NCBI GenBank assembly: GCA_964352425.1
Contig: CAYGRZ010000003.1
Location: 21,077 to 85,076, forward strand
DNA length: 64,000 bases
Reading direction: 5' to 3'
Source: an uncultured Planctomycetia bacterium
Lineage (GTDB): Bacteria > Omnitrophota > Gorgyraeia > 2-01-FULL-45-10
In this document: positions 1-64,000 of the stretch, piece after piece
Layout of the letters: each line of letters starts with the position of its first letter
Position numbering within the stretch: position 1 is the stretch's first letter
Notes under the pieces: generated by a model
What the model was told of the DNA's origin: nothing
The model's database searches: none
The model's input: the letters and a program-made list of their open reading frames with translations, nothing else
Made by a program: the position numbers and the translations under genes

Positions 1-668
1 CCGATAATAGGCGAAGCGATGCCGGCGATCTCCTTGGGCATTACGGTAACTTCGGCCGCTTTCTCAAAGATCGCAGGGTTCACCCCCATAGGAATACAGG
101 TAGTTCGAGAATTATAGGCTTTACAATATTCCACTAAATTTCTTGCCATGACAAATACTGCGTCCGCCTTCTGTAATACCTGTTTTTCATACGCGATTAT
201 TTTTTTAGCGGATCTTGAGGTTGCTGCAAAGTTGTCAGTGCAGTAGTAAATAAAAGCCTTGTGCGGTATGTTCTCTTGAATATCAAGCGCTATGGGTGTG
301 GGTATAAATGTCCATATGATAGGATTCTGAAACTGCATCACCTTGCCCCAGCGCTGCAGGGAACGTAAAATAAGAAAGCGGTTTATTATGCGCGCCAGTC
401 GTGAGTATGGGAACGGCAGGATAAGCGGGGAATATACATAAAGATTAGGCATCTCCTGACGAAAACCTTTTGTGCTTTTATGCCAATTGACGATCCTTTT
501 CCATATTCTCGAGGTATCGGAGAACCTGGGAGAGCGCACACCGGTGTTCTCGATGAACAATACACGGTTGCCGTTTTTGGCAAAGGCCGTCATGATTTCC
601 TGGTGCTGCTGCCAGATAAAATCCCAGTCAATACTTGATATGCATATAATATCTTCGCCTGTCAGCAT
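1..668 (-). CDS. Glycosyltransferase family 4 (GT-B), N-terminal part; the gene runs off the window start
   Basis: Not in the ORF track. Translating the minus strand from the ATG at 666..668 gives MLTGEDIICISSIDWDFIWQQHQEIMTAFAKNGNRVLFIENTGV..., a typical GT4 N-terminal domain. The frame stays open to position 1. Confidence 0.55.
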   Translation of the reverse strand, partial: MLTGEDIICISSIDWDFIWQQHQEIMTAFAKNGNRVLFIENTGVRSPRFSDTSRIWKRIVNWHKSTKGFRQEMPNLYVYSPLILPFPYSRLARIINRFLILRSLQRWGKVMQFQNPIIWTFIPTPIALDIQENIPHKAFIYYCTDNFAATSRSAKKIIAYEKQVLQKADAVFVMARNLVEYCKAYNSRTTCIPMGVNPAIFEKAAEVTVMPKEIAGIASPII

Positions 669-853
669 CTACTATTTTAACCCCCATATTACATACAACC
701 GGTCCGGACGACAAATCTCCAGCCCGGAACCGACAATCAGCCGGATTTTATATATTTCTTGTTGGATGCTATTATATTATTATATTAGCGTATATGCAAG
801 AGTATAAAAAGGCGGGAATAACAGGCATTAAGCAGGGCTATCGGAGGCCCTAA

Positions 854-2335
854 TTATTTAATAGGCGTCTTCGTCTTATTAAAATATGTCATGCAAAACC
901 TTAAAAAATATAATGGATTATGCAATAGCTTAAAAATGATCTTATCCAGGAACTTTTTCGGGTTTCTGACCAAATACAGGAAATATAATTTTAACTTTTC
1001 CCTAAGAACCAGGCCCATAAGTGTTTTTCGGGGCAGGCCCTTGGTTTCGAAGCTCGGATAATCGGACTTTAACCTTGCATAGTCAAGCCCATCATCGATC
1101 AATTTTAGCGATTTACAGGTTTCCAAAAGCCTTGTTCCCGGCAACGGTGTGGCATAGAAAAAATTTGTGGTATCAAGCTGCAGATTTTCAGCGAATCTGA
1201 AGGTATTTTTTAACGACTTCCTGGTTTCTCCCGGAAGACCGACTACAAAAAATCCCGAGGTTTCTAGCCCCAACGTTTTCGATTTATCAATGATCGGTTT
1301 TATCTGAGAAAGTTCGATAGGTTTTTTTATAACGTTCTTTAGCATATATTCATCGCCGGACTCTATACCTATGCTTATTGCATAGCAGCCGCTCTTCTTC
1401 ATCAGATCAAGCATCTGGCCATCAAGAGTCTGCACAGCTACGCCATTCGGCACATTCCATAATATGTTAAACTCTTTTGCGATAATACCCGAAAAAATTC
1501 TCTTTGCCCTGTCTCCGTCTAAAGTCAAATTATCGTCTTCAAATAATATCTCCTTAACCCCGAATCGCTTCATAAGATACTCGATTTCCATTAAGACGTT
1601 TTCGGCTGATCTTTTTCTGTAATTTCTTCCCCAAACATTATGGATTGAACAAAAAATGCATTCAAACGGGCACCCGCGCGATGTTATAAGCGGCAGAAAA
1701 GGCACTTTTCTTGCAGGGCTCCCATGAGGGTTGTTGATCTTGAAATATTTTTCAAGAGGGAATATGTCCCAATATGGAAATTCTATGCCGTCAAGGTTTT
1801 CGATTGGGATCCTTTTCCTGGTTATTACGGCTGTTCCGTTTTTTCTGAAACCTATTCCATCAACCTTATCTAGATCTGATCTATTTTCTACAACATCTGC
1901 AAGCTCGACAAGCGTCCTCTCCCCCTCACCGATAACGACATAATCAGTATCATTATCAGCAAGGACCCTTTTTGGCTCAGCGGAAGGATGCGCGCCTCCC
2001 AAGACTGTTATAATGCCCCTGCTTATACTTTTAGCTGCACTGCAAACTTTATACACATTTTCAGTTTGCGCAGAAAAAAGACATGAAACCCCGACCATAT
2101 CCGGTTTCAGATCATAAATTTTACGTTTAATTTCTTCGAATGTTGACCCAAACCTGATAAAGTCTTCATCCACCGGCTCTTCCTGATAAAAGCCTTCAGC
2201 CAATGCATCCATCACATGAACATCATGCTTTTTTCTAAGCGCCGATGCTAGATATGCCAATCCTAAAGGCGGATGGCATTTTTTTGTTTCTGTTTTATAG
2301 ATAGTATATGGCGGCTGAATTAAAAGGATCTTCAA
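854..2335 (-). CDS. B12-binding domain / radical SAM (class B) enzyme
   Basis: 493 aa. N-terminal cobalamin-binding-like domain (MKILLIQPPY...VLGGAHPS) and a CxxxCxxC radical SAM motif (RGCPFECIFCS). Confidence 0.8.
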   Translation of the reverse strand: MKILLIQPPYTIYKTETKKCHPPLGLAYLASALRKKHDVHVMDALAEGFYQEEPVDEDFIRFGSTFEEIKRKIYDLKPDMVGVSCLFSAQTENVYKVCSAAKSISRGIITVLGGAHPSAEPKRVLADNDTDYVVIGEGERTLVELADVVENRSDLDKVDGIGFRKNGTAVITRKRIPIENLDGIEFPYWDIFPLEKYFKINNPHGSPARKVPFLPLITSRGCPFECIFCSIHNVWGRNYRKRSAENVLMEIEYLMKRFGVKEILFEDDNLTLDGDRAKRIFSGIIAKEFNILWNVPNGVAVQTLDGQMLDLMKKSGCYAISIGIESGDEYMLKNVIKKPIELSQIKPIIDKSKTLGLETSGFFVVGLPGETRKSLKNTFRFAENLQLDTTNFFYATPLPGTRLLETCKSLKLIDDGLDYARLKSDYPSFETKGLPRKTLMGLVLREKLKLYFLYLVRNPKKFLDKIIFKLLHNPLYFLRFCMTYFNKTKTPIK

Positions 2336-2337
2336 TT

Positions 2338-3129
2338 CTATTTCTTTCTAAGTTCTGCCACGACAGTAAATCCGCACCATGTAAATGGGAACGTTTTGCC
2401 CCAATACTTTGAAATCAGGTAAGAAAGGAAGCCTAATGCTTTTTGCACCACACCAGGCATCCTGACTATCAGGCTTCCCGGCAAATAATATGACCCTATC
2501 GACTGCATTATTTCAGCATCAAAATGTTTCAGATAATCAATGAACTCAAAAGATGAATAAATATACTGATGCGTTGGATCCCAAGCATTCCATTTATAAT
2601 CTCTAACAAATGCCTCGATAATTTTGCCTTCCAGGCCTGCAAATGATATTTTATTCGGAGTTGATATATAAAGCCTTGCCCCCTTCCTGGAAATTCTCAA
2701 TAATTCACCGATAGCTTGTGTATGTTTTTCTTTTGGAAGATGCTCTAAGACTTCAAAGGCTATTACTGTATCAAAATATGCATCTTTAAAAGGCAGCTTA
2801 TAAATATCGGAGCATAAGTAATGTATTTTCGCAGATAAGTCGTCATTTACCAATTTGGCGCCATTTAAGGAAAAGAGATCTTTATCGCAAAGAACTATTG
2901 TCGAGGATCTCTCCGCATAGGTCTTTTCCAATAAGCCTATATTGCTGCCGATATCGATAGTGGCACCAAGAGTCTTGTTCTTATTTAAAATATCACTGTA
3001 AAGTTTAAATCTATATTTGTCGAAAGGACTTTCATTGAACCTGGCCTTCATCTCTTCAACATAGCTTAGGAGATCCGCATTATTATGCGAATCGCGTATT
3101 CGCTCCTCATTTTGTTTTGAGCTATGCAT
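2338..3129 (-). CDS. Class I SAM-dependent methyltransferase
   Basis: 263 aa with the Rossmann motif I-like IDIGSNIGLL and acidic motif II VIAFEVLEHL. It sits 3 nt downstream of the radical SAM gene. Confidence 0.65.
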   Translation of the reverse strand: MHSSKQNEERIRDSHNNADLLSYVEEMKARFNESPFDKYRFKLYSDILNKNKTLGATIDIGSNIGLLEKTYAERSSTIVLCDKDLFSLNGAKLVNDDLSAKIHYLCSDIYKLPFKDAYFDTVIAFEVLEHLPKEKHTQAIGELLRISRKGARLYISTPNKISFAGLEGKIIEAFVRDYKWNAWDPTHQYIYSSFEFIDYLKHFDAEIMQSIGSYYLPGSLIVRMPGVVQKALGFLSYLISKYWGKTFPFTWCGFTVVAELRKK

Positions 3130-3130
3130 G

Positions 3131-4438
3131 TCAGTACGACTCTTTTTCTACTAAATTACTTATATTCGAAGCCACGCCCTCCTCTATGCTAATGGAGGTC
3201 GCCTTAGACCTTTTAAATGACACAAAAAGCCACGCGACCACCACCGCTTCGCAAAAAAGGGTAGATAAAACCGCACCGTTAATGCCTAACCTTGGTATCA
3301 TAAAGCAATTCAAAATTACATTGCCGACAATCCCTAGAAGGTATATTTTGCAAATCAAAAATTGTTTTCTCAGCGCAAATAGCAATCTTTCGAATACAGG
3401 CTTTATGAAAAAAGGGGCCAGGAGCAGGGAAAGTGTCGCTAAATACTTACTCGCATCGTCAAATTTTGCCCCATAAACAACCCTGATAATATCGCTCCCC
3501 TTAGCATATATGGCCGCTATGAACAAAAAGCTTATCAGGACTAAAGTTAACACGGATCTTTTTATTAAGACATCAATACTATTTATAGAATCGGATAGTT
3601 TAGAAAAGACCGGGAAAAAAACTGCAGATAAAGTTACGGGAATCAAGAAAAGCTGTTCCAGAAGCTTGAAGTCCGCGCTAAACCAACCGGCCGCCATATC
3701 CCCTTTTATCAAAGTTAACATCATTATATCGATTCTAAAATTCAGAAAACCTAAAATATATATCAAGATCAACGGCGAGGAAGCCCTGAGAAGACGTCTC
3801 CATAATCCATAATCTATCGAAAACGAAATAACTTTAACATTATGTAAAAAAGCAAACAGGCTTGTTAAGCAATTAATAAAGCTGGCAACGAGCAATCCGA
3901 CAGCAATGAATACGGGCCCATGGATATTAAGATTCGTTTTGGTTATAGAGAATATGATCCCCAATTTTATAATAGACTCCAAGATCATCAGCATTCCTTC
4001 GTAGTGCATTGTTTCGTTTACCCGAAAAATATACCTGAAAAAATACATAAATGAATCTGATATTACAGAAATGCCTAAAATAAGAATTATCCAGAATTTG
4101 CCTGAACTCAATGACGTCAATTTAGCCAAAACAATAATAACTAAAATATTGGCTATGGCTAACAATACTTTTAGCGTAACAATATTATTTATGTATTTAT
4201 GAAGGAATCCCCTATTATGAGAAACGTCTCGAAGAAAGATATCAGTCAGGCCAAAATCGGCTAAAAATAGAAATACCCAGACAAAAGAAAGACAATACGA
4301 AAGTTCGCCAAAGCCGTCTACACCTAAAAATCTCGCTATCAAAATCATTACGAAAAGATTGATTATTTTAAATATCGCCTGCGAAAATATCAGGCTGGAG
4401 AAATTCGTAAATATTTTATGTATTTGTTCTTTAGTCAT
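3131..4438 (-). CDS. Polysaccharide biosynthesis protein / Wzx-type oligosaccharide flippase (MOP superfamily)
   Basis: 435 aa, about 12 hydrophobic helices, N-terminus typical of the Wzx/PST family (FKIINLFVMILIARFLGVDGFG). Confidence 0.6.
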   Translation of the reverse strand: MTKEQIHKIFTNFSSLIFSQAIFKIINLFVMILIARFLGVDGFGELSYCLSFVWVFLFLADFGLTDIFLRDVSHNRGFLHKYINNIVTLKVLLAIANILVIIVLAKLTSLSSGKFWIILILGISVISDSFMYFFRYIFRVNETMHYEGMLMILESIIKLGIIFSITKTNLNIHGPVFIAVGLLVASFINCLTSLFAFLHNVKVISFSIDYGLWRRLLRASSPLILIYILGFLNFRIDIMMLTLIKGDMAAGWFSADFKLLEQLFLIPVTLSAVFFPVFSKLSDSINSIDVLIKRSVLTLVLISFLFIAAIYAKGSDIIRVVYGAKFDDASKYLATLSLLLAPFFIKPVFERLLFALRKQFLICKIYLLGIVGNVILNCFMIPRLGINGAVLSTLFCEAVVVAWLFVSFKRSKATSISIEEGVASNISNLVEKESY

Positions 4439-5544
4439 TTTGACCCGGTTATTTTATCTTTGTCTGCGCTACTTAAAAGTTGTTCGGTGATAGTATTATA
4501 AATTACATTGGCAAAAATTGCGTGGGCGGCCTTATTAGGGTGTTCGTTTTCAGGATAAATGATCAAGTCGCCCGTATCTAACCCTTTATATAAGTCCGAT
4601 GGGTAGGTATTTACAAAATAATAGCCGTATTTTTTACACTCGGATCGCACGGTGTCCTGAAAGTCCTTATGGAAGTTCCGGGCGTGAATCGAGAACATCT
4701 TGCGAACCAACACGATGACAACCCGCACGTTTTTATCTTTGATGCTGCCTCTTATTTCGTTGAAATAGCCGGATATTTTTTTATCGCTGAACCTGGAAAG
4801 ACCCGACCCGCTGCCTGATGCATAGCTCGTCTTGTAACGGACAAGATAGTTTTTAGCATTATCCCTTAGAACTGTTAATGAATTGAGGATAAAGGAATTG
4901 GCATAAATGTTGTTGTATATTCTTTGCAAAAGGCCGGGCTTCTCAGAGCTTTCGATGAGGCTATTCTTGTTGAATGCCTCATCAGAAATAGGGAAAAAAT
5001 TCGAAGTGAGCCCAATAAGAACGACGTCAGGAGCATAGTCATTACATGCTTTCCCAAGCCGCTTAATAAGGGACTTGTTAAAGCTATCACCCGCTACTGC
5101 AAAGTTAATAACTTCAATAGTATTTATTCCTAAGCGAGAATCATCCCTTAAAAATTCATTCAATCGTTTTTCAAGGACGCTGACATAGTTATCTTTCTGA
5201 TAAACACCCGTTCCCATCGTAAAAGATTCCCCGAAACAAGCGACTCGCCATACACCGGGCTTCTTTTTCTTCTCACAATCTTGCGACTGCCAGAGTCCGT
5301 CCGCGTTAGTTCTATAGGGCTTACCGTATAAATATCCTTCTTTATCAGGCAAGAGCGCAATAAGCCCATTATCGTTAATATACGAGATTTTTTTAAGCCC
5401 GGCCGCCGGAGAATATTTCACTAAATCCAGCCCCTTGAGCCCGAAAATGTGCAGCCGAAAATACGCCTCGCCAAATAGTAAAAGAGCGAGGTTTAACCCG
5501 AAAAAAAGGAGCACAAAGAAGATGGGTCTATTTTTATTTAGCAT
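4435..5544 (-). CDS. SGNH/GDSL-like hydrolase-fold protein, probable O-acetylation partner of the MBOAT (AlgJ/AlgX/DltD-like)
   Basis: 369 aa. N-terminal TM anchor and a GDS-like block VACFGESFTMGTG. It overlaps the stop of the downstream MBOAT gene by 4 nt. Confidence 0.4.
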   Translation of the reverse strand: MLNKNRPIFFVLLFFGLNLALLLFGEAYFRLHIFGLKGLDLVKYSPAAGLKKISYINDNGLIALLPDKEGYLYGKPYRTNADGLWQSQDCEKKKKPGVWRVACFGESFTMGTGVYQKDNYVSVLEKRLNEFLRDDSRLGINTIEVINFAVAGDSFNKSLIKRLGKACNDYAPDVVLIGLTSNFFPISDEAFNKNSLIESSEKPGLLQRIYNNIYANSFILNSLTVLRDNAKNYLVRYKTSYASGSGSGLSRFSDKKISGYFNEIRGSIKDKNVRVVIVLVRKMFSIHARNFHKDFQDTVRSECKKYGYYFVNTYPSDLYKGLDTGDLIIYPENEHPNKAAHAIFANVIYNTITEQLLSSADKDKITGSK

Positions 5545-5546
5545 GT

Positions 5547-6995
5547 TTAGAATTTGAAATATATAAATTTTTGATCTACAGGAAGACTGTAAATTCCGCC
5601 GAAGATCAGTGAATAGGCAATAAAATATACGATAACCGTGCCGACAAGCACTTTTCCCCTCACGCTAAGCATCTGCAGCACCTCTAAGTCATTACGCCTA
5701 TATTGGAGATACTCCACAGCAAATATGACCAGAGAAAGGAAAACAAACAGGGAGAATTGTCTGCCTGATATGAAATTTGACAAAGAGATATTGCCGATTA
5801 AAGCCGTCAGCATGCTCCCGATCTGACTGAAAGAATTTGCCTTGAAGAGAAGCCAGCCCGCGCAGACAAGGTGGAAAAAGAATATGATGCGCAGCCACTT
5901 CCATATCTTCCCGGCAAAAATATTTTTTGGGGACGGTACGCGCGCAAGGACCGGCTCGATTATTTTATGTATGCATAGTAAAAGACCATGGTAGGCACCC
6001 CAGATGATAAATGTCCACGCAGCGCCGTGCCAGAGCCCGCCCAGAAGCATCGTAACGAAAAGGTTGCGATATGTCATCGCCCCCCCTTTTCTGTTCCCGC
6101 CCAGAGGAATATACAGGTAATCTCTGAGCCAGGTTGACAGGCTGATATGCCATCTATGCCAAAAATCGCGCGGGTTGGTAACAAAGTAGGGCAGGTTGAA
6201 ATTGACCATTATATCGAATCCCATGCACCTGCCCAATCCCATGGCGATCTGAGAATATCCGTTAAAATCACAATATATCTGTACTGTGAACGCATATATG
6301 GCCAGAAGGATCTTGGCCCCGTCGTAAGGAGGCGCCGCAGAAAAAACGGGATCGACTATTCCCGCCAAATTGTCGGCAATGAATACCTTTAGGAACAATC
6401 CCCAAAGGATCAGAAATGCTCCTCCATATACCTTGGCTAATGTTATTCTCCGGGGTGATTGTACTTGAGGCAGCAGATGTGCGCCTCTTTCGATGGGTCC
6501 TGCTATAAGCAACGGAAAAAAGGAGACGAGCAGAGCATAATCTACCAGACTTTTTACCGGAACGAGCTTCTTCCTGTAAACGTCGATTGTATAGCTCATC
6601 GTTTTAAAAGTATAAAACGATATCCCGACGGGAAGAATGATGTGCAATAAGTTAATATTGACTCTGAGTCCCAGGCTCTGCAGAAACATTTGAAAATTAG
6701 AAGCAAAAAAATTGAAATATTTAAAAAATCCCAGAATGGAAAGGTTGATGAATATGCTGATCAATAAAAAACGTTTTCTTCGCACCGCATCATCGGATGC
6801 GCATATCTTCTGGCTGCAAATAAAATCGGTTATGATGGAGGTGAACATCAAAAACAAGAACCTGTAATCCCAGCTGCCATAAAAAACACAGCTTGCCGCA
6901 AGGAGCAGCCTGTTCTGCCATTTGTGGCCCAACACAAGATACAGGCCGTAAACGATTACGAAGAATATCCCGAATTGCAAGCTGTTGAATAACAT
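5547..6995 (-). CDS. MBOAT family membrane-bound O-acyltransferase (AlgI/DltB-like)
   Basis: 482 aa, multi-TM, with the hallmark MBOAT motif FWHRWHISLSTWLRDYLYIPLGGNRKG and its catalytic His. Confidence 0.8.
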   Translation of the reverse strand: MLFNSLQFGIFFVIVYGLYLVLGHKWQNRLLLAASCVFYGSWDYRFLFLMFTSIITDFICSQKICASDDAVRRKRFLLISIFINLSILGFFKYFNFFASNFQMFLQSLGLRVNINLLHIILPVGISFYTFKTMSYTIDVYRKKLVPVKSLVDYALLVSFFPLLIAGPIERGAHLLPQVQSPRRITLAKVYGGAFLILWGLFLKVFIADNLAGIVDPVFSAAPPYDGAKILLAIYAFTVQIYCDFNGYSQIAMGLGRCMGFDIMVNFNLPYFVTNPRDFWHRWHISLSTWLRDYLYIPLGGNRKGGAMTYRNLFVTMLLGGLWHGAAWTFIIWGAYHGLLLCIHKIIEPVLARVPSPKNIFAGKIWKWLRIIFFFHLVCAGWLLFKANSFSQIGSMLTALIGNISLSNFISGRQFSLFVFLSLVIFAVEYLQYRRNDLEVLQMLSVRGKVLVGTVIVYFIAYSLIFGGIYSLPVDQKFIYFKF

Positions 6996-7018
6996 AGATA
7001 CCGGTTCCTGTTAATAGG

Positions 7019-7897
7019 CTATGCTTTAATCCTATTCGAATCATGGATTCTTTTAAGCTGGTCGTTTAATAACCCCAAACAAAAGATGGGCATAAAGCTT
7101 GCGACACATATCGCGGAGATGAGCCAAAGCCAGGCATGTTTGAAAAATATGCCATTGAGCACAAAAAGCAATATGCCGAATACGGCGTTGGCTGTCGCTA
7201 ATAATAAGAACAGTTTTATCGGATTATAGAATAATATCATCTCCACGATCATTTGAGCAGCTCTTAGAGTATCCCTAAAATGCCTTATCTTCGACTTCCC
7301 CACACGCTTCAGATATGTTATGGGGACGTATTTAATATAATGGTTGTTCAGAAAGAAAATCAGCGTTAGGGATGTGGTGAACGAAAAGCCCGTGCATAAT
7401 GAGCTGCCCAGGGGCATAACTATGCTTTTTTTAAATATTCTGAAGCCTGAATTCACATCCGCTATTTTCCTGCCGCACGCGTACTCCGCAAGGCGATTGA
7501 ACATAAAACGAGCCGGGTTTTTGAAAATGCCCTTCTTGTACTCTTTTCCGGTCCTGGCGCCGACGATCATGTCATACTGGGGATAATATTCCTTCAGACG
7601 CTTAATCTCGTTCGCCGGATAAGAGCCATCCCCATCCATGATGAGGATGCATTCGTGCTTTGATGCTGCTATCCCATCGTAAAGCGATCGTCCATACCCT
7701 AAATTTTCCACATGATTTATTATCCGGACATTCTTCATATCAGCCCGCTTAAGAACATCGATCGTATTATCCGTGGAACCGTCATTCACCACTATAATTT
7801 CATATTCTTTATAAACACTAAGCTCTTTCGCGATACTGCCCAAGACGGAGGGAAGTCCCTCCGCTTCGTTATATGCTGGAATTATGACACTTATCAT
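7019..7897 (-). CDS. Glycosyltransferase family 2 (Dpm1/GtrB-like polyprenyl-phosphate sugar transferase)
   Basis: 292 aa. MISVIIPAYNEAEGL...VVNDGSTDNT, a DxD-type GT-A N-terminal domain, plus two C-terminal TM helices. Confidence 0.75.
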   Translation of the reverse strand: MISVIIPAYNEAEGLPSVLGSIAKELSVYKEYEIIVVNDGSTDNTIDVLKRADMKNVRIINHVENLGYGRSLYDGIAASKHECILIMDGDGSYPANEIKRLKEYYPQYDMIVGARTGKEYKKGIFKNPARFMFNRLAEYACGRKIADVNSGFRIFKKSIVMPLGSSLCTGFSFTTSLTLIFFLNNHYIKYVPITYLKRVGKSKIRHFRDTLRAAQMIVEMILFYNPIKLFLLLATANAVFGILLFVLNGIFFKHAWLWLISAICVASFMPIFCLGLLNDQLKRIHDSNRIKA

Positions 7898-7918
7898 GAG
7901 ATGACCTCCCGGGTTATT

Positions 7919-9322
7919 TTACCAACTTGTCTGTAAAAAAGCCTTTGCATGTGCCAGTATCGTCCCATTCATCAGAGTCCTAAAAAAGGTTTTCGTTATA
8001 TAGCTGAAACGGAAGTAAAATGTTTTGTATGACGCGTTATAGTATTTATCTATTGTCTCCCACGAAAGATTGTCGTGGTCGTAGAGCTCTTTAGGCGAAG
8101 CAGCGAAATTATATTTATCCCAATCCCTTGTCTTGATCTGCCCTTTCTTCAGCATTGAATCGAACATCTCGGTCCCTGGCAGCGGTATCGTTATCGCGAA
8201 TTTTACGTAATCCGGGTCGAGCTTGATAGCAAAATCGATGGTCTTTTTCAGATCCTCCTCCGTCTCCGAGGGAAGGCCCAGCATAAAATAACATTCTATC
8301 TCAAGACCTGCCTCTCTAGCCGACTTAACGGCGCTCTCTGCCTGCTCAAGAGAAATATTTTTATGGATCGAATCTATTATTCGCTGGCTTCCTGACTCGA
8401 TACCAAAAGGAATCCTGTAGCAACCGGCCCTCTTCATCATCTTAAGAAGCTCGAGATTGATCCTATCCACACGTATCCCGCCTCTCGGATACCACGGGAA
8501 TTTGAGACCTCGGCGCATTATCTCTTCGCAAATAGAATGAGCCCTTTTCATATCTGCGGTAAAGACATCGTCTATTATATGTATTTCCCTGAACCCCAAT
8601 CTGAGCATCCGTTCCATCTCATCAACTACGCGGCCGACAGATTTCATCCTCAACTTATAGCCGTGTATATTTTTATTGCAAAATACACACCTGCCGTAAC
8701 ATCCCCTGGATGTTTCAATATATCCAAGAGGAGCCCTTCTGCTGGAGATCCGCGGCTGATAGTACTTCTTTATATCAAAAAGCTCATAAGCAGGAAAAGG
8801 AAGCTCGTCTAGATTCTCTATAAAATCATTTTGAATTTGAGAGGTAACGACCTCTCCTTTATCCCTGTAGGTAACATTAGGGACTCTCCGGGAAAGGCCT
8901 TCCCGCGCGATCAAATTCAATATAAAATCTCCCTCCCCCTTAACAACACCGTCTATCCTGCTTTCATTGAGGACATCTTCGGAAAGTGAGGACGGATGCG
9001 GCCCGCCGACAACGATGGTTATGCCTTCATCCATATCTTTTATTGCCTCGGCAAGATGATACGCCTTCTTAATGACCGGCGTGGTAGAGGTAATCCCAAC
9101 CAACCCGGGGCTAAACTCCGCAACCGCTTTTCGAAGCTCTTTATCGGGATCATCGCTAAGATTAAGATCCAATAATTTAACTTTATGGCCATCCCTTAAA
9201 AGCGGTGCGGCTATGCATGCCAATCCTAAAGAAGTCGTACCTCGTGAAATCGCCGATCTCACCTTAGACTTGCCGAAGATATCTTCGTAATAGTTTGGAT
9301 TGATGAGCAGGATTTCGGCCAT
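7919..9322 (-). CDS. B12-binding domain / radical SAM (class B) enzyme
   Basis: The track ORF extends to 9496. I placed the start at the ATG at 9320..9322 (MAEILLINPNYYE), which avoids overlap with the upstream gene. B12-binding-like N-terminus (ITIVVGGPHPS) and CxxxCxxC (SRGCYGRCVFCNK). Confidence 0.75.
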   Translation of the reverse strand: MAEILLINPNYYEDIFGKSKVRSAISRGTTSLGLACIAAPLLRDGHKVKLLDLNLSDDPDKELRKAVAEFSPGLVGITSTTPVIKKAYHLAEAIKDMDEGITIVVGGPHPSSLSEDVLNESRIDGVVKGEGDFILNLIAREGLSRRVPNVTYRDKGEVVTSQIQNDFIENLDELPFPAYELFDIKKYYQPRISSRRAPLGYIETSRGCYGRCVFCNKNIHGYKLRMKSVGRVVDEMERMLRLGFREIHIIDDVFTADMKRAHSICEEIMRRGLKFPWYPRGGIRVDRINLELLKMMKRAGCYRIPFGIESGSQRIIDSIHKNISLEQAESAVKSAREAGLEIECYFMLGLPSETEEDLKKTIDFAIKLDPDYVKFAITIPLPGTEMFDSMLKKGQIKTRDWDKYNFAASPKELYDHDNLSWETIDKYYNASYKTFYFRFSYITKTFFRTLMNGTILAHAKAFLQTSW

Positions 9323-9327
9323 TTTTG

Positions 9328-10698
9328 CTAACGAGCCTCCCCTGCCGTATCGCACGTGCGTCCTATCGATCCAAAAGCAACTGCCATTGCAATAAAAAAC
9401 CAAAAATGCCTCATTGTAATTATATCGATGTAAAACGCATTTAAAAGAAATCCGATAAATCCGGCCAGGAAGAACCGATATATTGTCTTTACGCATCCGT
9501 TTTCAACCCGCAGCTTTTTTCTCAAATATAAAATGAAAGCGACAAAAAACACGAGCAAGCTGCCGAGCCCGATGAATCCGGTCTCTGCGGCCCATCCAAG
9601 ATACGTAGAGTGAGGGTCATGCCCTCTTTTGTATATATCCTCGTCCTTCTTTGTCAAACCGGGATACATCATGCGATATGGCCCCTCGGCCTCGCTCCAC
9701 TTGACATACCCGGCTGATTTAACATTATACATTCCCATGCCTACTCCGATAAAAGGATGCGATTTTGCAATATCGAGCGCTGCCTTTTGCTGTATAAAAT
9801 AGGACTGATGAGTAAAATTAATATCTACCCTAACGGTCTCAGTCCCGGGGAGCCTGCTGACTTTTACGGGAAGTATCCACCAAACGGTCATAAAAAAAAC
9901 GCAGACAATAAGTGCCATAGCCATTAGAAAAGAGAGGTATTTCATAACCGATACCAGCCTGGTCCTTAATGGGAATGCGGCTAATACCAAAAATATGCTC
10001 AACATTATCCCCGCATTATCCCTGGCTTTGGTTAAATAAGCGGCCAATACGCATAGGATTATGGAAATATATACCCAAGATGTACTTCGCCGCTTCGGTA
10101 AAAGCCTTACCGCCAGAATAAAACCGAAGATTATACTGACATGCAAGTAGCATGCAAACATACCCGGATGTTGAAAAATGGATACGGCCCGATAGACCAG
10201 ATCATGGCTTGCGAAACCAAGAAGGCCATACTTGTCCAAGAGAAATGTCTCTATCCCAAAAAAAGAAAGGACGTAAGCGCCGATAGCGGTTATAGAAAGC
10301 ACCGCGCTCAACGCTACCCAGACTTCTACCAGGCGCCACCACATGTTTTCCGAAGAAACCAGCTGAGCAACCAAATAATACATACATACTAAATAAAGTA
10401 TTCCCGCAAATTCGATGCCGCTGTGCAAAACGTTTCCGGAGTTAATAAACGATAATGAAAATGCCAGCAGGACGAGAAATAGCGGATATAACGGTTCTAT
10501 CCTATGCGCAACCTTATTCCCCTTTACGATTTGCGTAAACCATAATAAAAATATTACAGCAAATACGAGGTCGGAGTACTGTATTTTATTTATCGAGCTG
10601 AAGGGGGTTATTTTCATAAGGGGGATCAGCACGATATATAGAAATAGTAATTTTTGAGTTAGCTCTGAATTTTTTAAAGAAGCGATTATTCTTTTCAT
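9328..10698 (-). CDS. O-antigen ligase / Wzy-like polymerase family membrane protein
   Basis: 456 aa, about 10-12 TM helices, and a periplasmic loop carrying the Wzy_C-like motif GHDPHSTYLGWAAETGFIGL. Confidence 0.55.
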   Translation of the reverse strand: MKRIIASLKNSELTQKLLFLYIVLIPLMKITPFSSINKIQYSDLVFAVIFLLWFTQIVKGNKVAHRIEPLYPLFLVLLAFSLSFINSGNVLHSGIEFAGILYLVCMYYLVAQLVSSENMWWRLVEVWVALSAVLSITAIGAYVLSFFGIETFLLDKYGLLGFASHDLVYRAVSIFQHPGMFACYLHVSIIFGFILAVRLLPKRRSTSWVYISIILCVLAAYLTKARDNAGIMLSIFLVLAAFPLRTRLVSVMKYLSFLMAMALIVCVFFMTVWWILPVKVSRLPGTETVRVDINFTHQSYFIQQKAALDIAKSHPFIGVGMGMYNVKSAGYVKWSEAEGPYRMMYPGLTKKDEDIYKRGHDPHSTYLGWAAETGFIGLGSLLVFFVAFILYLRKKLRVENGCVKTIYRFFLAGFIGFLLNAFYIDIITMRHFWFFIAMAVAFGSIGRTCDTAGEAR

Positions 10699-10834
10699 AA
10701 TTCCCCCGCTAAGGATGCCGCATCCCTTGAGCGTTTCATTGCAAAACGCGGATATGCCCCGTCTTCGTCATTTAAGATGTTCTAAAGATTATACTTCCCA
10801 GCAACCGTTTTGTCGATAGAATATGCCTATACAA

Positions 10835-11584
10835 CTAATTGCCTTCCTGATGGTTAGGAGATATTCTATCTATTTTTAGCGCTTTACGCGCCTCATAGAC
10901 AAGGCGCCATAAAGGCATTTGGCGGTCTGGCCTGATTACGGCGGGTTTTGATATGCTGGACAAGTTATAAAAAAAGTCCTTATAGGATATTCCATTTATC
11001 TCGATGGTGTCCACGTCTTTACCGCTTACAATAGATGGATTCTTTACGATATTGTCAATGTCGGCTATCTCTCCGGCTCCGGTCCTGAAATATATGCCGC
11101 GATAAGCATCGAAGACGCACCACTCTCCATTCAGCATTACTAACGATATATAATATCCCGATGCGCTTCTCTTGCCATATACAGCCCCATAAAAAGCAGG
11201 GATATTAGTATAGGTGCATAAAGTCGTGAACACATCCTGAAATTGCTCAGGCAAAGCATGGCCTCGTATTATTATATTCAGTATATGATCATCGCATACC
11301 GGCATGCCCGCTGGAACATCTTTCAGGTTATCCCGTGTCCATTTAAGTATAGCTAGTGTTTTTAATTCATCTGTCTTACAGCCAACCGTTATCTCTTTAG
11401 CGAGCCTGGCATACTCATAATGGCGCGATAGGAACTGAATCCACTTTACGTAAAGAGGCATGTGAACAGATCTGTAGTGGCCGTTTACGCCTACTCGGAT
11501 CGACGCATCACTATTCATCATCATAATAGCGGCAGCGAGGAGCAAAACTATTATAATAATGTTTCGACTTTTACGCGTCATCAT
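10835..11584 (-). CDS. Hypothetical secreted or membrane-anchored protein (possible transglutaminase-like fold)
   Basis: 249 aa with an N-terminal hydrophobic segment (IIIIVLLLAAAIMMM) and spaced Cys/His/Asp residues. No confident family assignment. Confidence 0.3.
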   Translation of the reverse strand: MMTRKSRNIIIIVLLLAAAIMMMNSDASIRVGVNGHYRSVHMPLYVKWIQFLSRHYEYARLAKEITVGCKTDELKTLAILKWTRDNLKDVPAGMPVCDDHILNIIIRGHALPEQFQDVFTTLCTYTNIPAFYGAVYGKRSASGYYISLVMLNGEWCVFDAYRGIYFRTGAGEIADIDNIVKNPSIVSGKDVDTIEINGISYKDFFYNLSSISKPAVIRPDRQMPLWRLVYEARKALKIDRISPNHQEGN

Positions 11585-11892
11585 GGCGCATCCATTTTTA
11601 GTTTACCAAAGCCCGCTCAAGCGCATCCAGCACGATGCTTCCCTCGTATATGTTGACCGACACTATCTCCGCATATTTTATTAAGATCACAAGCCATTGC
11701 CTGAGAACTCGCGCTAATACGGATTGCCTGAACATTATTATTAAAATCGCACGCAAACGCCGACCCGCCGCGATAATGATGCGGCTAACCCACGCCGTCT
11801 GAAAACATTTTTTACAATACGAGTCTAGCGAATTACAGGCAGATATTAACGCGCTTACAAAACTCATTACATATTTTACGAGAATGGAGCTA

Positions 11893-12417
11893 TTAATCAT
11901 TGCCATTCGAACGTCCATCGATATCAAGGATAACGCCTTTCTCAAGAGTATAGAACTCGTTATATATGGTGATCGGGGAATTTATTTTTATGGGCACATT
12001 GGTGCAGTAATATTCCCCATGCAATTTCGCACAGGCGGCCTTAATGAGCACGGTAACATCGCTCCAACCCCGAAGAACGGACAGGACCTTATCGCTGTAG
12101 ATCGCGGGTTTTCCGTCCATTGCCGTTACGTCCGCCGCCGATATAGGGACAACTTTCAAGACTTTTACAATGGTTGCCTTTCCCGCAAGAACTTTATCTC
12201 CTGACTGCAGTACTTTTTTATTATCCAGCACCTGATCTAAAACAGTAAAACGCACCTTTATAAGTTTCTCTACGGAACTGTCGCTACGTCTACCGCATAC
12301 CTTAAGCTGTAGGTTAACGATAAAACTACCGATTAAGGCAGCCACCAAGACTAAAACGAAGAGATCAATAAGATTGATCATGCCGAAGAGCCGACCTTTT
12401 CCATCCACGATTCGCAC
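11893..12417 (-). CDS. Hypothetical protein with N-terminal TM anchor
   Basis: 174 aa. Hydrophobic N-terminal helix (LIDLFVLVLVAALIGSFIV) and a beta-rich C-terminus. Its frame is followed by a 115-aa ORF (11598..11945) in another frame, so a frameshift is possible. Confidence 0.35.
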   Translation of the reverse strand: MRIVDGKGRLFGMINLIDLFVLVLVAALIGSFIVNLQLKVCGRRSDSSVEKLIKVRFTVLDQVLDNKKVLQSGDKVLAGKATIVKVLKVVPISAADVTAMDGKPAIYSDKVLSVLRGWSDVTVLIKAACAKLHGEYYCTNVPIKINSPITIYNEFYTLEKGVILDIDGRSNGND

Positions 12418-12488
12418 AAAAGACCCCCCTTATTTTGTAAACCCTTTGCATTGCATCATGGCCCGCGAAAGGAAGAAGACCTGTTCTC

Positions 12489-13769
12489 TCAACGCCTTTT
12501 GACGGCCTTGCGGCGAATTATACTATAACCATATCCTGCAAATATGGCATATCCGGGAATTACCATGCCACGATGCCGAACGAGCGCCTCCATGTTGCCG
12601 CCCGCAATCACGATCATTGATGAAAGGAACAATAATAACAGCAGCAAAGATACTATTCGAAGGTCGATTCGTCGAAACGATCCAAAGATACCGATAATAG
12701 AAAAGATTAATATGCCGTACCAGAGCATCATCTCAGGTAAGAGCAGCATCTGGCGTAATTTAAACGAGTTAAATAAGTTCGGTTCTAACATAAAGACTTC
12801 AAGCCCCCTCAGGATCATAAAGACACCATCTGCCGGCAAGATAAAAGAAAAATATAGCAGATTATTCTTTTCGGGACCGTAATATTGCTCCGGAAGTAAT
12901 TTGTATGTAAAGCCGCCATAACCCACAAAGCCAATATGGTGATTTATGGTCTCCGCCATTTTTGAATCGAAGAAATTTGAGACGGCATCACCGTATAAGG
13001 GCATGGCCAATAAGAACACTATTATCAGCATCGAGAATAGCCATCTGTACTTGCCGGTCAGGACCAGTATCGCATAAAACAGCGATGCGCCTGTCACGAT
13101 AAATGCCGCCCTGCCTCGCAGTAGAAAAAGAAACAATATGGAAATACCTACGTATATGACTCTGCGTATCTTTATAGCAGGCTTGTCGTATCGTTTAATC
13201 GTGAGCAGGCCATAGATAAGGAGCATCATGAAGAAATTGACAGAGGTGTCTCGCAGTAAGCTCGCAGAATATATAAATTGCGAGGGCAGGAGCAGTATCG
13301 ATACGAACGCTACGCGAGCGATATCCTTATTGAAAAGGTTTTTTGCCAGTAGATAGCACAGGATAGCCGTCGCAACGCTTAATACTATGTTCAAAAGCCG
13401 AAAGAGCACCGGCACATAGCCGAAGATAAAATAGAATAACCCCATCATGTATGAATAACAACCTATGCCATATTGAAAAGGTGTGGGAAGCTTCCCCGCA
13501 AAATCTGCGATAAAGACAAATAACCTGTCATTGTGCCAACATTCGGCCGGGATGTATCTGGCCGGCAGAGAGAGAAGGTTTACGCCTTTCAACACAAGGC
13601 CTATATACCATCCTACCGCCGAGTAAAATTCCCCGTCAAATGCATACAGGGGTTCTTTCGACGACAGAATAAAGGCGATGTGGTACGATAGCGCAAATAG
13701 AAATCTGGTGATTATGGCAAGCAGCGCCAGTTTTACCAGGAACATGGTGTCACGGTCTTTTATGCTCAC
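12489..13769 (-). CDS. GT-C fold membrane glycosyltransferase (ArnT/PMT/GT39-like)
   Basis: 426 aa, multi-TM, with a DGEFY (DE-type) motif in the first extracytoplasmic loop. Its start overlaps the upstream stop (ATGA). Confidence 0.45.
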   Translation of the reverse strand: MSIKDRDTMFLVKLALLAIITRFLFALSYHIAFILSSKEPLYAFDGEFYSAVGWYIGLVLKGVNLLSLPARYIPAECWHNDRLFVFIADFAGKLPTPFQYGIGCYSYMMGLFYFIFGYVPVLFRLLNIVLSVATAILCYLLAKNLFNKDIARVAFVSILLLPSQFIYSASLLRDTSVNFFMMLLIYGLLTIKRYDKPAIKIRRVIYVGISILFLFLLRGRAAFIVTGASLFYAILVLTGKYRWLFSMLIIVFLLAMPLYGDAVSNFFDSKMAETINHHIGFVGYGGFTYKLLPEQYYGPEKNNLLYFSFILPADGVFMILRGLEVFMLEPNLFNSFKLRQMLLLPEMMLWYGILIFSIIGIFGSFRRIDLRIVSLLLLLLFLSSMIVIAGGNMEALVRHRGMVIPGYAIFAGYGYSIIRRKAVKRR

Positions 13770-14980
13770 GAAAATGCCTCTGTATACATCTTTTTATATC
13801 GCGCGATTCCGTGCTCTATAGAAAAATATTTTTCCGCGGCAGCCCTGCACCGTCTCCTGAAACCAGGCTCGGAAACCAACACGCTCACTTCGCTGATCGC
13901 GCGCGCATATTCTTGTTCGGCAAAATCATTGATAACAACCCCGACACGCTCGCCAATCAATACTCCCGCGGTATCTCCCACCCCGCCCGTGACAACGACT
14001 GCCAACCCGCACGCGAGATACTCCCCTATCTTCGTCGGACAGCATGCCATCCGAGAATACCCCGGCTTGTAGAACGCAAGCCCAACCTGCGCATGCTTAA
14101 GGTGCAACGGCATATCATCATATGACACGTTCTTTATCGCCACCAGGCGCCGGTCTAATCCCGCATCCCGTATTATCTTCATAAATATCTCCGGTTCCCG
14201 GGTGCATACAAGAAGGTGCGTATCCTTAAAAGACGTGAACGCCTTCTGATAAAACTCGACTATTTGACGAGGCATATACCAGGTGCTCGCCGATCCTGAA
14301 TACACCATGTCCAGGCCGAAACCGGCGCCCGCGCTGTCCGGCGCCGCGCGATCATGCAGGGCAAATCTGCCAAGATCGACGCAGGTAGGTATATGGTCGA
14401 TATACACTGACCGATCATACGAAGAGAAGTTCTCTTCGATCTCTTTTTGTGCAGCATCGGTTAACGTGATGATCGCCTTTGCCTTACCTATAAATTTCTT
14501 TTCAAAATATTTTGCCGCCTTATACAGCCCGCCGCCCCGCTTCCAGATCCCCGCCTCCACGCGCTCATCAGCCCAAAACCCCCTCATGTCAAAGACAAAA
14601 TCCGTGCCAAGCAGCTTGTGCACAAGAAGGGCTATCATTGCCGGCACATAACTTCTAACATGGATGAAAGCGCAGTTCCTGCACATAACAAAACGCAGCG
14701 CGCAACAGCTGCCCGCCAGTATATCATACAAGGTCGAAAGAACGGGGGGACTTTTATGATACGCGAGGCGCTTCCATTCTATCCCCTCTCTTTCCAGGAG
14801 ATCGCCCAGTTCCTTACAGACCTTGATATTCAGAAGGTCGACCGGCTTTTCGAAGCTAATGATGATGAAGCGCTCCCCCTCCTTCGCCAAGCCGCGCACA
14901 TATGGTACGATCTGCGATCGGCCGAGCGGCTCAAGAATGCCGTCATAGGTGATATACAACACGGGACGCTTGCTGTCCAT
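13766..14980 (-). CDS. Glycosyltransferase family 4 (GT-B)
   Basis: 404 aa. The N-terminus MDSKRPVLYITYDGILEPLG and C-terminal domain are typical of GT4 retaining glycosyltransferases. Confidence 0.7.
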   Translation of the reverse strand: MDSKRPVLYITYDGILEPLGRSQIVPYVRGLAKEGERFIIISFEKPVDLLNIKVCKELGDLLEREGIEWKRLAYHKSPPVLSTLYDILAGSCCALRFVMCRNCAFIHVRSYVPAMIALLVHKLLGTDFVFDMRGFWADERVEAGIWKRGGGLYKAAKYFEKKFIGKAKAIITLTDAAQKEIEENFSSYDRSVYIDHIPTCVDLGRFALHDRAAPDSAGAGFGLDMVYSGSASTWYMPRQIVEFYQKAFTSFKDTHLLVCTREPEIFMKIIRDAGLDRRLVAIKNVSYDDMPLHLKHAQVGLAFYKPGYSRMACCPTKIGEYLACGLAVVVTGGVGDTAGVLIGERVGVVINDFAEQEYARAISEVSVLVSEPGFRRRCRAAAEKYFSIEHGIARYKKMYTEAFS

Positions 14981-14996
14981 ACGTTCGCTCCGGTAA

Positions 14997-15893
14997 CTAC
15001 GCCTTTTCGGCGATGATAAAGATAGACTCGCCGAGGCGCGTCATATTAAGCAGCGCGTTTGCTAAGCTCTTCGCCCACCGCAAAAAGGCGCTATTCTCAA
15101 TGGTGCCCCTTAGCTCCTGGTCTCGCACGCGGTTTTCAGGCGAGCGGGGCTTGAAAAATTTTAATAGCTCATGCGGCTCGACATTGCGCACATCGCATTC
15201 CTGTGTCCTGAACCCGTTCTTGGTTATAAAATTGCGTAACGCCTTCGGCGTAAAATAGAAGAGGTGTTCCGGATTGATCGCCCTCCACTTATCCCCTATC
15301 ATCAGCCTCGTTATAGAATTAAAATTCGGGGTTGTAAGTATCATGCAGCCCCCCTTACGCAGAACCTGGCGGGCCTTCTCTATATACTTTTCGGGATGCG
15401 TAAGATGCTCGATCACTTCAAACAAGCTGACCACATCGTAATGCTCCGGCCGTTCGTATACCAGGAGGTCCGTTTCTATGACGGGTATTTTGTATTTTTT
15501 GCATATCTGCACGGCATACGGAGCGACTTCCATACCCTCGGCAGACCATCCTGCAGCTATAGCAGTCTTTGCAAAATGGCCGGCCCCGCATCCGATATCG
15601 AGGAGCGTATTGCTCTTCCGGTATCTTTCCACCCGCATCAGGATGTCCCGGTATCTCTTTTCGTTGAGGGCGGTATAAAGCTGACCGCTGCTAAAACCCA
15701 TCTTCTCCCGGTAATAATCATAATGCGCAATGTCGTAGATTTCCGCTCCACGATCGAGGAACGCTATGCCGCAGCCCACGCACCAGCGCACATCGCCTTT
15801 ATCGATGCGGTACAGCCGCTCCGTTCGCAGGCTCGCGCACAGGGGGCATTGAGATAGCATAGTATCGTTCGTTTTGGATGCTGACGGGATCAT
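14997..15893 (-). CDS. Class I SAM-dependent methyltransferase with N-terminal zinc ribbon
   Basis: 298 aa. CPLCAS...CVGCG zinc ribbon, then LLDIGCGAGHF (motif I) and VVSLFEVIEHL (motif II). Confidence 0.65.
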   Translation of the reverse strand: MIPSASKTNDTMLSQCPLCASLRTERLYRIDKGDVRWCVGCGIAFLDRGAEIYDIAHYDYYREKMGFSSGQLYTALNEKRYRDILMRVERYRKSNTLLDIGCGAGHFAKTAIAAGWSAEGMEVAPYAVQICKKYKIPVIETDLLVYERPEHYDVVSLFEVIEHLTHPEKYIEKARQVLRKGGCMILTTPNFNSITRLMIGDKWRAINPEHLFYFTPKALRNFITKNGFRTQECDVRNVEPHELLKFFKPRSPENRVRDQELRGTIENSAFLRWAKSLANALLNMTRLGESIFIIAEKA

Positions 15894-15912
15894 CGTTCCT
15901 TTTCCTTCGTGC

Positions 15913-17391
15913 TCATAGAGAGTACCTTTCGATTAAGAGATCTCCAAAGGAGCGCGACCCTTTCAGGGTATATTTATGTTCCTTGAGAAGAGACCTGAGA
16001 TATGCGTTCTTATCCTGTAATTCCAGTTTGCCGTCATGAGTGACGAAAATAACTTCCTTTGTAAGCGCCGCCTGCAGATCAGCGTCATCGACATTCTTCT
16101 TTTGCCTGATATCGGAAAAATAATAGTCCAGAATATACCTGAATCCTTTCGATGGCGCGATAACAAGCGTTTCGGGTCCGGCGACCTCCTTCACATAGGA
16201 GTGTGCGGACTTGAAATCAAGCCCCTTGTTCTGATACATGAAAAAGAGCCTTGCGCTGAAAATGACCACCATAACGGCGAAAACGGATATCGCCAGTCTC
16301 TTTACCGGCAGTGACCGCAGGAAGATCGATACAAAAAACATCAAAAATATAAAACTGGTAAGGAAGTAATGGGACATAAGGATCATATTCCATGCGTGGT
16401 TAAGCGCGAGCGCCGTAACGAAAGGTATGACGGACAAAAGAAAGAAAAAGAGCAAAAATACCTTGTTCTCATTCTTTTCATCTTTCCGCATGACATTGAC
16501 CGCATACATGGACAGATACAATACCCCGACAACGCATATAACGGAAAAAAGCGCCGCTATCAGTCTGAGGTAGGCGAAACCGGAATATACCCGTGTAGCC
16601 ATAAATCCGGGATCAAACCCAAGCATACCTAAAAGCGCCCGTATCGCGGATCCTATGTGCAATGGCCCTATATGGAAACCGAGCCGCTGAGTCATTTGGG
16701 GATGGCCCAAATAACTGGATCGCTGCCGAATAAAGAAATGGATCCACGGCAGGTATGAGACCGCTATCGAAAGTTGAGCGAGCGCCCAGGTTGCCAGGCA
16801 TGACAGCTTCTTTCGAAAATGAACCGCCATGAATATGTTTTCCGCCACCAGAACAAGCGCCGAGAAATAGAAGGTATAGAGGGCGGCTGCCGAAAAAAAT
16901 ACATACCCTATCCATAGCCCCCGGCTGCGAATAGATCCTTGCTCATTTTTGATGATCCGCACCAGAAAATAAACAGAAAATATGATAAAAAAGTACGCCC
17001 ATGAATATGTCCTTACATATTGAGACACCCAGACAGCGCCGGGAGAAAAAGCCGTAATGACGGCAAGAAATAAGGAACCTTCCCTGCTGACCACTAGCAT
17101 ACCAATCATGTAGACAAGGACGCATAACCCCACGCCGGGGATCACGCTCAGCAATCGTAAATACGCCTCATTCATCGAAACCCTCATCCAGATATTCAGC
17201 ATATAAAAATAGAGCGGCGGATGCGTATCCTCCAGGATCGCCTGGGGGATGCTATGGAAGTGCCTGGCATCAAGAACGCTGAAATATTCATCGCCCTGGA
17301 AGCTCTTATCTATACCCGCGAGACGAAGGCCGCACGCTAATATGATGATCAGCAATATAACTGCAGCCTGTGATATCCGAGTTGCTGTCAT
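15913..17391 (-). CDS. GT-C fold membrane glycosyltransferase (family 39 / ArnT-like)
   Basis: Multi-TM protein with the motif DKSFQGDEYF...HPPLYFY characteristic of GT39/ArnT. I chose the start at ATG 17389..17391 (MTATRIS), which forms an ATGA overlap with the upstream stop. The track ORF extends to 17415. Confidence 0.5.
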   Translation of the reverse strand: MTATRISQAAVILLIIILACGLRLAGIDKSFQGDEYFSVLDARHFHSIPQAILEDTHPPLYFYMLNIWMRVSMNEAYLRLLSVIPGVGLCVLVYMIGMLVVSREGSLFLAVITAFSPGAVWVSQYVRTYSWAYFFIIFSVYFLVRIIKNEQGSIRSRGLWIGYVFFSAAALYTFYFSALVLVAENIFMAVHFRKKLSCLATWALAQLSIAVSYLPWIHFFIRQRSSYLGHPQMTQRLGFHIGPLHIGSAIRALLGMLGFDPGFMATRVYSGFAYLRLIAALFSVICVVGVLYLSMYAVNVMRKDEKNENKVFLLFFFLLSVIPFVTALALNHAWNMILMSHYFLTSFIFLMFFVSIFLRSLPVKRLAISVFAVMVVIFSARLFFMYQNKGLDFKSAHSYVKEVAGPETLVIAPSKGFRYILDYYFSDIRQKKNVDDADLQAALTKEVIFVTHDGKLELQDKNAYLRSLLKEHKYTLKGSRSFGDLLIERYSL

Positions 17392-18032
17392 GTCTGTCGT
17401 TTCCTTATCCTGCAATGGGCAAATAAGGCTACCTTGAGCGGTACGTTCAGGGGAAATGTCTTTATCTCATCTATGTCAAAATACTTTTCGGCGCTGGCAA
17501 TGATATCATCCTGGTCGACCGGATGTGCTTTTCGCGAATTGATCCCTATCATAAGGAATGCAATGTCCGTCAAAACGCTCACGACAGGAAATCCTATTAC
17601 TGCGTCACCGCCGTCTTTCAGCACTCTGGCCATTTCGCTGAATGCCTTGTCGAGATCCTTGACAAATTCAAGGACGCTGATGCATGTTACGCGGTCAAAA
17701 TACCCGTCGCGGAACGGCAGGCTCGTCGCATCGGCGTACATCAGGTCTGCTTTCACATGCTCTTTTGAAAGCATCCTCTGGACCATATCGACATTTTTAT
17801 GGATATCGACACCGTAAAGCTCGTCGCATCTGGTCGAAAGCTCCGGTAAGAAAACGCCGCCGCCATATCCTATATCGAGGAGCCTGTGGCAGTGTTCGGC
17901 ACCCAGCAACCGGAGAGCACCTGTAAGCCTCTTGTTCATGAAATAACTGATGACCGGATGGTAATGCCTGTGGATGGGATCCGTCTTACCCGTCACCCAT
18001 ACATTCTCTTTCTTCGGCAGTCTCATTTTCAT
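17388..18032 (-). CDS. Class I SAM-dependent methyltransferase
   Basis: Motif I LLDIGYGGGVF. The track ORF begins with GTG at 18056. The ATG at 18030..18032 forms an ATGA overlap with the deacetylase stop and is the more likely start. Confidence 0.6.
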   Translation of the reverse strand: MKMRLPKKENVWVTGKTDPIHRHYHPVISYFMNKRLTGALRLLGAEHCHRLLDIGYGGGVFLPELSTRCDELYGVDIHKNVDMVQRMLSKEHVKADLMYADATSLPFRDGYFDRVTCISVLEFVKDLDKAFSEMARVLKDGGDAVIGFPVVSVLTDIAFLMIGINSRKAHPVDQDDIIASAEKYFDIDEIKTFPLNVPLKVALFAHCRIRKRQT

Positions 18033-18922
18033 AGCAGCTCTTTCACGCTGTCGCACATCCGGCGCGATGTCATGACCTCGTACCGGTCTTTGAGGGATGA
18101 CAAAATTTTCCTTGCCAGGCTCAATTTCCTCGCTGCCGTTATATTCAGGCCACGGACCTTTTCAGTTATATGCACCGATTCCGTATCGACCATATCGAGC
18201 GGATGAAATAGATAATTCACGAATTGTACACCGGACGCCTTGAGCGCACGTGTCGTAACGTTCGAATATGCTGAGCCTCCCAACATGGCATAACTGAAGT
18301 GCATAGGCAGTCTCAACCACGGCATCGCCGTGACCGGCATCTCCACTACAGGGCTATCCCCTTTTCTGAAGATATCGGTGCGGGAGGGGTGATAAGGCGA
18401 GTTCGGAGCTCTCGCCATGCCCCATTTCGGATACGACAACCCGGAAAAAAATTCCATGAGAAATGCCAGCGAGGTGCCGAAGACGGACGAATCGTACAGA
18501 TAGCCGGCTGCTTCCACATCCTGCGCCATACAGCCATAAGAGGCGAATCCCGCGCTCTTGAAACCCGAGACATTCAGGCCAAGGAGATCTCCGATCAGTT
18601 TCTTACTCGAGATGATCTCGTCACGCCGGCCGGCTGCGTCGAGACTGTTAACATAAAGGTGCGCCGCACCGTGGCTCGCTATCTCATGGCCGGCCGCGGC
18701 GACCTGCCGCAGGATTTGTACCTTATCCCGGCTTTCGAGATCACGGGCCACCACAAAGAACGTTGCTTTGATATCGAATTCGTCAAATAGCTTAAGGATC
18801 CTCTTTATCCCGACCTCAAATACCGGATCGGGATCTATCGGAGCCGGCTTCCCCAGAAGTCTGCGCAGGACCCAGAGACCGTCCGCATCGACCTGTATCG
18901 TACAATAGCGCTTATCCGGCAT
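18029..18922 (-). CDS. Polysaccharide deacetylase (CE4 family)
   Basis: 297 aa with the NodB-homology motifs FDIKATFFVV and HEIASHGAAH. Confidence 0.75.
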   Translation of the reverse strand: MPDKRYCTIQVDADGLWVLRRLLGKPAPIDPDPVFEVGIKRILKLFDEFDIKATFFVVARDLESRDKVQILRQVAAAGHEIASHGAAHLYVNSLDAAGRRDEIISSKKLIGDLLGLNVSGFKSAGFASYGCMAQDVEAAGYLYDSSVFGTSLAFLMEFFSGLSYPKWGMARAPNSPYHPSRTDIFRKGDSPVVEMPVTAMPWLRLPMHFSYAMLGGSAYSNVTTRALKASGVQFVNYLFHPLDMVDTESVHITEKVRGLNITAARKLSLARKILSSLKDRYEVMTSRRMCDSVKELL

Positions 18923-19706
18923 GAAATCCGCTCATGGCGAGGAACCTTTCGACGGCTATCCTGTCATCCCTGCGCGACCGCACCAGCTGGCTGCCTATGA
19001 ACTTCAGATATCCGATAATGGTCTTGCGCCGGCGCATCTTGCTGGCACCCTCTCTCATATTACACCTGAGGATCATAGGCACCTCCGCCATCTGGAGAGG
19101 CAATCTCGCAAGCTTCACGATCATCTCGACCATGCAGACGAACCCCTTCACCTCGATGAGCCGGCCGTGATAGGCCTCGAAAGCCATCTTGAGCTTTGTG
19201 GCATTGAAAGCCCTGTAAAACGAACTATATGTATTCACGCCCTTGATCGGAAAGAATAATTTCAGCAGGGTATTGGCGCCAAAACTCAATATATGACGGT
19301 CGGCCGTTGAATTCTCCACGCCGCCGTTCTTTGCAAAACACGACGCAAGAACAACATCGTTCCCCGCCTGGATAAGGCCTATCATCTTCTTCAATATGTC
19401 CAGGTCGCTCGTATTATCCGCTTCTTTCGTAACTATGATATCCCCTTCTTTCGCGGCCTCAAGAGCCGCCTCAAAACCTTTTTTGAACGCGGCGTCGACC
19501 CCCATATTCTCATCAAATCCTATCTCTTCAAGCGGCAGATCCTTCTCAAATTGCGTACAGACCTCGCTCGTATTATCGGTTGAACCGTCGTTAACGATGA
19601 ACATCTTGTACGGGATCCCCAGGGCGCCCATGGCTTCTCCGGTGTTCTTGATAAGCAATGGAAGGTTTTTCGCTTCGTTATACGCCGGTATTATGAAGTA
19701 TACCAA
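18912..19706 (-). CDS. Glycosyltransferase family 2 (Dpm1-like)
   Basis: 264 aa: MVYFIIPAYNEAKNL...FIVNDGSTDNT. No TM helices. Confidence 0.7.
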   Translation of the reverse strand: MVYFIIPAYNEAKNLPLLIKNTGEAMGALGIPYKMFIVNDGSTDNTSEVCTQFEKDLPLEEIGFDENMGVDAAFKKGFEAALEAAKEGDIIVTKEADNTSDLDILKKMIGLIQAGNDVVLASCFAKNGGVENSTADRHILSFGANTLLKLFFPIKGVNTYSSFYRAFNATKLKMAFEAYHGRLIEVKGFVCMVEMIVKLARLPLQMAEVPMILRCNMREGASKMRRRKTIIGYLKFIGSQLVRSRRDDRIAVERFLAMSGFHAG

Positions 19707-19715
19707 TGCGACCCC

Positions 19716-21419
19716 CTACTTATCTTTCGAAATTAATATATCGCCCATTATCAGATAATCCATCTGCGTAGAGAGAAAACAATCAATTGCCTGCGCCGGG
19801 TCGCACACAATCGGCTTACCCCTTACATTAAATGATGTATTGAGGATGACCGGCACGCCTGTAAGTTTATAAAAATTGTTAATGAGTTCATAATAGAGCG
19901 AACAATCCTTCCTGGAGACAGTCTGCACCCTTCCCGTGCCGTCAACATGCGTAACGGCAGGGATCTTATTTCTTTTCTCCGGCAATACATCGTATACCAG
20001 CAACATAACAGGTGAAGGATGGTCGTGGTCGAAATATTCCGTTAAATTTTCCTCTAAAATGGAGGGTGCAAACGGACGGAAGTACTCTCTGTGTTTGACC
20101 TTTAGATTAATAATGTCCTTCATCTCCGACTGTCTCGGATCGGCTATGATGGACCTGTGCCCCAGGGCCCTTGGGCCGAACTCTATCCTGCCCTGGAACC
20201 ACCCTAAAATTTTACCGTCGGCTAGAAGTTTAGCGCCATCGGCAGTCGGATTTATGCGCCTATACGGCAGATTCCTAGCCTTAACTTCTTCCAATACCTC
20301 ATCTTCGGTAAATTCCGGACCGAGAAAAGTTATCTCATTTGAAAAAACACGGGGTTTTTTCAGGACGCAATTATGAAAATAGAGGGCCGCGCCTACGCTG
20401 CCGCCGCCGTCTCCGGATGCCGGCTGGATAAAGATATTTTTAAACCTTGATCTCTTTAGCGCATAACCGTTGGCAACCGAATTCAGCCCCACGCCTCCGG
20501 CGATACATAGATTTTTACTTTTTGTGACATCGTAAAGGTAGTTCACCATGTGCAGTATCGCCTCGTTCAAAACCTGTTGAAGGCTAGCCGCAATGGCTTC
20601 ATGCCGACTGTCGATCTCTGATTCAGGGACCCTCACAGGCCCAAATTCGTCAATAAATTTTTTCGACACCCATAATTTGACATTATTCACATGCGCCGCA
20701 TTTCTGTAATAATCGAAATACGAGAGATCCAGTTGATACCCTCCTTCCGGCGTCAGTGTCAGGATTTTCCTGAATTTATCAATATAATCCGGCTTGCCAT
20801 ATGAAGCGAGCCCCATGACCTTACCCTCACCGCTGTTTGGCTTAAAACCGAGGTATTGGGTTACGGAGGCATACAAATATCCGAGCGAGTTAGGATAGGC
20901 GATCTCTTTTATAAGTTTAATCTCGTTGTCTTTCGCATAGTACATGCCCGTGTTGGCCCATTCGCCGGAACCGTCGACTGTCAATATGGCCGATTCAGTA
21001 AAATCTGACAAAAAATAGCTGCTTGCCGCATGAGCCAGATGATGGTTTATGTAATGGAATTTGTACGTTTGTCTCTTTAAATTAAGTTCTTTTTTTATCC
21101 TATCATTGATGAAGACCATATTTGTCCATATGCCGCTGTGGGAATCAAAAAAACCTAAAGAACCGGGCAGATATTTTATAATGGACCATGCCCGATGGTG
21201 CAGCCCCAAAAACGGATCCCAGAAATAAACTACGTGTTCAATATTAGAAAAACTGATATTTTCCCGTTTTAATAAAAATTTTATGGCATTGACCGGAAAC
21301 TCTCCGGTATGCTTTCTAGCAATTATTTTTTCCTCCTCAACTGCGCCTACGAGCCTGCCATCCTTCAGCAACGCTGCAGAGCTATCGCTCTGAAAAGCAG
21401 AGATTCCTAAAATGTACAT
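19716..21419 (-). CDS. Carbamoyltransferase, NodU/CmcH family
   Basis: 567 aa. The N-terminus MYILGISAFQSDSSAALLKDGRLVGAVEEEK and later blocks match the NodU/CmcH O-carbamoyltransferases. Confidence 0.8.
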   Translation of the reverse strand: MYILGISAFQSDSSAALLKDGRLVGAVEEEKIIARKHTGEFPVNAIKFLLKRENISFSNIEHVVYFWDPFLGLHHRAWSIIKYLPGSLGFFDSHSGIWTNMVFINDRIKKELNLKRQTYKFHYINHHLAHAASSYFLSDFTESAILTVDGSGEWANTGMYYAKDNEIKLIKEIAYPNSLGYLYASVTQYLGFKPNSGEGKVMGLASYGKPDYIDKFRKILTLTPEGGYQLDLSYFDYYRNAAHVNNVKLWVSKKFIDEFGPVRVPESEIDSRHEAIAASLQQVLNEAILHMVNYLYDVTKSKNLCIAGGVGLNSVANGYALKRSRFKNIFIQPASGDGGGSVGAALYFHNCVLKKPRVFSNEITFLGPEFTEDEVLEEVKARNLPYRRINPTADGAKLLADGKILGWFQGRIEFGPRALGHRSIIADPRQSEMKDIINLKVKHREYFRPFAPSILEENLTEYFDHDHPSPVMLLVYDVLPEKRNKIPAVTHVDGTGRVQTVSRKDCSLYYELINNFYKLTGVPVILNTSFNVRGKPIVCDPAQAIDCFLSTQMDYLIMGDILISKDK

Positions 21420-21434
21420 GCCATTTCTCCTTTA

Positions 21435-22271
21435 CTATCCATTTTCACCATAGGCACACCAGGTATTGTTGTTACGTTTCTTTATTCGAAAATTCACGAG
21501 TCCAGATTCCGAAAACCATTTCTCAATGTCATCTTTTGTAAAAAAATAAATTATCGGGGTGGACAAAAAATCCAATATGACCGCCTGGCGATAGGTGAAT
21601 CCGTTGCGATACAAATACAGAAAATACTCGATCTTGTTTTTTGCGCCTGACAACCCAAAAATTTTAGTGCCCCAATAGCATATCCATACAAAGACGGACA
21701 ATAATATATTAACCATTAAAGCAATGTAATACCTTACCGTTGCGCCCTGTTTATAAGTGAGCTTCCTTAGGATATTTACCAGTTCCATCGTCCGACGGCT
21801 ATCTTCCTTTGCGTAAATCAGGATCTCTATTTTTCCTCCGGGCGCAAGATAGCGTGCCAGATTTAAAAATCCCATGCGCGGATCCGGGGTATGGTGCAGG
21901 ACCCCGAAGGCGGTAATTATGTCAAACTTCGCGTTAAAAGGCAGCCTATTTAAATCCGACTGCACTATGAATGCATTTGCATTGTCAGCGTTGTTTTTCC
22001 TGGCGGCGTGTACGCTTGGGCTGATATCCACGCCGATCGCAAGACTTGCATCCTGTTTTGCGACAAGATCAGTGACCCTTCCGGTGCCACATCCCGCATC
22101 AAGCACTACCTTTTTGGAAAAATCTTCTTTTTTAATAAACGGGCTTAGCTCATCGAACTCTTTTGAAAAATCAGCGTACAGCCGGTCCTTAAATTTATCG
22201 TTAATTAAGTTCCATTGAAATCCAAACCGTTCTTTGGTTTGATCTATCTTTTCTTTATTCTCTTCGGCCAC
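21435..22271 (-). CDS. Class I SAM-dependent methyltransferase
   Basis: 278 aa. Motif I VLDAGCGTGRVT and motif II ITAFGVLHH. Confidence 0.6.
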   Translation of the reverse strand: MAEENKEKIDQTKERFGFQWNLINDKFKDRLYADFSKEFDELSPFIKKEDFSKKVVLDAGCGTGRVTDLVAKQDASLAIGVDISPSVHAARKNNADNANAFIVQSDLNRLPFNAKFDIITAFGVLHHTPDPRMGFLNLARYLAPGGKIEILIYAKEDSRRTMELVNILRKLTYKQGATVRYYIALMVNILLSVFVWICYWGTKIFGLSGAKNKIEYFLYLYRNGFTYRQAVILDFLSTPIIYFFTKDDIEKWFSESGLVNFRIKKRNNNTWCAYGENG

Positions 22272-23247
22272 AGCTCTCCTTCAAAGTTATTTCCACCGCC
22301 CGTTTAAATTTCACCGTAGGTTGATATTTTAAAATCTTCCTGGCCTTCGCAAGGTCCGGAATTCTTCTGGCTATCTCTTTGTAATCTCCAAAAACATTCT
22401 TCATTGGCGTGTGTACTATTCTTGAACGTTTTGCCCTGCTTGTAATTTTTTTGGCGGCGCCTATAATAATTTCTGCCGACTTTTTCACGCTTACCTCTTC
22501 GTCGGATCCGATATTTATTATCTGGCCGACCGCTTTATCATTTTCTATTGCAAGGAGCGTGCCCAGTACAACATCTGCTACATGAGCCATCGAACGCGTC
22601 TGGATGCCGTCTCCATGCACAGGTATAGGTTCTCCCTTAAGAACTTTATCTATGAACAAAGGCACATGGCCACCGCTCGGGCCATAGTTCGACCTGGAGC
22701 CAAAACAACCGAAATAACGCAGCACCACTACCGGGAGCTTGTATTCCTGATGATACGCGAAGACCAGGTGCTCGCAATAGAGCTTCGATGCGGCATACGA
22801 CCAGCGCTTTATATACGAAGGTCCAAGAACGACATTGCCGTCTTCCCGGAACGGCAGGTCTCTCGATGCTCCGTAGACATCCGATGTGGAGGCAAATACG
22901 AACTTCGCCTTATGTTTCCTGGCAAGGTCGAGCATATTCACGGTGGATTCCACATTGTTCGTAAGAACGTCGAGGCTGGAACCCGTCTCGCCTATCTTTT
23001 TCGAAGCGGCCATGTGGACGACGATATCGAATTTTATGCCCTTAAGCTTATTACAAATCCGCCCTTTTCCGGATATATCGATCTTCTTGAATGTAAAATT
23101 CCTGTTCTTCAGTGCTATTTTTAAATTCGACATCCTGCCGGCAGAAAGATTGTCCACCCCAAAAACGCGATAGCCGTTTTCTAACAATGTATCCGCAAGA
23201 TGCGAGCCGATGAGTCCCGCAACGCCGGTGATAAGGGCCCTCTTCAT
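22255..23247 (-). CDS. NAD-dependent epimerase/dehydratase (SDR family)
   Basis: 330 aa. GxxGxxG Rossmann motif (ITGVAGLIGSHL) and a YxxxK catalytic pair (YAASK). Confidence 0.75.
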   Translation of the reverse strand: MKRALITGVAGLIGSHLADTLLENGYRVFGVDNLSAGRMSNLKIALKNRNFTFKKIDISGKGRICNKLKGIKFDIVVHMAASKKIGETGSSLDVLTNNVESTVNMLDLARKHKAKFVFASTSDVYGASRDLPFREDGNVVLGPSYIKRWSYAASKLYCEHLVFAYHQEYKLPVVVLRYFGCFGSRSNYGPSGGHVPLFIDKVLKGEPIPVHGDGIQTRSMAHVADVVLGTLLAIENDKAVGQIINIGSDEEVSVKKSAEIIIGAAKKITSRAKRSRIVHTPMKNVFGDYKEIARRIPDLAKARKILKYQPTVKFKRAVEITLKESCGRRE

Positions 23248-24338
23248 CTTTTTTTCCTCAATTGACCGACCGTTATTTCAAGTATCTTCCTGGCAGAAGA
23301 AAGATCGCTATAGGACCCTCTCTTATCGCGTCGGTTTTTTCTCGATGCAAAATGCGCGAGTGCCTTGGCGATTTTGCGTTTGTCGACACCGGCAAGGATG
23401 TTCCATCCGGATTCGACGGTCTCGACCCACTCGGTCTCTTCCCTTAAGGTTACGCAGGGTATCTTCAGAAAATACGCCTCTTTCTGCACCCCGCCCGAAT
23501 CTGTGAGTATCGCGGCGGCGTTCATCTCAAGCATCAGCATATCGACATACGGGACCGGCTCTATGCCAACGATATTGCCAGCCAGGCGTATCCCGTGCTT
23601 TGCGATGATATGCTTCGTCCTGGGGTGGACAGGAAATATGACCGGCTTAGCGAGCGCTCCGAACGCTTCAATAAGACGTTTCAGCCTTGCTATATCGTCG
23701 GTATTGTAGGACCTGTGGACAGTCGCAAGATAATACGCCCCCTTCACGAGCCTAAGGCGCCTCAGGACACCCGACCGCCTCTCGGCGATCCTCGAGTACC
23801 GGACAAGCATATCGAGCATGACATCCTCGACCCGGAACACCCCGTTCGTTATGCCTTCGGCCCGCAGATTTTCGATCGCCGTCTTTGTCGGGCAGATCAT
23901 GATATCCGACACGCTGTCCGTCATAATCCTGTTTATCTCCTCCGGCATAGAACGGTTAAAGCTCCTCAGGCCTGCCTCAATATGCACGAGCTTAGCGCCG
24001 GCCTTTTTCGCCGCGACGGCGCCGGCAAGCGTAGAGTTGGTATCGCCATAAACGACAACGGCATCCGGCCTCTCTTTTGCGAATATCACGCCGAGCCCTT
24101 TTATCATCTTCGCTATCTGCTGTGTGCCGGGCCCGGACCCGACACCCAGATTGTACGCAGGCTTGCGCATCTTCAGCTGTCTGAAAAAGACATCGGACAT
24201 GTTGCAATCATAGTGCTGTCCCGTATGGACGACGACGGTCCGTATACAGCCGATGTTTCTGGCCGCGTCGGTCACGAGCGCCATCTTGACGAACTGGGGA
24301 CGCGCCCCTACAACATGCAGTATCTTATAACGTTTCAT
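23244..24338 (-). CDS. wecB: UDP-N-acetylglucosamine 2-epimerase (non-hydrolysing; WecB/WbpI family)
   Basis: YKILHVVGARPQFVKMA...HTGQHYD, typical of this family. I placed the start at ATG 24336..24338 (MKRYKIL), which forms an ATGA overlap with the upstream stop. The track ORF extends to 24422. Confidence 0.8.
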   Translation of the reverse strand: MKRYKILHVVGARPQFVKMALVTDAARNIGCIRTVVVHTGQHYDCNMSDVFFRQLKMRKPAYNLGVGSGPGTQQIAKMIKGLGVIFAKERPDAVVVYGDTNSTLAGAVAAKKAGAKLVHIEAGLRSFNRSMPEEINRIMTDSVSDIMICPTKTAIENLRAEGITNGVFRVEDVMLDMLVRYSRIAERRSGVLRRLRLVKGAYYLATVHRSYNTDDIARLKRLIEAFGALAKPVIFPVHPRTKHIIAKHGIRLAGNIVGIEPVPYVDMLMLEMNAAAILTDSGGVQKEAYFLKIPCVTLREETEWVETVESGWNILAGVDKRKIAKALAHFASRKNRRDKRGSYSDLSSARKILEITVGQLRKKR

Positions 24339-25273
24339 CACAGAGGGAATGACCTTTTCTCCGTCTTCCCGAAGTGATCCAGCGCCTTCAACAGCTCTTT
24401 CTCCGGAAGGTTCTTGTACCAATCGATAGTGATTTTAAGGCCCTTATCGAAAGGAGTGAAATCATCGACCTTCAGGACATCCTTGAGCGCAGTGGTATCG
24501 GCGGCGATGTTCGACCTCTCCGGCTCGCCCGCCCTCATCGGAAGATGTTTCAGCTTGGATTTTGACTTCGTGATCTTGATGATCATCCCCGCAAGCTCGT
24601 TGACCGTTATCGGCAGACCAGTGCCGACGTCTATGACCTTGCCTATCTTGCCGCAGTTGCGCGTAGCGTTAATTGCGATCTTGGCGATATCGGTCACATA
24701 GATCATATCGACCGTCTGATTGCCGTCGCCGAACACCTCGAGGGGCTTATTGTACAAAGCCTGGGCGATGAAGAGCGGCACGGCTTTCCTCACGGGATAG
24801 AGATGCTGCCTCGGGCCGTACGCGTTAAACCACTTGAGGCACGCGATAGACATGCCGAAGTTCTTTATGAACATCATGCAGAACTGCTCTGCGGCGAATT
24901 TGGTTATCGAATACGTGTTCAGCCAATCATTCGGTTTTGTCGGATGGAATACCCTCTTGACGCCGGAAAGCTTCGCAGCCTTGAGCGCGTTAATGGCGCC
25001 ACCTATATTGACGTCGACGGCTCTCGAGTTCGAGAACATGAGCTCGTTCGTGCCGAGGACGCCGGCTATATCATACAGCTCGTCAACTCCCTGCATGGCC
25101 GATATAAGCGTCGCTATATACCGCGTATCGCCGTCAAAATATTCCACGTTCTCCGGAAGCTCGAAATCGGGTTTAGCGATATCATAGATAATAACCTTAT
25201 GCCCTTCCCGCGTAAGCTCCTCTACTACAAAACTTCCGATAAACCCGGAACCTCCCGTAACAAGACACTTCAT
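24338..25273 (-). CDS. NAD-dependent epimerase/dehydratase (SDR family)
   Basis: 311 aa. MKCLVTGGSGFIGSFV Rossmann motif and a YSITK catalytic motif. Confidence 0.75.
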   Translation of the reverse strand: MKCLVTGGSGFIGSFVVEELTREGHKVIIYDIAKPDFELPENVEYFDGDTRYIATLISAMQGVDELYDIAGVLGTNELMFSNSRAVDVNIGGAINALKAAKLSGVKRVFHPTKPNDWLNTYSITKFAAEQFCMMFIKNFGMSIACLKWFNAYGPRQHLYPVRKAVPLFIAQALYNKPLEVFGDGNQTVDMIYVTDIAKIAINATRNCGKIGKVIDVGTGLPITVNELAGMIIKITKSKSKLKHLPMRAGEPERSNIAADTTALKDVLKVDDFTPFDKGLKITIDWYKNLPEKELLKALDHFGKTEKRSFPL

Positions 25274-25331
25274 GATGCTTCTCCTTTCGAATTTTCGTAG
25301 AAAATTCGTTCTGCGGCTCGAGCCACAGGGC

Positions 25332-26723
25332 CTATTCCCCCACTACTATTTCCCGCTTTACGGTCTGGCGCTCGTTTAACGCCAGAAAGCGGTCCACCAC
25401 CTCTTTGTTAATATGCTTGTTCAATACCGTCGTCGCGCTCTGCGCGTAATAGTCCGTCCACAGGTCCTCGGGGAAGTCTATTCCCGCCCCTTTCATCCTG
25501 TCCCAGAGCTCCGAGCCTATATGCGGCGTAGCCACGCTCAGGCTCACATACGCCGGCTCGATCTCTTTGAGGAGATCATATGTCATCTCGACATCCTCCG
25601 GCTCTTCGACGGGCATCCCGAGAAGAATATAGATGGTCATCTCTATGCCGGCCTTCTCGATAAGCCGCACCGTTTCGCGGACGTCCTCTACGGTGATGCC
25701 TTTCTTCATGTATGCAAGGATCTTGTCGCTGCCGGATTCTACGCCGAGCTTTATGCGTTTGCATCCGGCTTCTTTCATGAGCTTCAGCATCTCCTCATCG
25801 AAAGATCCTACACGGGCTTCGCAGCTCCACGCCAGGTCCCACTTCTTGGCTATGATGCGCCTGCAAAGCTCTTTGCCGAACTTTTTGTTAATGCTGATAT
25901 TGTCGTCGCAGAAATAGTAGCGCTTGACGCCGTATTTATCGTGCCTGAAGGCCAGTTCTTCCATTATGTTGTCCACAGACCTGAAGCGGACCCTCTTATT
26001 CCATAGGCGCGGGCTAGAACAGAATATGCAATTCAGCGAACACCCCCTGCTCGAGGTTATCATGCCGAAATTGTTCTTGAGGTCCCTGACCTTTATAAGT
26101 TGATAATCCGGTTCCGGGAACGGCAGGCTATCCAGGTCCTTCATGAGCTCCCGCGGCTTATTGTGGCTGCATTTACCAGAGCTATCCTTGAACGACAGGC
26201 CATGTATGCTCTCGAGCGGATCGCCACGAACGAGTTCGAGCATCGTGTGCTCACCTTCCTGGCGCGCAACGTAGTCGACCCAATCCTTTGTGATCGTATC
26301 CTCATAGACCATAGTCGCATGCGGCCCGCCGACTATGACCTTGATATCCTTATTGACCTCACGGGCAAGCCGCGCTATATTCTCCGCGCACTTAAGCGTC
26401 GCGAAGAGGACTACGGCAATGCCGATCAGGTCCGGGTTATAATCAGCAATCTTTTTCTTTATATCAAGCCACAGCGGATGATCGATATCGTTTATGACCC
26501 TGCGGTAATTGTCATAGCCTTCAAATACTTCTTTCAGGCTCAGGTCCCTGTCCTTCTCCTCATAATCGGCGTTCAGGATCATCGCCTGGAACCCGTTCTT
26601 GTTCAGGTAACTGGCAATATACCCCAGGCCAAGCTGGATCCAGTTGTTCTTTCCGCCCATGAGCCTGTAGAACGGCGGCACGACCAGAAGTATCTTCTTG
26701 AACCGGGGGCTATTTTCCTTCAC
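25332..26723 (-). CDS. B12-binding domain / radical SAM (class B) enzyme
   Basis: 463 aa. B12-binding-like N-terminus (KVIVGGPHAT) and CxxxCxxC (SSRGCSLNCIFCSS). Confidence 0.8.
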   Translation of the reverse strand: MKENSPRFKKILLVVPPFYRLMGGKNNWIQLGLGYIASYLNKNGFQAMILNADYEEKDRDLSLKEVFEGYDNYRRVINDIDHPLWLDIKKKIADYNPDLIGIAVVLFATLKCAENIARLAREVNKDIKVIVGGPHATMVYEDTITKDWVDYVARQEGEHTMLELVRGDPLESIHGLSFKDSSGKCSHNKPRELMKDLDSLPFPEPDYQLIKVRDLKNNFGMITSSRGCSLNCIFCSSPRLWNKRVRFRSVDNIMEELAFRHDKYGVKRYYFCDDNISINKKFGKELCRRIIAKKWDLAWSCEARVGSFDEEMLKLMKEAGCKRIKLGVESGSDKILAYMKKGITVEDVRETVRLIEKAGIEMTIYILLGMPVEEPEDVEMTYDLLKEIEPAYVSLSVATPHIGSELWDRMKGAGIDFPEDLWTDYYAQSATTVLNKHINKEVVDRFLALNERQTVKREIVVGE

Positions 26724-26738
26724 AGATGATCCCCTGCA

Positions 26739-27452
26739 TTATTTCCTGCATACAGCGATGAGCATCTTCGAATAGATCCTGGGCCTGTCACAACCAAGCT
26801 CTACCAGATAAATAAGCTTTAAGATCAAAAACCACACACGAAGAGCAATGGCGCGTAGAAGCGAAAATATACCGAAATTTATCGGATATTTATTACCGGT
26901 TATCCTGACGTTCTTAAAACCGGCCATTGAAAGCACCTGCTCCAGGCTGTATTCGGTATATGCTATCTCATGAGTGAAATCTTTGTACCGTATATACATG
27001 CCCCCGAGCGTACTAAAATTCACCGTTCGCAGTAACAGGATCCCGCCCTCCTTCAGCGACAGCCTGATCGCCTTTACTATGCCGACCGTGTCCTTTTTCG
27101 GCAGATGTTCCAGGGTGTCATTAAGCACTATGAAATCAAATGTGCCGGCTTTCTGTGACAGGTACTCAACGACATCTCTGACCAGCTCGACATTCGCGAT
27201 ATTTTGCTTCCTGCAGAAATCGACCATCTCGGATGAAACGTCAACACCGGATACATTGCTGTATTTCTTCGTTCGAAGATATGTGATGAATTCTCCCATG
27301 CCGCATCCGATATCCAGTATCCTGGCACCGGTATCACGAGGCAAGTACGCAGCATATTCGCTCTCATAGAACTTATAGGCCACTGCCCTGTTCCTGGGGT
27401 CCGTAAAACGTGCCGTTGACAGATAATTCTCGAAATATTCTTCGCTCTTCAT
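26739..27452 (-). CDS. Class I SAM-dependent methyltransferase
   Basis: Motif I ILDIGCGMGEF and motif II FIVLNDTLEHL. I chose the start at ATG 27450..27452 (MKSEEYF). The track ORF extends to 27608 and would overlap the next gene by about 150 nt. Confidence 0.6.
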   Translation of the reverse strand: MKSEEYFENYLSTARFTDPRNRAVAYKFYESEYAAYLPRDTGARILDIGCGMGEFITYLRTKKYSNVSGVDVSSEMVDFCRKQNIANVELVRDVVEYLSQKAGTFDFIVLNDTLEHLPKKDTVGIVKAIRLSLKEGGILLLRTVNFSTLGGMYIRYKDFTHEIAYTEYSLEQVLSMAGFKNVRITGNKYPINFGIFSLLRAIALRVWFLILKLIYLVELGCDRPRIYSKMLIAVCRK

Positions 27453-27459
27453 GCAGATC

Positions 27460-28464
27460 TCACAATAATTTCTCTGCCAGCGCCTCCGCAGGCAAATGCG
27501 CATATTCCCATCCATGGAAGATCGGAGGACATACATGGTTGGCTTTGATAAATTCAGCGTTCGGGAATTCCCCTCCCAGGCCCATAAACTCATGACAAAG
27601 CTCTCCATACACCTTACCGGTCTCTATCTTAAGCTTTTTTTCAAAAGCTATATACTTGTAATAGCCGGATTCCATGCCTGCCGGGAACATGACCCTCCTG
27701 GGAAAGATCCTGTCGTATTTTTTTGCCAGGTCTCTTTTCCATTTTAATATCTCCGGCAATCTTTCGAACTGGACGATCCCCAGGGCGGCGGTAAATTCGC
27801 TCATCCTGAAGTTAAAGGCCTTGATCTTATAATCGAATTTTCCGTAATTCCTGAATTTCTTTACAAACTCGTACAACCCCTCGTCTTTTGTCACCACCAT
27901 CCCGCCCTCACCCGTCGTCATCGTCTTGGTCGCATAGAAAGAATAGCCCCCGCCCACACCGAATGAACCGGCAGAGCGTCCCATGAACGTGGCGCCGTGC
28001 GCATGTGCGCAGTCTTCCAGGAGGGTTATCTTGTGCGCGTCACAGATCTCTTTTATCTTTAATATGTCAAACGCTATATGGCCGCCTATATGGACGACCA
28101 TGACCGCTTTCGTATTCTTGGTGATCCTCTTCTCCAGGTCCCCGGCGCTCATGCAGAGATCTTCCCTATTGCAGTCGCAGAAGACCGGCGTACCCCCTGC
28201 CCATTGGACCGCAAGCGGAGTCGCCATAAAAGTGTTCGTCGGCACGATCACCTCTTTCCCCTGCACGCCGACATATTCCAGGAGAGCCAGGAGTGCTGCT
28301 CCGCCGTTCGTAACACCAAGCGCTTTCAAACCGACGAATTCGCCAAAGCGCTTCTCGAGCTCCTTGATCGCATCGCCTTCAGACCAAAAGCTTGACGCAA
28401 ATACCCTGTCGAGTAACTTATAGTAATTTTTCTTACTCCTGTCGTCAAAAGGTATGGTGAACAT
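27460..28464 (-). CDS. DegT/DnrJ/EryC1/StrS family PLP-dependent sugar aminotransferase
   Basis: 334 aa with a typical DegT-family core (VVHIGGHIAFD, NFRMSEFTAALG). Confidence 0.75.
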   Translation of the reverse strand: MFTIPFDDRSKKNYYKLLDRVFASSFWSEGDAIKELEKRFGEFVGLKALGVTNGGAALLALLEYVGVQGKEVIVPTNTFMATPLAVQWAGGTPVFCDCNREDLCMSAGDLEKRITKNTKAVMVVHIGGHIAFDILKIKEICDAHKITLLEDCAHAHGATFMGRSAGSFGVGGGYSFYATKTMTTGEGGMVVTKDEGLYEFVKKFRNYGKFDYKIKAFNFRMSEFTAALGIVQFERLPEILKWKRDLAKKYDRIFPRRVMFPAGMESGYYKYIAFEKKLKIETGKVYGELCHEFMGLGGEFPNAEFIKANHVCPPIFHGWEYAHLPAEALAEKLL

Positions 28465-28478
28465 CGCGTATATCTCCT

Positions 28479-29318
28479 TTACATCTTTGTTATGGTAACT
28501 ACCAGCTTGGAACCGAAATATTTTAAGACCCTATTATTTTTAAGCCCGTAAGAAAAAAACCGCAATCTGTCGCAGATATTCGCGCGGCTTCCCAGGATGG
28601 GCATATTAACAGGAAGCAGGACGTTGTACCCCTTCACCCTGAAATCAAGCCCTGTCTTCTTGAGCGCACGCAGCATCCTGAGCGGCGAGATGAGGCGAAA
28701 GTTGATCTTCTCGGGAGCAGCCTTAAAATGAGTCTTAAACCCCAGAGATCGCTTGCATTCTTTCAGCCACCGTATGGCCCTGAAACCGAGCTGGCTTCCC
28801 TCGAGGAATCGATACCAGTAATTTGTGATCTGGGAAATGTGCCACGGATTCATGAAGTCAAACACCACCATGCCGCCTTTTTTAGTAACACGCAGCATTT
28901 CACGGATGGCTTTCGGCACAGCGTCCACATAGGGCATAACGCCGATGGCAAATGTAATGTCGAACGACCCTTCCCTGAACGGGATATTATTGACGTCGGC
29001 CAAACTGAGCCGTACCGGCATACGCTCGCTGTGAAAACGTTTTTGGCAATCGCTCAGCAGATTACCGCAGAAATCGATGCCATATACTGCTTTGCCGCCC
29101 CGCGCAAGGCCGAGGGCAAAAAACTCGCCCGTTCCTATGCCGCACTCCAGCACCTTGGCGCCCCGCGCATCAAGGATCGTGTTCAAGGTATCCTGGAAGT
29201 GGTCCTTCTTATAATAGTCCGAGACGAGCCTCTGCGAGCTGGCAGTAAGCCATTGGTCGGAATATTCGATCTTATTATAGGCCTCGCGTTCCTTGCCTTT
29301 TAATACGACCTCTTTCAT
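28479..29318 (-). CDS. Class I SAM-dependent methyltransferase
   Basis: 279 aa. Motif I VLECGIGTGEFF and motif II ITFAIGVMPY. Confidence 0.6.
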   Translation of the reverse strand: MKEVVLKGKEREAYNKIEYSDQWLTASSQRLVSDYYKKDHFQDTLNTILDARGAKVLECGIGTGEFFALGLARGGKAVYGIDFCGNLLSDCQKRFHSERMPVRLSLADVNNIPFREGSFDITFAIGVMPYVDAVPKAIREMLRVTKKGGMVVFDFMNPWHISQITNYWYRFLEGSQLGFRAIRWLKECKRSLGFKTHFKAAPEKINFRLISPLRMLRALKKTGLDFRVKGYNVLLPVNMPILGSRANICDRLRFFSYGLKNNRVLKYFGSKLVVTITKM

Positions 29319-30457
29319 TGCGCTTTTCCTCCGGCTCCCGCAAGCAGCCGATACGTGTTCTCAAGCCTTGAGAAGTTCTTTGAGAAATCCGCATCCGATT
29401 CTATCTTTTTAATATTGTTCCCGGACATCCGCACGCGGAGATCGTCGTCTTTCAGCAATCTGTTGATGCCTTTCGATATGGAAACGGGATCGGACTTCTT
29501 CACCACGATGCCGTTCACGCCGTCTTTTACCCATTCCATATTCCCCGGTATATCGGTTACCACTGCCGGAAGGCCGCACGCCATCGCCTCGAGCAGTGAT
29601 GAGCTTGAGCCATCCATCAAAGACGTCGAAACATATATATCGGACGCGTTAATGTATTTGACGACTTCACGCTGCGGCACATAGCCTGTCCAATGGATAA
29701 AACCATCCAAAGCAAGATCGGACGCGAGGTCCTTCAAGTCGTTCTCAATAGGCCCATATCCCAGCATCAGCACCCGCGCCTCCGGGTTCGCTTCTTTCAC
29801 TGCCGGAAGCGCTTTTATAAAATCTTCTATTCCGTATGCCGGCCTGAATATTCGCATCATCAGCAATACTTTTCTACCCGTAAACCCCAATTTTTCTTTG
29901 AGCGCCGGATCATTATTGCTCTTACGAAAGACCTGAAGGTCGACATCCCACGGCATGACCACGACCTTTCCCTCGGGGTACTTAAAATCATCGGCCAGTA
30001 TCCGCTTTTCATACTCGCAGTCACACGTGATCATATCAGCGCGCGATATCGCATATCCGGCAATAATCCTGTTCCTCACGGAGCTCTTCGCGTAATACAT
30101 AATATCCGACCCCCATGGCATAAGAAGATAGGGGTGAAACCCCGAGAGCGCCGCCACGAGGCCCGAAGTCAATATCCATCCCGCATGGAGCACATCGGGC
30201 TTTTCGGCCCTGATGATCCGCTTGATCTCCATAATTCGCCTGAAAATGTTTACCGCGGTATTATCGGCAAGTCCGGGGCTGTGAACAATCTTCAGTCCTT
30301 TGATATTTCTTACGTCATAATGCCTTGATTCCATCCCCGCCGCGTCAAGATCTTTCCTGTGCGTGAGCAGTGTGACATTATACCCTCGTGCGATGTCCAT
30401 GCTCAGGAATCTGTAGTCATGAGGCCCGAGCATCTCCGAAAGATAAAGGATCTTCAT
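29315..30457 (-). CDS. Glycosyltransferase family 4 (GT-B)
   Basis: 380 aa with the GT4 C-terminal signature EAMACGLPAVVTDIPG. ATGA overlap with the upstream gene. Confidence 0.75.
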   Translation of the reverse strand: MKILYLSEMLGPHDYRFLSMDIARGYNVTLLTHRKDLDAAGMESRHYDVRNIKGLKIVHSPGLADNTAVNIFRRIMEIKRIIRAEKPDVLHAGWILTSGLVAALSGFHPYLLMPWGSDIMYYAKSSVRNRIIAGYAISRADMITCDCEYEKRILADDFKYPEGKVVVMPWDVDLQVFRKSNNDPALKEKLGFTGRKVLLMMRIFRPAYGIEDFIKALPAVKEANPEARVLMLGYGPIENDLKDLASDLALDGFIHWTGYVPQREVVKYINASDIYVSTSLMDGSSSSLLEAMACGLPAVVTDIPGNMEWVKDGVNGIVVKKSDPVSISKGINRLLKDDDLRVRMSGNNIKKIESDADFSKNFSRLENTYRLLAGAGGKAQ

Positions 30458-31864
30458 CTATGTGAAAACACTCCTGATGCGCGCGATCTCGGCTTTTGTA
30501 ATAACGCCTGCCATAAGCAGGGCACCGGCATAGATCGCCGCGCCAATGACAATCAGAGCCAATGGATTCAACCATCCGCAGAGAGGCAACAGGATCAACC
30601 CCATCAGAAAGGCAGCGGCACATGGTTTCACCGCCAGCTTAATAAGAGGCAGCCGCACAATATCCCTCGCGAAAAAGATCGACAGCGCGAGTATCACGAC
30701 CTCCGCAAGCACCAGCGCGATCGACGGCGCAAGATAACCGATAAACGGTATGGCGATAACGTTAAAAACGACATTCAGTAAAGTGGCATACATGAGAATA
30801 CGCAGATATACAGATTGCCTGTCGAAGGCCACAAGCGCATAGCTGAGAATATAATCCACGAGATTCAGCATTACGGCCCATGCCATTATCTGGAGCGGCG
30901 CGCCTGCCTTACTATACGAGACACCATACACAAGAGTAATGAGCCTGGGCCCGAGCAAAAGCCCGCCGACCGCTATGGGCAGCCCTATAAGCACCGCGGC
31001 CTTGATGCAATAGTTTATGAACTCCTGTAATTGTTCACGAGATTCATGATAAAGCCTGGATATGACCGGAAACGTAACCGCCACCAGCGTATCGCTTAAC
31101 GCATAGCAAAATAATATCAACTTAAAAGCGGCGCCGTAAATGCCGACGACCTGTTCATTCTTGGCAAAGCCGAGCGCCACGGTACCGAAATTGAGATACG
31201 CGATAAAAAGGCCCGATGACACAAAAAGCTGCAGCGATGTCGGCAAAAGCGAGAACCATCTTTTAATATCAAAATGCAGTTTCACCTGTCCGAATTTTCT
31301 TGAAAAATTGACATAATAGAATATGCTGCTGATAAAATCCGCCAGGATCGTTATCGCCGCGACTTTCAATATGTCCTCGGGCTTCCTTACGAACATAATA
31401 ATGAGCCCCGCGTATAACACAGCGTTTATTATCTTCCCGTACGCATTATACTTCATACGCTCGATACCCCTGAAGACCCATTCAACGGACAGCGCATACG
31501 GGAAAAGGGTAAATCCGAATGCGATGAGCAGATATCTGGTATGCGGCATCTTGCGCAATGTGCATGCAATGACCAGGAGGGCTAAAAAGGAGATCGCGGA
31601 AGCGGTAAGCCTTATGGAAACGATCGTCTCAACAATATCCTTAACATCTTTTTTTCGCGCTATCTCCCTCACGCCCAACTCTCCTAACCCCAGGTTTGTC
31701 GCCAATAAGAAATACGACAATAGGGCAAGAGAAAAGCTGATGGAGCCGAAGCCGGAGACCCCCAGCATCCTGGCGAGATAAATGACAGCGATAAAATGGC
31801 ATACGCGCGCTACGATCTCGCCTGTAAACAGGGCTGCAAAATTAGTGACTATTCTCTTTATCAT
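30458..31864 (-). CDS. Wzx-type flippase / polysaccharide biosynthesis protein (MOP superfamily)
   Basis: Multi-TM, Wzx-like N-terminus (MIKRIVTNFAALFTGEIVARV). I chose the start at ATG 31862..31864. The track ORF extends to 31957 into the neighbouring gene. Confidence 0.65.
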   Translation of the reverse strand: MIKRIVTNFAALFTGEIVARVCHFIAVIYLARMLGVSGFGSISFSLALLSYFLLATNLGLGELGVREIARKKDVKDIVETIVSIRLTASAISFLALLVIACTLRKMPHTRYLLIAFGFTLFPYALSVEWVFRGIERMKYNAYGKIINAVLYAGLIIMFVRKPEDILKVAAITILADFISSIFYYVNFSRKFGQVKLHFDIKRWFSLLPTSLQLFVSSGLFIAYLNFGTVALGFAKNEQVVGIYGAAFKLILFCYALSDTLVAVTFPVISRLYHESREQLQEFINYCIKAAVLIGLPIAVGGLLLGPRLITLVYGVSYSKAGAPLQIMAWAVMLNLVDYILSYALVAFDRQSVYLRILMYATLLNVVFNVIAIPFIGYLAPSIALVLAEVVILALSIFFARDIVRLPLIKLAVKPCAAAFLMGLILLPLCGWLNPLALIVIGAAIYAGALLMAGVITKAEIARIRSVFT

Positions 31865-31871
31865 AGTACTC

Positions 31872-33002
31872 TTACCTGGACAGGAACTCCCTGATCTTGC
31901 CGACGACATAGTCTTTCTGCTGCACGGCCAATTCCGCATAGACCGGCAATGAGACAACTTCCTTCATGGCCTTTTCAGACTCAGGGAAGTCGCCTTCTTT
32001 ATACCCAAGACTCTTAAAGCACTCCTGAAGGTGAAGCGGTATGGGATAATATGTACGGGCCTCCACACCATTATCGTTCAAAAATTTCATCAAACCGTCC
32101 CTCACGCCGGGAACTCTGATCGTATACTGATGATAGACATGCGTACAGTATTCCGGGACAAACGGAGTGACAAGCGGCAGGCCCTTAAGTTGCTCATTGT
32201 AATACGCGGCATTCTCCTGCCTCTTTTTCGTCCATCCGTCAAGATATTTCAATTTGACCAGCAAAATAGCCGCCTGCAGATTGTCAAGACGGCTGTTGAT
32301 GCCGACCATCTCGTGGACGTACTTTGATTTTGAACCGTGGACCCTCAGCTTCTTAATCACCTCGGCGAGTTTTTCGTCATTCGTCACGACCGCTCCCGCA
32401 TCGCCGAACGCGCCGAGGTTCTTCCCGGGGAAAAAACTTATGCCGCCGGCGCCTCCCATCGAACCCGCGACCTTGCCTTTGTATGTCGCGCCGATCGCCT
32501 GCGCATTGTCCTCTACCACCTTAAGGCCGTTCTTGCGCGCAACGGCGTTTACGCTGTCCATGTCCGCGCACAGTCCATAGAGATGCACCGGCATGATTGC
32601 CTTCGTCTTCTTCGTGATGTGCTTCCCTATTTTCTGGGGATCGATGTTATAGGTTTTAGGGTCGATGTCGCACAATACGGGGCGCGCGCCTGCGTTATGA
32701 ATAGCTCCGCCGGTCGCTATGAACGTGAACGGGGTGGTTATGACCTCGTCACCCTGGCCTATCCCCATCGCCTTCAGGGCCAGGTAAAGGGCATCCGTCC
32801 CGGACGCTACGCCGACAGCGAAGGCCGTCCCGCAATACCGCGCAATTTCCCGCTCCAGGTCTATGACTTCCTGCCCCAGGATAAAGCTCTGGGCATCGAG
32901 GATGCGCTGGATGGCATCGCCTATCTCGGCGCGCATCGGCTTGTACTGCGCCTTAAGGTCCAGAAGAGGTATTTTCATCTTTGCGGTATTTTTTGTGATC
33001 AT
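31872..33002 (-). CDS. DegT/DnrJ/EryC1/StrS family sugar aminotransferase (WbpE/PglE-like)
   Basis: 376 aa with the canonical DegT N-terminus KIPLLDLKAQYKPMRAEIGDAI. The PLP-Lys region is conserved. Confidence 0.8.
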   Translation of the reverse strand: MITKNTAKMKIPLLDLKAQYKPMRAEIGDAIQRILDAQSFILGQEVIDLEREIARYCGTAFAVGVASGTDALYLALKAMGIGQGDEVITTPFTFIATGGAIHNAGARPVLCDIDPKTYNIDPQKIGKHITKKTKAIMPVHLYGLCADMDSVNAVARKNGLKVVEDNAQAIGATYKGKVAGSMGGAGGISFFPGKNLGAFGDAGAVVTNDEKLAEVIKKLRVHGSKSKYVHEMVGINSRLDNLQAAILLVKLKYLDGWTKKRQENAAYYNEQLKGLPLVTPFVPEYCTHVYHQYTIRVPGVRDGLMKFLNDNGVEARTYYPIPLHLQECFKSLGYKEGDFPESEKAMKEVVSLPVYAELAVQQKDYVVGKIREFLSR

Positions 33003-33592
33003 TTTTTCCTTTCCACGGTTTCATTCTTTTTAATGTAGCTCTTTTCGCACGACCCGCAGGTCGCCCTCTCATGCTTGAACGACAGCTTCTCGCCGCATTC
33101 GCACATCCAGCCCCGCGGCTTTGCCGGATTGCCGTAGACAAGCGCGTGGTCGGCAACGTCACGCGTCACGACCGATCCCGCGCCAACGAACGAATGGCGT
33201 CCCAGAGTCACGCCGCACACTATCGTGGCGTTCGCTCCAATGCTCGAGCCCGTGCGCAAGACCGTCTTCCTGAAAAAATCAGGTGTGTTTCTGGGGTGCG
33301 CAGATCGGGGATTGAATATATTAGTAAAAACACACGAGGGTCCGCAGAAAACATCGTCTTCGAGGACCGCGCCTTCGTAAAGCGAGACGTTATTCTGTAT
33401 CTTGACATTATCACCGATAATGACATTTGGGGCTATATACACATTCTGGCCAAGCTTGCAGCCTTTCCCGATCCTGGCCCCGGCCGCGATATGGCTGAAA
33501 TGCCAGATCTTGGTGCCCTCGCCAATTTCGGCGCCCTCATCCACAACCGCTGTTTCGTGCACAAAATATTTCTTTTCCATATAGCCAACCAT
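32999..33592 (-). CDS. Hexapeptide-repeat (left-handed beta-helix) sugar N-acetyltransferase (WbpD/PglD-like) with C-terminal zinc ribbon
   Basis: 197 aa. Imperfect [LIV]-G-x-x-x-x hexapeptide repeats run through the middle of the protein. The C-terminus carries a zinc ribbon, CECGEKLSFKHERATCGSCEKS. 4-nt overlap with the DegT gene. Confidence 0.7.
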   Translation of the reverse strand: MVGYMEKKYFVHETAVVDEGAEIGEGTKIWHFSHIAAGARIGKGCKLGQNVYIAPNVIIGDNVKIQNNVSLYEGAVLEDDVFCGPSCVFTNIFNPRSAHPRNTPDFFRKTVLRTGSSIGANATIVCGVTLGRHSFVGAGSVVTRDVADHALVYGNPAKPRGWMCECGEKLSFKHERATCGSCEKSYIKKNETVERKK

Positions 33593-33623
33593 CCTTATTA
33601 TTTGCCTTCCTGCAAGAAAAGCC

Positions 33624-34649
33624 CTACACTCCTCTGTACCCCATGTCCCCTTCAGCGAATGTCAGATGCCAATCCGTATCCGACGCGCTTCGGAAAGCAT
33701 TATTCGTATCGGCAAGGAAGAAAGGCCTCCCCTTTCTATTTGTGGAAACATACCCCACACTTCCAAGGGCAGCCACATGATCCGGATGTGAGGCCAAAGT
33801 TGAAATAACAGCACACCCTTTTTTCCTAAAAAAATCCTCAACTTTATTCAACACGGACGCCCATACATCTGCATTGTCGCCAAGATATGAAATATGCACG
33901 ATCCTGCCGGTAAAAACATTGTTTTTCCGATCGATATAACATATAACAATACCGATCGGATCGTCACGACATTTTATCGTGAACGCATGCGCTTCAATGA
34001 TCGACGGGCAATCCAGCAGCCAATTAACGCAACCCCTATTTTCTGTGTTATGAACGATCGATCCATGCCTGCGGCCCTGCACACCAATCTCCCTGTCGTA
34101 GGCATCAAGCTTGATGTCCCCGGCACAGATTGCGGGACGCCTGTTTTTCAAAGCTCCTGCCGCCAGGAATATGGTTTTGAGCATCTTTTTTGAAAAAGAA
34201 TCGCTCATCGTCCGCATGTACCTTCGTGGATCCAGAAGCTTACAATATTCTTTGATGTGAAACCTAAAATTAAGGTTAAAACGCGGGTAGAGCGTACGCG
34301 TCCGGGGCTCACCGCCGATAATAAAGCTAAAATCACCGTAACCAAGCGCTTTTTTCATGAGCTGCACCCCGACCCCCTTACCTCGGTAATCGGGATCGAC
34401 TATCCAGAAAATCGGATGCACCCCCATAAATGTCGAACGACCATAGCCATACTCAGATGCTGCAAAACCGACATGGCCGATTATCTTGTCTTCGGCTATT
34501 GCCACGAATGATCTGCTTGTGCGATCACGCAAAGGATACAAAAGAGCCCATCGCAATTCATCGCCGCTTATCTTGCCTGAATAGAGCATCCTGACAGGCT
34601 CTATGTCATTTTCGGTCGTATCTCGCAGGATAACCGCGCTCACCGGCAT
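33624..34649 (-). CDS. GNAT-like acetyltransferase domain protein (hypothetical)
   Basis: 341 aa with a GNAT-like acetyl-CoA site R/Q-x-x-G-x-G/A (YRGKGVGVQLMKKAL). Family assignment is uncertain. Confidence 0.35.
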   Translation of the reverse strand: MPVSAVILRDTTENDIEPVRMLYSGKISGDELRWALLYPLRDRTSRSFVAIAEDKIIGHVGFAASEYGYGRSTFMGVHPIFWIVDPDYRGKGVGVQLMKKALGYGDFSFIIGGEPRTRTLYPRFNLNFRFHIKEYCKLLDPRRYMRTMSDSFSKKMLKTIFLAAGALKNRRPAICAGDIKLDAYDREIGVQGRRHGSIVHNTENRGCVNWLLDCPSIIEAHAFTIKCRDDPIGIVICYIDRKNNVFTGRIVHISYLGDNADVWASVLNKVEDFFRKKGCAVISTLASHPDHVAALGSVGYVSTNRKGRPFFLADTNNAFRSASDTDWHLTFAEGDMGYRGV

Positions 34650-35665
34650 AGCGCCATCTGATTATTGAAAAAAGGCGCGGCTCCGGATAAGGTCACGCCC
34701 TTTACGCCGTACTCTTTCGCTGTCTTGAGCACATAGAGTATTTTCTCTTTAATATTTTTTAAACGCTCCTCGCTATCGGAATAGGGCGAGCCACCCAGCA
34801 ACAGCTCGTTTGAATGGAGCATGAAATTGATTAAAGGAATATCCGATTGAAAAAGGTCGCGAGTAATTTTTTGAAAAACTTTTAACGGTAAATTCCAGTA
34901 CGAAGGCCTGAAGGACATGTCCTCTGTCTTATCATATCCTAACCTGTTACACACATACCGCAACCTGCCTATACCTTTAATTCTCAAGCGGCTCAGAAAA
35001 TCTCCCTTGATCCCCGTCACAGGTATCTCAAGGATATTCATAGCATTCTTTGTCTTTGACGCATCTTTTGTGATGTCATCGGAATCAGGAAAATAGGGAT
35101 AGTTCGGGGCAAAATACGTATCTGTTGTAACATGCCCCCGGACTCCTTTTGTGCCAGTATACGAATTATACGGACAGACAGAGCTATCGACCAGATAGCC
35201 GTTTTTTTCAAGCCATACCAGTGTTCTTTTATCTATACTCCATCTTCCTGCCCTATGCGAGGTAGGTCTGACCCCAAAAATATGTTCGATAGCCTCGTGA
35301 AGCGACTGCATTTTTGCTTCGAATACATTATCCCGCAATTCAGACTGGATCCCGTCGATCCACTGCTCGTCCACACCATAAGGATTGCGATTTTCAAAGG
35401 GAGGGGTGCTCCAAATATGCAAATGGTGCCCAATTTCACATGCGCCGTGCTTCAAAAAATCCCTCAGAATTGTTGCCGAGCAATCGTTGATCGCGACTTC
35501 GTAGGTGACGAGATAGGTCGGGGGCATATCATATTTCGAGCAGGCCTCCTGAAGAAAATGAAGCTCGCCGATAGAAGTGACTTTGTTAAACCGGCTGTCA
35601 AACCAATCCGATTCGGTATCAACAGTTATAACAAAAAGTTTCTCCGCCATGGCATAACGCTCCAA
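34640..35665 (-). CDS. Hypothetical protein, possibly polysaccharide-deacetylase-like (WalW-like)
   Basis: 341 aa. The N-terminal FVITVDTESDW resembles divergent CE4 / WalW-like proteins found in LPS loci. Weak. Confidence 0.3.
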   Translation of the reverse strand: MERYAMAEKLFVITVDTESDWFDSRFNKVTSIGELHFLQEACSKYDMPPTYLVTYEVAINDCSATILRDFLKHGACEIGHHLHIWSTPPFENRNPYGVDEQWIDGIQSELRDNVFEAKMQSLHEAIEHIFGVRPTSHRAGRWSIDKRTLVWLEKNGYLVDSSVCPYNSYTGTKGVRGHVTTDTYFAPNYPYFPDSDDITKDASKTKNAMNILEIPVTGIKGDFLSRLRIKGIGRLRYVCNRLGYDKTEDMSFRPSYWNLPLKVFQKITRDLFQSDIPLINFMLHSNELLLGGSPYSDSEERLKNIKEKILYVLKTAKEYGVKGVTLSGAAPFFNNQMALCR

Positions 35666-35675
35666 TAAACGGATC

Positions 35676-36689
35676 CTACGGCAGCAAAGAAATTCTTGCG
35701 CCGTCGTTGTCCAGGGACTTCTGTGCCCCTTCGAGGACCTTCAGCACCTCTATGCCGTTATCGACATCAGCGAGCGGCTGCCGGTTATGCCTGACGCAAT
35801 TCAGGAACTCCCGGCATTCTATCTTCAGCGGCTCTTCCATCTTAATGGTAGGCGCGAGCACATCGCCGGACCTGAGCGTGAGGAAGGTTTCGTATGAGTT
35901 CCTGTCTACGGTCTTGTCGACGCCCTTGTCGTATATCTTGAGTTTTTCGTCGCTCGACATATCGTCGAAGACGGCCATGCGTTTTGTGCCGACCACGGTA
36001 AGCTGCCGTATCTTATGCGGATCCAACCAGCTGGCGTGGACGTGAGCCATGCAGTCATTCTTGAAATTGAGGCTTAAGAACACGACATCGTGGACGTTCT
36101 TTCGCAGATACGCCTCGCCGCTAGCCGAAACGCTGACAGGATGTTTTCCCAGCAGATACATGATGACGGAGATATCGTGAGACGTGAGGCTCCAGAGCGC
36201 GTTCTCTTCTTTCCTGACCTGGCCGAGGTTGACCCTGGTCGTGTAGATATAGCAGATATCCCCCAGGAATCCGTCGTCGATATACTTTCTTAACGCCACC
36301 ACGGCGGGATGGTACAGCAGGATATGGCCTACCATGCAGATCTTCTTATGCCTGGCCGCGGCCTTCTTTATCTCCAGGCCCTCTTTGACGCTCATGGCAA
36401 GCGGCTTCTCTATAAAAACGTGCTTCCCGCTCTCGATCGCTCTTATGGCAAGCTCTGCGTGAGTATCCGGAAGCGTTGCTATAACGACGGCGCCTATCTC
36501 AGCGTCCTTAAAAATATCCTCCGGATCGGTGGTCTGAGCGATCTCGCCCTTATAGTCGCGCTCAACGCCGTCCAACAGGGCCTTGTTCTTGTCGCAGCAT
36601 ATCTTGACCTTGCAATCACCAAGGTTTGCATAGTTCCTCAGGTGGTTTTTGCCCCATACGCCTATACCTATTTGAGATAATATTATCAT
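35676..36689 (-). CDS. Gfo/Idh/MocA family NAD(P)-dependent oxidoreductase (WbpB-like UDP-sugar 3-dehydrogenase candidate)
   Basis: 337 aa. MIILSQIGIGVWGKNHLRNYANL Rossmann N-terminus and the GKHVFIEKPLA motif. Confidence 0.8.
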   Translation of the reverse strand: MIILSQIGIGVWGKNHLRNYANLGDCKVKICCDKNKALLDGVERDYKGEIAQTTDPEDIFKDAEIGAVVIATLPDTHAELAIRAIESGKHVFIEKPLAMSVKEGLEIKKAAARHKKICMVGHILLYHPAVVALRKYIDDGFLGDICYIYTTRVNLGQVRKEENALWSLTSHDISVIMYLLGKHPVSVSASGEAYLRKNVHDVVFLSLNFKNDCMAHVHASWLDPHKIRQLTVVGTKRMAVFDDMSSDEKLKIYDKGVDKTVDRNSYETFLTLRSGDVLAPTIKMEEPLKIECREFLNCVRHNRQPLADVDNGIEVLKVLEGAQKSLDNDGARISLLP

Positions 36690-36908
36690 GATAGTTATAA
36701 TATAATATTATATAATGCCGGAAAAGTCAACCAAATGAGAGGGCCTTGTCAAGCCAAAATAGAGGGCCTGTTGCGCCGAATAAGTGTTATATGGCATCCG
36801 GTATGGTGTAAAGTATAAGCGCGAGGTTAGATGTCAGGTTATTTGCGAAGTAGACTGAGCTCGGAGAGCGCGATGGCCGGATAGATGAATGTGACTTTCA
36901 CGTCTTTC

Positions 36909-37850
36909 TTATCCGCTGATGGATCTGAAATAGGCTACGGTCCGCTCGAGCCCGGTCGCGAGATCCACCTTCGGCGCCCAGCGCAGAAGCTTCTTCGCCT
37001 TTGTGATGTCCGGACACCGGACCTTGGGATCGTCGACAGGCAGGCCCTCGAACACGATTTTGCTCTTGCTACGGGAAATCTTGATGATCGCATGAGCCAG
37101 CTCAAGCAGCGTCATCTCGTTCGGGTTGCCGATATTCACGGGATAATGCGCGCTTGAGAGGAACAGCTTGTAGATACCGCTGACGAGGTCCGATACGTAA
37201 CAGAAGCTGCGCGTCTGCCGGCCGCTGCCGTAGACAGTAATGGGTCTATTCTTGAGCGCTTGGCCGATAAAGTTCGGTATCGCCCTGCCATCCTCTTCCC
37301 GCATCCTTTCGCCGTATGTATTGAATATGCGCACGATCCTGGTGTCGACGCCGTGGTACCGGTGGTACGCCATCGTCATCGCCTCGGCGAAACGCTTCGC
37401 CTCGTCGTAGACGCCGCGGGGGCCGATGGGATTGACGTTCCCCCAGTATTCCTCGTACTGCGGATTGACCAGCGGATCGCCGTAGACTTCGCTCGTCGAT
37501 GCCAGGAGGAATCGCGCTCTCTTCTCTTTCGCCACGCCCAGGGCGTTATGCGTGCCGAGCGAGCCGACCTTGAGGGTCTGGATGGGAAGCTTGAGATAAT
37601 CGATCGGGCTTGCAGGCGAGGCAAAATGCAGGACATAGTCGACCCGCCCCTTCACGTCGATATACGTCGTGACATTATGCTTGGCGAACTCGAAATCGCG
37701 GTTCTTCAGGTTGTGCCGGATATTCTCCATCTTTCCCGTCAGGAGATTGTCCATACAGATGACGCGATGGCCCTTCGCGAGGAAGAGGTCGCACAGATGG
37801 CTTCCTATGAATCCCGCGCCGCCCGTTATCAATACTGTTTTTTTCGCCAC
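36909..37850 (-). CDS. UDP-glucuronate decarboxylase (UDP-xylose synthase, UXS/ArnA-decarboxylase-like SDR)
   Basis: 313 aa with a GTG start. [18 protein letters not shown]...YDEAKRFAE is a near-canonical UXS signature. Confidence 0.75.
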
Positions 37851-37943
37851 CCCACACCTTCTTATCTTTTAACAATACAAACTATTTTCTTTGCAGCATA
37901 CGCACCCAAACCATTCCCTGTGAAAACAAAAGAAGGTGTGGGG
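37850..37943 (-). repeat. Perfect 14-bp inverted repeat (ccccacaccttctt / aagaaggtgtgggg) bracketing the whole intergenic spacer
   Basis: Arms at 37850..37863 and 37930..37943. One arm abuts the epimerase stop codon and the other contains the SD (AAGAAGG) and the first base of the GTG start of the UXS gene. Confidence 0.7.
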
Positions 37944-38876
37944 TTATTTGTTCCTGAACCACTCGACCGTGCGCGCGAGCCCTTCCTCAAATCCTATTAT
38001 TTTTTTCATCCGCAGCATGCGCTTCATCCTGCTGATATCGGCATACGTCTTGCGCACGTCACCCCGCCTTTTCGGCGCATATTTCGGCTTGATATCCGTC
38101 CCGAGTATTTTGTTAAGCTCATTGACGATGTCAATGACCGATACGGTCGTGCCGCAGGCGACATTGAATACCTCGCCCGATATCCCGGGCACGACACATG
38201 AATTCAGGTTCGCCGCAACGACATTTCCCACGAACGTGAAGTCCCTGGACTGCTTGCCGTCCCATTCGACGATCGGAGACTTGCCCTTCATTATCTCGAA
38301 GAGGAATGCCGGTATGACCGCGGAGTACTTCGACTCCGGATTCTGCCGGGGGCCGAAGACGTTGAAGTAGCGCAGCGAGACCGTCTCGAGACCGAATGTC
38401 CTGGCGAATGTAATGCAGTAATTCTCGGCGGCCAGTTTCGAAACACCGTACGGTGAGATCGGCTTCGGCAGGTCGGTCTCTTTCTGGGGAAAGCTCCTGG
38501 CGTCACCATAGGCAGAACTTGACGAGGCATACACGACCCGTTTTACACCCGCCGCCTTGGCTTCGAATAGGACATTTAACGTACCGTTCACATTAATATC
38601 ATTGGTCGTGAATGGATCATCGACAGATTTCGGGACTGAGCGGAGCGCCGCCTGGTGGATGACGTAGTCGACGCCTCTCAGGGCCTTCCTAAGCGTACTC
38701 CTGTTCCTTATATCCCCCTTAATGAACGTGATCTTTCCCGAAAAAGGCTTCAGGTTCTCCATCTTTCCGGTGATAAGGCTGTCGATAACCCTGACTCTCT
38801 TCTTCCGCCTTACGAGCTCCTCGACGATATTCGAACCTATGAATCCGGCTCCGCCGGTAACGAGATAGTGTGCCAT
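37944..38876 (-). CDS. NAD-dependent sugar epimerase (UDP-GlcNAc/UDP-glucose 4-epimerase-like, WbpP/CapD-like)
   Basis: 310 aa. [21 protein letters not shown] and YGVSKLAAE (YxxxK). Confidence 0.75.
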   Translation of the reverse strand: MAHYLVTGGAGFIGSNIVEELVRRKKRVRVIDSLITGKMENLKPFSGKITFIKGDIRNRSTLRKALRGVDYVIHQAALRSVPKSVDDPFTTNDINVNGTLNVLFEAKAAGVKRVVYASSSSAYGDARSFPQKETDLPKPISPYGVSKLAAENYCITFARTFGLETVSLRYFNVFGPRQNPESKYSAVIPAFLFEIMKGKSPIVEWDGKQSRDFTFVGNVVAANLNSCVVPGISGEVFNVACGTTVSVIDIVNELNKILGTDIKPKYAPKRRGDVRKTYADISRMKRMLRMKKIIGFEEGLARTVEWFRNK

Positions 38877-38878
38877 AG

Positions 38879-41647
38879 TTATAGTTTTATGATGCTCTTC
38901 CTTTCCTTCTGGTTCTTCAGGACGTTCCGCGTATCGACGATCAGTTTCGAATGCTCGACGATAAAATCGTAGTCGACGTCCGTGTGATCGGTCACGATGA
39001 CGACGCAGTCCGCGCCCCTGAACGTTTCTTTATCGAATTTGGCAAGGTCAAGATTGATCTCGCCTATCTTAAGATACGGGAAGAGCGCGTCGTAGTACGA
39101 GACATCGGCGCCCTTATGCATGAGGAACTCTATGATCTCAAGCGCGGGAGACTCGCGCAGGTCCTTCACGTCCTTCTTGTACGCCACGCCGACGACGAGG
39201 ACCTTCGATCCGTTCAGCGCCTTCTTATGGTTGTTCAGGCCTTCGGTCACTTTGGAGACGACATAGTGCGGCATCTCGGAGTTGACCTGGGCGGCGAGGT
39301 CGATGAACCGCGCCTCGAACCCGTACATCCTCGCCTTCCACGAAAGATAGATGGGATCGACGGGTATACAGTTATGCGTCAATACACCGTACGACGTCAC
39401 GAAGGTATTTGTGTCACGCACTTCCATCGAATAAACATTATCCGCGTTCGAACGGGATATGCTCTTTATTTTAACGGCGGCAAAATCTTTATATAGTTTG
39501 AATGACTTGTTTGAAACCACTCGTTTTTTATTCTTAAAGTAAGTCCCTATCTTTTTTGATTTCTCTCCGAGGAATACAGTTTTGAGCATTTTCAACTGCT
39601 CACTGCCGAATATATTGAGCAGATTCTTCCTTTTCTTAAGGGTCGGAACAAACCCGAGGTCCTGCAATAGCAGCAGCACTTGATTAAAGAGAATGTCGCT
39701 TGAGGTGAAATAATTTACCACTGCGGCATTGTTATTGTGGCAATACTTTTTGCCCCTCTTAAAATAAGTCCTTTGCAGGTTTGAGTAATCTACGCCTCCG
39801 TCGCCGCGCAAGATGCCCATGAGGAGATTCAGCTTCAATTCTTTCGGAAAAAGCAGAAACCTGTCCGGTATTTTCATCGCGTAGGAATTGATACCGCATT
39901 TTAAGATATCCCTTAAAAGATATCCAAAAATAGAAGATGATATCTTAATACATGCGCTTTTCCATATCTTTGATTTATATACCGAGTAAGTTATGCCTCT
40001 TTCTTTTAAGAATAAAATGACATCCGTGATATATTCCGTCTCGTTCGAATTAAACGTCAGCCTGGTTCTTATCGAACCATCCAGAGTTATACATCCTTCA
40101 CTTAAATAGTAGCCGATGAATCTGCTGAAATCTTCGTCTATCTCAATAACGGCCGGAACGCTCTGGAATGATGGGCCTCTACCTGTAACTAATAAGAGAT
40201 CTTCCCTATCAACTGCCCAGGACGTCTTCTTCTCTAGCGACAGGTAAACGCTTAATGGTAGAGAGTTGTCCCTTATGTAATCGCGCACCTTATCTTTTTC
40301 AGAAGGCTCAGTATTTTTGTATATAACATCTCTATAGGACGACCATTCAAAGTCTTTGCCTTTCAAGCGGACGCCTTTCACGAGATCGTTATCTCTTAAA
40401 AAATCTATCATATCTATCCGCAAGTCGCTCGATTTTGTCAACGATTTTGGCATGGTAAGAATTACGGGTATCTCATCGTTAATTTCAAGCTCTTCGGCGA
40501 ATTTAACCCCCATAGCGCCGTCTTTCGCGACCATCACCGGATGCTTTGGAGTAACGCAAAATTCACGCCTGTCCGCCAGCATGATATTCAACATATCGCC
40601 TTTATAAGGCCTTTCGGAAAGTATGCCTATCTCCTTAAAACAAGGCTCTGCCTTTACCACATCGTAAGAAAATATTTCTTTCGCATTAGGCCTTATAAAT
40701 GTTGTGCCTCTGAGATCGTGCATTCGGGATTGGGGGTCATCCTTAGACTCCTTAACAAAATCCGATATTTTAATAACTCGTAACTCGCTACCATCCTTCT
40801 CTTTCACGAATATTTGCTCGTCTTTACCAAGGCAGTGCCCACCTACCCCGGGCCCCGGATAGAACGGCATGAAGCCGTAGGGCTTCGTCTTGGCCGCGTC
40901 GATCACTTCCCACACGTCGATCTTGAGCCTGTCGCACATGAGCATGAGCTCGTTCACCATGCCGATATTGACGATCCTGAACGTGTTCTCGAGGAGCTTC
41001 ACCATCTCGGCGACTTTTGCCGACGAGACGGGGACTATCTTCTCAAGCGCCTGCTCGTAGAGGAGCTTCGCCAGGTCCGTAGAGTTCTTCGAAATGCCGC
41101 CGATGATCTTCGGCGTGTTCTTCGTATCATACTTCGGATTACCGGGATCGATGCGCTCGGGTGAGAAGGCAAGATAAAAATCCTTCCCTTCCTTCCAGAG
41201 GTCCTCTTCAAGGATCGGGAGCATAACCTCCTCGGTCGTTCCGGGATACGTCGTGGATTCAAGAACGATTATCTGGCCACGCTTCATGTGCCTCTTTATG
41301 TTCCTGACCGCAGAGACGATGAACGAGACATCCGGCTCTTTCGTCTTATAGAGCGGTGTCGGCACGCAGATGATCACCGCGTCGAGGTCTTTTATTACGC
41401 TGAAATCGGTCGTGACCGCGAGCGACTTGTTCTTCCTGACCAGGATGAGATCCGACTGCTGCACGTCGAGGATGTATGACTCGCCCTTCTGGATCTTTGC
41501 CACCCGGTCCTTGTCGATGTCTATTCCGTGTACCTTAAACCCGCACTTCGCGAATGTCACGGCAAGCGGTAGCCCCACATAGCCGAGGCCGATGATGCCG
41601 ATCTTCGCCTTCTTGCTTGAAATCTTCTTCTTCAGTTCATTTAACAT
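38879..41647 (-). CDS. UDP-N-acetyl-D-hexosamine (ManNAc/GlcNAc) 6-dehydrogenase, WecC/WbpA/Cap5O family, with an intein inserted at the catalytic Cys
   Basis: 922 aa. The N-extein (1-271) has the NAD-binding KIGIIGLGYVGLPLAV motif and ends ...GPGVGGH. The C-extein (760-922) starts CIPVDPIYLSW. Joined, these give the family signature GVGGHCIPVDP. Combined extein length is 434 aa. Confidence 0.8.
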   Translation of the reverse strand: MLNELKKKISSKKAKIGIIGLGYVGLPLAVTFAKCGFKVHGIDIDKDRVAKIQKGESYILDVQQSDLILVRKNKSLAVTTDFSVIKDLDAVIICVPTPLYKTKEPDVSFIVSAVRNIKRHMKRGQIIVLESTTYPGTTEEVMLPILEEDLWKEGKDFYLAFSPERIDPGNPKYDTKNTPKIIGGISKNSTDLAKLLYEQALEKIVPVSSAKVAEMVKLLENTFRIVNIGMVNELMLMCDRLKIDVWEVIDAAKTKPYGFMPFYPGPGVGGHCLGKDEQIFVKEKDGSELRVIKISDFVKESKDDPQSRMHDLRGTTFIRPNAKEIFSYDVVKAEPCFKEIGILSERPYKGDMLNIMLADRREFCVTPKHPVMVAKDGAMGVKFAEELEINDEIPVILTMPKSLTKSSDLRIDMIDFLRDNDLVKGVRLKGKDFEWSSYRDVIYKNTEPSEKDKVRDYIRDNSLPLSVYLSLEKKTSWAVDREDLLLVTGRGPSFQSVPAVIEIDEDFSRFIGYYLSEGCITLDGSIRTRLTFNSNETEYITDVILFLKERGITYSVYKSKIWKSACIKISSSIFGYLLRDILKCGINSYAMKIPDRFLLFPKELKLNLLMGILRGDGGVDYSNLQRTYFKRGKKYCHNNNAAVVNYFTSSDILFNQVLLLLQDLGFVPTLKKRKNLLNIFGSEQLKMLKTVFLGEKSKKIGTYFKNKKRVVSNKSFKLYKDFAAVKIKSISRSNADNVYSMEVRDTNTFVTSYGVLTHNCIPVDPIYLSWKARMYGFEARFIDLAAQVNSEMPHYVVSKVTEGLNNHKKALNGSKVLVVGVAYKKDVKDLRESPALEIIEFLMHKGADVSYYDALFPYLKIGEINLDLAKFDKETFRGADCVVIVTDHTDVDYDFIVEHSKLIVDTRNVLKNQKERKSIIKL
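39371..40834 (-). mobile_element. Intein (488 aa) with LAGLIDADG homing-endonuclease domain
   Basis: It begins with Cys (CLGKDEQIFVKEKDGSELRVI, block A) and has block B TPKHPV. It carries two LAGLIDADG-like motifs (FIGYYLSEGC and LLMGILRGDGG). It ends ...YGVLTHN (blocks F/G) and is followed by the +1 Cys of the extein. Confidence 0.7.
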
Positions 41648-41677
41648 ATAATCCCTCTTAAGATTGCTTCGTCAGCA

Positions 41678-41760
41678 TAGAAGCCAACTACGGCTTCCTC
41701 GCAATGACGGTTATTTTAAATAGAAGCCGGTAACAGCTTCCCCGCAATGACGGTTATTTC
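41678..41760 (-). repeat. Tandem duplication of a 40-nt element (hairpin plus conserved 20-mer) overlapping the rmlD stop
   Basis: Copy 1 (41678..41717) is tagaagccaactacggcttcctcgcaatgacggttatttt. Copy 2 (41721..41760) is tagaagccggtaacagcttccccgcaatgacggttatttc. Each has a gaagc/gcttc stem with a variable loop. Confidence 0.6.
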
Positions 41761-42701
41761 GACAAATATTCCTTGAGCGCCGCCTTCCAGCCGCGCATCC
41801 GGTATCCGGTAAATTTCCTGAACTTCGCGTTATCCATGACCGACATCGCCGGCCGCTTCGCGGGCCTCTTCAACTCCGACGACGTGATCGGCGCGACCTT
41901 CGCCTTCGACTTCACTATCTTCAGGATCTGCCTGGCATACTCGAACCACGATACTTTCCCGGAGTTTGATACATGATAAATCCCATAGCCCTTAGCCCTA
42001 AGCTCTTGGCCCTCAGCCCTTAGCCCTTCGCCCTTCGCCCTCAGCCCTTCGCCCTTAGCTATCTTATTGAGCAACGCATGGATCGCCTTCGCCAGATCCT
42101 TCGTATACGTCGGCGAACCGACCTGGTCGTCGACGACCTTCAGCGCCTTCCCGGCCTTCGCCCTGGCCGTGATCGTATCTACAAAATTCTTGCCGCGCTT
42201 GCCGTAGAGCCAGCTTGTGCGCAGGATATAATATTTTTCGAGCGTCTCCTGGACGGCCCTCTCGCCCTTCAGCTTCGAATCGCCATATATGCCCAGCGGC
42301 GCGACCGCGTCGGTCTCTCGATATGGCTTCTTCTTCCTGCCATCGAATACAAAATCGGTGCTGATGTAAATGAGCGCTGCATGGGCATTCTTACATGCAA
42401 GAGCAACGCTCCTCGTCCCCTCGCTATTTACCGCATAAGCCTTGTCAGGATCGAGCTCGCACCCGTCGACATCGGTCCACGCGGCCGCATGCACGACAAG
42501 ATCCGGCCTCGCCTCTTCGATCATATCCGCAACTGCCTTGCCGTCAGTGATATTGCCTTTATAAAACTTGTGTACACTTGACAGCGGGCTGCGGATCACA
42601 TCCAGCCCTGCGAGATCATAGTCAGCGGCGAGTTCACGAGAAAGATCTATCCCGAGCATCCCGCTCGAGCCCGTTATCAATACTTTATATCTTGTCGGCA
42701 T
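41754..42701 (-). CDS. rmlD: dTDP-4-dehydrorhamnose reductase (RmlD) with an internal 3x7-aa repeat insertion
   Basis: YKVLITGSSGMLG, ...HAAAWTDVDGCE and YGDSKLKGE match RmlD. I placed the start at ATG 42699..42701 (MPTRYKVL). The track ORF starts at GTG 42743. The sequence KGEGLRAKGEGLRAEGQELRA is inserted near the C-terminus. Confidence 0.75.
   Translation of the reverse strand: MPTRYKVLITGSSGMLGIDLSRELAADYDLAGLDVIRSPLSSVHKFYKGNITDGKAVADMIEEARPDLVVHAAAWTDVDGCELDPDKAYAVNSEGTRSVALACKNAHAALIYISTDFVFDGRKKKPYRETDAVAPLGIYGDSKLKGERAVQETLEKYYILRTSWLYGKRGKNFVDTITARAKAGKALKVVDDQVGSPTYTKDLAKAIHALLNKIAKGEGLRAKGEGLRAEGQELRAKGYGIYHVSNSGKVSWFEYARQILKIVKSKAKVAPITSSELKRPAKRPAMSVMDNAKFRKFTGYRMRGWKAALKEYLSK
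41986..42060 (-). repeat. In-frame tandem 21-nt repeat (gcccttRgccctYagcYctt-like units) inside rmlD
   Basis: The DNA tagcccttagccctaagctcttggccctcagcccttagcccttcgcccttcgccctcagcccttcgcccttagc encodes KGEGLRA three times on the minus strand. Confidence 0.6.
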
Positions 42702-43657
42702 ACAAGCAACCGGTCCCACCACGCCTTGTTGGACTGATACCACTCAACAGTGAGTTCGAGCGCCGTCCTAAATTCATGCCGCGGCTTCCAGCCCAGAGCG
42801 GAAAGCTTCGATATGTCGAGGGCGTAACGCTTGTCGTGGCCGGGCCTGTCTTTGACATATTCGATGGAGCTTTCGTCCTTGCCGAGGATCTTCAGGAGCG
42901 TATGCGTGAGCTCCATATTCGTGATCTCGCTTCCCGCCCCGATATTGTATATCTCGCCTGCCTTGCCTTTATGCATCACTACGTCGATGGCCTCGCAGTT
43001 ATCGGCCACAAAGAGCCAGTCGCGCACGTTCATTCCGTCGGCATAGAGCGGCACCTTCTTGCCGACCATCAGGTTCGTTATAAAGAGAGGTATAACCTTT
43101 TCCGGGTACTGGTAGGGCCCGAAATTGTTTGAACTGCGGGTTATGATGACCGGTAATTTGAAGGTGACAAAATAGGATCTGGCCAGAAGATCCGCGCCCG
43201 CCTTAGTGGCAGAATATGGGCTGTTGGGTTCAAGCGGATCGCCCTCTTTTGAATAGCCCCGAGCGATGCTGCCGTAGCACTCATCCGTTGAGATTTGTAT
43301 GACCAGCTCGATGCCGGACTTCTTAGCCGCCTCTAAAAGCGTGTAGGTCCCAAAGACGTTCGTCCTGACGAATTCGGACGCGTCCTGTATGGACCTGTCC
43401 ACATGCGATTCGGCCGCGAAGTTGATGATTGAGTCGCAGCCCTTGACAAGCTTCTCGACCGTCTGCTTGTCGGTGATGTCGCCTTTGACGAACCGGTACT
43501 GCCTGTTCTTCTCGACGTCACGCAGGTTCTCCAGATTGCCGCAATAGGTGAGCTTGTCGAGGTTCGTGACGTGATAGTCGGGATATTTTCCGAGGATGTG
43601 CCGGATGAAATTTGACCCTATGAAACCGGCGCCGCCGGTGACGAGAAGTGTCTTCAT
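42677..43657 (-). CDS. rmlB: dTDP-glucose 4,6-dehydratase (RmlB)
   Basis: 326 aa. [22 protein letters not shown], ...ISTDECYG and YSATKAGADLLARSY are all canonical for RmlB. Confidence 0.85.
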   Translation of the reverse strand: MKTLLVTGGAGFIGSNFIRHILGKYPDYHVTNLDKLTYCGNLENLRDVEKNRQYRFVKGDITDKQTVEKLVKGCDSIINFAAESHVDRSIQDASEFVRTNVFGTYTLLEAAKKSGIELVIQISTDECYGSIARGYSKEGDPLEPNSPYSATKAGADLLARSYFVTFKLPVIITRSSNNFGPYQYPEKVIPLFITNLMVGKKVPLYADGMNVRDWLFVADNCEAIDVVMHKGKAGEIYNIGAGSEITNMELTHTLLKILGKDESSIEYVKDRPGHDKRYALDISKLSALGWKPRHEFRTALELTVEWYQSNKAWWDRLLVCRQDIKY

Positions 43658-43658
43658 T

Positions 43659-44399
43659 TTACAGTACGCATTTCTGCGCGGGCCGTTTCGCGACGAGGTT
43701 ATTCGCCTTTAAGAGCGATTCGAACGTCCCGGCGTCGGTCCACCAGCCGTCGAGGACGCTGTATTCGAGCTCACCCCGCTTCAGGTACGCGGAATTAACA
43801 TCCGTTATCTCGAGCTCTCCGCGGTGCGAGGGTTTGAGCGTCTTTATGATATCGAAGACCTTGTTATCGTACATATAGATGCCGGTCACGGCGTATTTCG
43901 ATTTCGGCCGCTTCGGCTTCTCTTCGATCGAAGAAAGCTCCTTGCCCTTGAAGCCCACGACGCCGAACCGTTCCGGGTCCGGGACTTTCTTTATAAGGAT
44001 CCTCGCGCCCTTCTTCTGCGCCCTGAAGGCGTCGACGTGTTTTGCGATTGTTTTTTCGATGATGTTGTCGCCGAGCATGACGACGATCCTGTCATTGTCC
44101 GCGAAATGGCGCGCCAGCCCGAGGGCCTGCGCGATGCCGCCCTCGCCTTCCTGGTAGGTGTAATTGATATGCATCAGGCCGAATTCTTTACCGTCGCCCA
44201 GCAGGCGCAGGAACTCGCCGGCATGCATACCGCCGGTCACGATAAGGATGTCCTTTATCCCGGCGTCGACCAGCGTCTGGATCGGGTAATAGATCATCGG
44301 CTTATTAAAAACTGGCAATAGATGTTTGTTGCTTATTTTTGTAAGCGGAGCCAACCTCGTCCCCAGGCCGCCGGCAAGAATGACGCCTTTCAGTCCCAT
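43659..44399 (-). CDS. rmlA: Glucose-1-phosphate thymidylyltransferase-like sugar nucleotidyltransferase (RmlA, short form)
   Basis: 246 aa. MGLKGVILAGGLGTRLAPLTKISNKHLLPVFNKPMIYYPI is a canonical RmlA N-terminus. Confidence 0.7.
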   Translation of the reverse strand: MGLKGVILAGGLGTRLAPLTKISNKHLLPVFNKPMIYYPIQTLVDAGIKDILIVTGGMHAGEFLRLLGDGKEFGLMHINYTYQEGEGGIAQALGLARHFADNDRIVVMLGDNIIEKTIAKHVDAFRAQKKGARILIKKVPDPERFGVVGFKGKELSSIEEKPKRPKSKYAVTGIYMYDNKVFDIIKTLKPSHRGELEITDVNSAYLKRGELEYSVLDGWWTDAGTFESLLKANNLVAKRPAQKCVL

Positions 44400-44402
44400 G
44401 TG

Positions 44403-44497
44403 CTATTTCCTCCAGTCATAAAATAGGGGACAGCGCCCTATTTTCCAGTCCTATTTAGAGAAAATAGGGCGCTGTCCCCTATTTTCCCCAGTCATAG
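44403..44497. repeat. Perfect 25-bp palindrome with 16-nt spacer, flanked by 9-bp direct repeats (MITE/REP-like or operator array)
   Basis: Arms at 44420..44444 (aaaataggggacagcgccctatttt) and 44461..44485 (exact reverse complement). Direct repeat ccagtcata at 44412..44420 and 44489..44497. The motif ctattttcc(cc)agtc recurs three times. Confidence 0.7.
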
Positions 44498-44925
44498 GGT
44501 ATATCGTTATCATACGCGTCGACCCTGTATTCGTCAGGAACTTTAGCATTATACGGGACCGTCACCGTATTGATAACGACCGCCTCGGTGGAGCTGGCAC
44601 ACTTGAAACCGTGGTAGACCAGCTTCGGTATGTGGATGAGCATCGGGTCATCCGGGCTTACGACGAATTCGTTCACCTCGCCGAACGTCGGCGAGCCCGG
44701 TCTGGCGTCGTAGAGGGCGAGCTTCATCCGCCCCGATATGCAGGTAAAATTATCGTCCTGCTTCTTGTGGAAATGCCAGGCCTTGACCACGCCGGGCAGC
44801 GCCGTCGTCATATAGACCTGGCCGAACTTCTCGAACATCTCGTCGTCGCAGCGCAGGATCTCCATCAGGCGCCCGCGGTCGTCCGGAACAACTTTAAGCT
44901 TTTTGACCTTCACACCTTCTATCAT
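44479..44925 (-). CDS. rmlC: Cupin-fold dTDP-sugar epimerase/isomerase (RmlC / FdtA-like)
   Basis: 148 aa small cupin with an HFH motif (VKAWHFHKKQDDNF). It is in operon context with rmlA, rmlB and rmlD. Shorter than typical RmlC. Confidence 0.5.
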   Translation of the reverse strand: MIEGVKVKKLKVVPDDRGRLMEILRCDDEMFEKFGQVYMTTALPGVVKAWHFHKKQDDNFTCISGRMKLALYDARPGSPTFGEVNEFVVSPDDPMLIHIPKLVYHGFKCASSTEAVVINTVTVPYNAKVPDEYRVDAYDNDIPYDWGK

Positions 44926-44941
44926 AACTCCCAGCTCCTGA

Positions 44942-46237
44942 TTACCTGCGCCCCATCCCCTCGTAGGTAAATCCGAGCGCCTTAACTTCGTCAGGGTCGT
45001 AAATATTCCTGCCGTCGACTATCACCGGCTGCCGCATCAGCTTCTTGACTTTCTTAAGATCCAGCTCCTTGAACTCGCTCCACTCGGTGGCGATGACGAG
45101 GCAATCGCAGCCCCGGGCCGTATCATACACATCCTTGCAGAATTTCACACCGCTCTTCAGTATAACCTTTGCCTTGTTCATCGCGACGGGATCATACACC
45201 TTCACCCTGACGCCCTGCTCCCGGAGCACTTCGATCACATCGAGGGCGGGCGCATAACGAAGATCGTCGGTGTTCGGCTTGAACGCCAGCCCGAGCACGC
45301 CAACGGTCTTGCCGGACAGGTTCCATATCGCATTCTCGACCTTCTTTATCAGCGCGAGCTTCTGGCCGTCGTTTATCTTCTGCACTTCCTTCAGGAGGGC
45401 GAAGTCGTAGCCTGCCTTCTCGGCTATCCTGATGAACGCCGCAAGATCCTTCGGGAAGCAGAACCCGCCGAAACCGAGGCCGGCGTTCAGGAACTTGTCG
45501 CCGATCCTCTTGTCGAGCCCGATGCCCTTCGCGACCTCGACGACGTCGGCACTCAGCTTATCGCAGACGTTCGCGATCGCATTGATGAATGATACCTTCA
45601 TGGCGAGGAACGAATTGGCGGCGTGCTTGATGAGCTCGGCAGATTTTATATCGGTCACCACGATCTCGGCCTTGAGCGGCCTGTATATCTCGGAGAGGAT
45701 CTCGGCGGCCTTCCTGGACTTAACGCCCAGGACGATCCTGTCCGGGTTCATAAAATCCTCTATGGCGGAACCTTCTCTTAAGAATTCCGGGTTGGACGCG
45801 ACGTCGAACTTCACGCCGCGCTTACTGAACGTCTTGATCGTATGCTCGACCCATTCGCCGGTATTGACGGGTACGGTCGATTTTTCCACGACCACCTTGT
45901 ATGACTGCATGGATCCGGCGATCTCTTTGCAGACGCCCTCGACGAAGCTCAAGTCAGCCTCGCCGTTGTCCTTCGGAGGCGTCCCGACCGCTATGAATAT
46001 GACGTCGGACTTTACAACACCGTCCTTCACGTGCAGAGCGAAAGAGAGCCTGCCCTTCTTGACGTTCCGTTTCACGAGCTCAGCAAGGCCCGGCTCGTAA
46101 ATGGGCATGACGCCGCCTTTAAGCTTCCTGATCTTTGACAGATCGTTATCGACACAGATGACCTTGTTGCCGAGCTCGGCAAAACAGGCCCCGGTCACCA
46201 GCCCTACGTATCCCGCACCGACCATGCATATATTCAT
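44942..46237 (-). CDS. ugd: UDP-glucose 6-dehydrogenase
   Basis: 431 aa. MNICMVGAGYVGLVTGACFAELGNKVICVDND and the catalytic-Cys motif GLGFGGFCFPKD. Confidence 0.85.
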   Translation of the reverse strand: MNICMVGAGYVGLVTGACFAELGNKVICVDNDLSKIRKLKGGVMPIYEPGLAELVKRNVKKGRLSFALHVKDGVVKSDVIFIAVGTPPKDNGEADLSFVEGVCKEIAGSMQSYKVVVEKSTVPVNTGEWVEHTIKTFSKRGVKFDVASNPEFLREGSAIEDFMNPDRIVLGVKSRKAAEILSEIYRPLKAEIVVTDIKSAELIKHAANSFLAMKVSFINAIANVCDKLSADVVEVAKGIGLDKRIGDKFLNAGLGFGGFCFPKDLAAFIRIAEKAGYDFALLKEVQKINDGQKLALIKKVENAIWNLSGKTVGVLGLAFKPNTDDLRYAPALDVIEVLREQGVRVKVYDPVAMNKAKVILKSGVKFCKDVYDTARGCDCLVIATEWSEFKELDLKKVKKLMRQPVIVDGRNIYDPDEVKALGFTYEGMGRR

Positions 46238-46265
46238 TTATCCGTCCTCTTCTATAATTGAGAAA

Positions 46266-46295
46266 ATTATATCATGATAGTAATAATCGGCACAA
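46266..46295 (-). promoter_or_regulatory. Candidate sigma70-type promoter for the ugd-led operon
   Basis: On the minus strand: ttgtgc, an 18-nt spacer, then tataat, about 30 nt upstream of the ugd ATG. An RBS-like agaggacgg is adjacent. Confidence 0.3.
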
Positions 46296-46296
46296 G

Positions 46297-46346
46297 GGAA
46301 AAATGAGGGTTGTGAGACCCGCTGGCGCACCTGCTGCGGGCGGGTG
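46297..46346 (-). terminator. Candidate intrinsic terminator downstream of lptD
   Basis: GC-rich stem acccgc...gcgggt (46317..46346) followed on the minus strand by tcacaaccctcatttttccc. Confidence 0.35.
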
Positions 46347-46351
46347 AAGTG

Positions 46352-48547
46352 CTAATTGCCCGTTCCGGCGTCGCCGAAGCGCGGCGTCGAGTAGGTCTGC
46401 TTGAGGCCGACAGGATAGTCGGGGAAGGCCTTCAGCTTCATGACAAAGAAAAGGCCCTGGGTCATGAGATTGTTGCCGATGCTGTAGGTGAGCTCCGCGA
46501 CCCAGCAATGCAGGTCCCTGGAGACAGTGAACTGCAGCTCCTCCTGCTTCTTGGAATTGAGGTCGAACCGCTCGTAGGCGCGGAGAGACCATTTCTCGTT
46601 GATCTTGTACCTGATGTCCATCGTGACGAGCGTGCTCTGCAGGGATTCCGTATCCGCGTACCTGAGGCCCGTCGACACCGACCATTTTTCTCCACCGTTG
46701 GCGACAAGGTCGATGCCCACCTCGTCCATCAGGTATTTCTTGGTATTGACATGGGCGGTCGATACCATGTACATCCACGAATAAGGGATCAGTTCCAGCC
46801 TGAAATCGATGCCGTCGAATTTGTTGGACTTCGTGTCCCAGTTATTCTTATCCAGCCTGAACTTGTAGTCGGTGCTGACTAAGAGCGTCGCGAGGTCGAC
46901 CGACTGCATGTTGTCGGCCGTCCCGCGCTTGGTCTGCAGCCTGTTCTCGAGAGCAAGCCTCACGCCATTGTCGGTATCGAACGCGTCGATCTCGTCGAAC
47001 TGGTTCAGGTTTTCCGGGGCTATCGTCGGCTGATGGCGGTGGTAGTAATTCGCCGTCGGCGTGATGATATGCCTGACTTTGTTTATGTCGAGCCCCATAA
47101 AATTCGTCTGGACGTCATACACCTTGTAGAATTTTATCGACGTATCGACGCCTTCCTGGAAGATCGTCCTCACCAGGTTGGTATCGCCCCATATGTTCCT
47201 GGAATAGTACGTCTCGCGTATGCCGGCGTACGGCGTGACGCTCAGCGCATTGAAGAACCGCGCGGCGTACGAGATCTGGTTATACGCGTCGAACCGTATC
47301 GTGCTGACGTCCTTCTGCGACAGGGCGGACGGGTACGTGTGGTTGAGGAAGACGCCGCTCGCGTTTGCGGTATAGTAAAAGTTCGTGTCCTTGATTTTGT
47401 AGTTCAGGATATCGATCTTGTATTCCGGCAGCCTTTCGACATAGTCAAGGAAGTTGTCGAAACGCTTCCTGACGAGAAGCTGGGTCGTGTAATCGCGCTT
47501 TGACGTGATGACGGAGATATAATTATCGGGCGTATCGCCGATCTCCTCGTATTCGTTGTAGAAATAATCCTTGATCACATCGACATCGCTCAGCTTGTTG
47601 AACTCGACTACGGCCGCCGTATCGAGGTTCGGCATATCCCACCGGTGCCTGTACTGGTAGCGGTAGCGTGTCGTCTCGGCGCCGGACTTGTCGTAGGCGA
47701 GGTTGCTGTTTTCGTCGATGTAATAGACCTTGAACGCGCCCTTGCCAACGTCCTTGCTGTCCAGATAATGGTGTATGCCCGCCGCCAGGCCCTTCTTCGA
47801 CCTGTAGTCCAGCAGTATGTCGCCTTTGGAATTTTCATTGATATAGTACCGGTAGGCGGTAAGGGCGTAACAGCCCCAGTCTTTGCTCTGGCCGGGGATC
47901 ACGGTAATGTGGGTCTTGCGCTCTTTGCCGAGCGCCTGCACGTAGTAGGGCAGCCATGCAACCGGTACTGTGCCGATGTACACCAGGACGTTCTTCGCGA
48001 CGATCTTGTCGTCGAGGTACACATTGACCTGCTGGGCCTGGATGCGGTAGTGCGTGTTGTCGTAATCGCAGGTGGTGACATATCCTTCGCTCATCCCGTA
48101 CTCGTCTTTGTTGGCCGCCTTCCCCAGATCGCTCGCCTTCCCGTAAAAAGGCTTCGCGTTCAGGTAGCCGTTCGAGACCGAGCCTTTGCGCGTCTCGAAA
48201 TTGTAGAGGACCCTGTCGCCGGTGAAATAGGCGTCTTTCTGGGTGATTTTGACGTTGCCGATGGCTTCGGCGTCGCGCGTCTCGAGGTTGACGATTATCT
48301 TGTCGCAGGTGAGGACGATGTCTTTGTAGGTTATCGAAATATTGCCGGTGCCGGTGACCTCTTTCTGCTCCTGGAAATACACGACGCTGTCGCCGTTGAC
48401 GACGATCGCCTCTTTACCGGGGATCACCTGTTCGGCGCCGGCGCCGGAAGCGGCGAGCATCACCATCAGTATCAGGATGATCTTACTTTTGAGGGAGCTG
48501 GCCTGGCTGATCTTGTGTACGTTCGCGGTATCTATGGACAGCTTCAT
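46352..48547 (-). CDS. lptD: LPS-assembly outer membrane protein LptD (OstA family)
   Basis: 731 aa. N-terminal signal or TM region (KIILILMVMLAASGAGA), an OstA-like N-domain, and a large beta-rich C-terminal region ending in aromatic residues. Confidence 0.6.
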   Translation of the reverse strand: MKLSIDTANVHKISQASSLKSKIILILMVMLAASGAGAEQVIPGKEAIVVNGDSVVYFQEQKEVTGTGNISITYKDIVLTCDKIIVNLETRDAEAIGNVKITQKDAYFTGDRVLYNFETRKGSVSNGYLNAKPFYGKASDLGKAANKDEYGMSEGYVTTCDYDNTHYRIQAQQVNVYLDDKIVAKNVLVYIGTVPVAWLPYYVQALGKERKTHITVIPGQSKDWGCYALTAYRYYINENSKGDILLDYRSKKGLAAGIHHYLDSKDVGKGAFKVYYIDENSNLAYDKSGAETTRYRYQYRHRWDMPNLDTAAVVEFNKLSDVDVIKDYFYNEYEEIGDTPDNYISVITSKRDYTTQLLVRKRFDNFLDYVERLPEYKIDILNYKIKDTNFYYTANASGVFLNHTYPSALSQKDVSTIRFDAYNQISYAARFFNALSVTPYAGIRETYYSRNIWGDTNLVRTIFQEGVDTSIKFYKVYDVQTNFMGLDINKVRHIITPTANYYHRHQPTIAPENLNQFDEIDAFDTDNGVRLALENRLQTKRGTADNMQSVDLATLLVSTDYKFRLDKNNWDTKSNKFDGIDFRLELIPYSWMYMVSTAHVNTKKYLMDEVGIDLVANGGEKWSVSTGLRYADTESLQSTLVTMDIRYKINEKWSLRAYERFDLNSKKQEELQFTVSRDLHCWVAELTYSIGNNLMTQGLFFVMKLKAFPDYPVGLKQTYSTPRFGDAGTGN

Positions 48548-49959
48548 GGCGTATTATTATAATCTTTTTTGTATTCGCATACAACATTTTTTCCTGATTT
48601 TTTTGCCTCATACAACGCCTGGTCGGCCCTGTCGATCAGGTCCTTCATCTCGAAGGCGTCTTCGGGGTATACCGCGATGCCGGTGCTTATCGTCAGCTGC
48701 AGCCGCTCGTCATACGCCTTGAAGACGTTCTCCGCGATCCTCTTGCGGACCCTGTCCGCCACGGCGCGCGCATTCTCGGCCTGCGTTTCGGGCAGCACGA
48801 CCGAGATCTCCTCGCCCCCGTAGCGCGCGACGATATCTATTTCGCGGACGTTCTCCCTGATGATACGCGCGATCTCCTTCAGGACGAAGTCGCCGACGAG
48901 GTGGCCGTAGGTATCATTGCAGCGCTTGAAATCGTCGATGTCTATCATCAGGAACGCGAACGGGAAGCCGTACCGCTTCGAGCGCTGCAGCTCCTCGGTA
49001 AACCTTTCGTAGAAATAACGCCTGACGTAGAGGCCGGTGAGCGAGTCGGTTATGGCCATCTTCTCAACCATCTCATACAGGAGGACCTTCTTTATCTCAA
49101 GGGCGAACTGCATCGAAAGGATGACGAACCGTTCAAGGTCGGCCTTCGGCAGGTTTTCCACGGCGAGGATGCCGACGAGCTTGCGCTCGCTTAAGAGCGG
49201 CAGGACGGCCATCGTGGCGACCGCGTCGTTATCGATGCCGAGGTTCTTGAACGCCTGGGCGTTGGCGTCCCGCGCGATATAGACATCCCTGAAGCCCGCC
49301 GAAAAGAGCGCTATCAGCCTGTCGCGGTCGGCCTGCTTGCCTCCCAGATCCTTCACCCCCTGCCGCCATACGCTGTATTCCCTCTCGACGCGCAGCTTCT
49401 CACCGTCGCGCTTCAGGATCAGCAGGTCGCACTTCCTGAATACGAACGTATCCTTCAGGAGCGCGCTGAACGCTCCGAACATGTCCTCGAACGTGAGGTG
49501 CTCGGACATCTTCTTCGTGATCTCATAGAGGTTGACGATCGAGAGCTCCTTTGCCTTGATGCCGTTCTCGAACCTCGACGCTTTTTCGCAGGTCTCCGTC
49601 AGGGCCTCTTCCCTTTCCTCCCGTTCCCGTAATTCCCGGACCCTGCGCCTGTTCTCGCGGTAGAAGAGCTTCTTATGCCAGATAAATATCGCCTGAAGCG
49701 CGTTGAATATCAGGATCGGGAGAGATGCGTTGAGCGGATCGACCCGGTAGACGATGATGCAGGCCGGGCAGAGCACGGCCCATGACAGCGCGGCGATCGC
49801 ATACGAGACGGATTCCGGGTAGACGTATCCGCTGGGCGCTATCAACAGGAGGAAAAAGATGATGGAGGCATACGGGATCACGCGGCCGGTGTAGAGGACA
49901 TGGAATACCAGCATCGACAGCGGGATCCATACAATATACGCGCTCTTCAGCTTGAACAA
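48544..49959 (-). CDS. Diguanylate cyclase (TM + GAF + GGDEF)
   Basis: 471 aa. N-terminal TM helices, a GAF-like middle domain, and a GGDEF domain with active-site RYGGEEISVVL and FLMIDIDDFKRCND. ATGA overlap with lptD. Confidence 0.75.
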   Translation of the reverse strand: MFKLKSAYIVWIPLSMLVFHVLYTGRVIPYASIIFFLLLIAPSGYVYPESVSYAIAALSWAVLCPACIIVYRVDPLNASLPILIFNALQAIFIWHKKLFYRENRRRVRELREREEREEALTETCEKASRFENGIKAKELSIVNLYEITKKMSEHLTFEDMFGAFSALLKDTFVFRKCDLLILKRDGEKLRVEREYSVWRQGVKDLGGKQADRDRLIALFSAGFRDVYIARDANAQAFKNLGIDNDAVATMAVLPLLSERKLVGILAVENLPKADLERFVILSMQFALEIKKVLLYEMVEKMAITDSLTGLYVRRYFYERFTEELQRSKRYGFPFAFLMIDIDDFKRCNDTYGHLVGDFVLKEIARIIRENVREIDIVARYGGEEISVVLPETQAENARAVADRVRKRIAENVFKAYDERLQLTISTGIAVYPEDAFEMKDLIDRADQALYEAKKSGKNVVCEYKKDYNNTP

Positions 49960-51380
49960 ACCCTGTCTCTCCCTTCGGCCTTTGCCTTGTAGAGCCGCGT
50001 GTCGGCGGCCCTGATCATATCTTCCTCGGAAACGGCGTCTTCCGGGTACGTCGCGACGCCTATCGACACCGTAAGGGTCGCCTCTTCCCGGCGCAGCGTA
50101 AGAGGATGCTCTTTTATCATCGCGCGTATCTTTTCGGCCTCGGCAGCAGCCTCCCGGGCGCCTCTGCCGCAGAGCAGGATCGCGATCTCCTCGCCGCCGT
50201 ACCGGCCGACGACGTCATCTTCATGCACGAGCGACGTGATGCTCGCGGCCAGATGCTTCAGGATGATGTCGCCGGCGGTGTGGCCGTACGTATCGTTATA
50301 TTGTTTGAAGTGGTCTATGTCCAGCATCAGGACCGAAAGCCTCTCACGCTTGCGCGACGCCCTCTTTATCTCGCGGTGGAGGCTCTCCATAAAGAAACGG
50401 CGGACCTTCAGCCCGGTCAGGCCGTCCCGTATCGCGAGCTCCTGGGTCCTGGCGTAGAGGTAGGCGTTCTCGACGGCGGCGGCGGCGATGTTGGCGATGA
50501 TATCGAGAAGCCTGAGGTCGTCCTGCGTGTAGATGGACTCGCCCGGAGCGTCCATCCTGAGGATCCCGATGACCTTGTTCTCGCTGGAAAGCGGCGTAGC
50601 GATGAGCGACCCGAAGGTCTCTTTCGCGGCCTCGATCTCGTGTAAAGGAAAGCGGAAGTCCTTGATCACGTCTTCGACGAGCAGCGACCTCCGGTGCCTC
50701 AGCACCCAGCTGTCGAAGATATCGCCCTTCTTCGTCTTTATGACCGAGTCGTCCCCTACGCTGGAGGCCGAGAGCGTCAGCTCCTGCCTGTCGGCATCGA
50801 CGAGGAAGAGGAGCGCCCTGCCGGGCTTGCCGATCGTCTTCAGCGTCTTCCCGATGATAAGCCTGTTGATCTCATCGAGGAGGAGAACGGTGCTGAGCGC
50901 CTCGGCGACCTCTCTCAGTACGGAATACTTCATCAGCTTCTCCTCGAACGCGCCGATCGCCTTGTTCTTCTGGCTGGTATCGTTGCGCAGGATATTGATC
51001 TCTTCGTCGAGCTTCTCCGATTTCAGCACATACAGCTGGTTAATCTTATGCCTGGCGTTCGCGAACGCGTAGCCCAGGTATGCGGTAAAGATGAACGGCA
51101 GCGAGAATACGTAGTACCCGTGACGGCCCATCCTGAAGTCCAGCAGCAGGACGATGATGACACAAGCGGAGGTCACGGTGACGCCGCCGATCATGCCGAA
51201 TCCCATCCAGGCAAGCAGTATCGGAATGTTGAAACCGGATATGGCCGTCGCCAGTAACGTGAGGTAGAACAGGGAGCCTGAACTTACCTTGAACGAGAGG
51301 TTGGATGAGAAAAAGGCGAGCGCGATCAGGAACGTCAGTGAGAGGACGCCGGCAATCGGCCTACCGCGAGAAGAGATCAT
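49947..51380 (-). CDS. Diguanylate cyclase (TM + GAF + GGDEF)
   Basis: 477 aa. GGDEF domain with LMLDIDHFKQYNDTYGH and RYGGEEIAILL. Confidence 0.75.
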   Translation of the reverse strand: MISSRGRPIAGVLSLTFLIALAFFSSNLSFKVSSGSLFYLTLLATAISGFNIPILLAWMGFGMIGGVTVTSACVIIVLLLDFRMGRHGYYVFSLPFIFTAYLGYAFANARHKINQLYVLKSEKLDEEINILRNDTSQKNKAIGAFEEKLMKYSVLREVAEALSTVLLLDEINRLIIGKTLKTIGKPGRALLFLVDADRQELTLSASSVGDDSVIKTKKGDIFDSWVLRHRRSLLVEDVIKDFRFPLHEIEAAKETFGSLIATPLSSENKVIGILRMDAPGESIYTQDDLRLLDIIANIAAAAVENAYLYARTQELAIRDGLTGLKVRRFFMESLHREIKRASRKRERLSVLMLDIDHFKQYNDTYGHTAGDIILKHLAASITSLVHEDDVVGRYGGEEIAILLCGRGAREAAAEAEKIRAMIKEHPLTLRREEATLTVSIGVATYPEDAVSEEDMIRAADTRLYKAKAEGRDRVCSS

Positions 51381-51394
51381 CTTATTTTCCGGAC

Positions 51395-52498
51395 TTAGAT
51401 GATAGTTGTGTCCGTCGATTTGTCGAAGAAGTGGACTTTAGACATATCGAACACTAAATCCATGTCCTGGTTAATGGTGGGCTTGTCATGGCCGCCGACC
51501 TTGGCGATAAGCGCGCTCTTGCCGGTATTCAAATACAGGTATGCCTCGGCGCCCATTGGTTCTATCACCTCGCATGTCGCCCTGATCGTGTTCTCCGGCG
51601 CGGCCTCAGAGACGAAGAGCTTATCGTATATGTCCTCCGGCCGTATGCCGAACGTCACTTCCCTGTCGAGGTACGGCGTGACCGCCCTGGCCATCGCGTC
51701 TATGATCTTTACCTGGAACCTGCCCTCGTTGAAATAGAGCTTGGCATCCTTCCTGATGATGGTGCCGCTCACGAAGTTCATCGGCGGCGTGCCGATAAAG
51801 CCGGCGACGAACCTGTTGACCGGCTTGTCGTACAGGGTTATCGGGTCGGCAATCTGCTGGATCAGGCCGTCTTTCATCACGACGATCCTGTCGCCCATCG
51901 TCATCGCCTCGACCTGGTCATGGGTGACGTATATCATCGTCGTCTGGAGCCTTATGTGCAGCTTCTTTATCTCGGTCCTCATCTGCACGCGCATCTTCGC
52001 GTCGAGGTTCGAGAGGGGTTCGTCGAAAAGGAACACGAGCGGCTTGCGGACGATCGCCCTGCCGACCGCCACGCGCTGGCGCTGGCCGCCGGAGAGCTCC
52101 CGCGGCTTGCGGTGCAGGAGCGTCTCGATGCCGAGGATCGTGGCGGCATCCTTTACGCGCGAGGCGATCTCCGCCTTCGGGTATTTCCGCAGCTGCAGGC
52201 CGAACGCCATGTTCTCGTAGACCGACATGTGCGGGTAGAGAGCGTAGTTCTGGAAGACCATCGCGATGTTCCTGTCCTTCGGCGGGATATCGTTGACGAG
52301 CTGGTTGCCTATGTAGACATCGCCTCCGGTCGCCTCTTCGAGGCCGGCGATGATCCGGAGCGTCGTGGATTTGCCGCATCCGGAAGGGCCGACGAAGACG
52401 ACGAATTCCCTGTTCTCAATGCCCAGGTTGATATCGCGTATTGCCCAGACATTTCCGGAGAAGCATTTCGAGACATTCTTCAGGCTTACCTGTGCCAT
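51395..52498 (-). CDS. ABC transporter ATP-binding protein, MalK/UgpC/MsiK-type (sugar importer ATPase)
   Basis: 367 aa. Walker A GPSGCGKST, Q-loop, signature LSGGQRQR, Walker B FLFDEPLS, and a MalK-like C-terminal regulatory domain. Confidence 0.85.
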   Translation of the reverse strand: MAQVSLKNVSKCFSGNVWAIRDINLGIENREFVVFVGPSGCGKSTTLRIIAGLEEATGGDVYIGNQLVNDIPPKDRNIAMVFQNYALYPHMSVYENMAFGLQLRKYPKAEIASRVKDAATILGIETLLHRKPRELSGGQRQRVAVGRAIVRKPLVFLFDEPLSNLDAKMRVQMRTEIKKLHIRLQTTMIYVTHDQVEAMTMGDRIVVMKDGLIQQIADPITLYDKPVNRFVAGFIGTPPMNFVSGTIIRKDAKLYFNEGRFQVKIIDAMARAVTPYLDREVTFGIRPEDIYDKLFVSEAAPENTIRATCEVIEPMGAEAYLYLNTGKSALIAKVGGHDKPTINQDMDLVFDMSKVHFFDKSTDTTII

Positions 52499-52537
52499 AT
52501 CGCCCTCTATTGTAACATACCCACTACGACCGCGTAA

Positions 52538-53380
52538 TCAAAAATACGTCAGGAGCTTCGTCAGCGTATCCTTCATGTTCTTCCTGTGCACGATCATGTC
52601 GATCAGGCCGTGGCTGAGCAGGAATTCCGATTTCTGGAAGCCGGGCGGGAGCTTCTGCCGTATCGTCTGCTCTATGACGCGCGGGCCGGTGAAGCCTATC
52701 AGGGCCTTCGGCTCCGCTATGATGAAGTCGCCGAGCGACGCGAAACTCGCCATGATGCCTGCCATCGTCGGGTTTGTCAGTACCGAGATGAAGAGCCCGC
52801 CTGAGCGGTCGAGGCGGCTTAAGGCCGCCGACGTCTTCGCCATCTGCATCAGCGAGTACATCCCCTCGTACATCCTCGCCCCTCCGCCGGAACCGGAGAC
52901 TATGATGAGCGGTTGCTTTTCTTTCGTCGCTTTCTCGATGGCCCGCGTAAGCTTTTCTCCGACAACGGAGCCCATCGAACCCATGATGAACCGCGCATCC
53001 GTCACGCCGATGACCACGCCGCGGCCGCTCAACTTGCCGGTGCCCGTGACCACGGCGTCCTTCAAACCTGTGGCCTCCTGGTCCTGCCTGATCTTTTCCT
53101 TATACGTCTTGGGGCCTTCGAACAAGAGCGGGTCGAGCGACTGCATCCCCTCGTCGGCCTCCTTGAATGTCCCGTCGTCTACCAGGAGCCGTATCCTCGC
53201 GTGTGCGTCGAGATTGAAATGGTAGCTGCACTTGTGGCACACCCGCAGGTTCTCGTCGAGTTTCTTGTTGTAGATCAGTTCGCCGCAGTCGGCGCACTTC
53301 GTCCAGAGGTTGCCGGGGATATCGCGCTTCTTCGAGACCTTTACGATAGTGTATTTCGGTTTCCTGGGGAATAGCGGCAT
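52538..53380 (-). CDS. accD: Acetyl-CoA carboxylase carboxyltransferase beta subunit
   Basis: 280 aa. N-terminal zinc ribbon CADCGELIYNKKLDENLRVCHKCSYH followed by a carboxyltransferase domain. Confidence 0.85.
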   Translation of the reverse strand: MPLFPRKPKYTIVKVSKKRDIPGNLWTKCADCGELIYNKKLDENLRVCHKCSYHFNLDAHARIRLLVDDGTFKEADEGMQSLDPLLFEGPKTYKEKIRQDQEATGLKDAVVTGTGKLSGRGVVIGVTDARFIMGSMGSVVGEKLTRAIEKATKEKQPLIIVSGSGGGARMYEGMYSLMQMAKTSAALSRLDRSGGLFISVLTNPTMAGIMASFASLGDFIIAEPKALIGFTGPRVIEQTIRQKLPPGFQKSEFLLSHGLIDMIVHRKNMKDTLTKLLTYF

Positions 53381-53385
53381 ATATG

Positions 53386-54063
53386 TTATTTCTTCAGCAT
53401 CTCTCTGGCTTTGTCCACCGCGCTCGCCGCGTCCTTCGCGTAGCCGTCCGCGCCGATCGCGGAGGCGAAATCCTGCGTGATCGGCGCCCCTCCGACCATC
53501 ACCTTTACCCTGTCGCGGATACCGGCGACCTTGAGCGCGCTGATCGTATCCCTCATCGCGTTCATCGAGGTGGTCAAGAGGCTCGACATCGCCAGTATGT
53601 TCACGTCCTTGGCCCTGGCGGCGTCGACGAACTTCTGGGGGCTGACGTCTATGCCGAGGTCGTCGATCTCAAAACACCCGCCCTTCAGCATCATGCTGAC
53701 GATATTCTTGCCTATATCGTGCAGGTCGCCCTTGACGGTGCCGATCACGACCTTGCCGGCCGGCTTTATGCCGTGTTTCGTGAAATGCGGCTCAAGCACC
53801 GCCATGCCGGCATGCATCGCCTTCGCGGATATCAGCACCTCGGGGATGAATATCTCGTTACGCTTGAATTTTCCGCCGACGACCTCCATCGCCGCTATGA
53901 GCGCATTTTCCATGATGTCCTTGATCGCCAACCCCTGGTCGAGGGCAAGCTTTGTGGCGCCGACGACTCCGCTACGGTCACCTTTCATGAGAGCCGTTTT
54001 TATATCACTAAATATTTTTTCTTTCATTTCACGTCCCCTGATAGTAGATATCACTTCATCCAT
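53386..54063 (-). CDS. Cobalamin (B12)-binding domain protein, corrinoid protein type (MtbC/MtmC-like)
   Basis: 225 aa. Helical cap domain plus a Rossmann B12-binding domain with DxHxxG (GDLHDIGKNIV) and SSLLTTSM. Confidence 0.75.
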   Translation of the reverse strand: MDEVISTIRGREMKEKIFSDIKTALMKGDRSGVVGATKLALDQGLAIKDIMENALIAAMEVVGGKFKRNEIFIPEVLISAKAMHAGMAVLEPHFTKHGIKPAGKVVIGTVKGDLHDIGKNIVSMMLKGGCFEIDDLGIDVSPQKFVDAARAKDVNILAMSSLLTTSMNAMRDTISALKVAGIRDRVKVMVGGAPITQDFASAIGADGYAKDAASAVDKAREMLKK

Positions 54064-55937
54064 GTATCATACCACATCTCGAACATAAATAGCGCCCAAA
54101 TTTCTTTTCGTGTATCATTTTTGTTGCTTAGGAATTCCCGGACAAGCCGCTCTATGTAACTGTGATCGAATATTCCTTCCCGCTCGATCTTCGTCTTGCT
54201 GAACGCATCCATCATCAATGGCTTCAGGTCTTCCTTGAGCCATTGAGCAACGGGAACTGCGAACCCCTGCTTTGATTTGGTCAGCGTCTCATCGGGAAGC
54301 TTGCCTCTGAGCGCATCCTTTAATATCCATTTTGCAGTAAAATTCTTCAGTTTGAAAGATGCGGGAATGCCGGCGGCAAAAGCGGCAAATTCGGTGTCGA
54401 GGAATGGCGCGCGCACCTCGAGCGAATTTGCCATGCTCGCGCGGTCAACCTTTGTCAATATATCGTCCGTCATATAAGTCCTGGCGTAAATGTATATTGC
54501 CTTGTCCAATGGGTTAAGGCTTTTCGCGTCGCGATAAAGACGCGCCGTCAGTTCATACACGTCGGAAATATCCGCCGTTACCGTACCGGGAAGGAACAGG
54601 AATCTCTGTTCGGGTGGTGTAAAAGACCCTATCCATACCTGATGGCGGACCGCCTCCGGGTAGTCAAGACCTCTCAGGAACCGCTTCATTTTGAAATTCA
54701 TGCTCATGTAATTGTTGGAAGGTTTTACGCACTGCGTTAATAATTGCAACGGCAGTCTCTTTAAGAACGGCGGGACAAAAGCCAAGCAGGTATTTATCTT
54801 ATGTGCGAGGAATGACGGATATCCGAGAAAGAACTCATCACCGCCGTCCCCGCCGAGCGCGACTTTTACATGTTTTCGGGTAAATGCCGAAACCAAATAG
54901 GTCGGCAGGATCGAAGAATCGGCAAACGGTTCATCGAGCATATCCACTATCTTCGGGAACACGTTAAGCATCACTGACGAGCTCAGGATCTCCTCCCTGT
55001 GGTCGGTCCCGAAATATTTTGCCACGCGCCGCGCATCGCCGGACTCGTCGAACGACCTCTCCTTGAATCCGATGGAGAACGTCTTAATATCCCTGGGATC
55101 CATCAACTCTGCCATCATTGCCACGATGGCTGACGAATCGATGCCTCCGCTCAGGAATACGCCGAGCGGCACATCGCTTATGAGCCGCCTCCTGACCGAT
55201 TCTCTCAGCAGGTCAAGAAGGCGGGTTTTCGCTTCGTGCTCGTCAAACCGTTTCTCAATATTGAACGAGAGGTCCCAGTAACGCTCTGTCGCAAAACTGC
55301 CGCCCTTCAACACAAGCCTGGAACCGGCTTCAAGTTTGTAGATATTCTTGAATATGGAATATGGCGAGGGAACGTATTCGTACGCCAGATACTTGCTCAA
55401 GGCATTGAGGTCGATCTGCCTTCTGACCGAAGGATGTTTTAGCAGCGCTTTCAGCTCTGATCCGAATATGAACTGATTGTCGAACGCGGCATAATAGAGC
55501 GGCTTTTTACCGAACCTGTCCCGGGCGAGAAATAAGGCCTTCTTCCTCGAATCCCATACTGCGAAAGCGAACATGCCGTTAAAGTGCTTAACGCAATCCT
55601 CGCCGTATTCTTCATAGGCCTGCAGGACGACCTCTGTATCGGAGTTCGTCGCAAATCGCCGTCCCTTGCCCAGCAGCACTGTCTTCAGTTCGGGGAAATT
55701 ATAGACCTCGCCGTTGTAGACGATCGCCACGGCGCCGTCGGCGCTCAGCATGGGCTGGTGGCCGGTCTTCAGATCTATGATGGACAACCTGCAATGGCCG
55801 AGAGCAATATTGTCCTTGATGAACACGCCCGCATCGTCAGGGCCCCGGGGGACGATAGTATCCATCATCGATCTCAGGACGGCCTCCGACGGCCGCCTAT
55901 CACTGTCAAAGTGTATATAGCCGCAGATTCCGCACAT
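54051..55937 (-). CDS. asnB: Asparagine synthase (glutamine-hydrolysing), AsnB family amidotransferase
   Basis: I placed the start at ATG 55935..55937 (MCGICGYI, N-terminal nucleophile Cys2). The track ORF extends 47 codons further. Synthetase domain SGGIDSS present. Confidence 0.85.
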   Translation of the reverse strand: MCGICGYIHFDSDRRPSEAVLRSMMDTIVPRGPDDAGVFIKDNIALGHCRLSIIDLKTGHQPMLSADGAVAIVYNGEVYNFPELKTVLLGKGRRFATNSDTEVVLQAYEEYGEDCVKHFNGMFAFAVWDSRKKALFLARDRFGKKPLYYAAFDNQFIFGSELKALLKHPSVRRQIDLNALSKYLAYEYVPSPYSIFKNIYKLEAGSRLVLKGGSFATERYWDLSFNIEKRFDEHEAKTRLLDLLRESVRRRLISDVPLGVFLSGGIDSSAIVAMMAELMDPRDIKTFSIGFKERSFDESGDARRVAKYFGTDHREEILSSSVMLNVFPKIVDMLDEPFADSSILPTYLVSAFTRKHVKVALGGDGGDEFFLGYPSFLAHKINTCLAFVPPFLKRLPLQLLTQCVKPSNNYMSMNFKMKRFLRGLDYPEAVRHQVWIGSFTPPEQRFLFLPGTVTADISDVYELTARLYRDAKSLNPLDKAIYIYARTYMTDDILTKVDRASMANSLEVRAPFLDTEFAAFAAGIPASFKLKNFTAKWILKDALRGKLPDETLTKSKQGFAVPVAQWLKEDLKPLMMDAFSKTKIEREGIFDHSYIERLVREFLSNKNDTRKEIWALFMFEMWYDTWMK

Positions 55938-55945
55938 AGGCAGGT

Positions 55946-57202
55946 TTAATGTTTGTTGATGACCACGCCGGAAATCGGCTTCGGGTAAAAGTACGTCGCC
56001 TTCCTCGGCATCTTCTCGCCCAGCCTCGCGATCCGCTTGACCTCCGCGACCTTCGTCGGGTTGAGAAAAAAGGCGCACGTGAACTTCCCCGTATCGACAG
56101 AAGAGGCCGCCTCCCGCGGGCTCTTGACAAATTCGATATTATCGTCGTCGTCGGCTATCCCCAAGACATGCTGAAATATAAAGAGATGGAGTATCGACAC
56201 GTCGAGCCTCCTCCAGGCCTTCGGCTTGTGCCTGATCGCCGCATCGACCGCTTTTATGTCTTTCAATATGAGGACATAGAACCCGCCTTTTCCGAGACAC
56301 ATACCGAACGCGTGCTTATCGCGCAGCCTGCCCAGCTTCGCCATCACGGCTTTTACGCCTGAGGCCTTCTCGATCCGGAACCATTTTTCGAGGCGGCTCC
56401 TGATCTCCTCTTTCGTAAGGCCTCCCGTATCGATGACGAGCCTGTGCGCGGGAAGGACGGTGAGCATCTTCTCGTTCGATTCGACAAAATATACCATCAC
56501 GTATTTCGAGCCCTCGCCGGGGGCCTCGCGCGAATACATCCGGGAGACCTCGAAACGGTGGTGGCCGTCGGCGATGAACGTGTCCTTGCTCGCCATCAGG
56601 CGCGCCACCTTCCTGATATCGGCCTCGGCGTCCATCCTCCAGGCCCTGTTCCTGGCCCCTTCGAAGACGACATCGATGAAAGGCCTCTTCCGGGCGGCCG
56701 TTTTTTTGAGCATGCCGAGGATCGCGTGGGAGGCGTCATCGTAGAGGACAAATATCGGGCTTAAGTTCGCCTTCACCTCGCGCATCAGGTTGAGCCGGTC
56801 GGTCTTCGGCGCCAGAAGCGTGTTCTCGTGCGGGAGGACCGACTTACCCTTCGGTTCAACTTCCATCAGACCGATGAACCCTATCCGCTCGACGTCCTTA
56901 CCGCCGGCCTTGTATTTCTGGGAATAGACGTATATCGCCGGCTTTCCGTCCTGTACCATCACGCCGCTCTTCAGCCACGCGTCGAACAGTTTCCCGGCGC
57001 GCGTGTACCTGTTGTCGCGGGCATTATCGGACTGAGTTTTCTTGTTCAGCTCGATCCTCACAAAATTATACGGGCTTGCGCGGTAGAGCCGGTCCTGCAT
57101 ATTCTTCGGGATGATATCGTAGGGCGGGGCGACGACGGGTGCCAGGTTCTTTATCTTTTTTTGGTTATACACTACTCCTTTGAACGGCCTTATCTGCGGC
57201 AA
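55946..57202 (-). CDS. DUF1015 domain-containing protein
   Basis: 418 aa. The N-terminus MPQIRPFKGVVYNQ...VAPPYDIIP matches the conserved DUF1015 opening. Confidence 0.6.
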   Translation of the reverse strand: MPQIRPFKGVVYNQKKIKNLAPVVAPPYDIIPKNMQDRLYRASPYNFVRIELNKKTQSDNARDNRYTRAGKLFDAWLKSGVMVQDGKPAIYVYSQKYKAGGKDVERIGFIGLMEVEPKGKSVLPHENTLLAPKTDRLNLMREVKANLSPIFVLYDDASHAILGMLKKTAARKRPFIDVVFEGARNRAWRMDAEADIRKVARLMASKDTFIADGHHRFEVSRMYSREAPGEGSKYVMVYFVESNEKMLTVLPAHRLVIDTGGLTKEEIRSRLEKWFRIEKASGVKAVMAKLGRLRDKHAFGMCLGKGGFYVLILKDIKAVDAAIRHKPKAWRRLDVSILHLFIFQHVLGIADDDDNIEFVKSPREAASSVDTGKFTCAFFLNPTKVAEVKRIARLGEKMPRKATYFYPKPISGVVINKH

Positions 57203-57204
57203 GG

Positions 57205-57612
57205 CTACCCCCTTCTCCCTTTGCTGTCACCGATGTAAAGAAATATGCCCGCAAGCGAGCCGGCGCAATCTGCGAGATAATCGAAGAGGTCGCACGACCT
57301 GCCCGGGACTGCGCGCTGATACAATTCATCAATGGCGCCGTAGCACAATGCTATGATTATAGCCAAAATCGATAATTTTGCAAGACCGACGTTAAAATCG
57401 CTCTTGTTGATCACGAGCGCAGCCGAGTGATCAAAGGCTCTGATCAGCAAAACACCGAGGACAAAGTACTCGACCAGGTGGAAGATCTTGTCGGCGTGGG
57501 GTATCCCTACACTCGGCAGGTCCTGGCCCGGGGTCGCGGAGAAATTGTGTATGACGAGGACCCAGGCGATGAGCGGCACCCAGAATATGAGTATCGTCCT
57601 TAAGGGCCTCAC
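57205..57612 (-). CDS. VanZ family membrane protein
   Basis: 135 aa, 4 TM helices, and a VanZ-like motif HADKIFHLVEYFVLG. Confidence 0.55.
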   Translation of the reverse strand: MRPLRTILIFWVPLIAWVLVIHNFSATPGQDLPSVGIPHADKIFHLVEYFVLGVLLIRAFDHSAALVINKSDFNVGLAKLSILAIIIALCYGAIDELYQRAVPGRSCDLFDYLADCAGSLAGIFLYIGDSKGRRG

Positions 57613-57875
57613 GCGCTGTCTTTGCTCTTCGGACAGCCCTTGCAGCCGTCGCTTTTGGAACCCGGGCAGGAATCGCCCGATGCGGGAGGCGACTTCTTCT
57701 TATAATCGGTCTCGTAGAAACCGCTGCCTTTGAAAATGATCCCGCCGCCCGAGCCTATCAGGCGGTGCACGGTGCCGCCGCACTTCGGGCAGGCTTTAAG
57801 CAGCTCGTCTGTCATCTTCTGGAATTGTTCGAACCGGTCGCCGCATGTATCGCACTGGTAGTCGTAGGTGGGCAT
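57609..57875 (-). CDS. FmdB family zinc-ribbon protein
   Basis: 88 aa. MPTYDYQCDTCGDRFE...CPKCGG is a canonical FmdB putative regulatory zinc ribbon. Confidence 0.7.
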   Translation of the reverse strand: MPTYDYQCDTCGDRFEQFQKMTDELLKACPKCGGTVHRLIGSGGGIIFKGSGFYETDYKKKSPPASGDSCPGSKSDGCKGCPKSKDSA

Positions 57876-57905
57876 GTTGTTCTCCTTGCGGACTATTGAC
57901 TAACA

Positions 57906-59072
57906 CTACCGAAACATCCTTCGCATCTTCTCCAGAAATGATCTCGCAAGCGGCCCCGACCCTTCGCCGGATACCCTGGCAAACTCTTTCAGTGTGCGCT
58001 TCTGCTCCGCCGTCAGGTCCGTGGGGACATCGACCTGGACCTTGACGAGCTGGTCGCCCCTGCCCGTATCGTGCAGATGGGTAATACCTTTGTTCCTCAG
58101 CCTGAAGGTCCTGCCGCCCTGCGTACCCGACGGTATCTTCATCATGATCTTGCCTTCGATCGTCGGCACCTCGATCTCGCCGCCGAAGACGGCCGTCGCA
58201 AAACTTATCGGCACTTCGCAGTATATATCGGCGTCGTGCCGCTCGAATATCTCGTGGGCCCTCACGTATATCAGGATGTAAAGGTCTCCGCGCCGGGCGC
58301 CGCGCTCGCCGGCCTCTCCCTCGCCGTGGATCCTGAGCCGCGAGCCCGAATCGACGCCCGCGGGGATCTTCACCTTGATGTTGCGCTTCGTCTTGACCCG
58401 CCCCCTGCCGCCGCACCCGGGGCACGGCGTCTTTACTACCGTCCCTTCGCCGCCGCACGTCCCGCACGTCTGGATCAGGTTGAAGAACCCGCTCGACGCG
58501 CTCACCTGCCCGCGGCCGCCGCAGTCCGGGCAACGCTCGCGCTTTGAGCCTGCCTTCGCGCCCGTGCCGCCGCACTGCTCGCACGTCTCGTAACGCGGTA
58601 TCGATATCGTCTTCTCGGTGCCGAACGCGGCGTCCTCAAAGCTTATCTCCATTTGGAACTCGAGGTCCGAGCCGCGCCGGCCCCCCGCGCGCCGGCCGCT
58701 GCCATAGGACTCGCCGAAAATATCCCCGCCTACGCCGAACCCCCTGAAGAGGTCGCTTACGTCGATCCCGCCGAATATGTCTTTAAGGTCATCGAAGTGG
58801 TGGAAGTCCTGCCAGCTGAACCCGCCCTGCTTAAACTGGTTCTCGACGCCGGCGTGGCCGTACTGGTCGTAGTTCTGGCGCTTCTGCGGGTCGATCAGGA
58901 CCTCATACGCCTCGGACATCTCCTTGAACTTCTCCTCCGCCTCTTTCTTCTTATCGGCGGAGACCCTGTCAGGATGGTATTTGAGCGCAAGGTTCCGGTA
59001 GGCTTTCTTCACCCCGTCGGCGCCCGCGGTCTTCGCAATGCCGAGGACCTCGTAATAGTCGCGTTTTGACAT
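57906..59072 (-). CDS. dnaJ: Molecular chaperone DnaJ
   Basis: 388 aa. J-domain (YYEVLGI...YHPDR), G/F region and four CxxCxGxG repeats. 1-nt stop/start overlap with dnaK. Confidence 0.9.
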   Translation of the reverse strand: MSKRDYYEVLGIAKTAGADGVKKAYRNLALKYHPDRVSADKKKEAEEKFKEMSEAYEVLIDPQKRQNYDQYGHAGVENQFKQGGFSWQDFHHFDDLKDIFGGIDVSDLFRGFGVGGDIFGESYGSGRRAGGRRGSDLEFQMEISFEDAAFGTEKTISIPRYETCEQCGGTGAKAGSKRERCPDCGGRGQVSASSGFFNLIQTCGTCGGEGTVVKTPCPGCGGRGRVKTKRNIKVKIPAGVDSGSRLRIHGEGEAGERGARRGDLYILIYVRAHEIFERHDADIYCEVPISFATAVFGGEIEVPTIEGKIMMKIPSGTQGGRTFRLRNKGITHLHDTGRGDQLVKVQVDVPTDLTAEQKRTLKEFARVSGEGSGPLARSFLEKMRRMFR

Positions 59073-61009
59073 TATTTCTTCTTTTTCTTTCCGTCCTCAT
59101 CCTCGGCCGTATACTCAGCGTCGATGATATCCTCTTTCTTGCCGCCGGCTGCCTGCTGTTCGGGCCCTGCCTCTTCGCGCGGCCCTTCCTGCCGCGCTCC
59201 CGCCCCGGGCGGCGCCCCGGCCTTCGAATCGCCGGCTGTCTTTTTGTAGATCTCTTCGGCGAGCTTGTGCGACACCTTGGTAAGCTCATCCATGCCGCGC
59301 TTGACGCTGGCGATATTCTTATCCTTCATCGCCTGCTTCAGGTCGTTGATCCTCGACTCTATTTCAGCCCGCTCGCCCTGGCCGACCTTCTCGCCGAACT
59401 CCTTGAGCGATTTTTCGGTCGCGTAGACCAGCGAATCCGCCTGGTTTATCGTCTCGATCTCTTCCTTCTTCTTCGTGTCCTCGGTCGCGAACTTCTCGGC
59501 CTCCTTGACCATCTTGTTTATCTCTTCCTTCGACAGTTTTCTCGGAGCCGTTATCTTTATCGACTGCTCTTTTCCGGTGCCGAGATCCTTGGCGGAGACG
59601 TGGACGATGCCGTTGACGTCTATGTCGAACGTCACCTCCACCTGCGGGACGCCTCTCGAGGCCGGCGGTATGCCGATCAGGTCGAACCTGCCCAGCTCCA
59701 CGTTGCCTTCGGCATCCGCCATCGGGCGCTCGCCCTGGATAACGCGGATCGTGACCGCCGTCTGGTTATCGGCCGCCGTCGAGAATATCTGGCTCTTTCT
59801 CGTCGGGACCGTCGTATTCCTCTCTATCAGTTTCGTATCGACACCGCCGAGCGTCTCTATGCCGAGCGAGAGCGGCGTGACGTCGAGAAGGAGCACTTCT
59901 TTGGTCTCGCCCTTCATGATCGCCGCCTGTATCGCGGCGCCGAGTGCCACGCATTCCATCGGGTCGACGCCGCGCTCTATCTTCTTCCCGACGTAATCTT
60001 CGACGAACTTCTGGACGATCGGCATTCTCGTGGGGCCGCCGACCAGGATCACCTTATCCACGTTCTTGGCCGCGATCTTCGCGTCAGAGAGCGCTTGCTC
60101 GATGGGCCCGCGACAGCGGTCGATGATCGGCCCGATCAGCTCTTCGAGCTTCGAGCGGTTGAGCGACATCGTGAGATGCTTCGGCCCCGTCTGGTCAGCC
60201 GTTATGAACGGGAGGTTCATGTCGGTCGAGAGGGTGCTCGAAAGCTCCACCTTCGCCTTCTCCGCCGCCTCGCGTATGCGCTGCATCGCCATCTTGTCGT
60301 TCTTCAGGTCTATGCCGGTATCCCTCTTGAACTCCTTGGCGATGTAGTCGACGAGCGTGTTATCCATGTCGGTGCCGCCGAGCTGCGTATCGCCCGAGGT
60401 CGACATTACCTCAAACGTCGCCGCCTTATGCTCGTCGTCCCATCCCATCTCGAGTATTGTGACGTCAAGCGTACCGCCGCCGAAGTCGAAGACCATTATC
60501 TTCTGTTCCTTGCCGGCCTTGTCAAGCCCGTATGCCAGGCACGCGGCCGTCGGCTCGTTGATGATCCTTAAGACCTTTAAGCCCGCTATCTCGCCGGCGT
60601 CTTTCGTGGCCTGCCGCTGGTTGTCGTTGAAATACGCCGGGCACGTGATGACGGCCTCGTCGATCTTGTCGCCCAGGTACGCCTCGGCATCCTGCTTTAT
60701 CTTCTGCAGGATAAACGCCGAGATCTGCTGCGGCGTGTACTCTTTCCCGTATACCTTATATGTATGGTCGGTGCCCATCTTTCTCTTTGCCGCGAAGATC
60801 GTGCCCTCGGGATTTATCGAGGCCTGCCTCTTCGCCGGCTCACCGACGAGCCGAGTGCCGTCCTTCGTGAACGCGACAAACGACGGGAACGCCTTGCCGC
60901 TGGCGACCCCGGCGCCCTCTGCCGACGGTATGATGACCGGCCGGCCCGCTTCCATGTACGCCGCGGCGGAATTTGATGTCCCTAAATCAATACCTATGAC
61001 CTTAGCCAT
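59072..61009 (-). CDS. dnaK: Molecular chaperone DnaK (Hsp70)
   Basis: I placed the start at ATG 61007..61009 ([14 protein letters not shown]), preceded by SD AAGGAGG at 61016..61022. Canonical Hsp70 motifs throughout. Confidence 0.95.
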
Positions 61010-61022
61010 ACTTAACCTCCTT

Positions 61023-61199
61023 TGTAAAATGTTAAATGTCAAAGCACAAATGACAATTGAAGTCCAAAGATCAAAGTCCTCAGTTCAAAATTAAAGTTTA
61101 GAGTCAAAAGTTTTAAACTTTGGACTGTCACTTTGAACTTTGACTTTTGAACTTTGAACTTGCTTTGTCATTCGAATTTTGTCATTTGTCATTCTGTCT
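61023..61199 (-). repeat. AT-rich intergenic region with dense short repeats (TTCAAAGT / TGTCATT families) between grpE and dnaK
   Basis: On the plus strand: ...tttgaactttgacttttgaactttgaacttgc... and tgtcattcgaattttgtcatttgtcattctgtc. About 35% GC versus about 60% GC in the flanking genes. Confidence 0.5.
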
Positions 61200-61754
61200 T
61201 TAAGGCCTCTTTACTATCCTCACCATCGCCGGCCTGAGAAGCCTCCCGTTAAACCTGTAGCCGGGCTTCAGCTCCGCGACGATAAGCCCATCCTCCCCGT
61301 CTTTCGACTCCTCGGTCTCGATCGCCTCATGCATGTGCGGGTCGAACTTCTCGCCGACCGCCTTGATCCGCTCCAGGCCGATGTCTTTCAGGAACTTCTG
61401 GATCTGGAGCTGTATCATGTCGACGCCTTCCTGCACCGCCTTGAAATCCTTGGCCTGGGCTATGTGCTTTTCGGCCATCTCCAGATTGTCGATGATCGGC
61501 AGGAATTCGATCAGAAGGCCTTCGTTGGCGTACCTGACAAAATCGGTCTTCTCTTTCTCCATGCGCTTGCGCACATTCTCGAACTCGGCGTGGGCCCGCA
61601 CAAACTGGTCGTAGTAACCGTCCCGCTCGTCAGCTTTCGCCTTGAGCGCGTCGTACTCCTGCAGCGGAAGCGTCACGGTCTCACCGGCGGGCTGCTGTGT
61701 GGCCTTCTCGTCCTTGCCGTTACCGCTATCGCTCTTATTGTTCTTATGGGGCAT
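61200..61754 (-). CDS. grpE: Nucleotide exchange factor GrpE
   Basis: 184 aa. The coiled-coil region and C-terminal beta domain (AEFENVRKRMEKEK, LKPGYRFNGRLLRPAMV) match GrpE. Confidence 0.85.
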   Translation of the reverse strand: MPHKNNKSDSGNGKDEKATQQPAGETVTLPLQEYDALKAKADERDGYYDQFVRAHAEFENVRKRMEKEKTDFVRYANEGLLIEFLPIIDNLEMAEKHIAQAKDFKAVQEGVDMIQLQIQKFLKDIGLERIKAVGEKFDPHMHEAIETEESKDGEDGLIVAELKPGYRFNGRLLRPAMVRIVKRP

Positions 61755-61756
61755 CG

Positions 61757-62497
61757 CTATTTGATCTCCAGTTCATCGAGTATGTGCGTCACGGTATCGG
61801 CCAAAAATTCAACGGCCGGGATGACCCTCTCATAGACCATCCTCTTCGGGCCGATCACGCCGAGCCTGCCGGAGACCTTTCCTTTCACCTTATAACCCTT
61901 CGTCACGACACTGCAGTCGGATAAGGAGCTCGTCACATTCTCCTTGCCGATGTGGATGGTAAGCTTATCGCTGTCGAAGTCGTGGCTCAGCAGGCTCAGG
62001 AGGTCGCGCTTCTGTTCGAGGCACCGCAGGAGGGCATGCAATTTCTTCAGGTCATGGAACTCGGGCTGCTCGACGATGTGGCTCGCCCCGTCGAGATAGA
62101 GCCGGTCGTACTGCGCGAACAGCGTCAGCCCGACATAGTTGGTCATGTCCGACATCAGATGCGTGGTGCGCTGCAGGACGTCTTCAAGGGATCGTACCGC
62201 GCAGGAATACTCGTCGTGGACCGACCTGGCAGAGCGCTCATTCAGGTGCTTTAGATGCATCAGTGAGTCGATGAAATAACGGTAGCCGCGGTCGGTAGGG
62301 ATCCTCCCCGCGGAGGTATGCGGCTGCGCGATCAGCCCCATGTCTTCGAGATCGGCCATGACATTACGGATCGTGGCGCTCGAAAGGTCGAGCTTGCGCG
62401 AGATATAACGCGAACCTACCGGCTCCGCCGTCTCGACGTAGTGGCGCACGATCATCCCGAGCACTTCCTGCTGCCGTGTATTGAGCTCTTTTAGCAT
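61757..62497 (-). CDS. hrcA: Heat-inducible transcription repressor HrcA (short form)
   Basis: 246 aa. N-terminal winged HTH LTERQQEVL...VETAEPVGSR and C-terminal ...GVIGPKRMVYERVIPAVEFL match HrcA. Confidence 0.8.
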   Translation of the reverse strand: MLKELNTRQQEVLGMIVRHYVETAEPVGSRYISRKLDLSSATIRNVMADLEDMGLIAQPHTSAGRIPTDRGYRYFIDSLMHLKHLNERSARSVHDEYSCAVRSLEDVLQRTTHLMSDMTNYVGLTLFAQYDRLYLDGASHIVEQPEFHDLKKLHALLRCLEQKRDLLSLLSHDFDSDKLTIHIGKENVTSSLSDCSVVTKGYKVKGKVSGRLGVIGPKRMVYERVIPAVEFLADTVTHILDELEIK

Positions 62498-62519
62498 CGC
62501 AACCCTCTTCTTGCCTCTA

Positions 62520-62546
62520 TTGGCACTCTACATATTTGAGTGCTAA
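62520..62546 (-). promoter_or_regulatory. CIRCE operator (HrcA binding site) upstream of hrcA
   Basis: tTGGCACTC-tacatattt-GAGTGCTAA is a 9-N9-9 inverted repeat matching the CIRCE consensus TTAGCACTC-N9-GAGTGCTAA. It lies 23 nt upstream of the hrcA start. Confidence 0.7.
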
Positions 62547-63039
62547 TTGTCAAGGAAATTGTGAAATTTTTACTCGATTCTCAGGGCGGCGCCTACTTTT
62601 GTGCTTGCCTTCCGCTTGTTCGGCTTTACTTAAGGGCGTTTACTTTCGGAAGGTGCCTTCGCTTGCCGCTCACTTCGATTAGGCATCTCGTTCGCTGTCG
62701 CTGCGGCACGCATCCGAAAGTTCCGCCACTCTATGAAAGCCGAACAATCTTCGGCTACTTCTTGGATGGCGGCACGTATGCACGCCGCCCGCATCCCACC
62801 AAGCCCGGAGGCCTGGGTGCTAAAGCGGGGCCTAAAAATTGCGAGCGGGCATGGATCCGCCGAAGCCAATCTCTCACCTACACATGCAACGGCGAAGGCG
62901 GAGAGCGAGCAATTTTTCCGGAGTGTGGGTTTCCACGCCGGGGAGAACCACACGTCCCCGCGAGGCGCCCAGGCCGCAAGGGCTTGCTCAACAAGCGAAG
63001 GCGACAGCACAAGTGCCGCCTTACTCGAGAGCTAAATAC

Positions 63040-64000
63040 TTACACGCTCTTCTCGAGCATCTCTTTGAGGCGGAGCGGGACTTCGGCTTCGATATAGAGC
63101 CAGTCGCCCTCATACTCCTGCCTGCGGATAAAGCCGTTCTCGTGGATAAGATTGAGCGTCCTGGCGTCACCGGCGGGTATCTTGATAGTGATGATGGCCG
63201 TCGTGCCCTCCATGTGGCGCAGGATGCGCGCTATCAGCGTGTCGAACCCCTGCCTCTTGAGCGCCGATATCGCTATCGCGTCATTGAAATGGCCTTTGAG
63301 GCGCTCGACCGCTTCGCCCGCCTGGACCTTATCTATCTTGTTCAACGCGGTGATCACCGGCTTGTCGCTGGCGCCTATCTGGCCGAGCACGTCAAAGACG
63401 GCCGAGGCCTGCTCGAGGGCCTTCGGGTGGCTCGCGTCGACCAGGTGCAGGAGCACGTCCGCCTCGACGACCTCCTCGAGCGTCGCCTTGAACGCCTCGA
63501 CGAGGTGGTGCGGCAGCTCCTTGATAAACCCGACCGTATCGACGAAGAGGACCTTCTGGTTGTTTGGCATTACGAACTTTCTCACGGTCGGGTCGAGCGT
63601 CGCAAACAGCTTGTCACGGACGATGACGTCCGAATCGGTAAGCGCGTTTAAGAGCGTCGACTTGCCGACGTTCGTATACCCGATCAGAGCGACCGTAAGG
63701 ACTGAAAAACGCGACCGCTTCTTGCGCATCATCGCGCGGCGGCCTTCGAGGTCCCGGAGGCCCTTCTTCAGGAGCGTTATCCTGTCGCGTATACGGCGCC
63801 TGTCGACCTCGAGCTTCTGTTCCCCGGGGCCGCTCGTCCCGATGCCGCCGCCCGGCCTCGACATCATCACGCCCTTGCCGGTCAGCCGCGGCAGCAGGTA
63901 GCTGAGCTGTGCAAGCTCCACCTGCAGCTTGCCTTCATTTGAATGGGCGCGCCGCGCGAAGATTTGAAGGATGAGCTGCGTCCTGTCGACCGTCTTGACG
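63040..64000 (-). CDS. hflX: GTPase HflX (3' portion; the gene continues beyond the window end)
   Basis: G1 motif [15 protein letters not shown] and G3 DTVGF. Translating the minus strand to the window edge gives ...[34 protein letters not shown] with no stop. The track's start at 63921 is an internal GTG. Confidence 0.8.

Follow-up and report, generated by a model that had tools for sequence, protein, structure and literature searches.

In the RNA-unfolding model of translational coupling, the ribosome-binding site (RBS) of a downstream gene is locked in structure, and the complementary strand sits where the ribosomes of the upstream open reading frame (ORF) finish. The model and two of its precedents, rpmI-rplT (+52 nt) and genes VII-IX of phage f1, have been reviewed (PMC12548453). 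Besides E. coli rpmI-rplT and the phage f1 pair, this kind of coupling includes MS2 coat-lysis/replicase (PMC12548453). In one screen, structure located right after the upstream stop codon correlated negatively with coupling efficiency (PMC12548453). The locus described here, an epimerase-UXS gene junction in a 64-kb window (the whole stretch of DNA that was analysed), resembles these systems in the locked RBS and in the position of the complementary strand. In addition, its stop and start codons do not overlap and lie tens of nucleotides apart, as in those systems, leaving room for a second ribosome. It differs from them in two respects. The known inhibitory strands lie inside the upstream coding sequence and are fully traversed by ribosomes, whereas here the whole strand is 3' of the stop codon and would be partly covered; and the stem is a perfect 15-mer of apparently recent insertional origin, which is not kept in relatives.

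The bacterial MITEs that donate expression signals form a second group for comparison, exemplified by the Correia elements. In Neisseria, these carry promoters and RNase III-cleaved hairpins. The element at our locus shares with such MITEs a length of ~94 nt, terminal inverted repeats, the lack of an ORF, an intergenic position and an empty site in relatives. Moreover, its transcribed hairpin is predicted to affect the neighbouring gene, and one end of the element gives the SD and part of the start codon. Unlike typical MITEs, it is present as one copy in 64 kb, has no clean target-site duplication (only TAA...TG(A/G)) and no known partner transposase, and its 3' arm occurs alone in sister lineages. 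The enterobacterial REP/BIME sequences are likewise palindromic and transcribed, are located just after stop codons in operons and can alter mRNA stability or translation of their neighbours. However, REPs are imperfect palindromes of 20-40 nt, occur in hundreds of copies and are linked to RAYT transposases, whereas our element was found once and has 66 nt between exact arms of 15 bp. A first-pass annotation of this DNA had suggested a REP-type element as one possibility; this suggestion fails, with a single occurrence in the window at up to two mismatches and no copy of the inverted repeat in ~0.5 Mb of related Omnitrophota loci. The feature is best grouped with two known kinds, the RBS-sequestering intercistronic hairpins and the MITE-derived expression signals.

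The junction and its surroundings are composed of the following parts.

36909..37850, minus strand: UXS-type SDR (UDP-glucuronate decarboxylase), from the ORF call; the GTG start is at 37850-37848 and the N-terminus aligns with orthologues
37849..37863, minus strand: 3' arm of the hairpin, AAGAAGGTGTGGGG+T, holding the SD AAGAAGG (37863-37857), then a 6-nt spacer and the GT of the GTG start codon
37864..37929, minus strand: loop (interior) of the hairpin, 66 nt, AU-rich with ~33% G+C
37930..37944, minus strand: hairpin 5' arm (A+CCCCACACCTTCTT), a perfect anti-SD whose first base is also the final base of the stop codon
37944..38876, minus strand: SDR epimerase, the upstream gene, from the ORF call; the TAA stop is at 37946-37944
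38879..41647, minus strand: nucleotide-sugar dehydrogenase, the first gene of the three-gene module, interrupted by an intein

All three module genes are on the minus strand, and the gap between the dehydrogenase and epimerase genes is 2 nt. The dehydrogenase-epimerase-UXS order is kept in the related loci L115, L116 and L117. The epimerase is a TviC-like UDP-sugar-uronate 4-epimerase, its best NCBIfam match being TviC with E = 6e-69 at a score under the curated cut-off. The source-named homologues of the epimerase and of UXS are all annotated as Candidatus Omnitrophota/Omnitrophica, and an identical copy of the locus is present in a Logan contig (L001). On the minus strand the junction reads ...TTC AGG AAC AAA TAA CCCCACACCTTCTT - 66 nt - AAGAAGGTGTGGG - GTG GCG AAA AAA ACA..., and an in-frame TAA located 21 nt 5' of the GTG makes an earlier UXS start impossible. 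The loop also contains a mini-ORF of 10 codons (37914-37882) and a weak sigma-70-like match, TTCACA-18-TATGCT (37924-37895, 9/12); matches of such quality are only ~2-fold more frequent than in shuffles.

The first-pass annotation had described an exact 14-bp inverted repeat formed by CCCCACACCTTCTT (37943-37930) and AAGAAGGTGTGGGG (37863-37850) on the minus strand. The two arms are indeed fully complementary, and the annotation is correct throughout on the coordinates, the loop of 66 nt, the SD-like AAGAAGG with its 6-nt spacer, and the first G of the GTG. Perfect pairing extends to 15 bp (37849-37863 / 37930-37944) through one more pair, between the final A of the TAA stop and the T of the GTG start, and the inverted repeat continues imperfectly to 26 nt with 88% complementarity. 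A search for further copies of the 14-mer, which the annotation had recommended, returned just these two places in the 64-kb window with up to two mismatches allowed. Perfect inverted repeats of at least 14 bp with a loop of up to 100 nt are found at two loci in the window, this one and 44420-44485. The latter, the second perfect hairpin of the cluster, also starts at a stop codon.

Such repeats averaged 0.09 per simulated window in 100 first-order Markov simulations. RNA folding of 37830-37960 (minus strand), also recommended earlier, gave a structure closed by the arm stem, with a minimum free energy of -38.3 kcal/mol (z = -3.47); none of 200 shuffles was equally stable. That the repeat arose by chance is barely credible. 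Some inverted repeat of at least 14 bp was present in 5% of the simulated windows, which leaves room for coincidence, but the repeat observed here is 15 bp long, is framed exactly by the stop and start codons, is missing from every relative and has a folding z of -3.5. The palindromic feature is real, non-random and lineage-specific.

The stem was earlier proposed to sequester the RBS of UXS, with an SD found unpaired in the fold named as the observation that would count against it. In our fold the SD is paired within the arm stem. Partition-function folding on a 279-nt mRNA segment gave P(unpaired) values of at most 0.004 for SD positions 2-7 and of 0 for the spacer between SD and start codon; across the SD and the first two start-codon bases the value does not exceed 0.025. 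Together with these low probabilities, an arm duplex of -27.3 kcal/mol and the highest opening energy in the window lend the proposed sequestration support in silico. The opening energy of the translation-initiation region (TIR), calculated as the cost of opening positions -15 to +4, is 15.1 kcal/mol for UXS. None of the window's 55 ORF starts has a higher one (median 6.5); the second-highest value, 14.3 kcal/mol, is at a doubtful TTG call. The orthologous TIRs open at 6.1 (L122), 7.5 (L116), 3.7 (L118) and 5.7 (L115) kcal/mol. Because the opening energy is so high compared with the orthologues, initiation on UXS by free 30S subunits should be strongly repressed here relative to the relatives. 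As modelled, the hairpin is an RBS lock on the UXS mRNA.

A strong stem between two genes may have other functions. It could be an intrinsic terminator or attenuator, and on the plus strand the stem is followed by TTATTTGTT. This function is very improbable here: in the sense direction the tail, GGCGAAAAAAAC, lacks a U tract, a loop of 66 nt is far too large for a terminator, and a terminator scan found no terminator-like site at this position. We rejected an intrinsic terminator on these grounds. It is also conceivable, though quite unlikely, that the ~24-bp near-perfect helix is an intercistronic processing or stability element, serving as an RNase III site or as a barrier to 3'-exonucleases. 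Cleavage in the stem would then unmask the UXS SD, and a stem at the stop codon could hold up ribosomes and reduce the yield of epimerase; such an effect was reportedly observed for REP elements lying no more than 15 nt from a stop codon (Liang, Rudd and Deutscher 2015). The 15 perfect base pairs within 26 nt of near-complementarity would suit such an element, as would the start of the stem at the stop codon, a placement repeated by the hairpin at 44420-44485. Against it, the helix is not conserved in relatives. The hairpin may protect the upstream mRNA, or stall ribosomes at the stop.

Syntenic epimerase-UXS junctions were gathered from metagenome and assembly contigs. An ATGA stop/start overlap was found at the sequence level in L037, L038, L039, L087, L112, L115, L117, L118 and L119, and a 4-nt overlap was derived from the gene coordinates of L124, L125, L126 and the P0124 contig. 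Thus, the empty site, an ATGA overlap with no spacer between the genes, is represented by ~13 related loci. L035 and L056 contain unrelated short spacers, and L123 has none. Two loci, L122 and L116, are closer to the window. Their junctions read TAA-CGAAC-AAGAAGGTGTGGG-GTG AGA AAA AAA and TAA-CGAAC-AAGAAGGTGCGGT-GTG AGA AAA AAA, respectively, with an 18-19-nt spacer that holds the 3' arm as an exposed SD followed by GTG, without the 5' arm or the loop. The 3' arm of the window is identical at 14/14 positions in L122 and at 12/14 in L116, with the same spacing and the same GTG. The 5' arm is absent from L122, L116 and all outgroups, so the window is the sole carrier of the 5' arm and the 66-nt loop.

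Neighbour-joining trees of the epimerase, of UXS and of both concatenated place L116 as sister of the window, and L116 and L122 are closest to one another, their epimerases being 94% identical. The junctions show the spacer to be a derived, lineage-specific feature at an ancestral ATGA overlap. Since the 3' arm is common to the window, L116 and L122, it is the native TIR of this small clade, and the window alone has the further 76 nt that include an anti-SD. At fourfold-degenerate sites, the window is 47-60% identical to L122 and L116 (40-53% diverged), yet both of its arms are unchanged and paired at 15/15 positions. Arms left intact despite this divergence argue for constraint on the stem, or for a recent origin if a short spacer came first and the palindrome later.

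The alternative offered by the first-pass annotation, a small palindromic mobile element, stands in part. The lineage-specific gain at the ATGA overlap and the termini shared with a multi-copy family (see below) are in line with it; the single copy and a family match confined to the arms are not. We infer that A|TGA was the target of a palindromic, MITE-like insertion (CCCC...GGGG) before the window, L116 and L122 diverged from one another, so that the ancestral 4-nt ATGA overlap of epimerase and UXS would now be occupied by a 94-nt element bounded by the inverted repeat. The left TGA, now TAA, would have been retained as the epimerase stop codon, the new GTG start would combine the terminal G of the element with the right-hand TG, and the right terminus (AAGAAGG-TGTGGG) would have become the SD and spacer of UXS. 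In the ancestor of L116 and L122, the 5' arm and the interior would afterwards have disappeared, and the one remaining arm would serve as a normal, exposed RBS, while the window lineage would have retained both arms in perfect complementarity.

Several details of the junction agree with this course of events. The length of the epimerase is unchanged across the clade, as is the codon at which it stops (TGA to TAA). Past the arm, G-TGA-G is retained in L116 and L122, which fits a TGA duplicated at insertion and a GTG made of the element G and TG. As the stop codon is the same, the G-TGA-G is in place, the GTG can be composed of G and TG, and the SD coincides with the right terminus, one insertion would be the most economical explanation. 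The element has TAA on its left side and TGG on its right side (where L116 and L122 have TGA); these flanks are compatible with a duplicated ancestral TGA, inexactly so. Its general architecture is that of a MITE, with 15-bp terminal inverted repeats, a total length of 94-96 nt and an ORF of 10 codons at most. The inverted repeat left (IRL) of the IS5 group, GGAAGGTGCGAACAAG, is described for ISKpn26 (PMC10569121). It is similar to the arm, and a permuted form of it is similar to the spacer of L116 and L122 (CGAACAAG-AAGGTGCG). A simple IS5-derived MITE was nevertheless rejected: the motif points outward, not inward, at the ends of the element, which leaves the likeness unexplained. The whole element found no blastn match among PLSDB plasmids and INPHARED phages.

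The ends of the element led to a family of similar sequences elsewhere. One genome per GTDB species was scanned for CCCCACACCTTC-N55-85-GAAGGTGTGGGG, a pattern with a random expectation of ~0.1 by our own calculation. The scan returned 33 loci (L002-L034), the window's own locus not among them, and 30 of the 33 form a recognisable family. Nearly all are from Patescibacteria, with Saccharibacteria, Falkow-, Nomura-, Kuenen-, Lipton- and Kerfeldbacteria and Sungiibacteriota as hosts. L003, L013 and L033 were not accepted as members; they are long unrelated palindromes with the 12-mers in internal positions, and were treated as chance matches. The members (model R1) share their interior, are 84-105 nt long, mostly 99 nt, and reach 8 near-identical copies in one MAG. 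Direct repeats of 4 nt surround N-CCCC...GGGG-N' in 28 of the 33 scan matches (TAAA in 23, TTTA in 5), and these flanks look like target-site duplications. The RNAalifold consensus mixed two internal hairpins, and a hand-drawn four-helix structure was used instead. It is backed by pair counts: 89% of its cells are paired versus ~50% when the partners are slid, and 14 double-change pairs are observed versus 7.8 in shuffles. A truncated copy is seen in L014; the existence of such copies makes an internal loss in the window clade plausible.

The window element shares both termini with this family, CCCCACACCTTC and GAAGGTGTGGGG being identical over 12 nt at the ends of the inverted repeat, and the identity extends to 14 nt with L004 and L019. 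Its length (94 nt versus 84-105 nt) also agrees, some members contain the 14-mer CCCCACACCTTCTT, and the members often follow a TAA. In contrast, the members have TAAA/TTTA flanks, a T...A extension and three covarying internal hairpins, all of which are missing from the window element (flanks AATA / GGCG), and the window element belongs to another phylum, Omnitrophota. With the family covariance model, the two strands of the window element score 33.2 and 31.9 bits, versus 54-117 bits for the 26 members found by the scan. True members score 29-36 bits on the wrong strand, which is the level of the window, so that only the arms match the family. Local alignment of the loop with the family interiors gave nothing significant, with z = 2.1 for the best member (L019) and z = 3.3 for the top match overall (L003).

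No further or degenerate copies were found when the family covariance model was run across the window, and the two-arm pattern had 0 matches in IMG/VR viral contigs. An Rfam scan of 36000-40000 at E <= 10 returned nothing overlapping 37849-37944, and ten element-bearing Patescibacterial loci yielded only tRNAs at the gathering score. A literature search on both arm strings gave eukaryotic primer matches only, and one on MITEs in Patescibacteria/CPR gave nothing relevant. The Patescibacterial family, absent from Rfam and from the literature searched, is a candidate for a new family of MITEs or structured elements. Patescibacterial genomes are usually regarded as poor in mobile DNA. For the window element, the relationship to this family is a serious lead and not a membership, because the termini, size and post-stop position match while the flanks and the interior fail. 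Tentatively, the termini may point to a family of small palindromic elements that crosses phyla, of which the window member inserted precisely into the ATGA in an Omnitrophota ancestor and was later kept or trimmed. With the same reserve, one event might then have given the stop context, the SD, the GTG and a built-in anti-SD, which one lineage kept as a lock and the other as a plain RBS.

The same hairpin could also have been built in the opposite order, which we regard as possible but distinctly the less probable history. The clade would first have gained a ~19-nt spacer with SD and GTG, and the window would later have added the 5' arm and loop (~76 nt), for instance if template switching had duplicated the SD region in inverted orientation along with filler DNA; the match to the Patescibacterial family would then be coincidental. 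The 3' arm, clearly the native orthologous TIR of the clade, and the missing family flanks and interior both suit this order, and a recent gain would explain the perfect arms without selection. Moreover, the three rejected scan matches, with the same 12-mers inside unrelated long palindromes, show that chance matches happen. However, this order needs two insertions at one nucleotide and leaves the exact 12+12 terminal identity with a multi-copy family unexplained. A donor of the loop was found neither locally nor remotely: a search for the source of the 66 nt in the window and 125 fetched loci returned only chance 10-14-mers. The 19-nt spacer is itself flanked by TAA...TGA, as expected of a transposition product. 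Palindromes typically decay by loss of one arm, and L116 and L122 are in exactly this one-arm-lost state. Weighing the two, we hold insertion followed by loss to be the rather probable course, with the spacer-first order a minority possibility.

How UXS could be translated behind such a stem was addressed by modelling the terminating epimerase ribosome, with nucleotides forced to be single-stranded. The 5' arm lies entirely 3' of the epimerase stop apart from its first base, which is the last base of that codon. When the mRNA is single-stranded to +9 from the first stop base, the SD stays paired, with P(unpaired) of 0.05; coverage to +11, +13 or +15 frees it, with P(unpaired) of 0.76-0.87. The boundaries of the ribosome footprint fall in the range of +9 to +15, and the helicase point is closer. 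The helicase boundary of the ribosome, ~+11 from the P site, would open just ~5 bp at termination. Since release of the SD needs coverage to at least +11, which is within the footprint range, coupling by a terminating ribosome is possible but marginal, and we infer that opening of the stem by the epimerase ribosome is plausible to the same limited degree. The stop-to-start distance of 93 nt is long for coupling of the scanning type. In addition, conservation or covariation of the pairing was not seen in the relatives, L116 and L122 being without the 5' arm and the outgroups having the ATGA overlap. The lock is dispensable, because sister lineages exist without the 5' arm.

Taken as a whole, a MITE-like insertion that supplied the SD and GTG, and was kept as an RBS lock coupled to epimerase translation, is the best explanation we can offer, and we hold it at about even confidence. 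The palindrome is probably an inserted one that now acts as an RBS lock, so that the two readings proposed earlier, a coupling hairpin and a mobile element, are compatible. In the operon mRNA, the arms would form a 15-bp stem of ~-27 kcal/mol that hides the SD and the start codon, and free 30S subunits would be unable to initiate on UXS. For initiation the stem would have to open briefly, and the likeliest agent would be a ribosome that has reached the epimerase stop, which abuts the 5' arm; the AU-rich 66-nt loop could act as a standby site. The expected net effect would be a UXS output that is throttled and tied to epimerase translation, replacing the ancestral ATGA coupling. The proportion of the two enzymes, both of which probably use the dehydrogenase product, would be set in this way.

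The palindrome might instead be a neutral or mildly harmful relic of a mobile element with no regulatory role, UXS being expressed through breathing of the stem or from a promoter in the loop. We consider this unlikely. The MITE-like features, the Patescibacterial family and the loss of the 5' arm in the sister lineage without apparent harm would all be expected of a relic, and a promoter inside the loop could yield a transcript without the 5' arm, as the promoter-like pair at 37924-37895 would do. The promoter match is weak, though, at 9/12 and an enrichment of ~2-fold over shuffles. A stem of -27 kcal/mol over the SD is unlikely to leave expression unaffected, and the arms are intact and paired although the fourfold sites have diverged by 40-53% from the sister loci.

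If the preferred reading of an inserted palindrome kept as a lock holds, three natural states exist at one locus: the 4-nt overlap, the full palindrome, and the solo arm as a plain RBS. They would provide a stepwise view of how a mobile palindrome replaces overlap coupling by structural control, donating an SD and a start codon. Should the tentative cross-phylum relationship be true, a MITE would have brought a natural 'plug-in' riboregulator to this locus. Because the inhibitory strand is wholly past the stop codon, the unfolding caused by a terminating ribosome can be distinguished from that caused by an elongating ribosome, and the locus offers a clean test design for the disputed RNA-unfolding model. 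For the organism, the lock predicts that the ratio of UXS to epimerase differs between otherwise near-identical clusters, and hence that the split of UDP-uronate between two cell-surface sugar branches would differ as well.

The operon around the hairpin (the inverted repeat between the SDR epimerase and UXS genes) opens with a long gene, and the hairpin loop itself contains a short reading frame:

38879-41647, minus strand: nucleotide-sugar dehydrogenase, first gene of the operon, 922 aa
37882-37914, minus strand: 10-codon mini-ORF inside the hairpin loop, AUG GUU UGG GUG CGU AUG CUG CAA AGA AAA UAG

The dehydrogenase matches the N- and C-terminal intein splicing regions and resembles intein-containing archaeal proteins. 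An intein accounts for its length of 922 aa; orthologues without an intein (in the sister locus L116 and the related Omnitrophota locus L117) have 434 aa. AGGGA stands before the loop mini-ORF, leaving hardly any gap to its start codon, and the mini-ORF is probably not translated.

The short epimerase-UXS spacer of the two sister loci is as follows:

L116:2799-2816 and L122:1040-1057: CGAACAAG-AAGGTG(C/T)G

When circularly permuted, this spacer corresponds to GGAAGGTGCGAACAAG, a terminal repeat of the IS5 group, namely the IRL of ISKpn26 (PMC10569121). A simple IS5-derived end does not fit in polarity, and the likeness is possibly a coincidence.

Downstream of UXS lies a 219-nt gap, whose features (36672-36769) include AT-rich palindromes formed by ATAATATTAT repeats. 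In addition, the gap contains a tandem duplication of 23 nt, a weak hairpin resembling a terminator and, on each of the two strands, sigma-70-like matches, several in all. This is probably where the operon ends and where the downstream Gfo/Idh/MocA gene has its promoter.

The sole other long perfect inverted repeat within the 64-kb window is located at 44420-44485, with a 26-bp stem and a 14-nt loop. Its 5' arm takes in the TAG codon (44481-44479) that terminates an RmlC-like ORF of 148 aa. Its 3' arm ends ~20 nt ahead of the ATG (44399) of the thymidylyltransferase-like gene. Its A-tract/GC-stem/U-tract layout looks like that of a bidirectional intrinsic terminator. It is also the second hairpin of this cluster to begin at a stop codon. 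A further repeat occurs in the same window:

41982-42059, inside the RmlD-like ORF 41754-42743: imperfect heptanucleotide array, CCCTTAG x 11, 78% matches

The array encodes GEGLRAKGEGLRAEGQELRAKG, and slippage at the 7-nt period could shift the reading frame within this coding region.

Across the window (1-64000), G+C is ~0.38-0.45 over the initial 12 kb and climbs to 0.55-0.61 over the final 20 kb, with ~0.49-0.53 in the polysaccharide cluster, and GC skew is negative along nearly the whole window. This uneven composition may reflect horizontally acquired blocks.

The genome scan for the hairpin's 12-nt termini (loci L002-L034) revealed a family of ~99-nt elements, nearly all in Patescibacteria. 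Example copies are:

L010:1731-1829
L022:5384-5482
L012:1451-1549

Members end in [T]CCCCACACCTTC on one side and GAAGGTGTGGGG[A] on the other, and 4-nt direct repeats (TAAA or TTTA) are found in 28 of the 33 matches. The element has a four-helix structure with covariation within the internal hairpins, and one Saccharibacteria MAG carries up to eight near-identical copies. An Rfam search returned no match, and a literature search found no description of the family. It is thus far a candidate for a new MITE or a new structured element.

What the first reader, a model, noticed from the sequence alone, without database searches (positions are those of the whole stretch)
38879..41647. LAGLIDADG intein inserted exactly at the catalytic cysteine of a WecC/WbpA-type UDP-N-acetylhexosamine dehydrogenase
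The ORF is 922 aa, but residues 1-271 and 760-922 join into a normal 434-aa nucleotide-sugar dehydrogenase with the signature GVGGH|CIPVDP restored. The intervening 488 aa start with Cys and carry block B TPKHP and two LAGLIDADG-type motifs. They end in His-Asn followed by the extein Cys, which is the catalytic nucleophile of this enzyme family. Inteins are rare in bacterial metabolic genes, although some archaeal UDP-glucose dehydrogenases carry them. Production of the 2-acetamido uronic acid precursor in this glycan locus would depend on protein splicing. The intein DNA looks somewhat more AT-rich than its host gene.
Basis: partly seen in the sequence, partly recalled or inferred. Interest (0 to 1): 0.75.

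Follow-up and report, generated by a model that had tools for sequence, protein, structure and literature searches.

The report
Homing intein in a sugar dehydrogenase
A self-splicing, mobile protein insert (an intein with its own DNA-cutting enzyme) sits exactly at the catalytic cysteine of a sugar-nucleotide dehydrogenase in an Omnitrophota bacterium. The reading is correct, but this insertion site was already catalogued and is common in bacterial genomes, so it is a clean, recently acquired example and not a new kind of thing.

Summary
ORF 38879..41647(-) encodes 922 aa. Residues 272-759 (488 aa; window 39371..40834) are a canonical class-1 intein: Cys1, block B T95-P-K-H98, His487-Asn488, +1 Cys. 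It carries a two-motif LAGLIDADG endonuclease (E246, D345). Pfam and NCBIfam intein and LAGLIDADG models score above their cut-offs, and an AlphaFold model (pLDDT 89) matches PI-PkoII, PI-PfuI and PI-SceI.

The joined exteins (434 aa) are a full-length nucleotide-sugar dehydrogenase, colinear with Cap5O and P. horikoshii WecC. The +1 Cys falls on the GGHC cysteine. The closest homologues (Candidatus Omnitrophota, up to 90% identity) are intein-free and exactly 434 aa.

It is not new. It belongs to the published 'udp' (InBase 'UDP GD') intein allele: 37% identity end to end to the Dictyoglomus member and 31% to M. jannaschii. At least 159 species-representative genomes, most of the named ones bacterial, encode relatives. 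All 76 loci with both junctions readable have the same GGH|C...HN|C site.

Local added value: acquisition looks recent. The extein-minus-intein GC3 gap is 0.31, larger than in all 76 other loci. The intein is 89% DNA-identical to a relative whose extein is only 71% identical. Endonuclease dN/dS is 0.07. Substrate (WecC/WbpA/TviB) is not resolved.

The parts
38879..41647 (-). Whole precursor gene: nucleotide-sugar dehydrogenase interrupted in frame by an intein (922 aa plus a TAA stop at 38879-38881)
   Evidence: The downstream TviC-like epimerase ATG at 38874-38876 lies 2 nt after the stop, and there is a 106-nt gap to the upstream RmlD-like gene.
40835..41647 (-). N-extein, aa 1-271: NAD-binding domain and most of the central domain, ending in GPGVGGH
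   Evidence: Pfam UDPG_MGDP_dh_N and UDPG_MGDP_dh; 93% aa identity to the intein-free P0029.
39371..40834 (-). Intein, ORF aa 272-759 (488 aa), 40.9% GC
40451..40834 (-). N-terminal splicing (HINT) half, intein aa 1-128, starting with Cys1 (40832-40834). This is the part retained in the mini-intein allele P0022.
   Evidence: TIGR01445 covers intein 1-102 at 34.9 bits. The model is all-beta over residues 7-125. 70.5% aa identity to the P0022 mini-intein over residues 1-129.
40541..40552 (-). Block B T-P-K-H (intein T95, H98)
   Evidence: T95 and H98 are invariant in the 10-sequence alignment A1; coordinates.
40160..40450 (-). Mainly helical linker or DNA-recognition-like region between the splicing and endonuclease domains (intein aa 129-225). 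The boundaries are approximate.
   Evidence: Secondary structure of the model. Its function is inferred by analogy with PI-PkoII and PI-SceI.
39515..40159 (-). LAGLIDADG homing-endonuclease domain (intein aa about 226-440; boundaries approximate)
   Evidence: Pfam LAGLIDADG_3 at 34.1 bits against a cut-off of 22.5. Foldseek hits to PI-PkoII, PI-PfuI, I-DmoI and I-Tsp061I. dN/dS 0.066 against L086 over aa 320-440.
40091..40123 (-). LAGLIDADG motif 1, RFIGYYLSEGC (acidic residue E246)
   Evidence: G241-Y-Y-L-S245, G247 and C248 are invariant and E246 is conserved in at least 90% of A1. The motif lies on helix 234-246 of the model.
39797..39829 (-). LAGLIDADG motif 2, NLLMGILRGDG (acidic residue D345)
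   Evidence: G344-D345-G346 are invariant in A1. The motif lies on helix 331-345 of the model.
39371..39514 (-). C-terminal splicing half (intein aa 441-488) with block F VYSMEVRDTNTFV and block G ...VLTHN (His487-Asn488 at 39371-39376)
   Evidence: TIGR01443 scores 16.2-19.4 bits against a cut-off of 15.6. V467, S469, E471, G483, H487 and N488 are invariant.
39368..39370 (-). +1 Cys (ORF Cys760; Cys272 of the spliced enzyme). It is the splicing nucleophile for transesterification and aligns with the GGxC catalytic thiol of the dehydrogenase family.
   Evidence: It aligns with the Cys of GVGGHC in 4r16, 3ojl (Cap5O) and 3g79. Its catalytic role rests on established knowledge of the family, for example human UGDH Cys276 (PMC3265891 abstract).
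38882..39370 (-). C-extein, aa 760-922 (163 aa): end of the central domain plus the UDP-binding domain
   Evidence: Pfam UDPG_MGDP_dh_C; 84% aa identity to the intein-free P0029.

Best explanation
The gene encodes a precursor in which a 488-aa bifunctional intein interrupts a 434-aa UDP-sugar 6-dehydrogenase. The intein combines a HINT splicing domain with a two-motif LAGLIDADG homing endonuclease. The host enzyme is probably specific for a UDP-N-acetylhexosamine. The break lies between His271 and the active-site Cys of the GGHC motif.

After translation the intein should excise itself by the canonical four steps:
1. An N-S acyl shift at Cys1.
2. Transesterification onto the +1 Cys.
3. Asn488 cyclisation, assisted by His487.
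4. An S-N shift that restores the peptide bond.

This would release a normal dehydrogenase whose +1 Cys then serves as the catalytic thiol, plus a free endonuclease of about 55 kDa. The endonuclease is expected to cut the uninterrupted GGHC-coding site of intein-free alleles and so copy the intein into them (homing).

Shown here:
- The anatomy and the conserved residues.
- The predicted fold.
- The exact colinearity of the exteins.
- The existence of empty, full and mini-intein alleles in close relatives that share the gene order.
- Membership of the published 'udp' intein allele.
- Sequence signatures of recent horizontal arrival and of purifying selection on the endonuclease.

Inferred, not shown:
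- That splicing and DNA cleavage actually occur.
- That the precursor is enzymatically inactive.
- The sugar substrate.
For: Anatomy and conserved residues: C1, T95/H98, H487/N488 and the +1 Cys are invariant across 10 diverse homologues. E246 (motif 1) is at least 90% conserved and D345 (motif 2) is invariant.

Curated HMMs above cut-off: Intein_splicing, LAGLIDADG_3, TIGR01445 and TIGR01443.

Structure: pLDDT 89.4 and pTM 0.88. Foldseek finds PI-PkoII (E 8.7e-27, TM 0.62), the TliVMA intein, PI-PfuI and PI-SceI, followed by mini-inteins and free LAGLIDADG meganucleases. The sequence also hits PI-PkoII directly.

Exteins: TIGR03026 at 455.6 bits over the full model. They are colinear with 4r16, 3ojl and 3g79, with GGHC aligned. 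Of the 120 best extein homologues, 119 are intein-free (433-453 aa, most exactly 434 aa). The best is 90% identical, and all named ones are Candidatus Omnitrophota.

Allele states in relatives with the same gene order: empty in L001/L002, a 222-aa mini-intein in L003/L004, and a full-length but broken copy in L005.

Same site everywhere: 76 of 76 readable genome loci have GGH|C...HN|C, as do all complete metagenome hits.

Known allele: 36.7% identity over residues 1-488 to the Dictyoglomus thermophilum 'udp' intein (E 3e-101), 35% to T. gammatolerans, 31% to M. jannaschii and 29% to Halorubrum.

Recent mobility and selection:
- The intein part is 89% DNA-identical to L086 (third positions 77%, dS 0.49), while the adjoining C-extein is 71% identical (third positions 46%, dS 2.6).
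- dN/dS of the endonuclease part is 0.066.
- The extein-minus-intein GC3 gap of 0.31 exceeds all 76 comparison loci (maximum 0.25, median 0.08).
Against: No experiment shows splicing or DNA cleavage for this protein.

The comparison with L086 covers only the last 169 intein residues and the C-extein, because that contig is 1.3 kb. The discordance is therefore measured on part of the element.

Inteins in this family are generally somewhat more AT-rich than their hosts (70 of 76 loci). Part of the GC gap is therefore a family trait and not a sign of recency.

Extein identity is naturally highest next to the junction, so no co-conversion tract can be claimed.

The substrate-specific equivalogs all fail their cut-offs.
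Confidence: 0.9

Rival explanations
1. The intein still splices but its endonuclease no longer cuts DNA. On this view the element is a vertically inherited passenger on its way to becoming a mini-intein, the late phase of the homing cycle.
For: Close relatives show exactly this decay. P0022 (L003/L004) has lost the whole endonuclease, leaving a 222-aa mini-intein. The L005 copy is split into two ORFs. Sequence alone cannot prove cleavage activity.
Against: Both catalytic acidic residues are retained: E246 is at least 90% conserved and D345 is invariant across the family. dN/dS of the endonuclease part is 0.066. The intein is much more similar to L086 than the host gene is (89% against 71% DNA identity; dS 0.49 against 2.6), which requires recent mobility. 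The GC3 gap is the largest of 77 loci.
Confidence: 0.15
2. The insert is a splicing-dead remnant or a permanently inserted domain. The locus would then produce a non-functional or differently functioning 103-kDa protein, and the sugar acid would come from another enzyme.
For: A second dehydrogenase of the same superfamily lies 3.3 kb away at 44942..46237. Splicing has not been tested experimentally.
Against: Every residue needed for canonical class-1 splicing is intact and invariant in the family. The 488 codons are stop-free at P about 1e-15. The exteins are under purifying selection (dN/dS 0.11 against L001). The paralog is TuaD-like (UDP-glucose type, GFGGFCFPKD; 591 bits on the TuaD model) and is not a duplicate of this enzyme. 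No homologue carries the segment without the C...HN|C junctions.
Confidence: 0.04
3. Assembly artefact: a low-GC fragment from another organism was joined into the gene during metagenome assembly.
For: There is an abrupt GC drop from about 54% to 41% exactly over the insert.
Against: The insert is in frame to the nucleotide and sits at the canonical splice junctions. Independent assemblies from other samples carry homologous inteins at the identical codon. A chimera would not reproduce that.
Confidence: 0.01

Closest known systems
'udp' intein allele of UDP-glucose/UDP-ManNAc dehydrogenases (InBase 'UDP GD'; Soucy et al. 2014, PMC4071816). Published members include M. jannaschii NP_248048.1, Thermococcus gammatolerans, Halorubrum spp., Dictyoglomus thermophilum H-6-12 and a Fervidibacteria (EM19) single-cell genome.
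   Same: Same host enzyme family and the same Cys1...His-Asn ends. The motifs are shared (GYYLSEG, LRGDG, VYSxEV..T..F). The window's intein aligns end to end with published members: 36.7% identity to Dictyoglomus (E 3e-101), 35% to T. gammatolerans, 31% to M. jannaschii and 29% to Halorubrum. The same GGx|C insertion point is seen in every homologue read here, archaeal ones included.
   Different: The host is a Candidatus Omnitrophota bacterium, a phylum not in the 2014 list. No member in the collections searched is more than 45% identical over the full length. Only short metagenome fragments are close, at 92% and 79%. The host paralogue is the GGHCIPVDP (acetamido-sugar-like) type, not the GGSCFPKD UDP-glucose type of the halobacterial hosts.
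PI-PkoII (Thermococcus kodakarensis DNA polymerase intein-2; PDB 2cw7), and PI-PfuI and PI-SceI
   Same: Bifunctional architecture: a HINT splicing domain split by a two-motif LAGLIDADG endonuclease plus an extra DNA-binding region. PI-PkoII is the best fold match (E 8.7e-27, TM 0.62) and the only full-size intein hit by sequence (E 1e-6).
   Different: About 15% sequence identity. These sit in different host proteins (DNA polymerase, RNR, V-ATPase) and so have different DNA targets.
Cap5O (S. aureus, PDB 3ojl) and P. horikoshii UDP-ManNAc dehydrogenase (PDB 4r16); TviB and WbpA/WbpO-type UDP-GlcNAc 6-dehydrogenases
   Same: The joined exteins align over the full length (E 8e-71 and 3e-67) with the GVGGHC active-site motif conserved. 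The gene is followed directly by a TviC-like epimerase. WbpB-, WbpE- and WbpD-like genes (GFO/IDH/MocA oxidoreductase, DegT-type aminotransferase, LbH acetyltransferase) lie downstream.
   Different: All substrate-specific equivalog models fail their cut-offs: archaeal WecC 298.6 against 750, WecC 270.9 against 459, TviB 233 against 592. The characterised enzymes have no intein.

Membership tests
Canonical (class 1) intein / HINT domain | Cys or Ser at intein position 1 | tested here: met
   Cys272 of the ORF is intein C1, invariant in A1.
Canonical (class 1) intein / HINT domain | Block B T-x-x-H | tested here: met
   T95-P-K-H98; T95 and H98 are invariant.
Canonical (class 1) intein / HINT domain | C-terminal His-Asn followed by a Cys, Ser or Thr at +1 | tested here: met
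   H487-N488|C. It is invariant in A1 and present at every C-junction read among the 80 genome loci, including all 76 loci where both junctions were readable.
Canonical (class 1) intein / HINT domain | Curated profile matches and a HINT fold | tested here: met
   PF14890 43.1 against 35.8; TIGR01445 34.9 against 24.5; TIGR01443 16.2-19.4 against 15.6. The model has pLDDT 89 and matches solved inteins.
Canonical (class 1) intein / HINT domain | In-frame insertion in a conserved host protein whose intein-free homologues are colinear across the junction | tested here: met
   The joined exteins are 434 aa. P0029 is 434 aa and 90% identical, with an ungapped DNA alignment of 1305 nt at 86% identity.
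Canonical (class 1) intein / HINT domain | Autocatalytic protein splicing demonstrated | not testable with these tools
   Needs expression followed by SDS-PAGE or mass spectrometry.
LAGLIDADG homing endonuclease (single-chain, two-motif) | Two LAGLIDADG helices, each ending in a catalytic Asp or Glu | tested here: met
   GYYLSE246G and LRGD345G. D345 is invariant and E246 is at least 90% conserved. Both lie at the C-terminal ends of helices 234-246 and 331-345.
LAGLIDADG homing endonuclease (single-chain, two-motif) | Profile and fold match | tested here: met
   PF14528 34.1 against 22.5, in two stretches. Foldseek hits to I-Tsp061I, I-DmoI, E-DreI and I-OnuI-family enzymes.
LAGLIDADG homing endonuclease (single-chain, two-motif) | Site-specific cleavage of the intein-less allele | not testable with these tools
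   There is indirect support only: dN/dS 0.066, and intein-versus-extein identity discordance with L086.
'udp' / UDP GD intein allele | Detectable homology to published members of the allele | tested here: met
   BLASTP against sequences from the paper's supplement: Dictyoglomus 36.7% over 1-488 (E 3e-101), T. gammatolerans 35.4% (E 3e-80), M. jannaschii 30.7% (E 4e-42), Halorubrum 29.2% (E 1e-55).
'udp' / UDP GD intein allele | Same insertion point in the host (immediately before the Cys of the GGxC motif) | tested here: met
   Met for all 76 genome loci with both junctions readable and for the 10 metagenome proteins with both junctions present, including archaeal hosts and GGxCFPKD-type hosts. 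For the published members, only the intein ends (C...HN) and a gap placed next to SCFPKD in the extein alignment were seen. This is consistent with the same site, but the junction residues of M. jannaschii itself were not read.
Nucleotide-sugar dehydrogenase (TIGR03026 subfamily) | Full-length profile match above the curated cut-off, with all three domains | tested here: met
   455.6 bits against a cut-off of 189.8, model positions 2-413 of 413. Pfam N-terminal, central and C-terminal domains are all present.
Nucleotide-sugar dehydrogenase (TIGR03026 subfamily) | Catalytic Cys in the GGxC motif | tested here: met
   The +1 Cys aligns with the GGHC Cys of 4r16, 3ojl and 3g79. Its catalytic role comes from the literature on the family (abstract; own knowledge for Cap5O Cys258).
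WecC (UDP-ManNAc dehydrogenase) equivalogs NF008286 / NF040825 | Score at or above the equivalog cut-off | tested here: not met
   270.9 against 459, and 298.6 against 750.
TviB (UDP-GlcNAc 6-dehydrogenase) equivalog NF011729 | Score at or above the equivalog cut-off | tested here: not met
   233 against 592. The downstream epimerase is likewise TviC-like but below its cut-off, at 232.6 against 760.
WbpA-type UDP-GlcNAc 6-dehydrogenase | Substrate specificity for UDP-GlcNAc, with WbpB/E/D partners | tested here: inconclusive
   No WbpA model matched in the NCBIfam scan. JGI names close homologues 'UDP-N-acetyl-D-glucosamine dehydrogenase'. WbpB-, WbpE- and WbpD-like genes are in the operon, but all score below their equivalog cut-offs.

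The most novel reading that the evidence does not exclude
One cysteine is both the splicing nucleophile (+1) and the enzyme's catalytic thiol, and the intein begins with another cysteine. Splicing could therefore be conditional, for example blocked by a Cys1 to Cys+1 disulfide or by thiol oxidation. The intein would then act as a redox-sensitive post-translational switch on surface-glycan precursor synthesis in Omnitrophota, and not as a purely selfish element. That could help explain why this allele persists across so many phyla.
Probability: 0.07. Interest if true: 0.6.

Novelty: new member of a known kind. Interest (0 to 1): 0.25.

Why it matters
Annotation: the gene should be named as an intein-containing nucleotide-sugar dehydrogenase, not as a 922-aa fusion or a hypothetical protein. 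Its mature product is a normal 434-aa enzyme.

Biology: it adds a well-documented case to the rule that inteins lodge at the most conserved, catalytically essential codons. It also shows that the 'udp' allele, described mainly from archaea, is widespread in uncultured bacteria (Omnitrophota, Planctomycetota, Chloroflexota, Desulfobacterota, Cyanobacteria, Aquificota and others).

The small set of Omnitrophota relatives with the same gene order carries empty, full-length and endonuclease-less alleles, and the window's copy bears a clear signature of recent transfer. Together they form a compact natural example of the homing cycle.

The endonuclease is also a candidate new meganuclease specificity, with the GGHC-coding sequence as its target. 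None of this changes current understanding of inteins.

Tried and rejected
1. An exact-product look-up of the 922-aa protein found nothing on record. The window's source contig could therefore not be identified, and the taxon was inferred from extein homologues instead.

2. Rfam found no RNA genes in the window to help with taxonomy.

3. Literature searches for 'intein' with 'UDP GD', 'MJ1054', 'UDPGD' or 'nucleotide sugar dehydrogenase' returned nothing. The Cap5O structure paper (PMC3089555) is not held. The statement that Cap5O Cys258 is catalytic therefore rests on my own knowledge plus the motif alignment.

4. I looked for a co-conversion tract in the extein next to the junction (identity in 60-nt bins). 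I rejected it as evidence, because that stretch is also the most conserved part of the enzyme.

5. I tested whether the free-standing LAGLIDADG-like ORF in the intein-free relative (L001 1335-1976) is related to the intein or present in the window. It is neither.

6. I tested whether the odd palindromic segment that replaces the endonuclease in the mini-intein allele recurs in the window or in other loci. It does not.

7. I considered reading the low GC purely as evidence of recent transfer. I tempered this because 70 of 76 family members also have inteins that are more AT-rich than their hosts.

8. I did not run the 1.84-billion-protein representative search or the metagenome-contig scan, because their results would not have changed the verdict.
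Full report

Yes. One search lists a single uninterrupted ORF at 38879..41647 on the minus strand, 922 aa. locates GVGGH271|C272LGKDE at the upstream junction and VLTH758-N759|C760IPVDP at the downstream one.

- The insert is 488 aa (window 39371..40834).
- The flanks are 271 + 163 = 434 aa, and joining them recreates GVGGHCIPVDP.
- The composition shift is stronger than 'somewhat'. The intein is 40.9% GC against 54.4% and 53.5% for the exteins, and GC3 is 47.7% against 78.4%.
- At the intein's base composition, 488 stop-free codons have a probability of about 1e-15, so the frame is maintained by selection.

**2. What is the insert?**

Curated profiles score above their cut-offs on the insert or the whole ORF:

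| Model | Score (bits) | Cut-off (bits) |
|---|---|---|
| Pfam Intein_splicing | 43.1 | 35.8 |
| Pfam LAGLIDADG_3 | 34.1 | 22.5 |
| NCBIfam intein_Nterm | 34.9 | 24.5 |
| NCBIfam intein_Cterm | 16.2-19.4 | 15.6 |

The insert also matches the intein portions of intein-containing archaeal proteins: Tes, DNA polymerase II large subunit and RNA polymerase A''.

An alignment with nine diverse full-length homologues (A1) shows these positions invariant: C1, T95, H98, G241-Y-Y-L-S245, G247, C248, G344-D345-G346, V467, S469, E471, G483, H487 and N488. E246 is conserved in at least 90% of sequences. These are all the residues needed for class-1 splicing plus the two acidic residues of a two-motif LAGLIDADG active site.

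An AlphaFold model built on that alignment is confident (pLDDT 89.4, pTM 0.88). Its domains are:

- beta-rich splicing halves at residues 7-125 and 445-487;
- a helical linker region;
- two alpha-beta-beta-alpha-beta-beta-alpha units whose first helices carry the motifs.

Foldseek against the PDB returns the intein endonucleases PI-PkoII (E 8.7e-27, TM 0.62), TliVMA, PI-PfuI and PI-SceI. Mini-inteins and free LAGLIDADG meganucleases follow. PI-PkoII is also the best sequence-level PDB hit.

**3. What is the host protein, and is the +1 Cys the catalytic one?**

The joined exteins match TIGR03026 (nucleotide-sugar dehydrogenase) at 455.6 bits over model positions 2-413 of 413. All three Pfam domains become uninterrupted.

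They align colinearly with P. horikoshii UDP-ManNAc dehydrogenase 4r16 (E 8e-71), S. aureus Cap5O 3ojl (E 3e-67) and 3g79. The +1 Cys falls on the Cys of their GVGGHC motif.

That this Cys is the covalent nucleophile of the family is established knowledge. Covalent catalysis by Cys276 is established for human UGDH (PMC3265891 abstract). Cap5O Cys258 and S. pyogenes Cys260 are from my own knowledge.

Substrate is not resolved. The archaeal WecC equivalog scores 298.6 against a cut-off of 750, WecC 270.9 against 459, and TviB 233 against 592.

Context favours an acetamido sugar (all scores below equivalog cut-offs):

- the gene is followed after 2 nt by a TviC-like epimerase;
- further downstream lie a GFO/IDH/MocA oxidoreductase resembling UDP-GlcNAc 3-dehydrogenase, a DegT-type aminotransferase, an LbH acetyltransferase, a Wzx-like flippase and a GT4 glycosyltransferase;
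- upstream lie RmlA/B/C/D-like genes and a second, intein-free TuaD-like UDP-glucose dehydrogenase (44942..46237, motif GFGGFCFPKD).

**4. Whose genome, and what do relatives look like?**

The 120 best homologues of the joined exteins are 72-90% identical, and every named one is Candidatus Omnitrophota. Of these, 119 lack the insert and are 433-453 aa, most exactly 434 aa.

Contigs of the nearest ones share the window's gene order and show three allele states:

- **Empty site.** L001/L002 (P0029) are 90% aa and 86% DNA identical to the joined exteins, in an ungapped 1305-nt alignment.
- **Mini-intein.** L003/L004 (P0022) carry a 222-aa mini-intein. It keeps intein residues 1-129 and the last 40 or so. 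The endonuclease is replaced by a 177-nt segment containing a palindrome.
- **Broken full-length copy.** L005 (P0009) has a full-length but interrupted copy, on a contig where several other genes are also split. Assembly error cannot be excluded.

Empty, full and endonuclease-less alleles together are the stages expected from the homing cycle.

**5. Is it mobile and recently arrived?**

Three lines of evidence point that way.

- **GC3 gap.** The extein-minus-intein GC3 gap is 0.31. In 76 other genomes with the same intein it ranges from -0.17 to 0.25, with a median of 0.08.
- **Identity discordance.** Metagenome fragment L086 (P0007) is 92% aa and 89% DNA identical to the window over the last 169 intein residues (third positions 77%, dS 0.49). 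The adjoining C-extein is only 75% aa and 71% DNA identical (third positions 46%, dS 2.6). The closest extein allele overall is an empty one.
- **Purifying selection.** The endonuclease part compared with L086 has dN/dS 0.066.

Caveats: the L086 comparison covers only part of the element. Inteins of this family are usually somewhat more AT-rich than their hosts (70 of 76 loci). No co-conversion tract can be claimed.

**6. Comparison with what is known.**

UDP-glucose dehydrogenase inteins have been in InBase since the M. jannaschii genome (review PMC2874743).

Soucy et al. 2014 (PMC4071816) define a single 'udp' allele in seven halobacteria, six other Euryarchaeota and two bacteria: Dictyoglomus thermophilum and a Fervidibacteria single-cell genome. 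Their supplementary alignment allowed a direct test. The window's intein aligns as follows:

| Published member | Identity | E-value | Window residues aligned |
|---|---|---|---|
| Dictyoglomus thermophilum | 36.7% | 3e-101 | 1-488 |
| T. gammatolerans | 35.4% | 3e-80 | 1-488 |
| M. jannaschii | 30.7% | 4e-42 | 75-488 |
| Halorubrum saccharovorum | 29.2% | 1e-55 | 1-488 |

A scan of one genome per GTDB species used the single pattern GYYLSEGC and found 159 species that encode a relative. The 80 loci fetched are mostly bacterial:

- Bacteria: Omnitrophota, Planctomycetota, Chloroflexota, Desulfobacterota (including the complete Desulfonema magnum genome), Cyanobacteria, Aquificota, Acidobacteriota, Gemmatimonadota, Eisenbacteria and Patescibacteria.
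- Archaea: Woesearchaeota, Nanoarchaeia, Methanosarcinales and Bathyarchaeia.

In all 76 loci where both junctions are readable, the intein sits at GGH|C...HN|C. More distant hosts of the GGxCFPKD type carry it at the same Cys (P0025, P0027, P0028).

The element is therefore a new member of a known, widespread intein allele. The best full-length identity to anything in the genome collection is 45%.

**7. Mechanism (inferred from the family).**

The precursor cannot be an active dehydrogenase. Its GGH and C-I-P-V-D halves are separated by 488 residues, and the catalytic thiol is the residue that must accept the N-extein during transesterification. Splicing proceeds through four steps:

1. an acyl shift at Cys1;
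2. transfer of the N-extein to Cys+1;
3. Asn488 cyclisation, aided by His487;
4. an S-to-N shift that restores the peptide bond.

The products are the 434-aa enzyme and the free endonuclease. The endonuclease is expected to recognise the uninterrupted sequence around ...GGCGGGCAC|TGCATTCCG... in empty alleles, and repair then copies the intein in. Synthesis of the uronic-acid precursor from this gene therefore depends on splicing. This is a reasonable inference but has not been shown.

**8. Verdict.**

The claim of rarity in bacteria is not, and the WecC/WbpA label is unproven. Novelty: a new member of a known kind. Interest is modest at 0.25. It is a tidy, recently transferred example with a natural series of allele states, and it suggests a possible new meganuclease specificity, but it does not change what is known about inteins.

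The most novel reading not excluded is redox-conditional splicing through the Cys1/Cys+1 pair, acting as a switch on glycan synthesis. I give that about 7%.

Noticed in passing
window 41982-42059 (inside the RmlD-like gene 41754..42743, minus strand): A 7-nt tandem repeat (CCCTTAG on the + strand, about 11 copies, 78% matches) lies in frame inside the dTDP-4-dehydrorhamnose reductase gene. It encodes an extra GEGLRAKGEGLRAEGQELRAKG stretch. The homologue in the intein-free relative L001 is 310 aa against 329 aa here, so that relative probably lacks the insertion.
   Followed up: partly
L003 9219-9395 and L004 3650-3826 (mini-intein allele P0022): In the closest full-length intein-bearing relative, the whole endonuclease domain is replaced, in frame, by a 177-nt segment. 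It contains a palindrome (CGTCATTGCGAGG...CCTCGCAATGACG) and translates as ...ATPRHCEEREARRGNLKKRDCFGPSGLAMTA.... It looks like a small palindromic repeat element. No copy was found in the window or in any other fetched locus.
   Followed up: partly
L001 1335-1976: The relative with the empty (intein-free) allele has a 213-aa free-standing ORF with a faint LAGLIDADG_3 hit between its RmlC and RmlA genes. It has no detectable similarity to the intein and no counterpart in the window.
   Followed up: partly
window 44942..46237 (minus strand): This is a second, intein-free dehydrogenase of the same superfamily (431 aa, TuaD-like, 591 bits against a cut-off of 700) with active-site motif GFGGFCFPKD. 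Related inteins occupy this same kind of site in other lineages (P0025, P0027, P0028), but here it is uninvaded.
   Followed up: partly
window 46352..48547 (minus strand): A 731-aa ORF with no Pfam match is conserved in the same position, next to the UDP-glucose dehydrogenase and downstream of a GGDEF protein, in L003 (731 aa) and L005 (722 aa).
   Followed up: no
window 33624..35665 (minus strand): Two adjacent ORFs of identical length (341 aa each) sit in the glycan operon. One has only an N-terminal GNAT domain and the other has no Pfam or NCBIfam match.
   Followed up: no
L005 3325-4620, 5949-6908 and 8001-10769: On this relative's contig, several genes of the shared operon are split into two ORFs each: the UDP-glucose dehydrogenase, an epimerase and the intein-bearing dehydrogenase. 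This is either a decaying locus or an error-prone assembly, so the 'broken intein' there should not be over-interpreted.
   Followed up: no

What the first reader, a model, noticed from the sequence alone, without database searches (positions are those of the whole stretch)
44403..44497. MITE/REP-like palindromic element between rmlA and rmlC: perfect 25-bp inverted repeat flanked by 9-bp direct repeats
The 79-nt rmlC-rmlA spacer contains aaaataggggacagcgccctatttt and its exact reverse complement separated by 16 nt. ccagtcata is duplicated immediately outside each arm, like a target-site duplication. The motif ctattttcc(cc)agtc recurs three times. This looks like a footprint of a miniature inverted-repeat element inserted into the rml operon, or like a composite operator. 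As RNA it forms a very stable 25-bp hairpin inside a polycistronic message, which could act as a processing or attenuation site.
Basis: seen in the sequence. Interest (0 to 1): 0.55.

Follow-up and report, generated by a model that had tools for sequence, protein, structure and literature searches.

The report
Mobile hairpin pair inside rml operon
The palindrome between rmlC and rmlA is a recently inserted copy of a small mobile DNA element, a pair of inverted 25-base hairpins of the REP/REPIN type. The same hairpin recurs in many uncultured bacteria next to a tyrosine (Y1) transposase gene, so this is a real but fairly ordinary kind of genomic parasite.

Summary
Window 44420-44485 holds a perfect 26-bp inverted repeat with a 14-nt loop, and it is flanked by an 18-nt imperfect direct repeat (16/18).

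It is an insertion. Six loci from four relatives, including one with a near-identical junction, have rmlC's stop and rmlA's ATG only 3 nt apart. The window has 76 extra bases: 58 nt of element plus a second copy of rmlC's last 5 codons and stop.

Each arm is itself a 9-bp-stem hairpin, AAAATAGGG-GACAGCG-CCCTATTTT. These are labelled Omnitrophota, Planctomycetes, Smithella, Elusimicrobia, Nitrospirae and others. In 63 of 126 elements the core forms a doublet in the same H…H' order, with variable spacers. In six MAGs the pair brackets a 226-aa Y1 (IS200-like, RAYT-like) transposase gene. The core GGGGACAG fits the GGGGWSAS motif published for TIRYT/"TIRtron" repeats.

Flanking duplication is not a family trait (2 of 124 elements). 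Here it keeps rmlC's stop codon and rmlA's ribosome-binding site. No transposase gene and no second copy lie in the window.

Verdict: a REPIN-like, non-autonomous element and a new member of a known kind. Effects on RNA are untested.

The parts
44420..44444 (+). Hairpin unit H: AAAATAGGG-GACAGCG-CCCTATTTT (9-bp stem, 7-nt loop). It contains GGGGACAG, which fits the GGGGWSAS motif. It forms the left arm of the long inverted repeat.
   Evidence: As ssDNA it folds at -6.2 kcal/mol.
44445..44460 (.). Spacer, i.e. the loop of the long hairpin: CCAGTCCTATTTAGAG. It holds a third, degenerate copy of the target (CCAGTCCTA, 44445-44453). It is 13/16 identical to the spacer of the doublet in relatives L133/L134, but in the opposite orientation relative to the genes.
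44461..44485 (+). Hairpin unit H' (reverse complement of H): AAAATAGGG-CGCTGTC-CCCTATTTT. It forms the right arm. On the mRNA (minus) strand, its foot supplies rmlC's stop codon TAG (44479-44481).
   Evidence: The foot TAG is the stop of the upstream gene in 25 of 172 family copies.
44403..44420 (-). Direct-repeat copy next to rmlA, read on the mRNA strand as TATGACTGGAGGAAATAG. This is the ancestral rmlC end, now non-coding. It carries rmlA's Shine-Dalgarno GGAGG (44409-44413), 9 nt before the ATG (44397-44399).
   Evidence: It matches the empty site of L135, TATGACTGGAGGAAATAGcgcATGGG, and those of L003, L006 and L131.
44479..44496 (-). Direct-repeat copy that is now the functional 3' end of rmlC, read on the mRNA strand as TATGACTGGGGAAAATAG (Y D W G K stop). 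Relatives have Y D W R K stop.
44403..44478 (.). The 76 nt that are extra relative to empty sites: 58 nt of element plus one 18-nt target copy. The exact placement within 44403-44496 is arbitrary because of the repeat.
   Evidence: Alignment A1.
44479..44925 (-). Upstream gene: a 148-aa rmlC-like cupin (dTDP-4-dehydrorhamnose 3,5-epimerase family).
43659..44399 (-). Downstream gene: rmlA (glucose-1-phosphate thymidylyltransferase, 246 aa), followed by rmlB and rmlD.

Best explanation
The feature is a non-autonomous mobile element of the REP/REPIN type. Two inverted copies (H then H') of a 25-nt hairpin are separated by a short spacer.

The hairpin belongs to a family that brackets, in the same H…H' order, the gene of a ~226-aa Y1 (HUH, IS200-like) tyrosine transposase. 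This enzyme is of the RAYT-like/'TIRYT' kind. Such enzymes cut and rejoin single-stranded DNA at the foot of hairpins they recognise. Gene-less doublets are presumed to be copied in trans (inferred).

In this lineage the doublet landed exactly at the TAG stop codon of rmlC. In relatives that codon lies 3 nt before rmlA's ATG, and its sequence (AAATAG) mimics the hairpin foot.

The event left, or was followed by, an 18-nt duplication of rmlC's last five codons plus stop. As a result rmlC still ends Y-D-W-x-K-stop, using the hairpin's own TAG. rmlA keeps its GGAGG ribosome-binding site at the ancestral spacing. That is probably why the insertion survived.

Expected consequences (inferred, untested):
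- rmlC-rmlA translational coupling is lost.
- The polycistronic mRNA carries a 26-bp perfect stem that begins in the stop codon.
- Like E. coli REPs, such a stem could slow 3'-exonucleolytic decay of the upstream part, offer an RNase III site, or hinder termination of rmlC translation.
For: **It is an insertion.**
- Six loci from four relatives have a 3-nt rmlC-rmlA spacer.
- One of them, L135, reads TATGACTGGAGGAAATAGcgcATGGGACTAAAAGGCGT. That is 36/38 identical to the window's right-hand repeat copy plus the rmlA start.

**It is a repeated family.**
- One MAG (CAZACW01) contributes 24 of those loci.
- The conserved unit is aAA-ATAGGGGACAGCGCCCTAT-TTt. Nothing is conserved beyond it.

**Doublet architecture.**
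- The census gives 63 H-H', 0 H'-H and 61 single units.
- Spacers vary but fall into related subfamilies within a genome.

**Link to a transposase.**
- All six complete Y1 genes found next to the hairpin have H 51-166 nt upstream and H' 0-21 nt downstream.
- The proteins match Pfam PF01797 (E = 2e-16). Their best NCBIfam model is REP-associated tyrosine transposase, at 65 bits against 27 bits for IS200.
- They carry NHVH, WQ and YIERNP motifs. Y---NP is the class-2 signature in PMC6006769.
- GGGGACAG fits the GGGGWSAS motif of the inverted repeats that flank TIRYT genes (PMC3733652; PMC6006769).

**Position is typical for the family.**
- In 25 of 172 hairpins the foot TAG is the stop of a frame of at least 100 codons.
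- 36 elements fill a short stop-to-start junction between co-directional ORFs.
- Most elements lie outside long ORFs.

**Presence/absence among close relatives.**
- L133/L134 (rmlC 89.7% nt identity to the window) carry a sister doublet at the same junction.
- L136 (97.8% to L133) and L135 lack it.
Against: - No Y1 transposase gene and no second hairpin occur in the 64-kb window. The rest of the source genome could not be searched, so mobilisation in trans in this organism is unproven.
- Y1 transposases are not known to make target duplications, and 122 of 124 family members show none. The 18-nt duplication is therefore not explained by the standard mechanism.
- The Y1 proteins score below NCBIfam's RAYT cut-off (65 against 80 bits).
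- The hairpin foot is ATAG, not the classical GTAG.
- No transposition, excision or RNA data exist for this family.
- Phylum labels of the MAGs were not verified independently.
Confidence: 0.85

Rival explanations
1. A classical MITE: a deletion derivative of a DDE-transposase insertion sequence. The 26-bp arms would be terminal inverted repeats and CCAGTCATA a 9-bp target-site duplication.
For: Perfect inverted arms and a 9-nt exact direct repeat lie close to both arms.
Against: - Flanking direct repeats exceed the control in only 2 of 124 family members.
- The interior differs in sequence and length between copies, with 8-84 nt between the 19-mer cores.
- The arms are self-complementary hairpins that also occur singly (61 of 126 elements).
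- The only protein gene found framed by them is a Y1/HUH transposase.
- The repeat here is 18 nt long, not 9, and it overlaps an arm.
Confidence: 0.03
2. A locus-specific regulatory site that evolved in place to control rmlA-rmlB-rmlD expression. It could be an operator for a dimeric regulator, a transcription attenuator, or a terminator.
For: - It lies inside an operon, immediately upstream of rmlA's ribosome-binding site.
- The RNA stem is very stable.
- Each small hairpin has an A-tract/T-tract shape reminiscent of a bidirectional terminator.
Against: - It is absent from the same junction in close and distant relatives.
- The identical hairpin occurs at unrelated loci in about 55 MAGs.
- The terminator scan does not call it, and the long stem is not followed by a U-run.
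- No Rfam family matches above threshold.
Confidence: 0.03
3. The hairpins belong to the repeat family, but this copy was not placed by a transposase. It arose by replication template switching or microhomology-mediated recombination. The switch would use the target's own CCCTAT…AAATAG, which are the two halves of the hairpin stem. Template switching would explain the 18-nt duplication and the third target-like copy in the spacer.
For: - The ancestral target CCCTATGACTGGAGGAAATAG contains both stem halves.
- Three tandem target-like units are visible.
- Partial tandem copies of the foot are enriched next to family members: ATAGGG occurs 14 times against 1.8 expected.
- L133 differs from L134 by a 13-nt tandem expansion of the foot.
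- Y1 enzymes do not normally create duplications.
Against: - The predicted junctions do not match exactly. Extra TTTAT and TTTCTCTAAATAG segments remain unexplained.
- A sister doublet with a related spacer sits at the same site in L133/L134 without the clean duplication. That fits site-preferring insertion of a pre-formed doublet better.
- Spacer subfamilies show that doublets are copied as units.
Confidence: 0.1

Closest known systems
REP / BIME elements and REPINs mobilised by RAYTs (E. coli REP-BIME; Pseudomonas fluorescens REPINs; Nunvar 2010 PMC2817692; Bertels & Rainey 2011 PMC3116915)
   Same: - The unit is a short palindrome that occurs singly or as inverted doublets forming a longer hairpin.
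- It is mostly extragenic and is multi-copy in some genomes.
- The cognate Y1 transposase gene is bracketed by inverted units.
- The repeat end often supplies a TAG stop codon to the neighbouring gene, as reported for GTAG REPs (PMC3733652).
   Different: - The foot is ATAG and lies inside a perfectly symmetrical stem, rather than being a GTAG tag at one end.
- The Y1 protein is longer (226 aa) and scores below the NCBIfam RAYT cut-off.
- The same 19-25 nt hairpin is shared by MAGs labelled as several phyla. REPIN-RAYT systems are described as lineage-specific and mostly vertically inherited (abstract of 10.1101/2022.05.22.493013).
- The window shows only 1 copy in 64 kb.
TIRtrons / TIRYT (TIR-associated tyrosine transposases; Di Nocera et al. 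2013, PMC3733652), approximately TnpA_Y1 subclass 2.1 of Quentin et al. 2018 (PMC6006769)
   Same: - A RAYT-like Y1 gene is flanked by inverted repeats that share GGGGWSAS. Here the core is GGGGACAG.
- The published repeats can be self-complementary, moderately abundant, and arranged as dimers or clusters.
- The proteins are long and carry Y---NP.
- The taxonomic distribution is patchy across phyla.
   Different: - Assignment to subclass 2.1 was not tested against reference sequences. No C-terminal HTH domain was detected by Pfam.
- Quentin et al. reported finding no REP-like sequences near subclass 2.1 genes. Here the flanking repeats are clear hairpins with many gene-less copies.
- This particular hairpin sequence was not found in the searchable literature.
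IS200/IS605 insertion sequences (e.g. IS608)
   Same: - The transposase is a Y1/HUH enzyme (PF01797).
- Recognition is of subterminal hairpins.
- Insertion next to a short specific sequence without target duplication is the family norm. That fits 122 of 124 copies here, and it fits the preference for sites ending in …ATAG (inferred).
   Different: - In IS200/IS605 both end hairpins lie on the same strand and differ in sequence. Here the two ends are inverted copies of one hairpin.
- No TnpB partner gene was seen.
- The NCBIfam IS200 score is only 27 bits against a cut-off of 55.
Bacterial MITEs with target-site duplication (Correia/NEMIS, ERIC, RUP)
   Same: It is a small palindromic insertion inside an operon that is co-transcribed and forms an RNA hairpin. 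This copy has flanking direct repeats.
   Different: The interior is not conserved, target-site duplication is not systematic, and no DDE parent element is evident.

Membership tests
REP / REPIN (RAYT-associated) | Short (about 20-40 nt) palindromic unit able to form a stem-loop | tested here: met
   The 25-nt unit has a 9-bp stem and a 7-nt loop.
REP / REPIN (RAYT-associated) | Many copies per genome, mostly extragenic | tested here: inconclusive
   Met in other genomes: 24 loci from MAG CAZACW01 and 10 from CAYZLU01 in a capped scan. 113 of 127 elements lie outside crude ORFs of at least 120 aa. In the window there is only one doublet in 64 kb.
REP / REPIN (RAYT-associated) | Inverted doublets that form a larger hairpin and are copied as a unit | tested here: met
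   63 H-H' against 0 H'-H arrangements. The doublet folds at -30 kcal/mol as ssDNA. Related spacer subfamilies occur within genomes.
REP / REPIN (RAYT-associated) | Cognate Y1 transposase gene flanked by the units in inverted orientation (REPtron) | tested here: met
   Six of six complete genes have H upstream and H' downstream. None is in the window itself.
REP / REPIN (RAYT-associated) | Conserved GT(A/G)G tetranucleotide at the 5' foot | tested here: not met
   The foot is ATAG. The three bases before it are A in 53%, 81% and 95% of 172 copies. The A of ATAG was fixed by the search pattern, so G variants would have been missed.
REP / REPIN (RAYT-associated) | Transposase reaches the curated RAYT model threshold (NCBIfam NF047646) | tested here: not met
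   65 bits against a cut-off of 80. It is nevertheless the best-scoring model, well above IS200 at 27 bits.
TIRtron / TIRYT (Di Nocera 2013) | Inverted repeats flanking the Y1 gene carry the motif GGGGWSAS | tested here: met
   The hairpin core is GGGGACAG. The motif is quoted from PMC3733652 and PMC6006769.
TIRtron / TIRYT (Di Nocera 2013) | RAYT-like but longer Y1 protein with HUH and Y---NP motifs (subclass 2.1 has a C-terminal HTH-like extension) | tested here: inconclusive
   The proteins are 226-228 aa with NHVH, WQ and YIERNP, and about 100 aa lie beyond the Y1 domain. No HTH domain was detected at E <= 10. No comparison with reference TIRYT sequences was possible.
MITE (DDE-type) | Fixed-length target-site duplication at every copy and a conserved internal sequence | tested here: not met
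   Only 2 of 124 elements have flanking repeats above the control. Spacers vary in sequence and length.
IS200/IS605 | Distinct left- and right-end hairpins on the same strand, and a transposase reaching the IS200 model threshold | tested here: not met
   The ends are inverted copies of one hairpin. The IS200 model scores 27 bits against a cut-off of 55.
Intrinsic terminator | G+C-rich stem followed directly by a U-run on the transcribed strand | tested here: not met
   The scan does not call it. After the 26-bp stem the mRNA reads AUGACUGG. Transcription read-through was not testable.

The most novel reading that the evidence does not exclude
The H…H' hairpin pair may be the end-signal of a horizontally spreading Y1-transposase system found across many phyla. 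It would combine three properties.

- It keeps a nearly invariant 25-nt hairpin while its transposase diverges to below 50% identity.
- It carries arbitrary cargo: nothing, about 200-290 nt of non-coding palindrome, or the transposase gene.
- It homes to gene ends that mimic its own foot (…AAATAG stop codons). This would explain two probably independent hits at the same rmlC-rmlA junction in sister lineages.

On this reading the occasional 16-24-nt duplication of the gene end is a product of a copy-in, template-switch step that 'heals' tightly coupled operon junctions. This would contradict the view that REPIN-RAYT systems are lineage-bound and vertically inherited.
Probability: 0.25. Interest if true: 0.6.

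Novelty: new member of a known kind. Interest (0 to 1): 0.4.

Why it matters
For the rml operon, a formerly translationally coupled gene pair is now separated by a very stable hairpin. The duplicated 18 nt show how such an insertion can be tolerated.

More broadly, REP/REPIN-RAYT biology has been worked out almost entirely in Proteobacteria. The mechanism of REPIN copying is still unknown. This family offers several things for that problem:
- filled and empty sites in close relatives;
- a clearly defined minimal unit;
- a cognate Y1 enzyme that could be expressed;
- an apparent preference for stop codons that mimic the hairpin foot.

If the MAG labels are right, it also suggests that a single hairpin/transposase pair is shared by uncultured anaerobes of several phyla. 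That bears on whether such systems are inherited vertically or spread horizontally.

Tried and rejected
- **Rfam.** A search of the element found only generic long-hairpin miRNA models far below threshold. Nothing was found for the larger cargo elements.
- **Terminator/promoter scan.** The element is not called.
- **Other copies in the window.** Searches with up to 3 mismatches, by stem pattern and by GGGGWSAS hairpin found none.
- **Y1 gene in the window.** tblastn found none.
- **Viral contigs.** There were 0 hits to the 19-mer, so there is no evidence for a phage vehicle.
- **Metagenome scans.** A scan for an empty allele with window-like flanks and a scan for the filled allele both gave 0 hits. 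These only show absence from the JGI collection. The informative alleles came from protein look-ups instead.
- **Target-site duplication as a family trait.** Tested and rejected.
- **Two successive single-hairpin insertions, each with a 9-bp duplication.** Considered because each unit in the window is flanked by CCAGTC(A/C)TA. It is not supported by any other copy. It is also weakened by the fact that the spacer is shared with L133/L134.
- **Recombination breakpoint at the junction.** Rejected for window versus L133, because rmlC, rmlA and rmlB have similar identity.
- **PDB sequence search with the Y1 protein.** No hit.
- **Pfam search for a C-terminal HTH.** None found.
- **Literature.** A string search for the hairpin core gave 0 papers. 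The paper on REPs near stop codons and trans-translation (Liang, Rudd & Deutscher 2015, cited from memory) could not be retrieved.

Full report
**1. The observation**

Window 44420-44444 reads AAAATAGGGGACAGCGCCCTATTTT, and 44461-44485 is its exact reverse complement. The repeat finder extends the arms to 26 nt at 100% complementarity, with 14 nt between them. No shuffle of the window produced a single match.

The 9-nt direct repeat CCAGTCATA is real. It is part of a longer 18-nt repeat, 44403-44420 and 44479-44496, 16/18 identical. A third, weaker copy (CCAGTCCTA) lies in the loop at 44445-44453.

Each arm is itself a hairpin: AAAATAGGG, a 7-nt loop, then CCCTATTTT. As direct repeats the two arms differ only in having the loop inverted. 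I call the two forms H (loop GACAGCG) and H' (loop CGCTGTC).

As RNA the region folds at -61.7 kcal/mol with z = -8.7. As ssDNA a single unit folds at about -6 kcal/mol and the doublet at -30 kcal/mol. The same sequence is found in an independent Logan assembly, L001, which is 99.98% identical to the window over its 5.7 kb.

**2. Context**

All genes here are on the minus strand. In order they are:
- a UDP-glucose dehydrogenase (46237-44942);
- a 148-aa rmlC-like cupin (44925-44479);
- the 79-nt spacer;
- rmlA (44399-43659), rmlB and rmlD;
- a second, intein-containing UDP-glucose dehydrogenase.

Homologues of the cupin are named as Candidatus Omnitrophota proteins.

On the mRNA strand the junction reads:

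…CCC TAT GAC TGG GGA AAA TAG | GGGACAGCGCCCTATTTTCTCTAAATAGGACTGGAAAATAGGGCGCTGTCCCCTATTT | TATGACTGGAGGAAATAG CAC ATG.

rmlC's stop codon is therefore the TAG in the foot of the hairpin. rmlA's GGAGG sits in the second repeat copy, 9 nt before the ATG.

**3. It is an insertion**

Look-ups of relatives by exact protein sequence gave the orthologous junctions.
- L003/L004/L005 (rmlC 84.6% aa identity), L006/L007 (79.9%) and L131 (81.9%) all have only 3 nt between stop and ATG (identities).
- The alignment shows a clean 76-nt gap in these relatives.
- L135, a member of the window protein's own 90% cluster, reads TATGACTGGAGGAAATAGcgcATGGGACTAAAAGGCGT. That is the window's right-hand repeat copy plus the rmlA start, 36/38 identical.

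The right copy is therefore the ancestral junction. The window gained 58 nt of element plus a second copy of rmlC's last five codons and stop (YDWRK* became YDWGK*).

**4. It belongs to a large repeat family**

- The hits come from about 55 assemblies. They are labelled Candidatus Omnitrophota, Planctomycetales/Planctomycetia, Smithella/Syntrophaceae/Deltaproteobacteria, Elusimicrobia, Nitrospiraceae, Aminicenantes, Actinomycetota and Gammaproteobacteria.
- One MAG (CAZACW01) contributes 24 loci, at least four of them on a single 58-kb contig.
- None of the hits is from the window's own genome.
- Across 172 copies the conserved unit is aAA-ATAGGGGACAGCGCCCTAT-TTt(t), and nothing is conserved outside it.
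- Allowing four mismatches for the partner unit, 63 of 126 elements are H-H' doublets. None is H'-H, 61 are single units, and 2 are same-orientation pairs.
- Spacers differ in sequence and length, with 8-84 nt between the 19-mer cores. Within a genome they fall into related subfamilies, so doublets appear to be copied as units.
- In CAZACW01 the same H…H' pair also encloses about 200-290 nt of non-coding, strongly palindromic cargo.

**5. The associated enzyme**

Several 'single' hairpins lie 50-60 nt upstream of an ORF that begins MPRLARI..PGLPHHITQRG.
- These 226-228-aa proteins match Pfam PF01797, Y1_Tnp (E = 2e-16). Their best NCBIfam model is REP-associated tyrosine transposase. It scores 65 bits, below the cut-off of 80 but well above IS200 at 27 bits.
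- They carry NHVH, WQ and YIERNP motifs. Y---NP is the class-2 (TnpA_REP-like) signature in Quentin et al. 2018 (PMC6006769).
- In all six loci with a complete gene, H lies 51-166 nt upstream and H' 0-21 nt downstream. This is the same polarity as the gene-less doublets. The six proteins are 47-85% identical to the L106 protein.
- The protein family is very large: at least 7,662 database proteins at E <= 1e-30, all named only 'transposase'.
- The window contains no such gene.

**6. What is already known**

Di Nocera et al. 2013 (PMC3733652) described RAYT-like genes flanked by inverted repeats. They named the units 'TIRtrons' and the enzymes 'TIRYT'. According to that paper:
- many of the repeats share the motif GGGGWSAS;
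- some are self-complementary, moderately abundant, and arranged in dimers;
- REP ends often supply a TAG stop codon to the flanking gene.

The hairpin core here, GGGGACAG, fits GGGGWSAS exactly. Quentin et al. 2018 equate TIRYT largely with TnpA_Y1 subclass 2.1. That subclass has long proteins and a patchy, multi-phylum distribution. They reported no REP-like sequences near those genes.

The present family is thus a clear hairpin-forming, REPIN-like example of that known class. I did not find this particular sequence in the searchable literature. Rfam has no matching family.

**7. Position and target**

- In 63 of 172 oriented hairpins, a frame of at least 100 codons reads into the outer side and stops within -20 to +16 nt of the core. 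In 25 of those the stop is the foot's own TAG. This is by far the largest single class.
- Thirty-six elements fill a short stop-to-start junction between co-directional ORFs. Co-directional neighbours dominate, 73 against 12 convergent and 5 divergent. The window's arrangement is therefore typical of the family.
- Partial direct copies of the foot are enriched in the outer flank: ATAGGG occurs 14 times against 1.8 expected.
- At the rml junction the foot-like sequence (A/G)G(A/G)AAATAG exists before insertion, in the empty sites of L006 and L135. At least here the element landed next to a sequence that mimics its own foot.
- I infer, but have not shown, a preference for …AAATAG. This would be analogous to the short target sequences of IS200/IS605 elements.

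**8. The duplication**

Flanking direct repeats above a cross-paired control occur in only two of 124 elements, the window and L081.

L081 has the same layout as the window. A doublet lies between the stop of one gene and the ATG of the next. It is flanked by an imperfect duplication of about 16-23 nt covering the upstream gene's last codons and stop. The copy next to the ATG looks like a compact ancestral junction, TAAgagctATG.

The duplication is therefore not a signature of the insertion chemistry. My reading is that insertions into tightly coupled junctions persist only when both gene ends are kept. Rare events that duplicate the gene end are the ones that survive. This is an inference.

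How the duplication arises is unresolved. The ancestral target contains both stem halves (CCCTAT…AAATAG), and the window can be read as three tandem target-like units joined by the hairpin loops. That suggests template switching, but the junctions do not fit exactly.

**9. Close relatives with a sister element**

L133 and L134 are 89.7%, 87% and 89% identical to the window in rmlC, rmlA and rmlB at the nucleotide level. They carry a doublet at the same junction.
- Their spacer, CCAATACTATTTAGAG, is 13/16 identical to the window's but in the opposite orientation relative to the genes.
- They have no clean 18-nt repeat.
- They have tandem foot copies on both sides.
- They have a different ribosome-binding site (AGGAG).
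- L133 has a further 13-nt tandem expansion of the foot.

L136 is 97.8% identical to L133 in rmlC. It lacks any hairpin and has an 18-nt spacer. L135 is empty.

Presence is therefore polymorphic among close relatives. The window and L133 elements are more simply explained as independent insertions of one doublet subfamily at a preferred site. The alternative is a single event followed by several losses and a loop inversion. I put this at roughly 60:40.

**10. Likely consequences**

These are inferred only.
- The ancestral 3-nt junction implies translational coupling, which is now lost. rmlA retains an accessible GGAGG at the ancestral spacing.
- The 26-bp perfect RNA stem starts inside rmlC's stop codon.
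- By analogy with E. coli REPs, it could protect upstream mRNA from 3' exonucleases or attenuate transcription. Those roles are cited in PMC3733652.
- It could also be cut by RNase III, or impede termination of rmlC translation. These last two points rest on my own knowledge, including Liang, Rudd & Deutscher 2015, which I could not retrieve.
- It is not called as an intrinsic terminator.

**11. Verdict**

The element is a REPIN-like doublet of a hairpin family tied to a RAYT-like/TIRYT Y1 transposase. It is a new member of a known kind.

Points of moderate interest:
- the clean set of filled and empty alleles;
- the duplication of the gene end;
- the preference for stop codons that match the foot;
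- the apparent sharing of one hairpin across MAGs of several phyla.

Main gaps:
- the rest of the source genome was not searched;
- no biochemical or RNA evidence exists;
- the MAG taxonomy was not verified.

Noticed in passing
L128:1948-2091 (also L130): In a relative with 83% rmlC identity, the same rmlC-rmlA junction holds a different palindromic insert. The spacer is 144 nt, with 31-nt arms built of CGTT(T/C)AT heptamers (1959-1989 and 2047-2077, 87% complementary) around a 57-nt centre. A new GGAG lies before the ATG.
   Followed up: partly
L002:3448-3790: In the relative with about 90% rmlC identity, rmlC is followed not by rmlA but by an ORF with a LAGLIDADG-like motif (…AWVLGLLVSDGFVRKNNASAYFGLKLSERD…) that runs to the contig end. 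With the REPIN and the heptamer palindrome, this makes three different inserts at one junction in three lineages. L002 is also mosaic relative to the window: the upstream 731-aa gene is 92.8% identical at the nucleotide level, but ugd is only about 72-76% identical.
   Followed up: partly
L136:562-585: L136 is 97.8% identical to L133 in rmlC. It has an 18-nt hairpin-free spacer, and the downstream gene starts MKGV… instead of MGLKGV…. This suggests a recombination boundary at this junction between near-identical strains.
   Followed up: no
window 37849-37944: A second, unrelated intergenic palindrome fills the whole 93-nt gap between two co-directional minus-strand ORFs (37944-38876 and 36909-37850). 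It has 26-nt arms, 88% complementary (ACCCCACACCTTCTTATCTTTTAACA / …GGTGTGGGGT), and a 44-nt loop. No other copy was found in the window or in the 136 fetched loci.
   Followed up: partly
window 38879-41647 (minus strand): The second UDP-glucose dehydrogenase gene carries an intein with a LAGLIDADG domain (922 aa). The orthologue in L003-L005 has it too. The one in L006/L007 is intein-free (434 aa).
   Followed up: no
L098:3521-3760, L100, L112, L121, L126 (MAG CAZACW01): H…H' pairs enclose about 200-290 nt of non-coding cargo with long internal palindromes (GGACGGCTTAACGGTGTTGC…GCAACACCGTTAAGCC). Some carry a nested second palindrome (AACCTCCACAACCCCGGAGGTTGTGATGG…). There is no Rfam match and no ORF of at least 100 aa.
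   Followed up: partly
L067 and L109 (Elusimicrobiaceae MAG), downstream of the exact hairpin: A Y1 transposase gene start (ATGCCAAGACTGGCAAGAATAGG…) runs straight into a degenerate hairpin (AAAATAGGTCGCTGTCCCC) after about 8 codons. The gene appears to be interrupted at an internal AGAATAG that resembles the hairpin foot.
   Followed up: no
L081:2469-2566: This is the only other family member with a flanking duplication. The last ~7 codons plus stop of the upstream gene are repeated on both sides of the doublet (TGCGCCGCCCGTTGAA / TGCGCCGCTTGTTGAA). Some of the differences between the copies are synonymous in the copy that is still coding.
   Followed up: partly
L071:5272-5296 and L134:680-701: The sequence just after the doublet is similar at two unrelated loci: aaCTATTTTAGGGAGaaaattATG and aCTATTTTAGGAGaataatATG. 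It is possible that some doublets carry an outward-facing ribosome-binding site, or the similarity may be coincidental.
   Followed up: no
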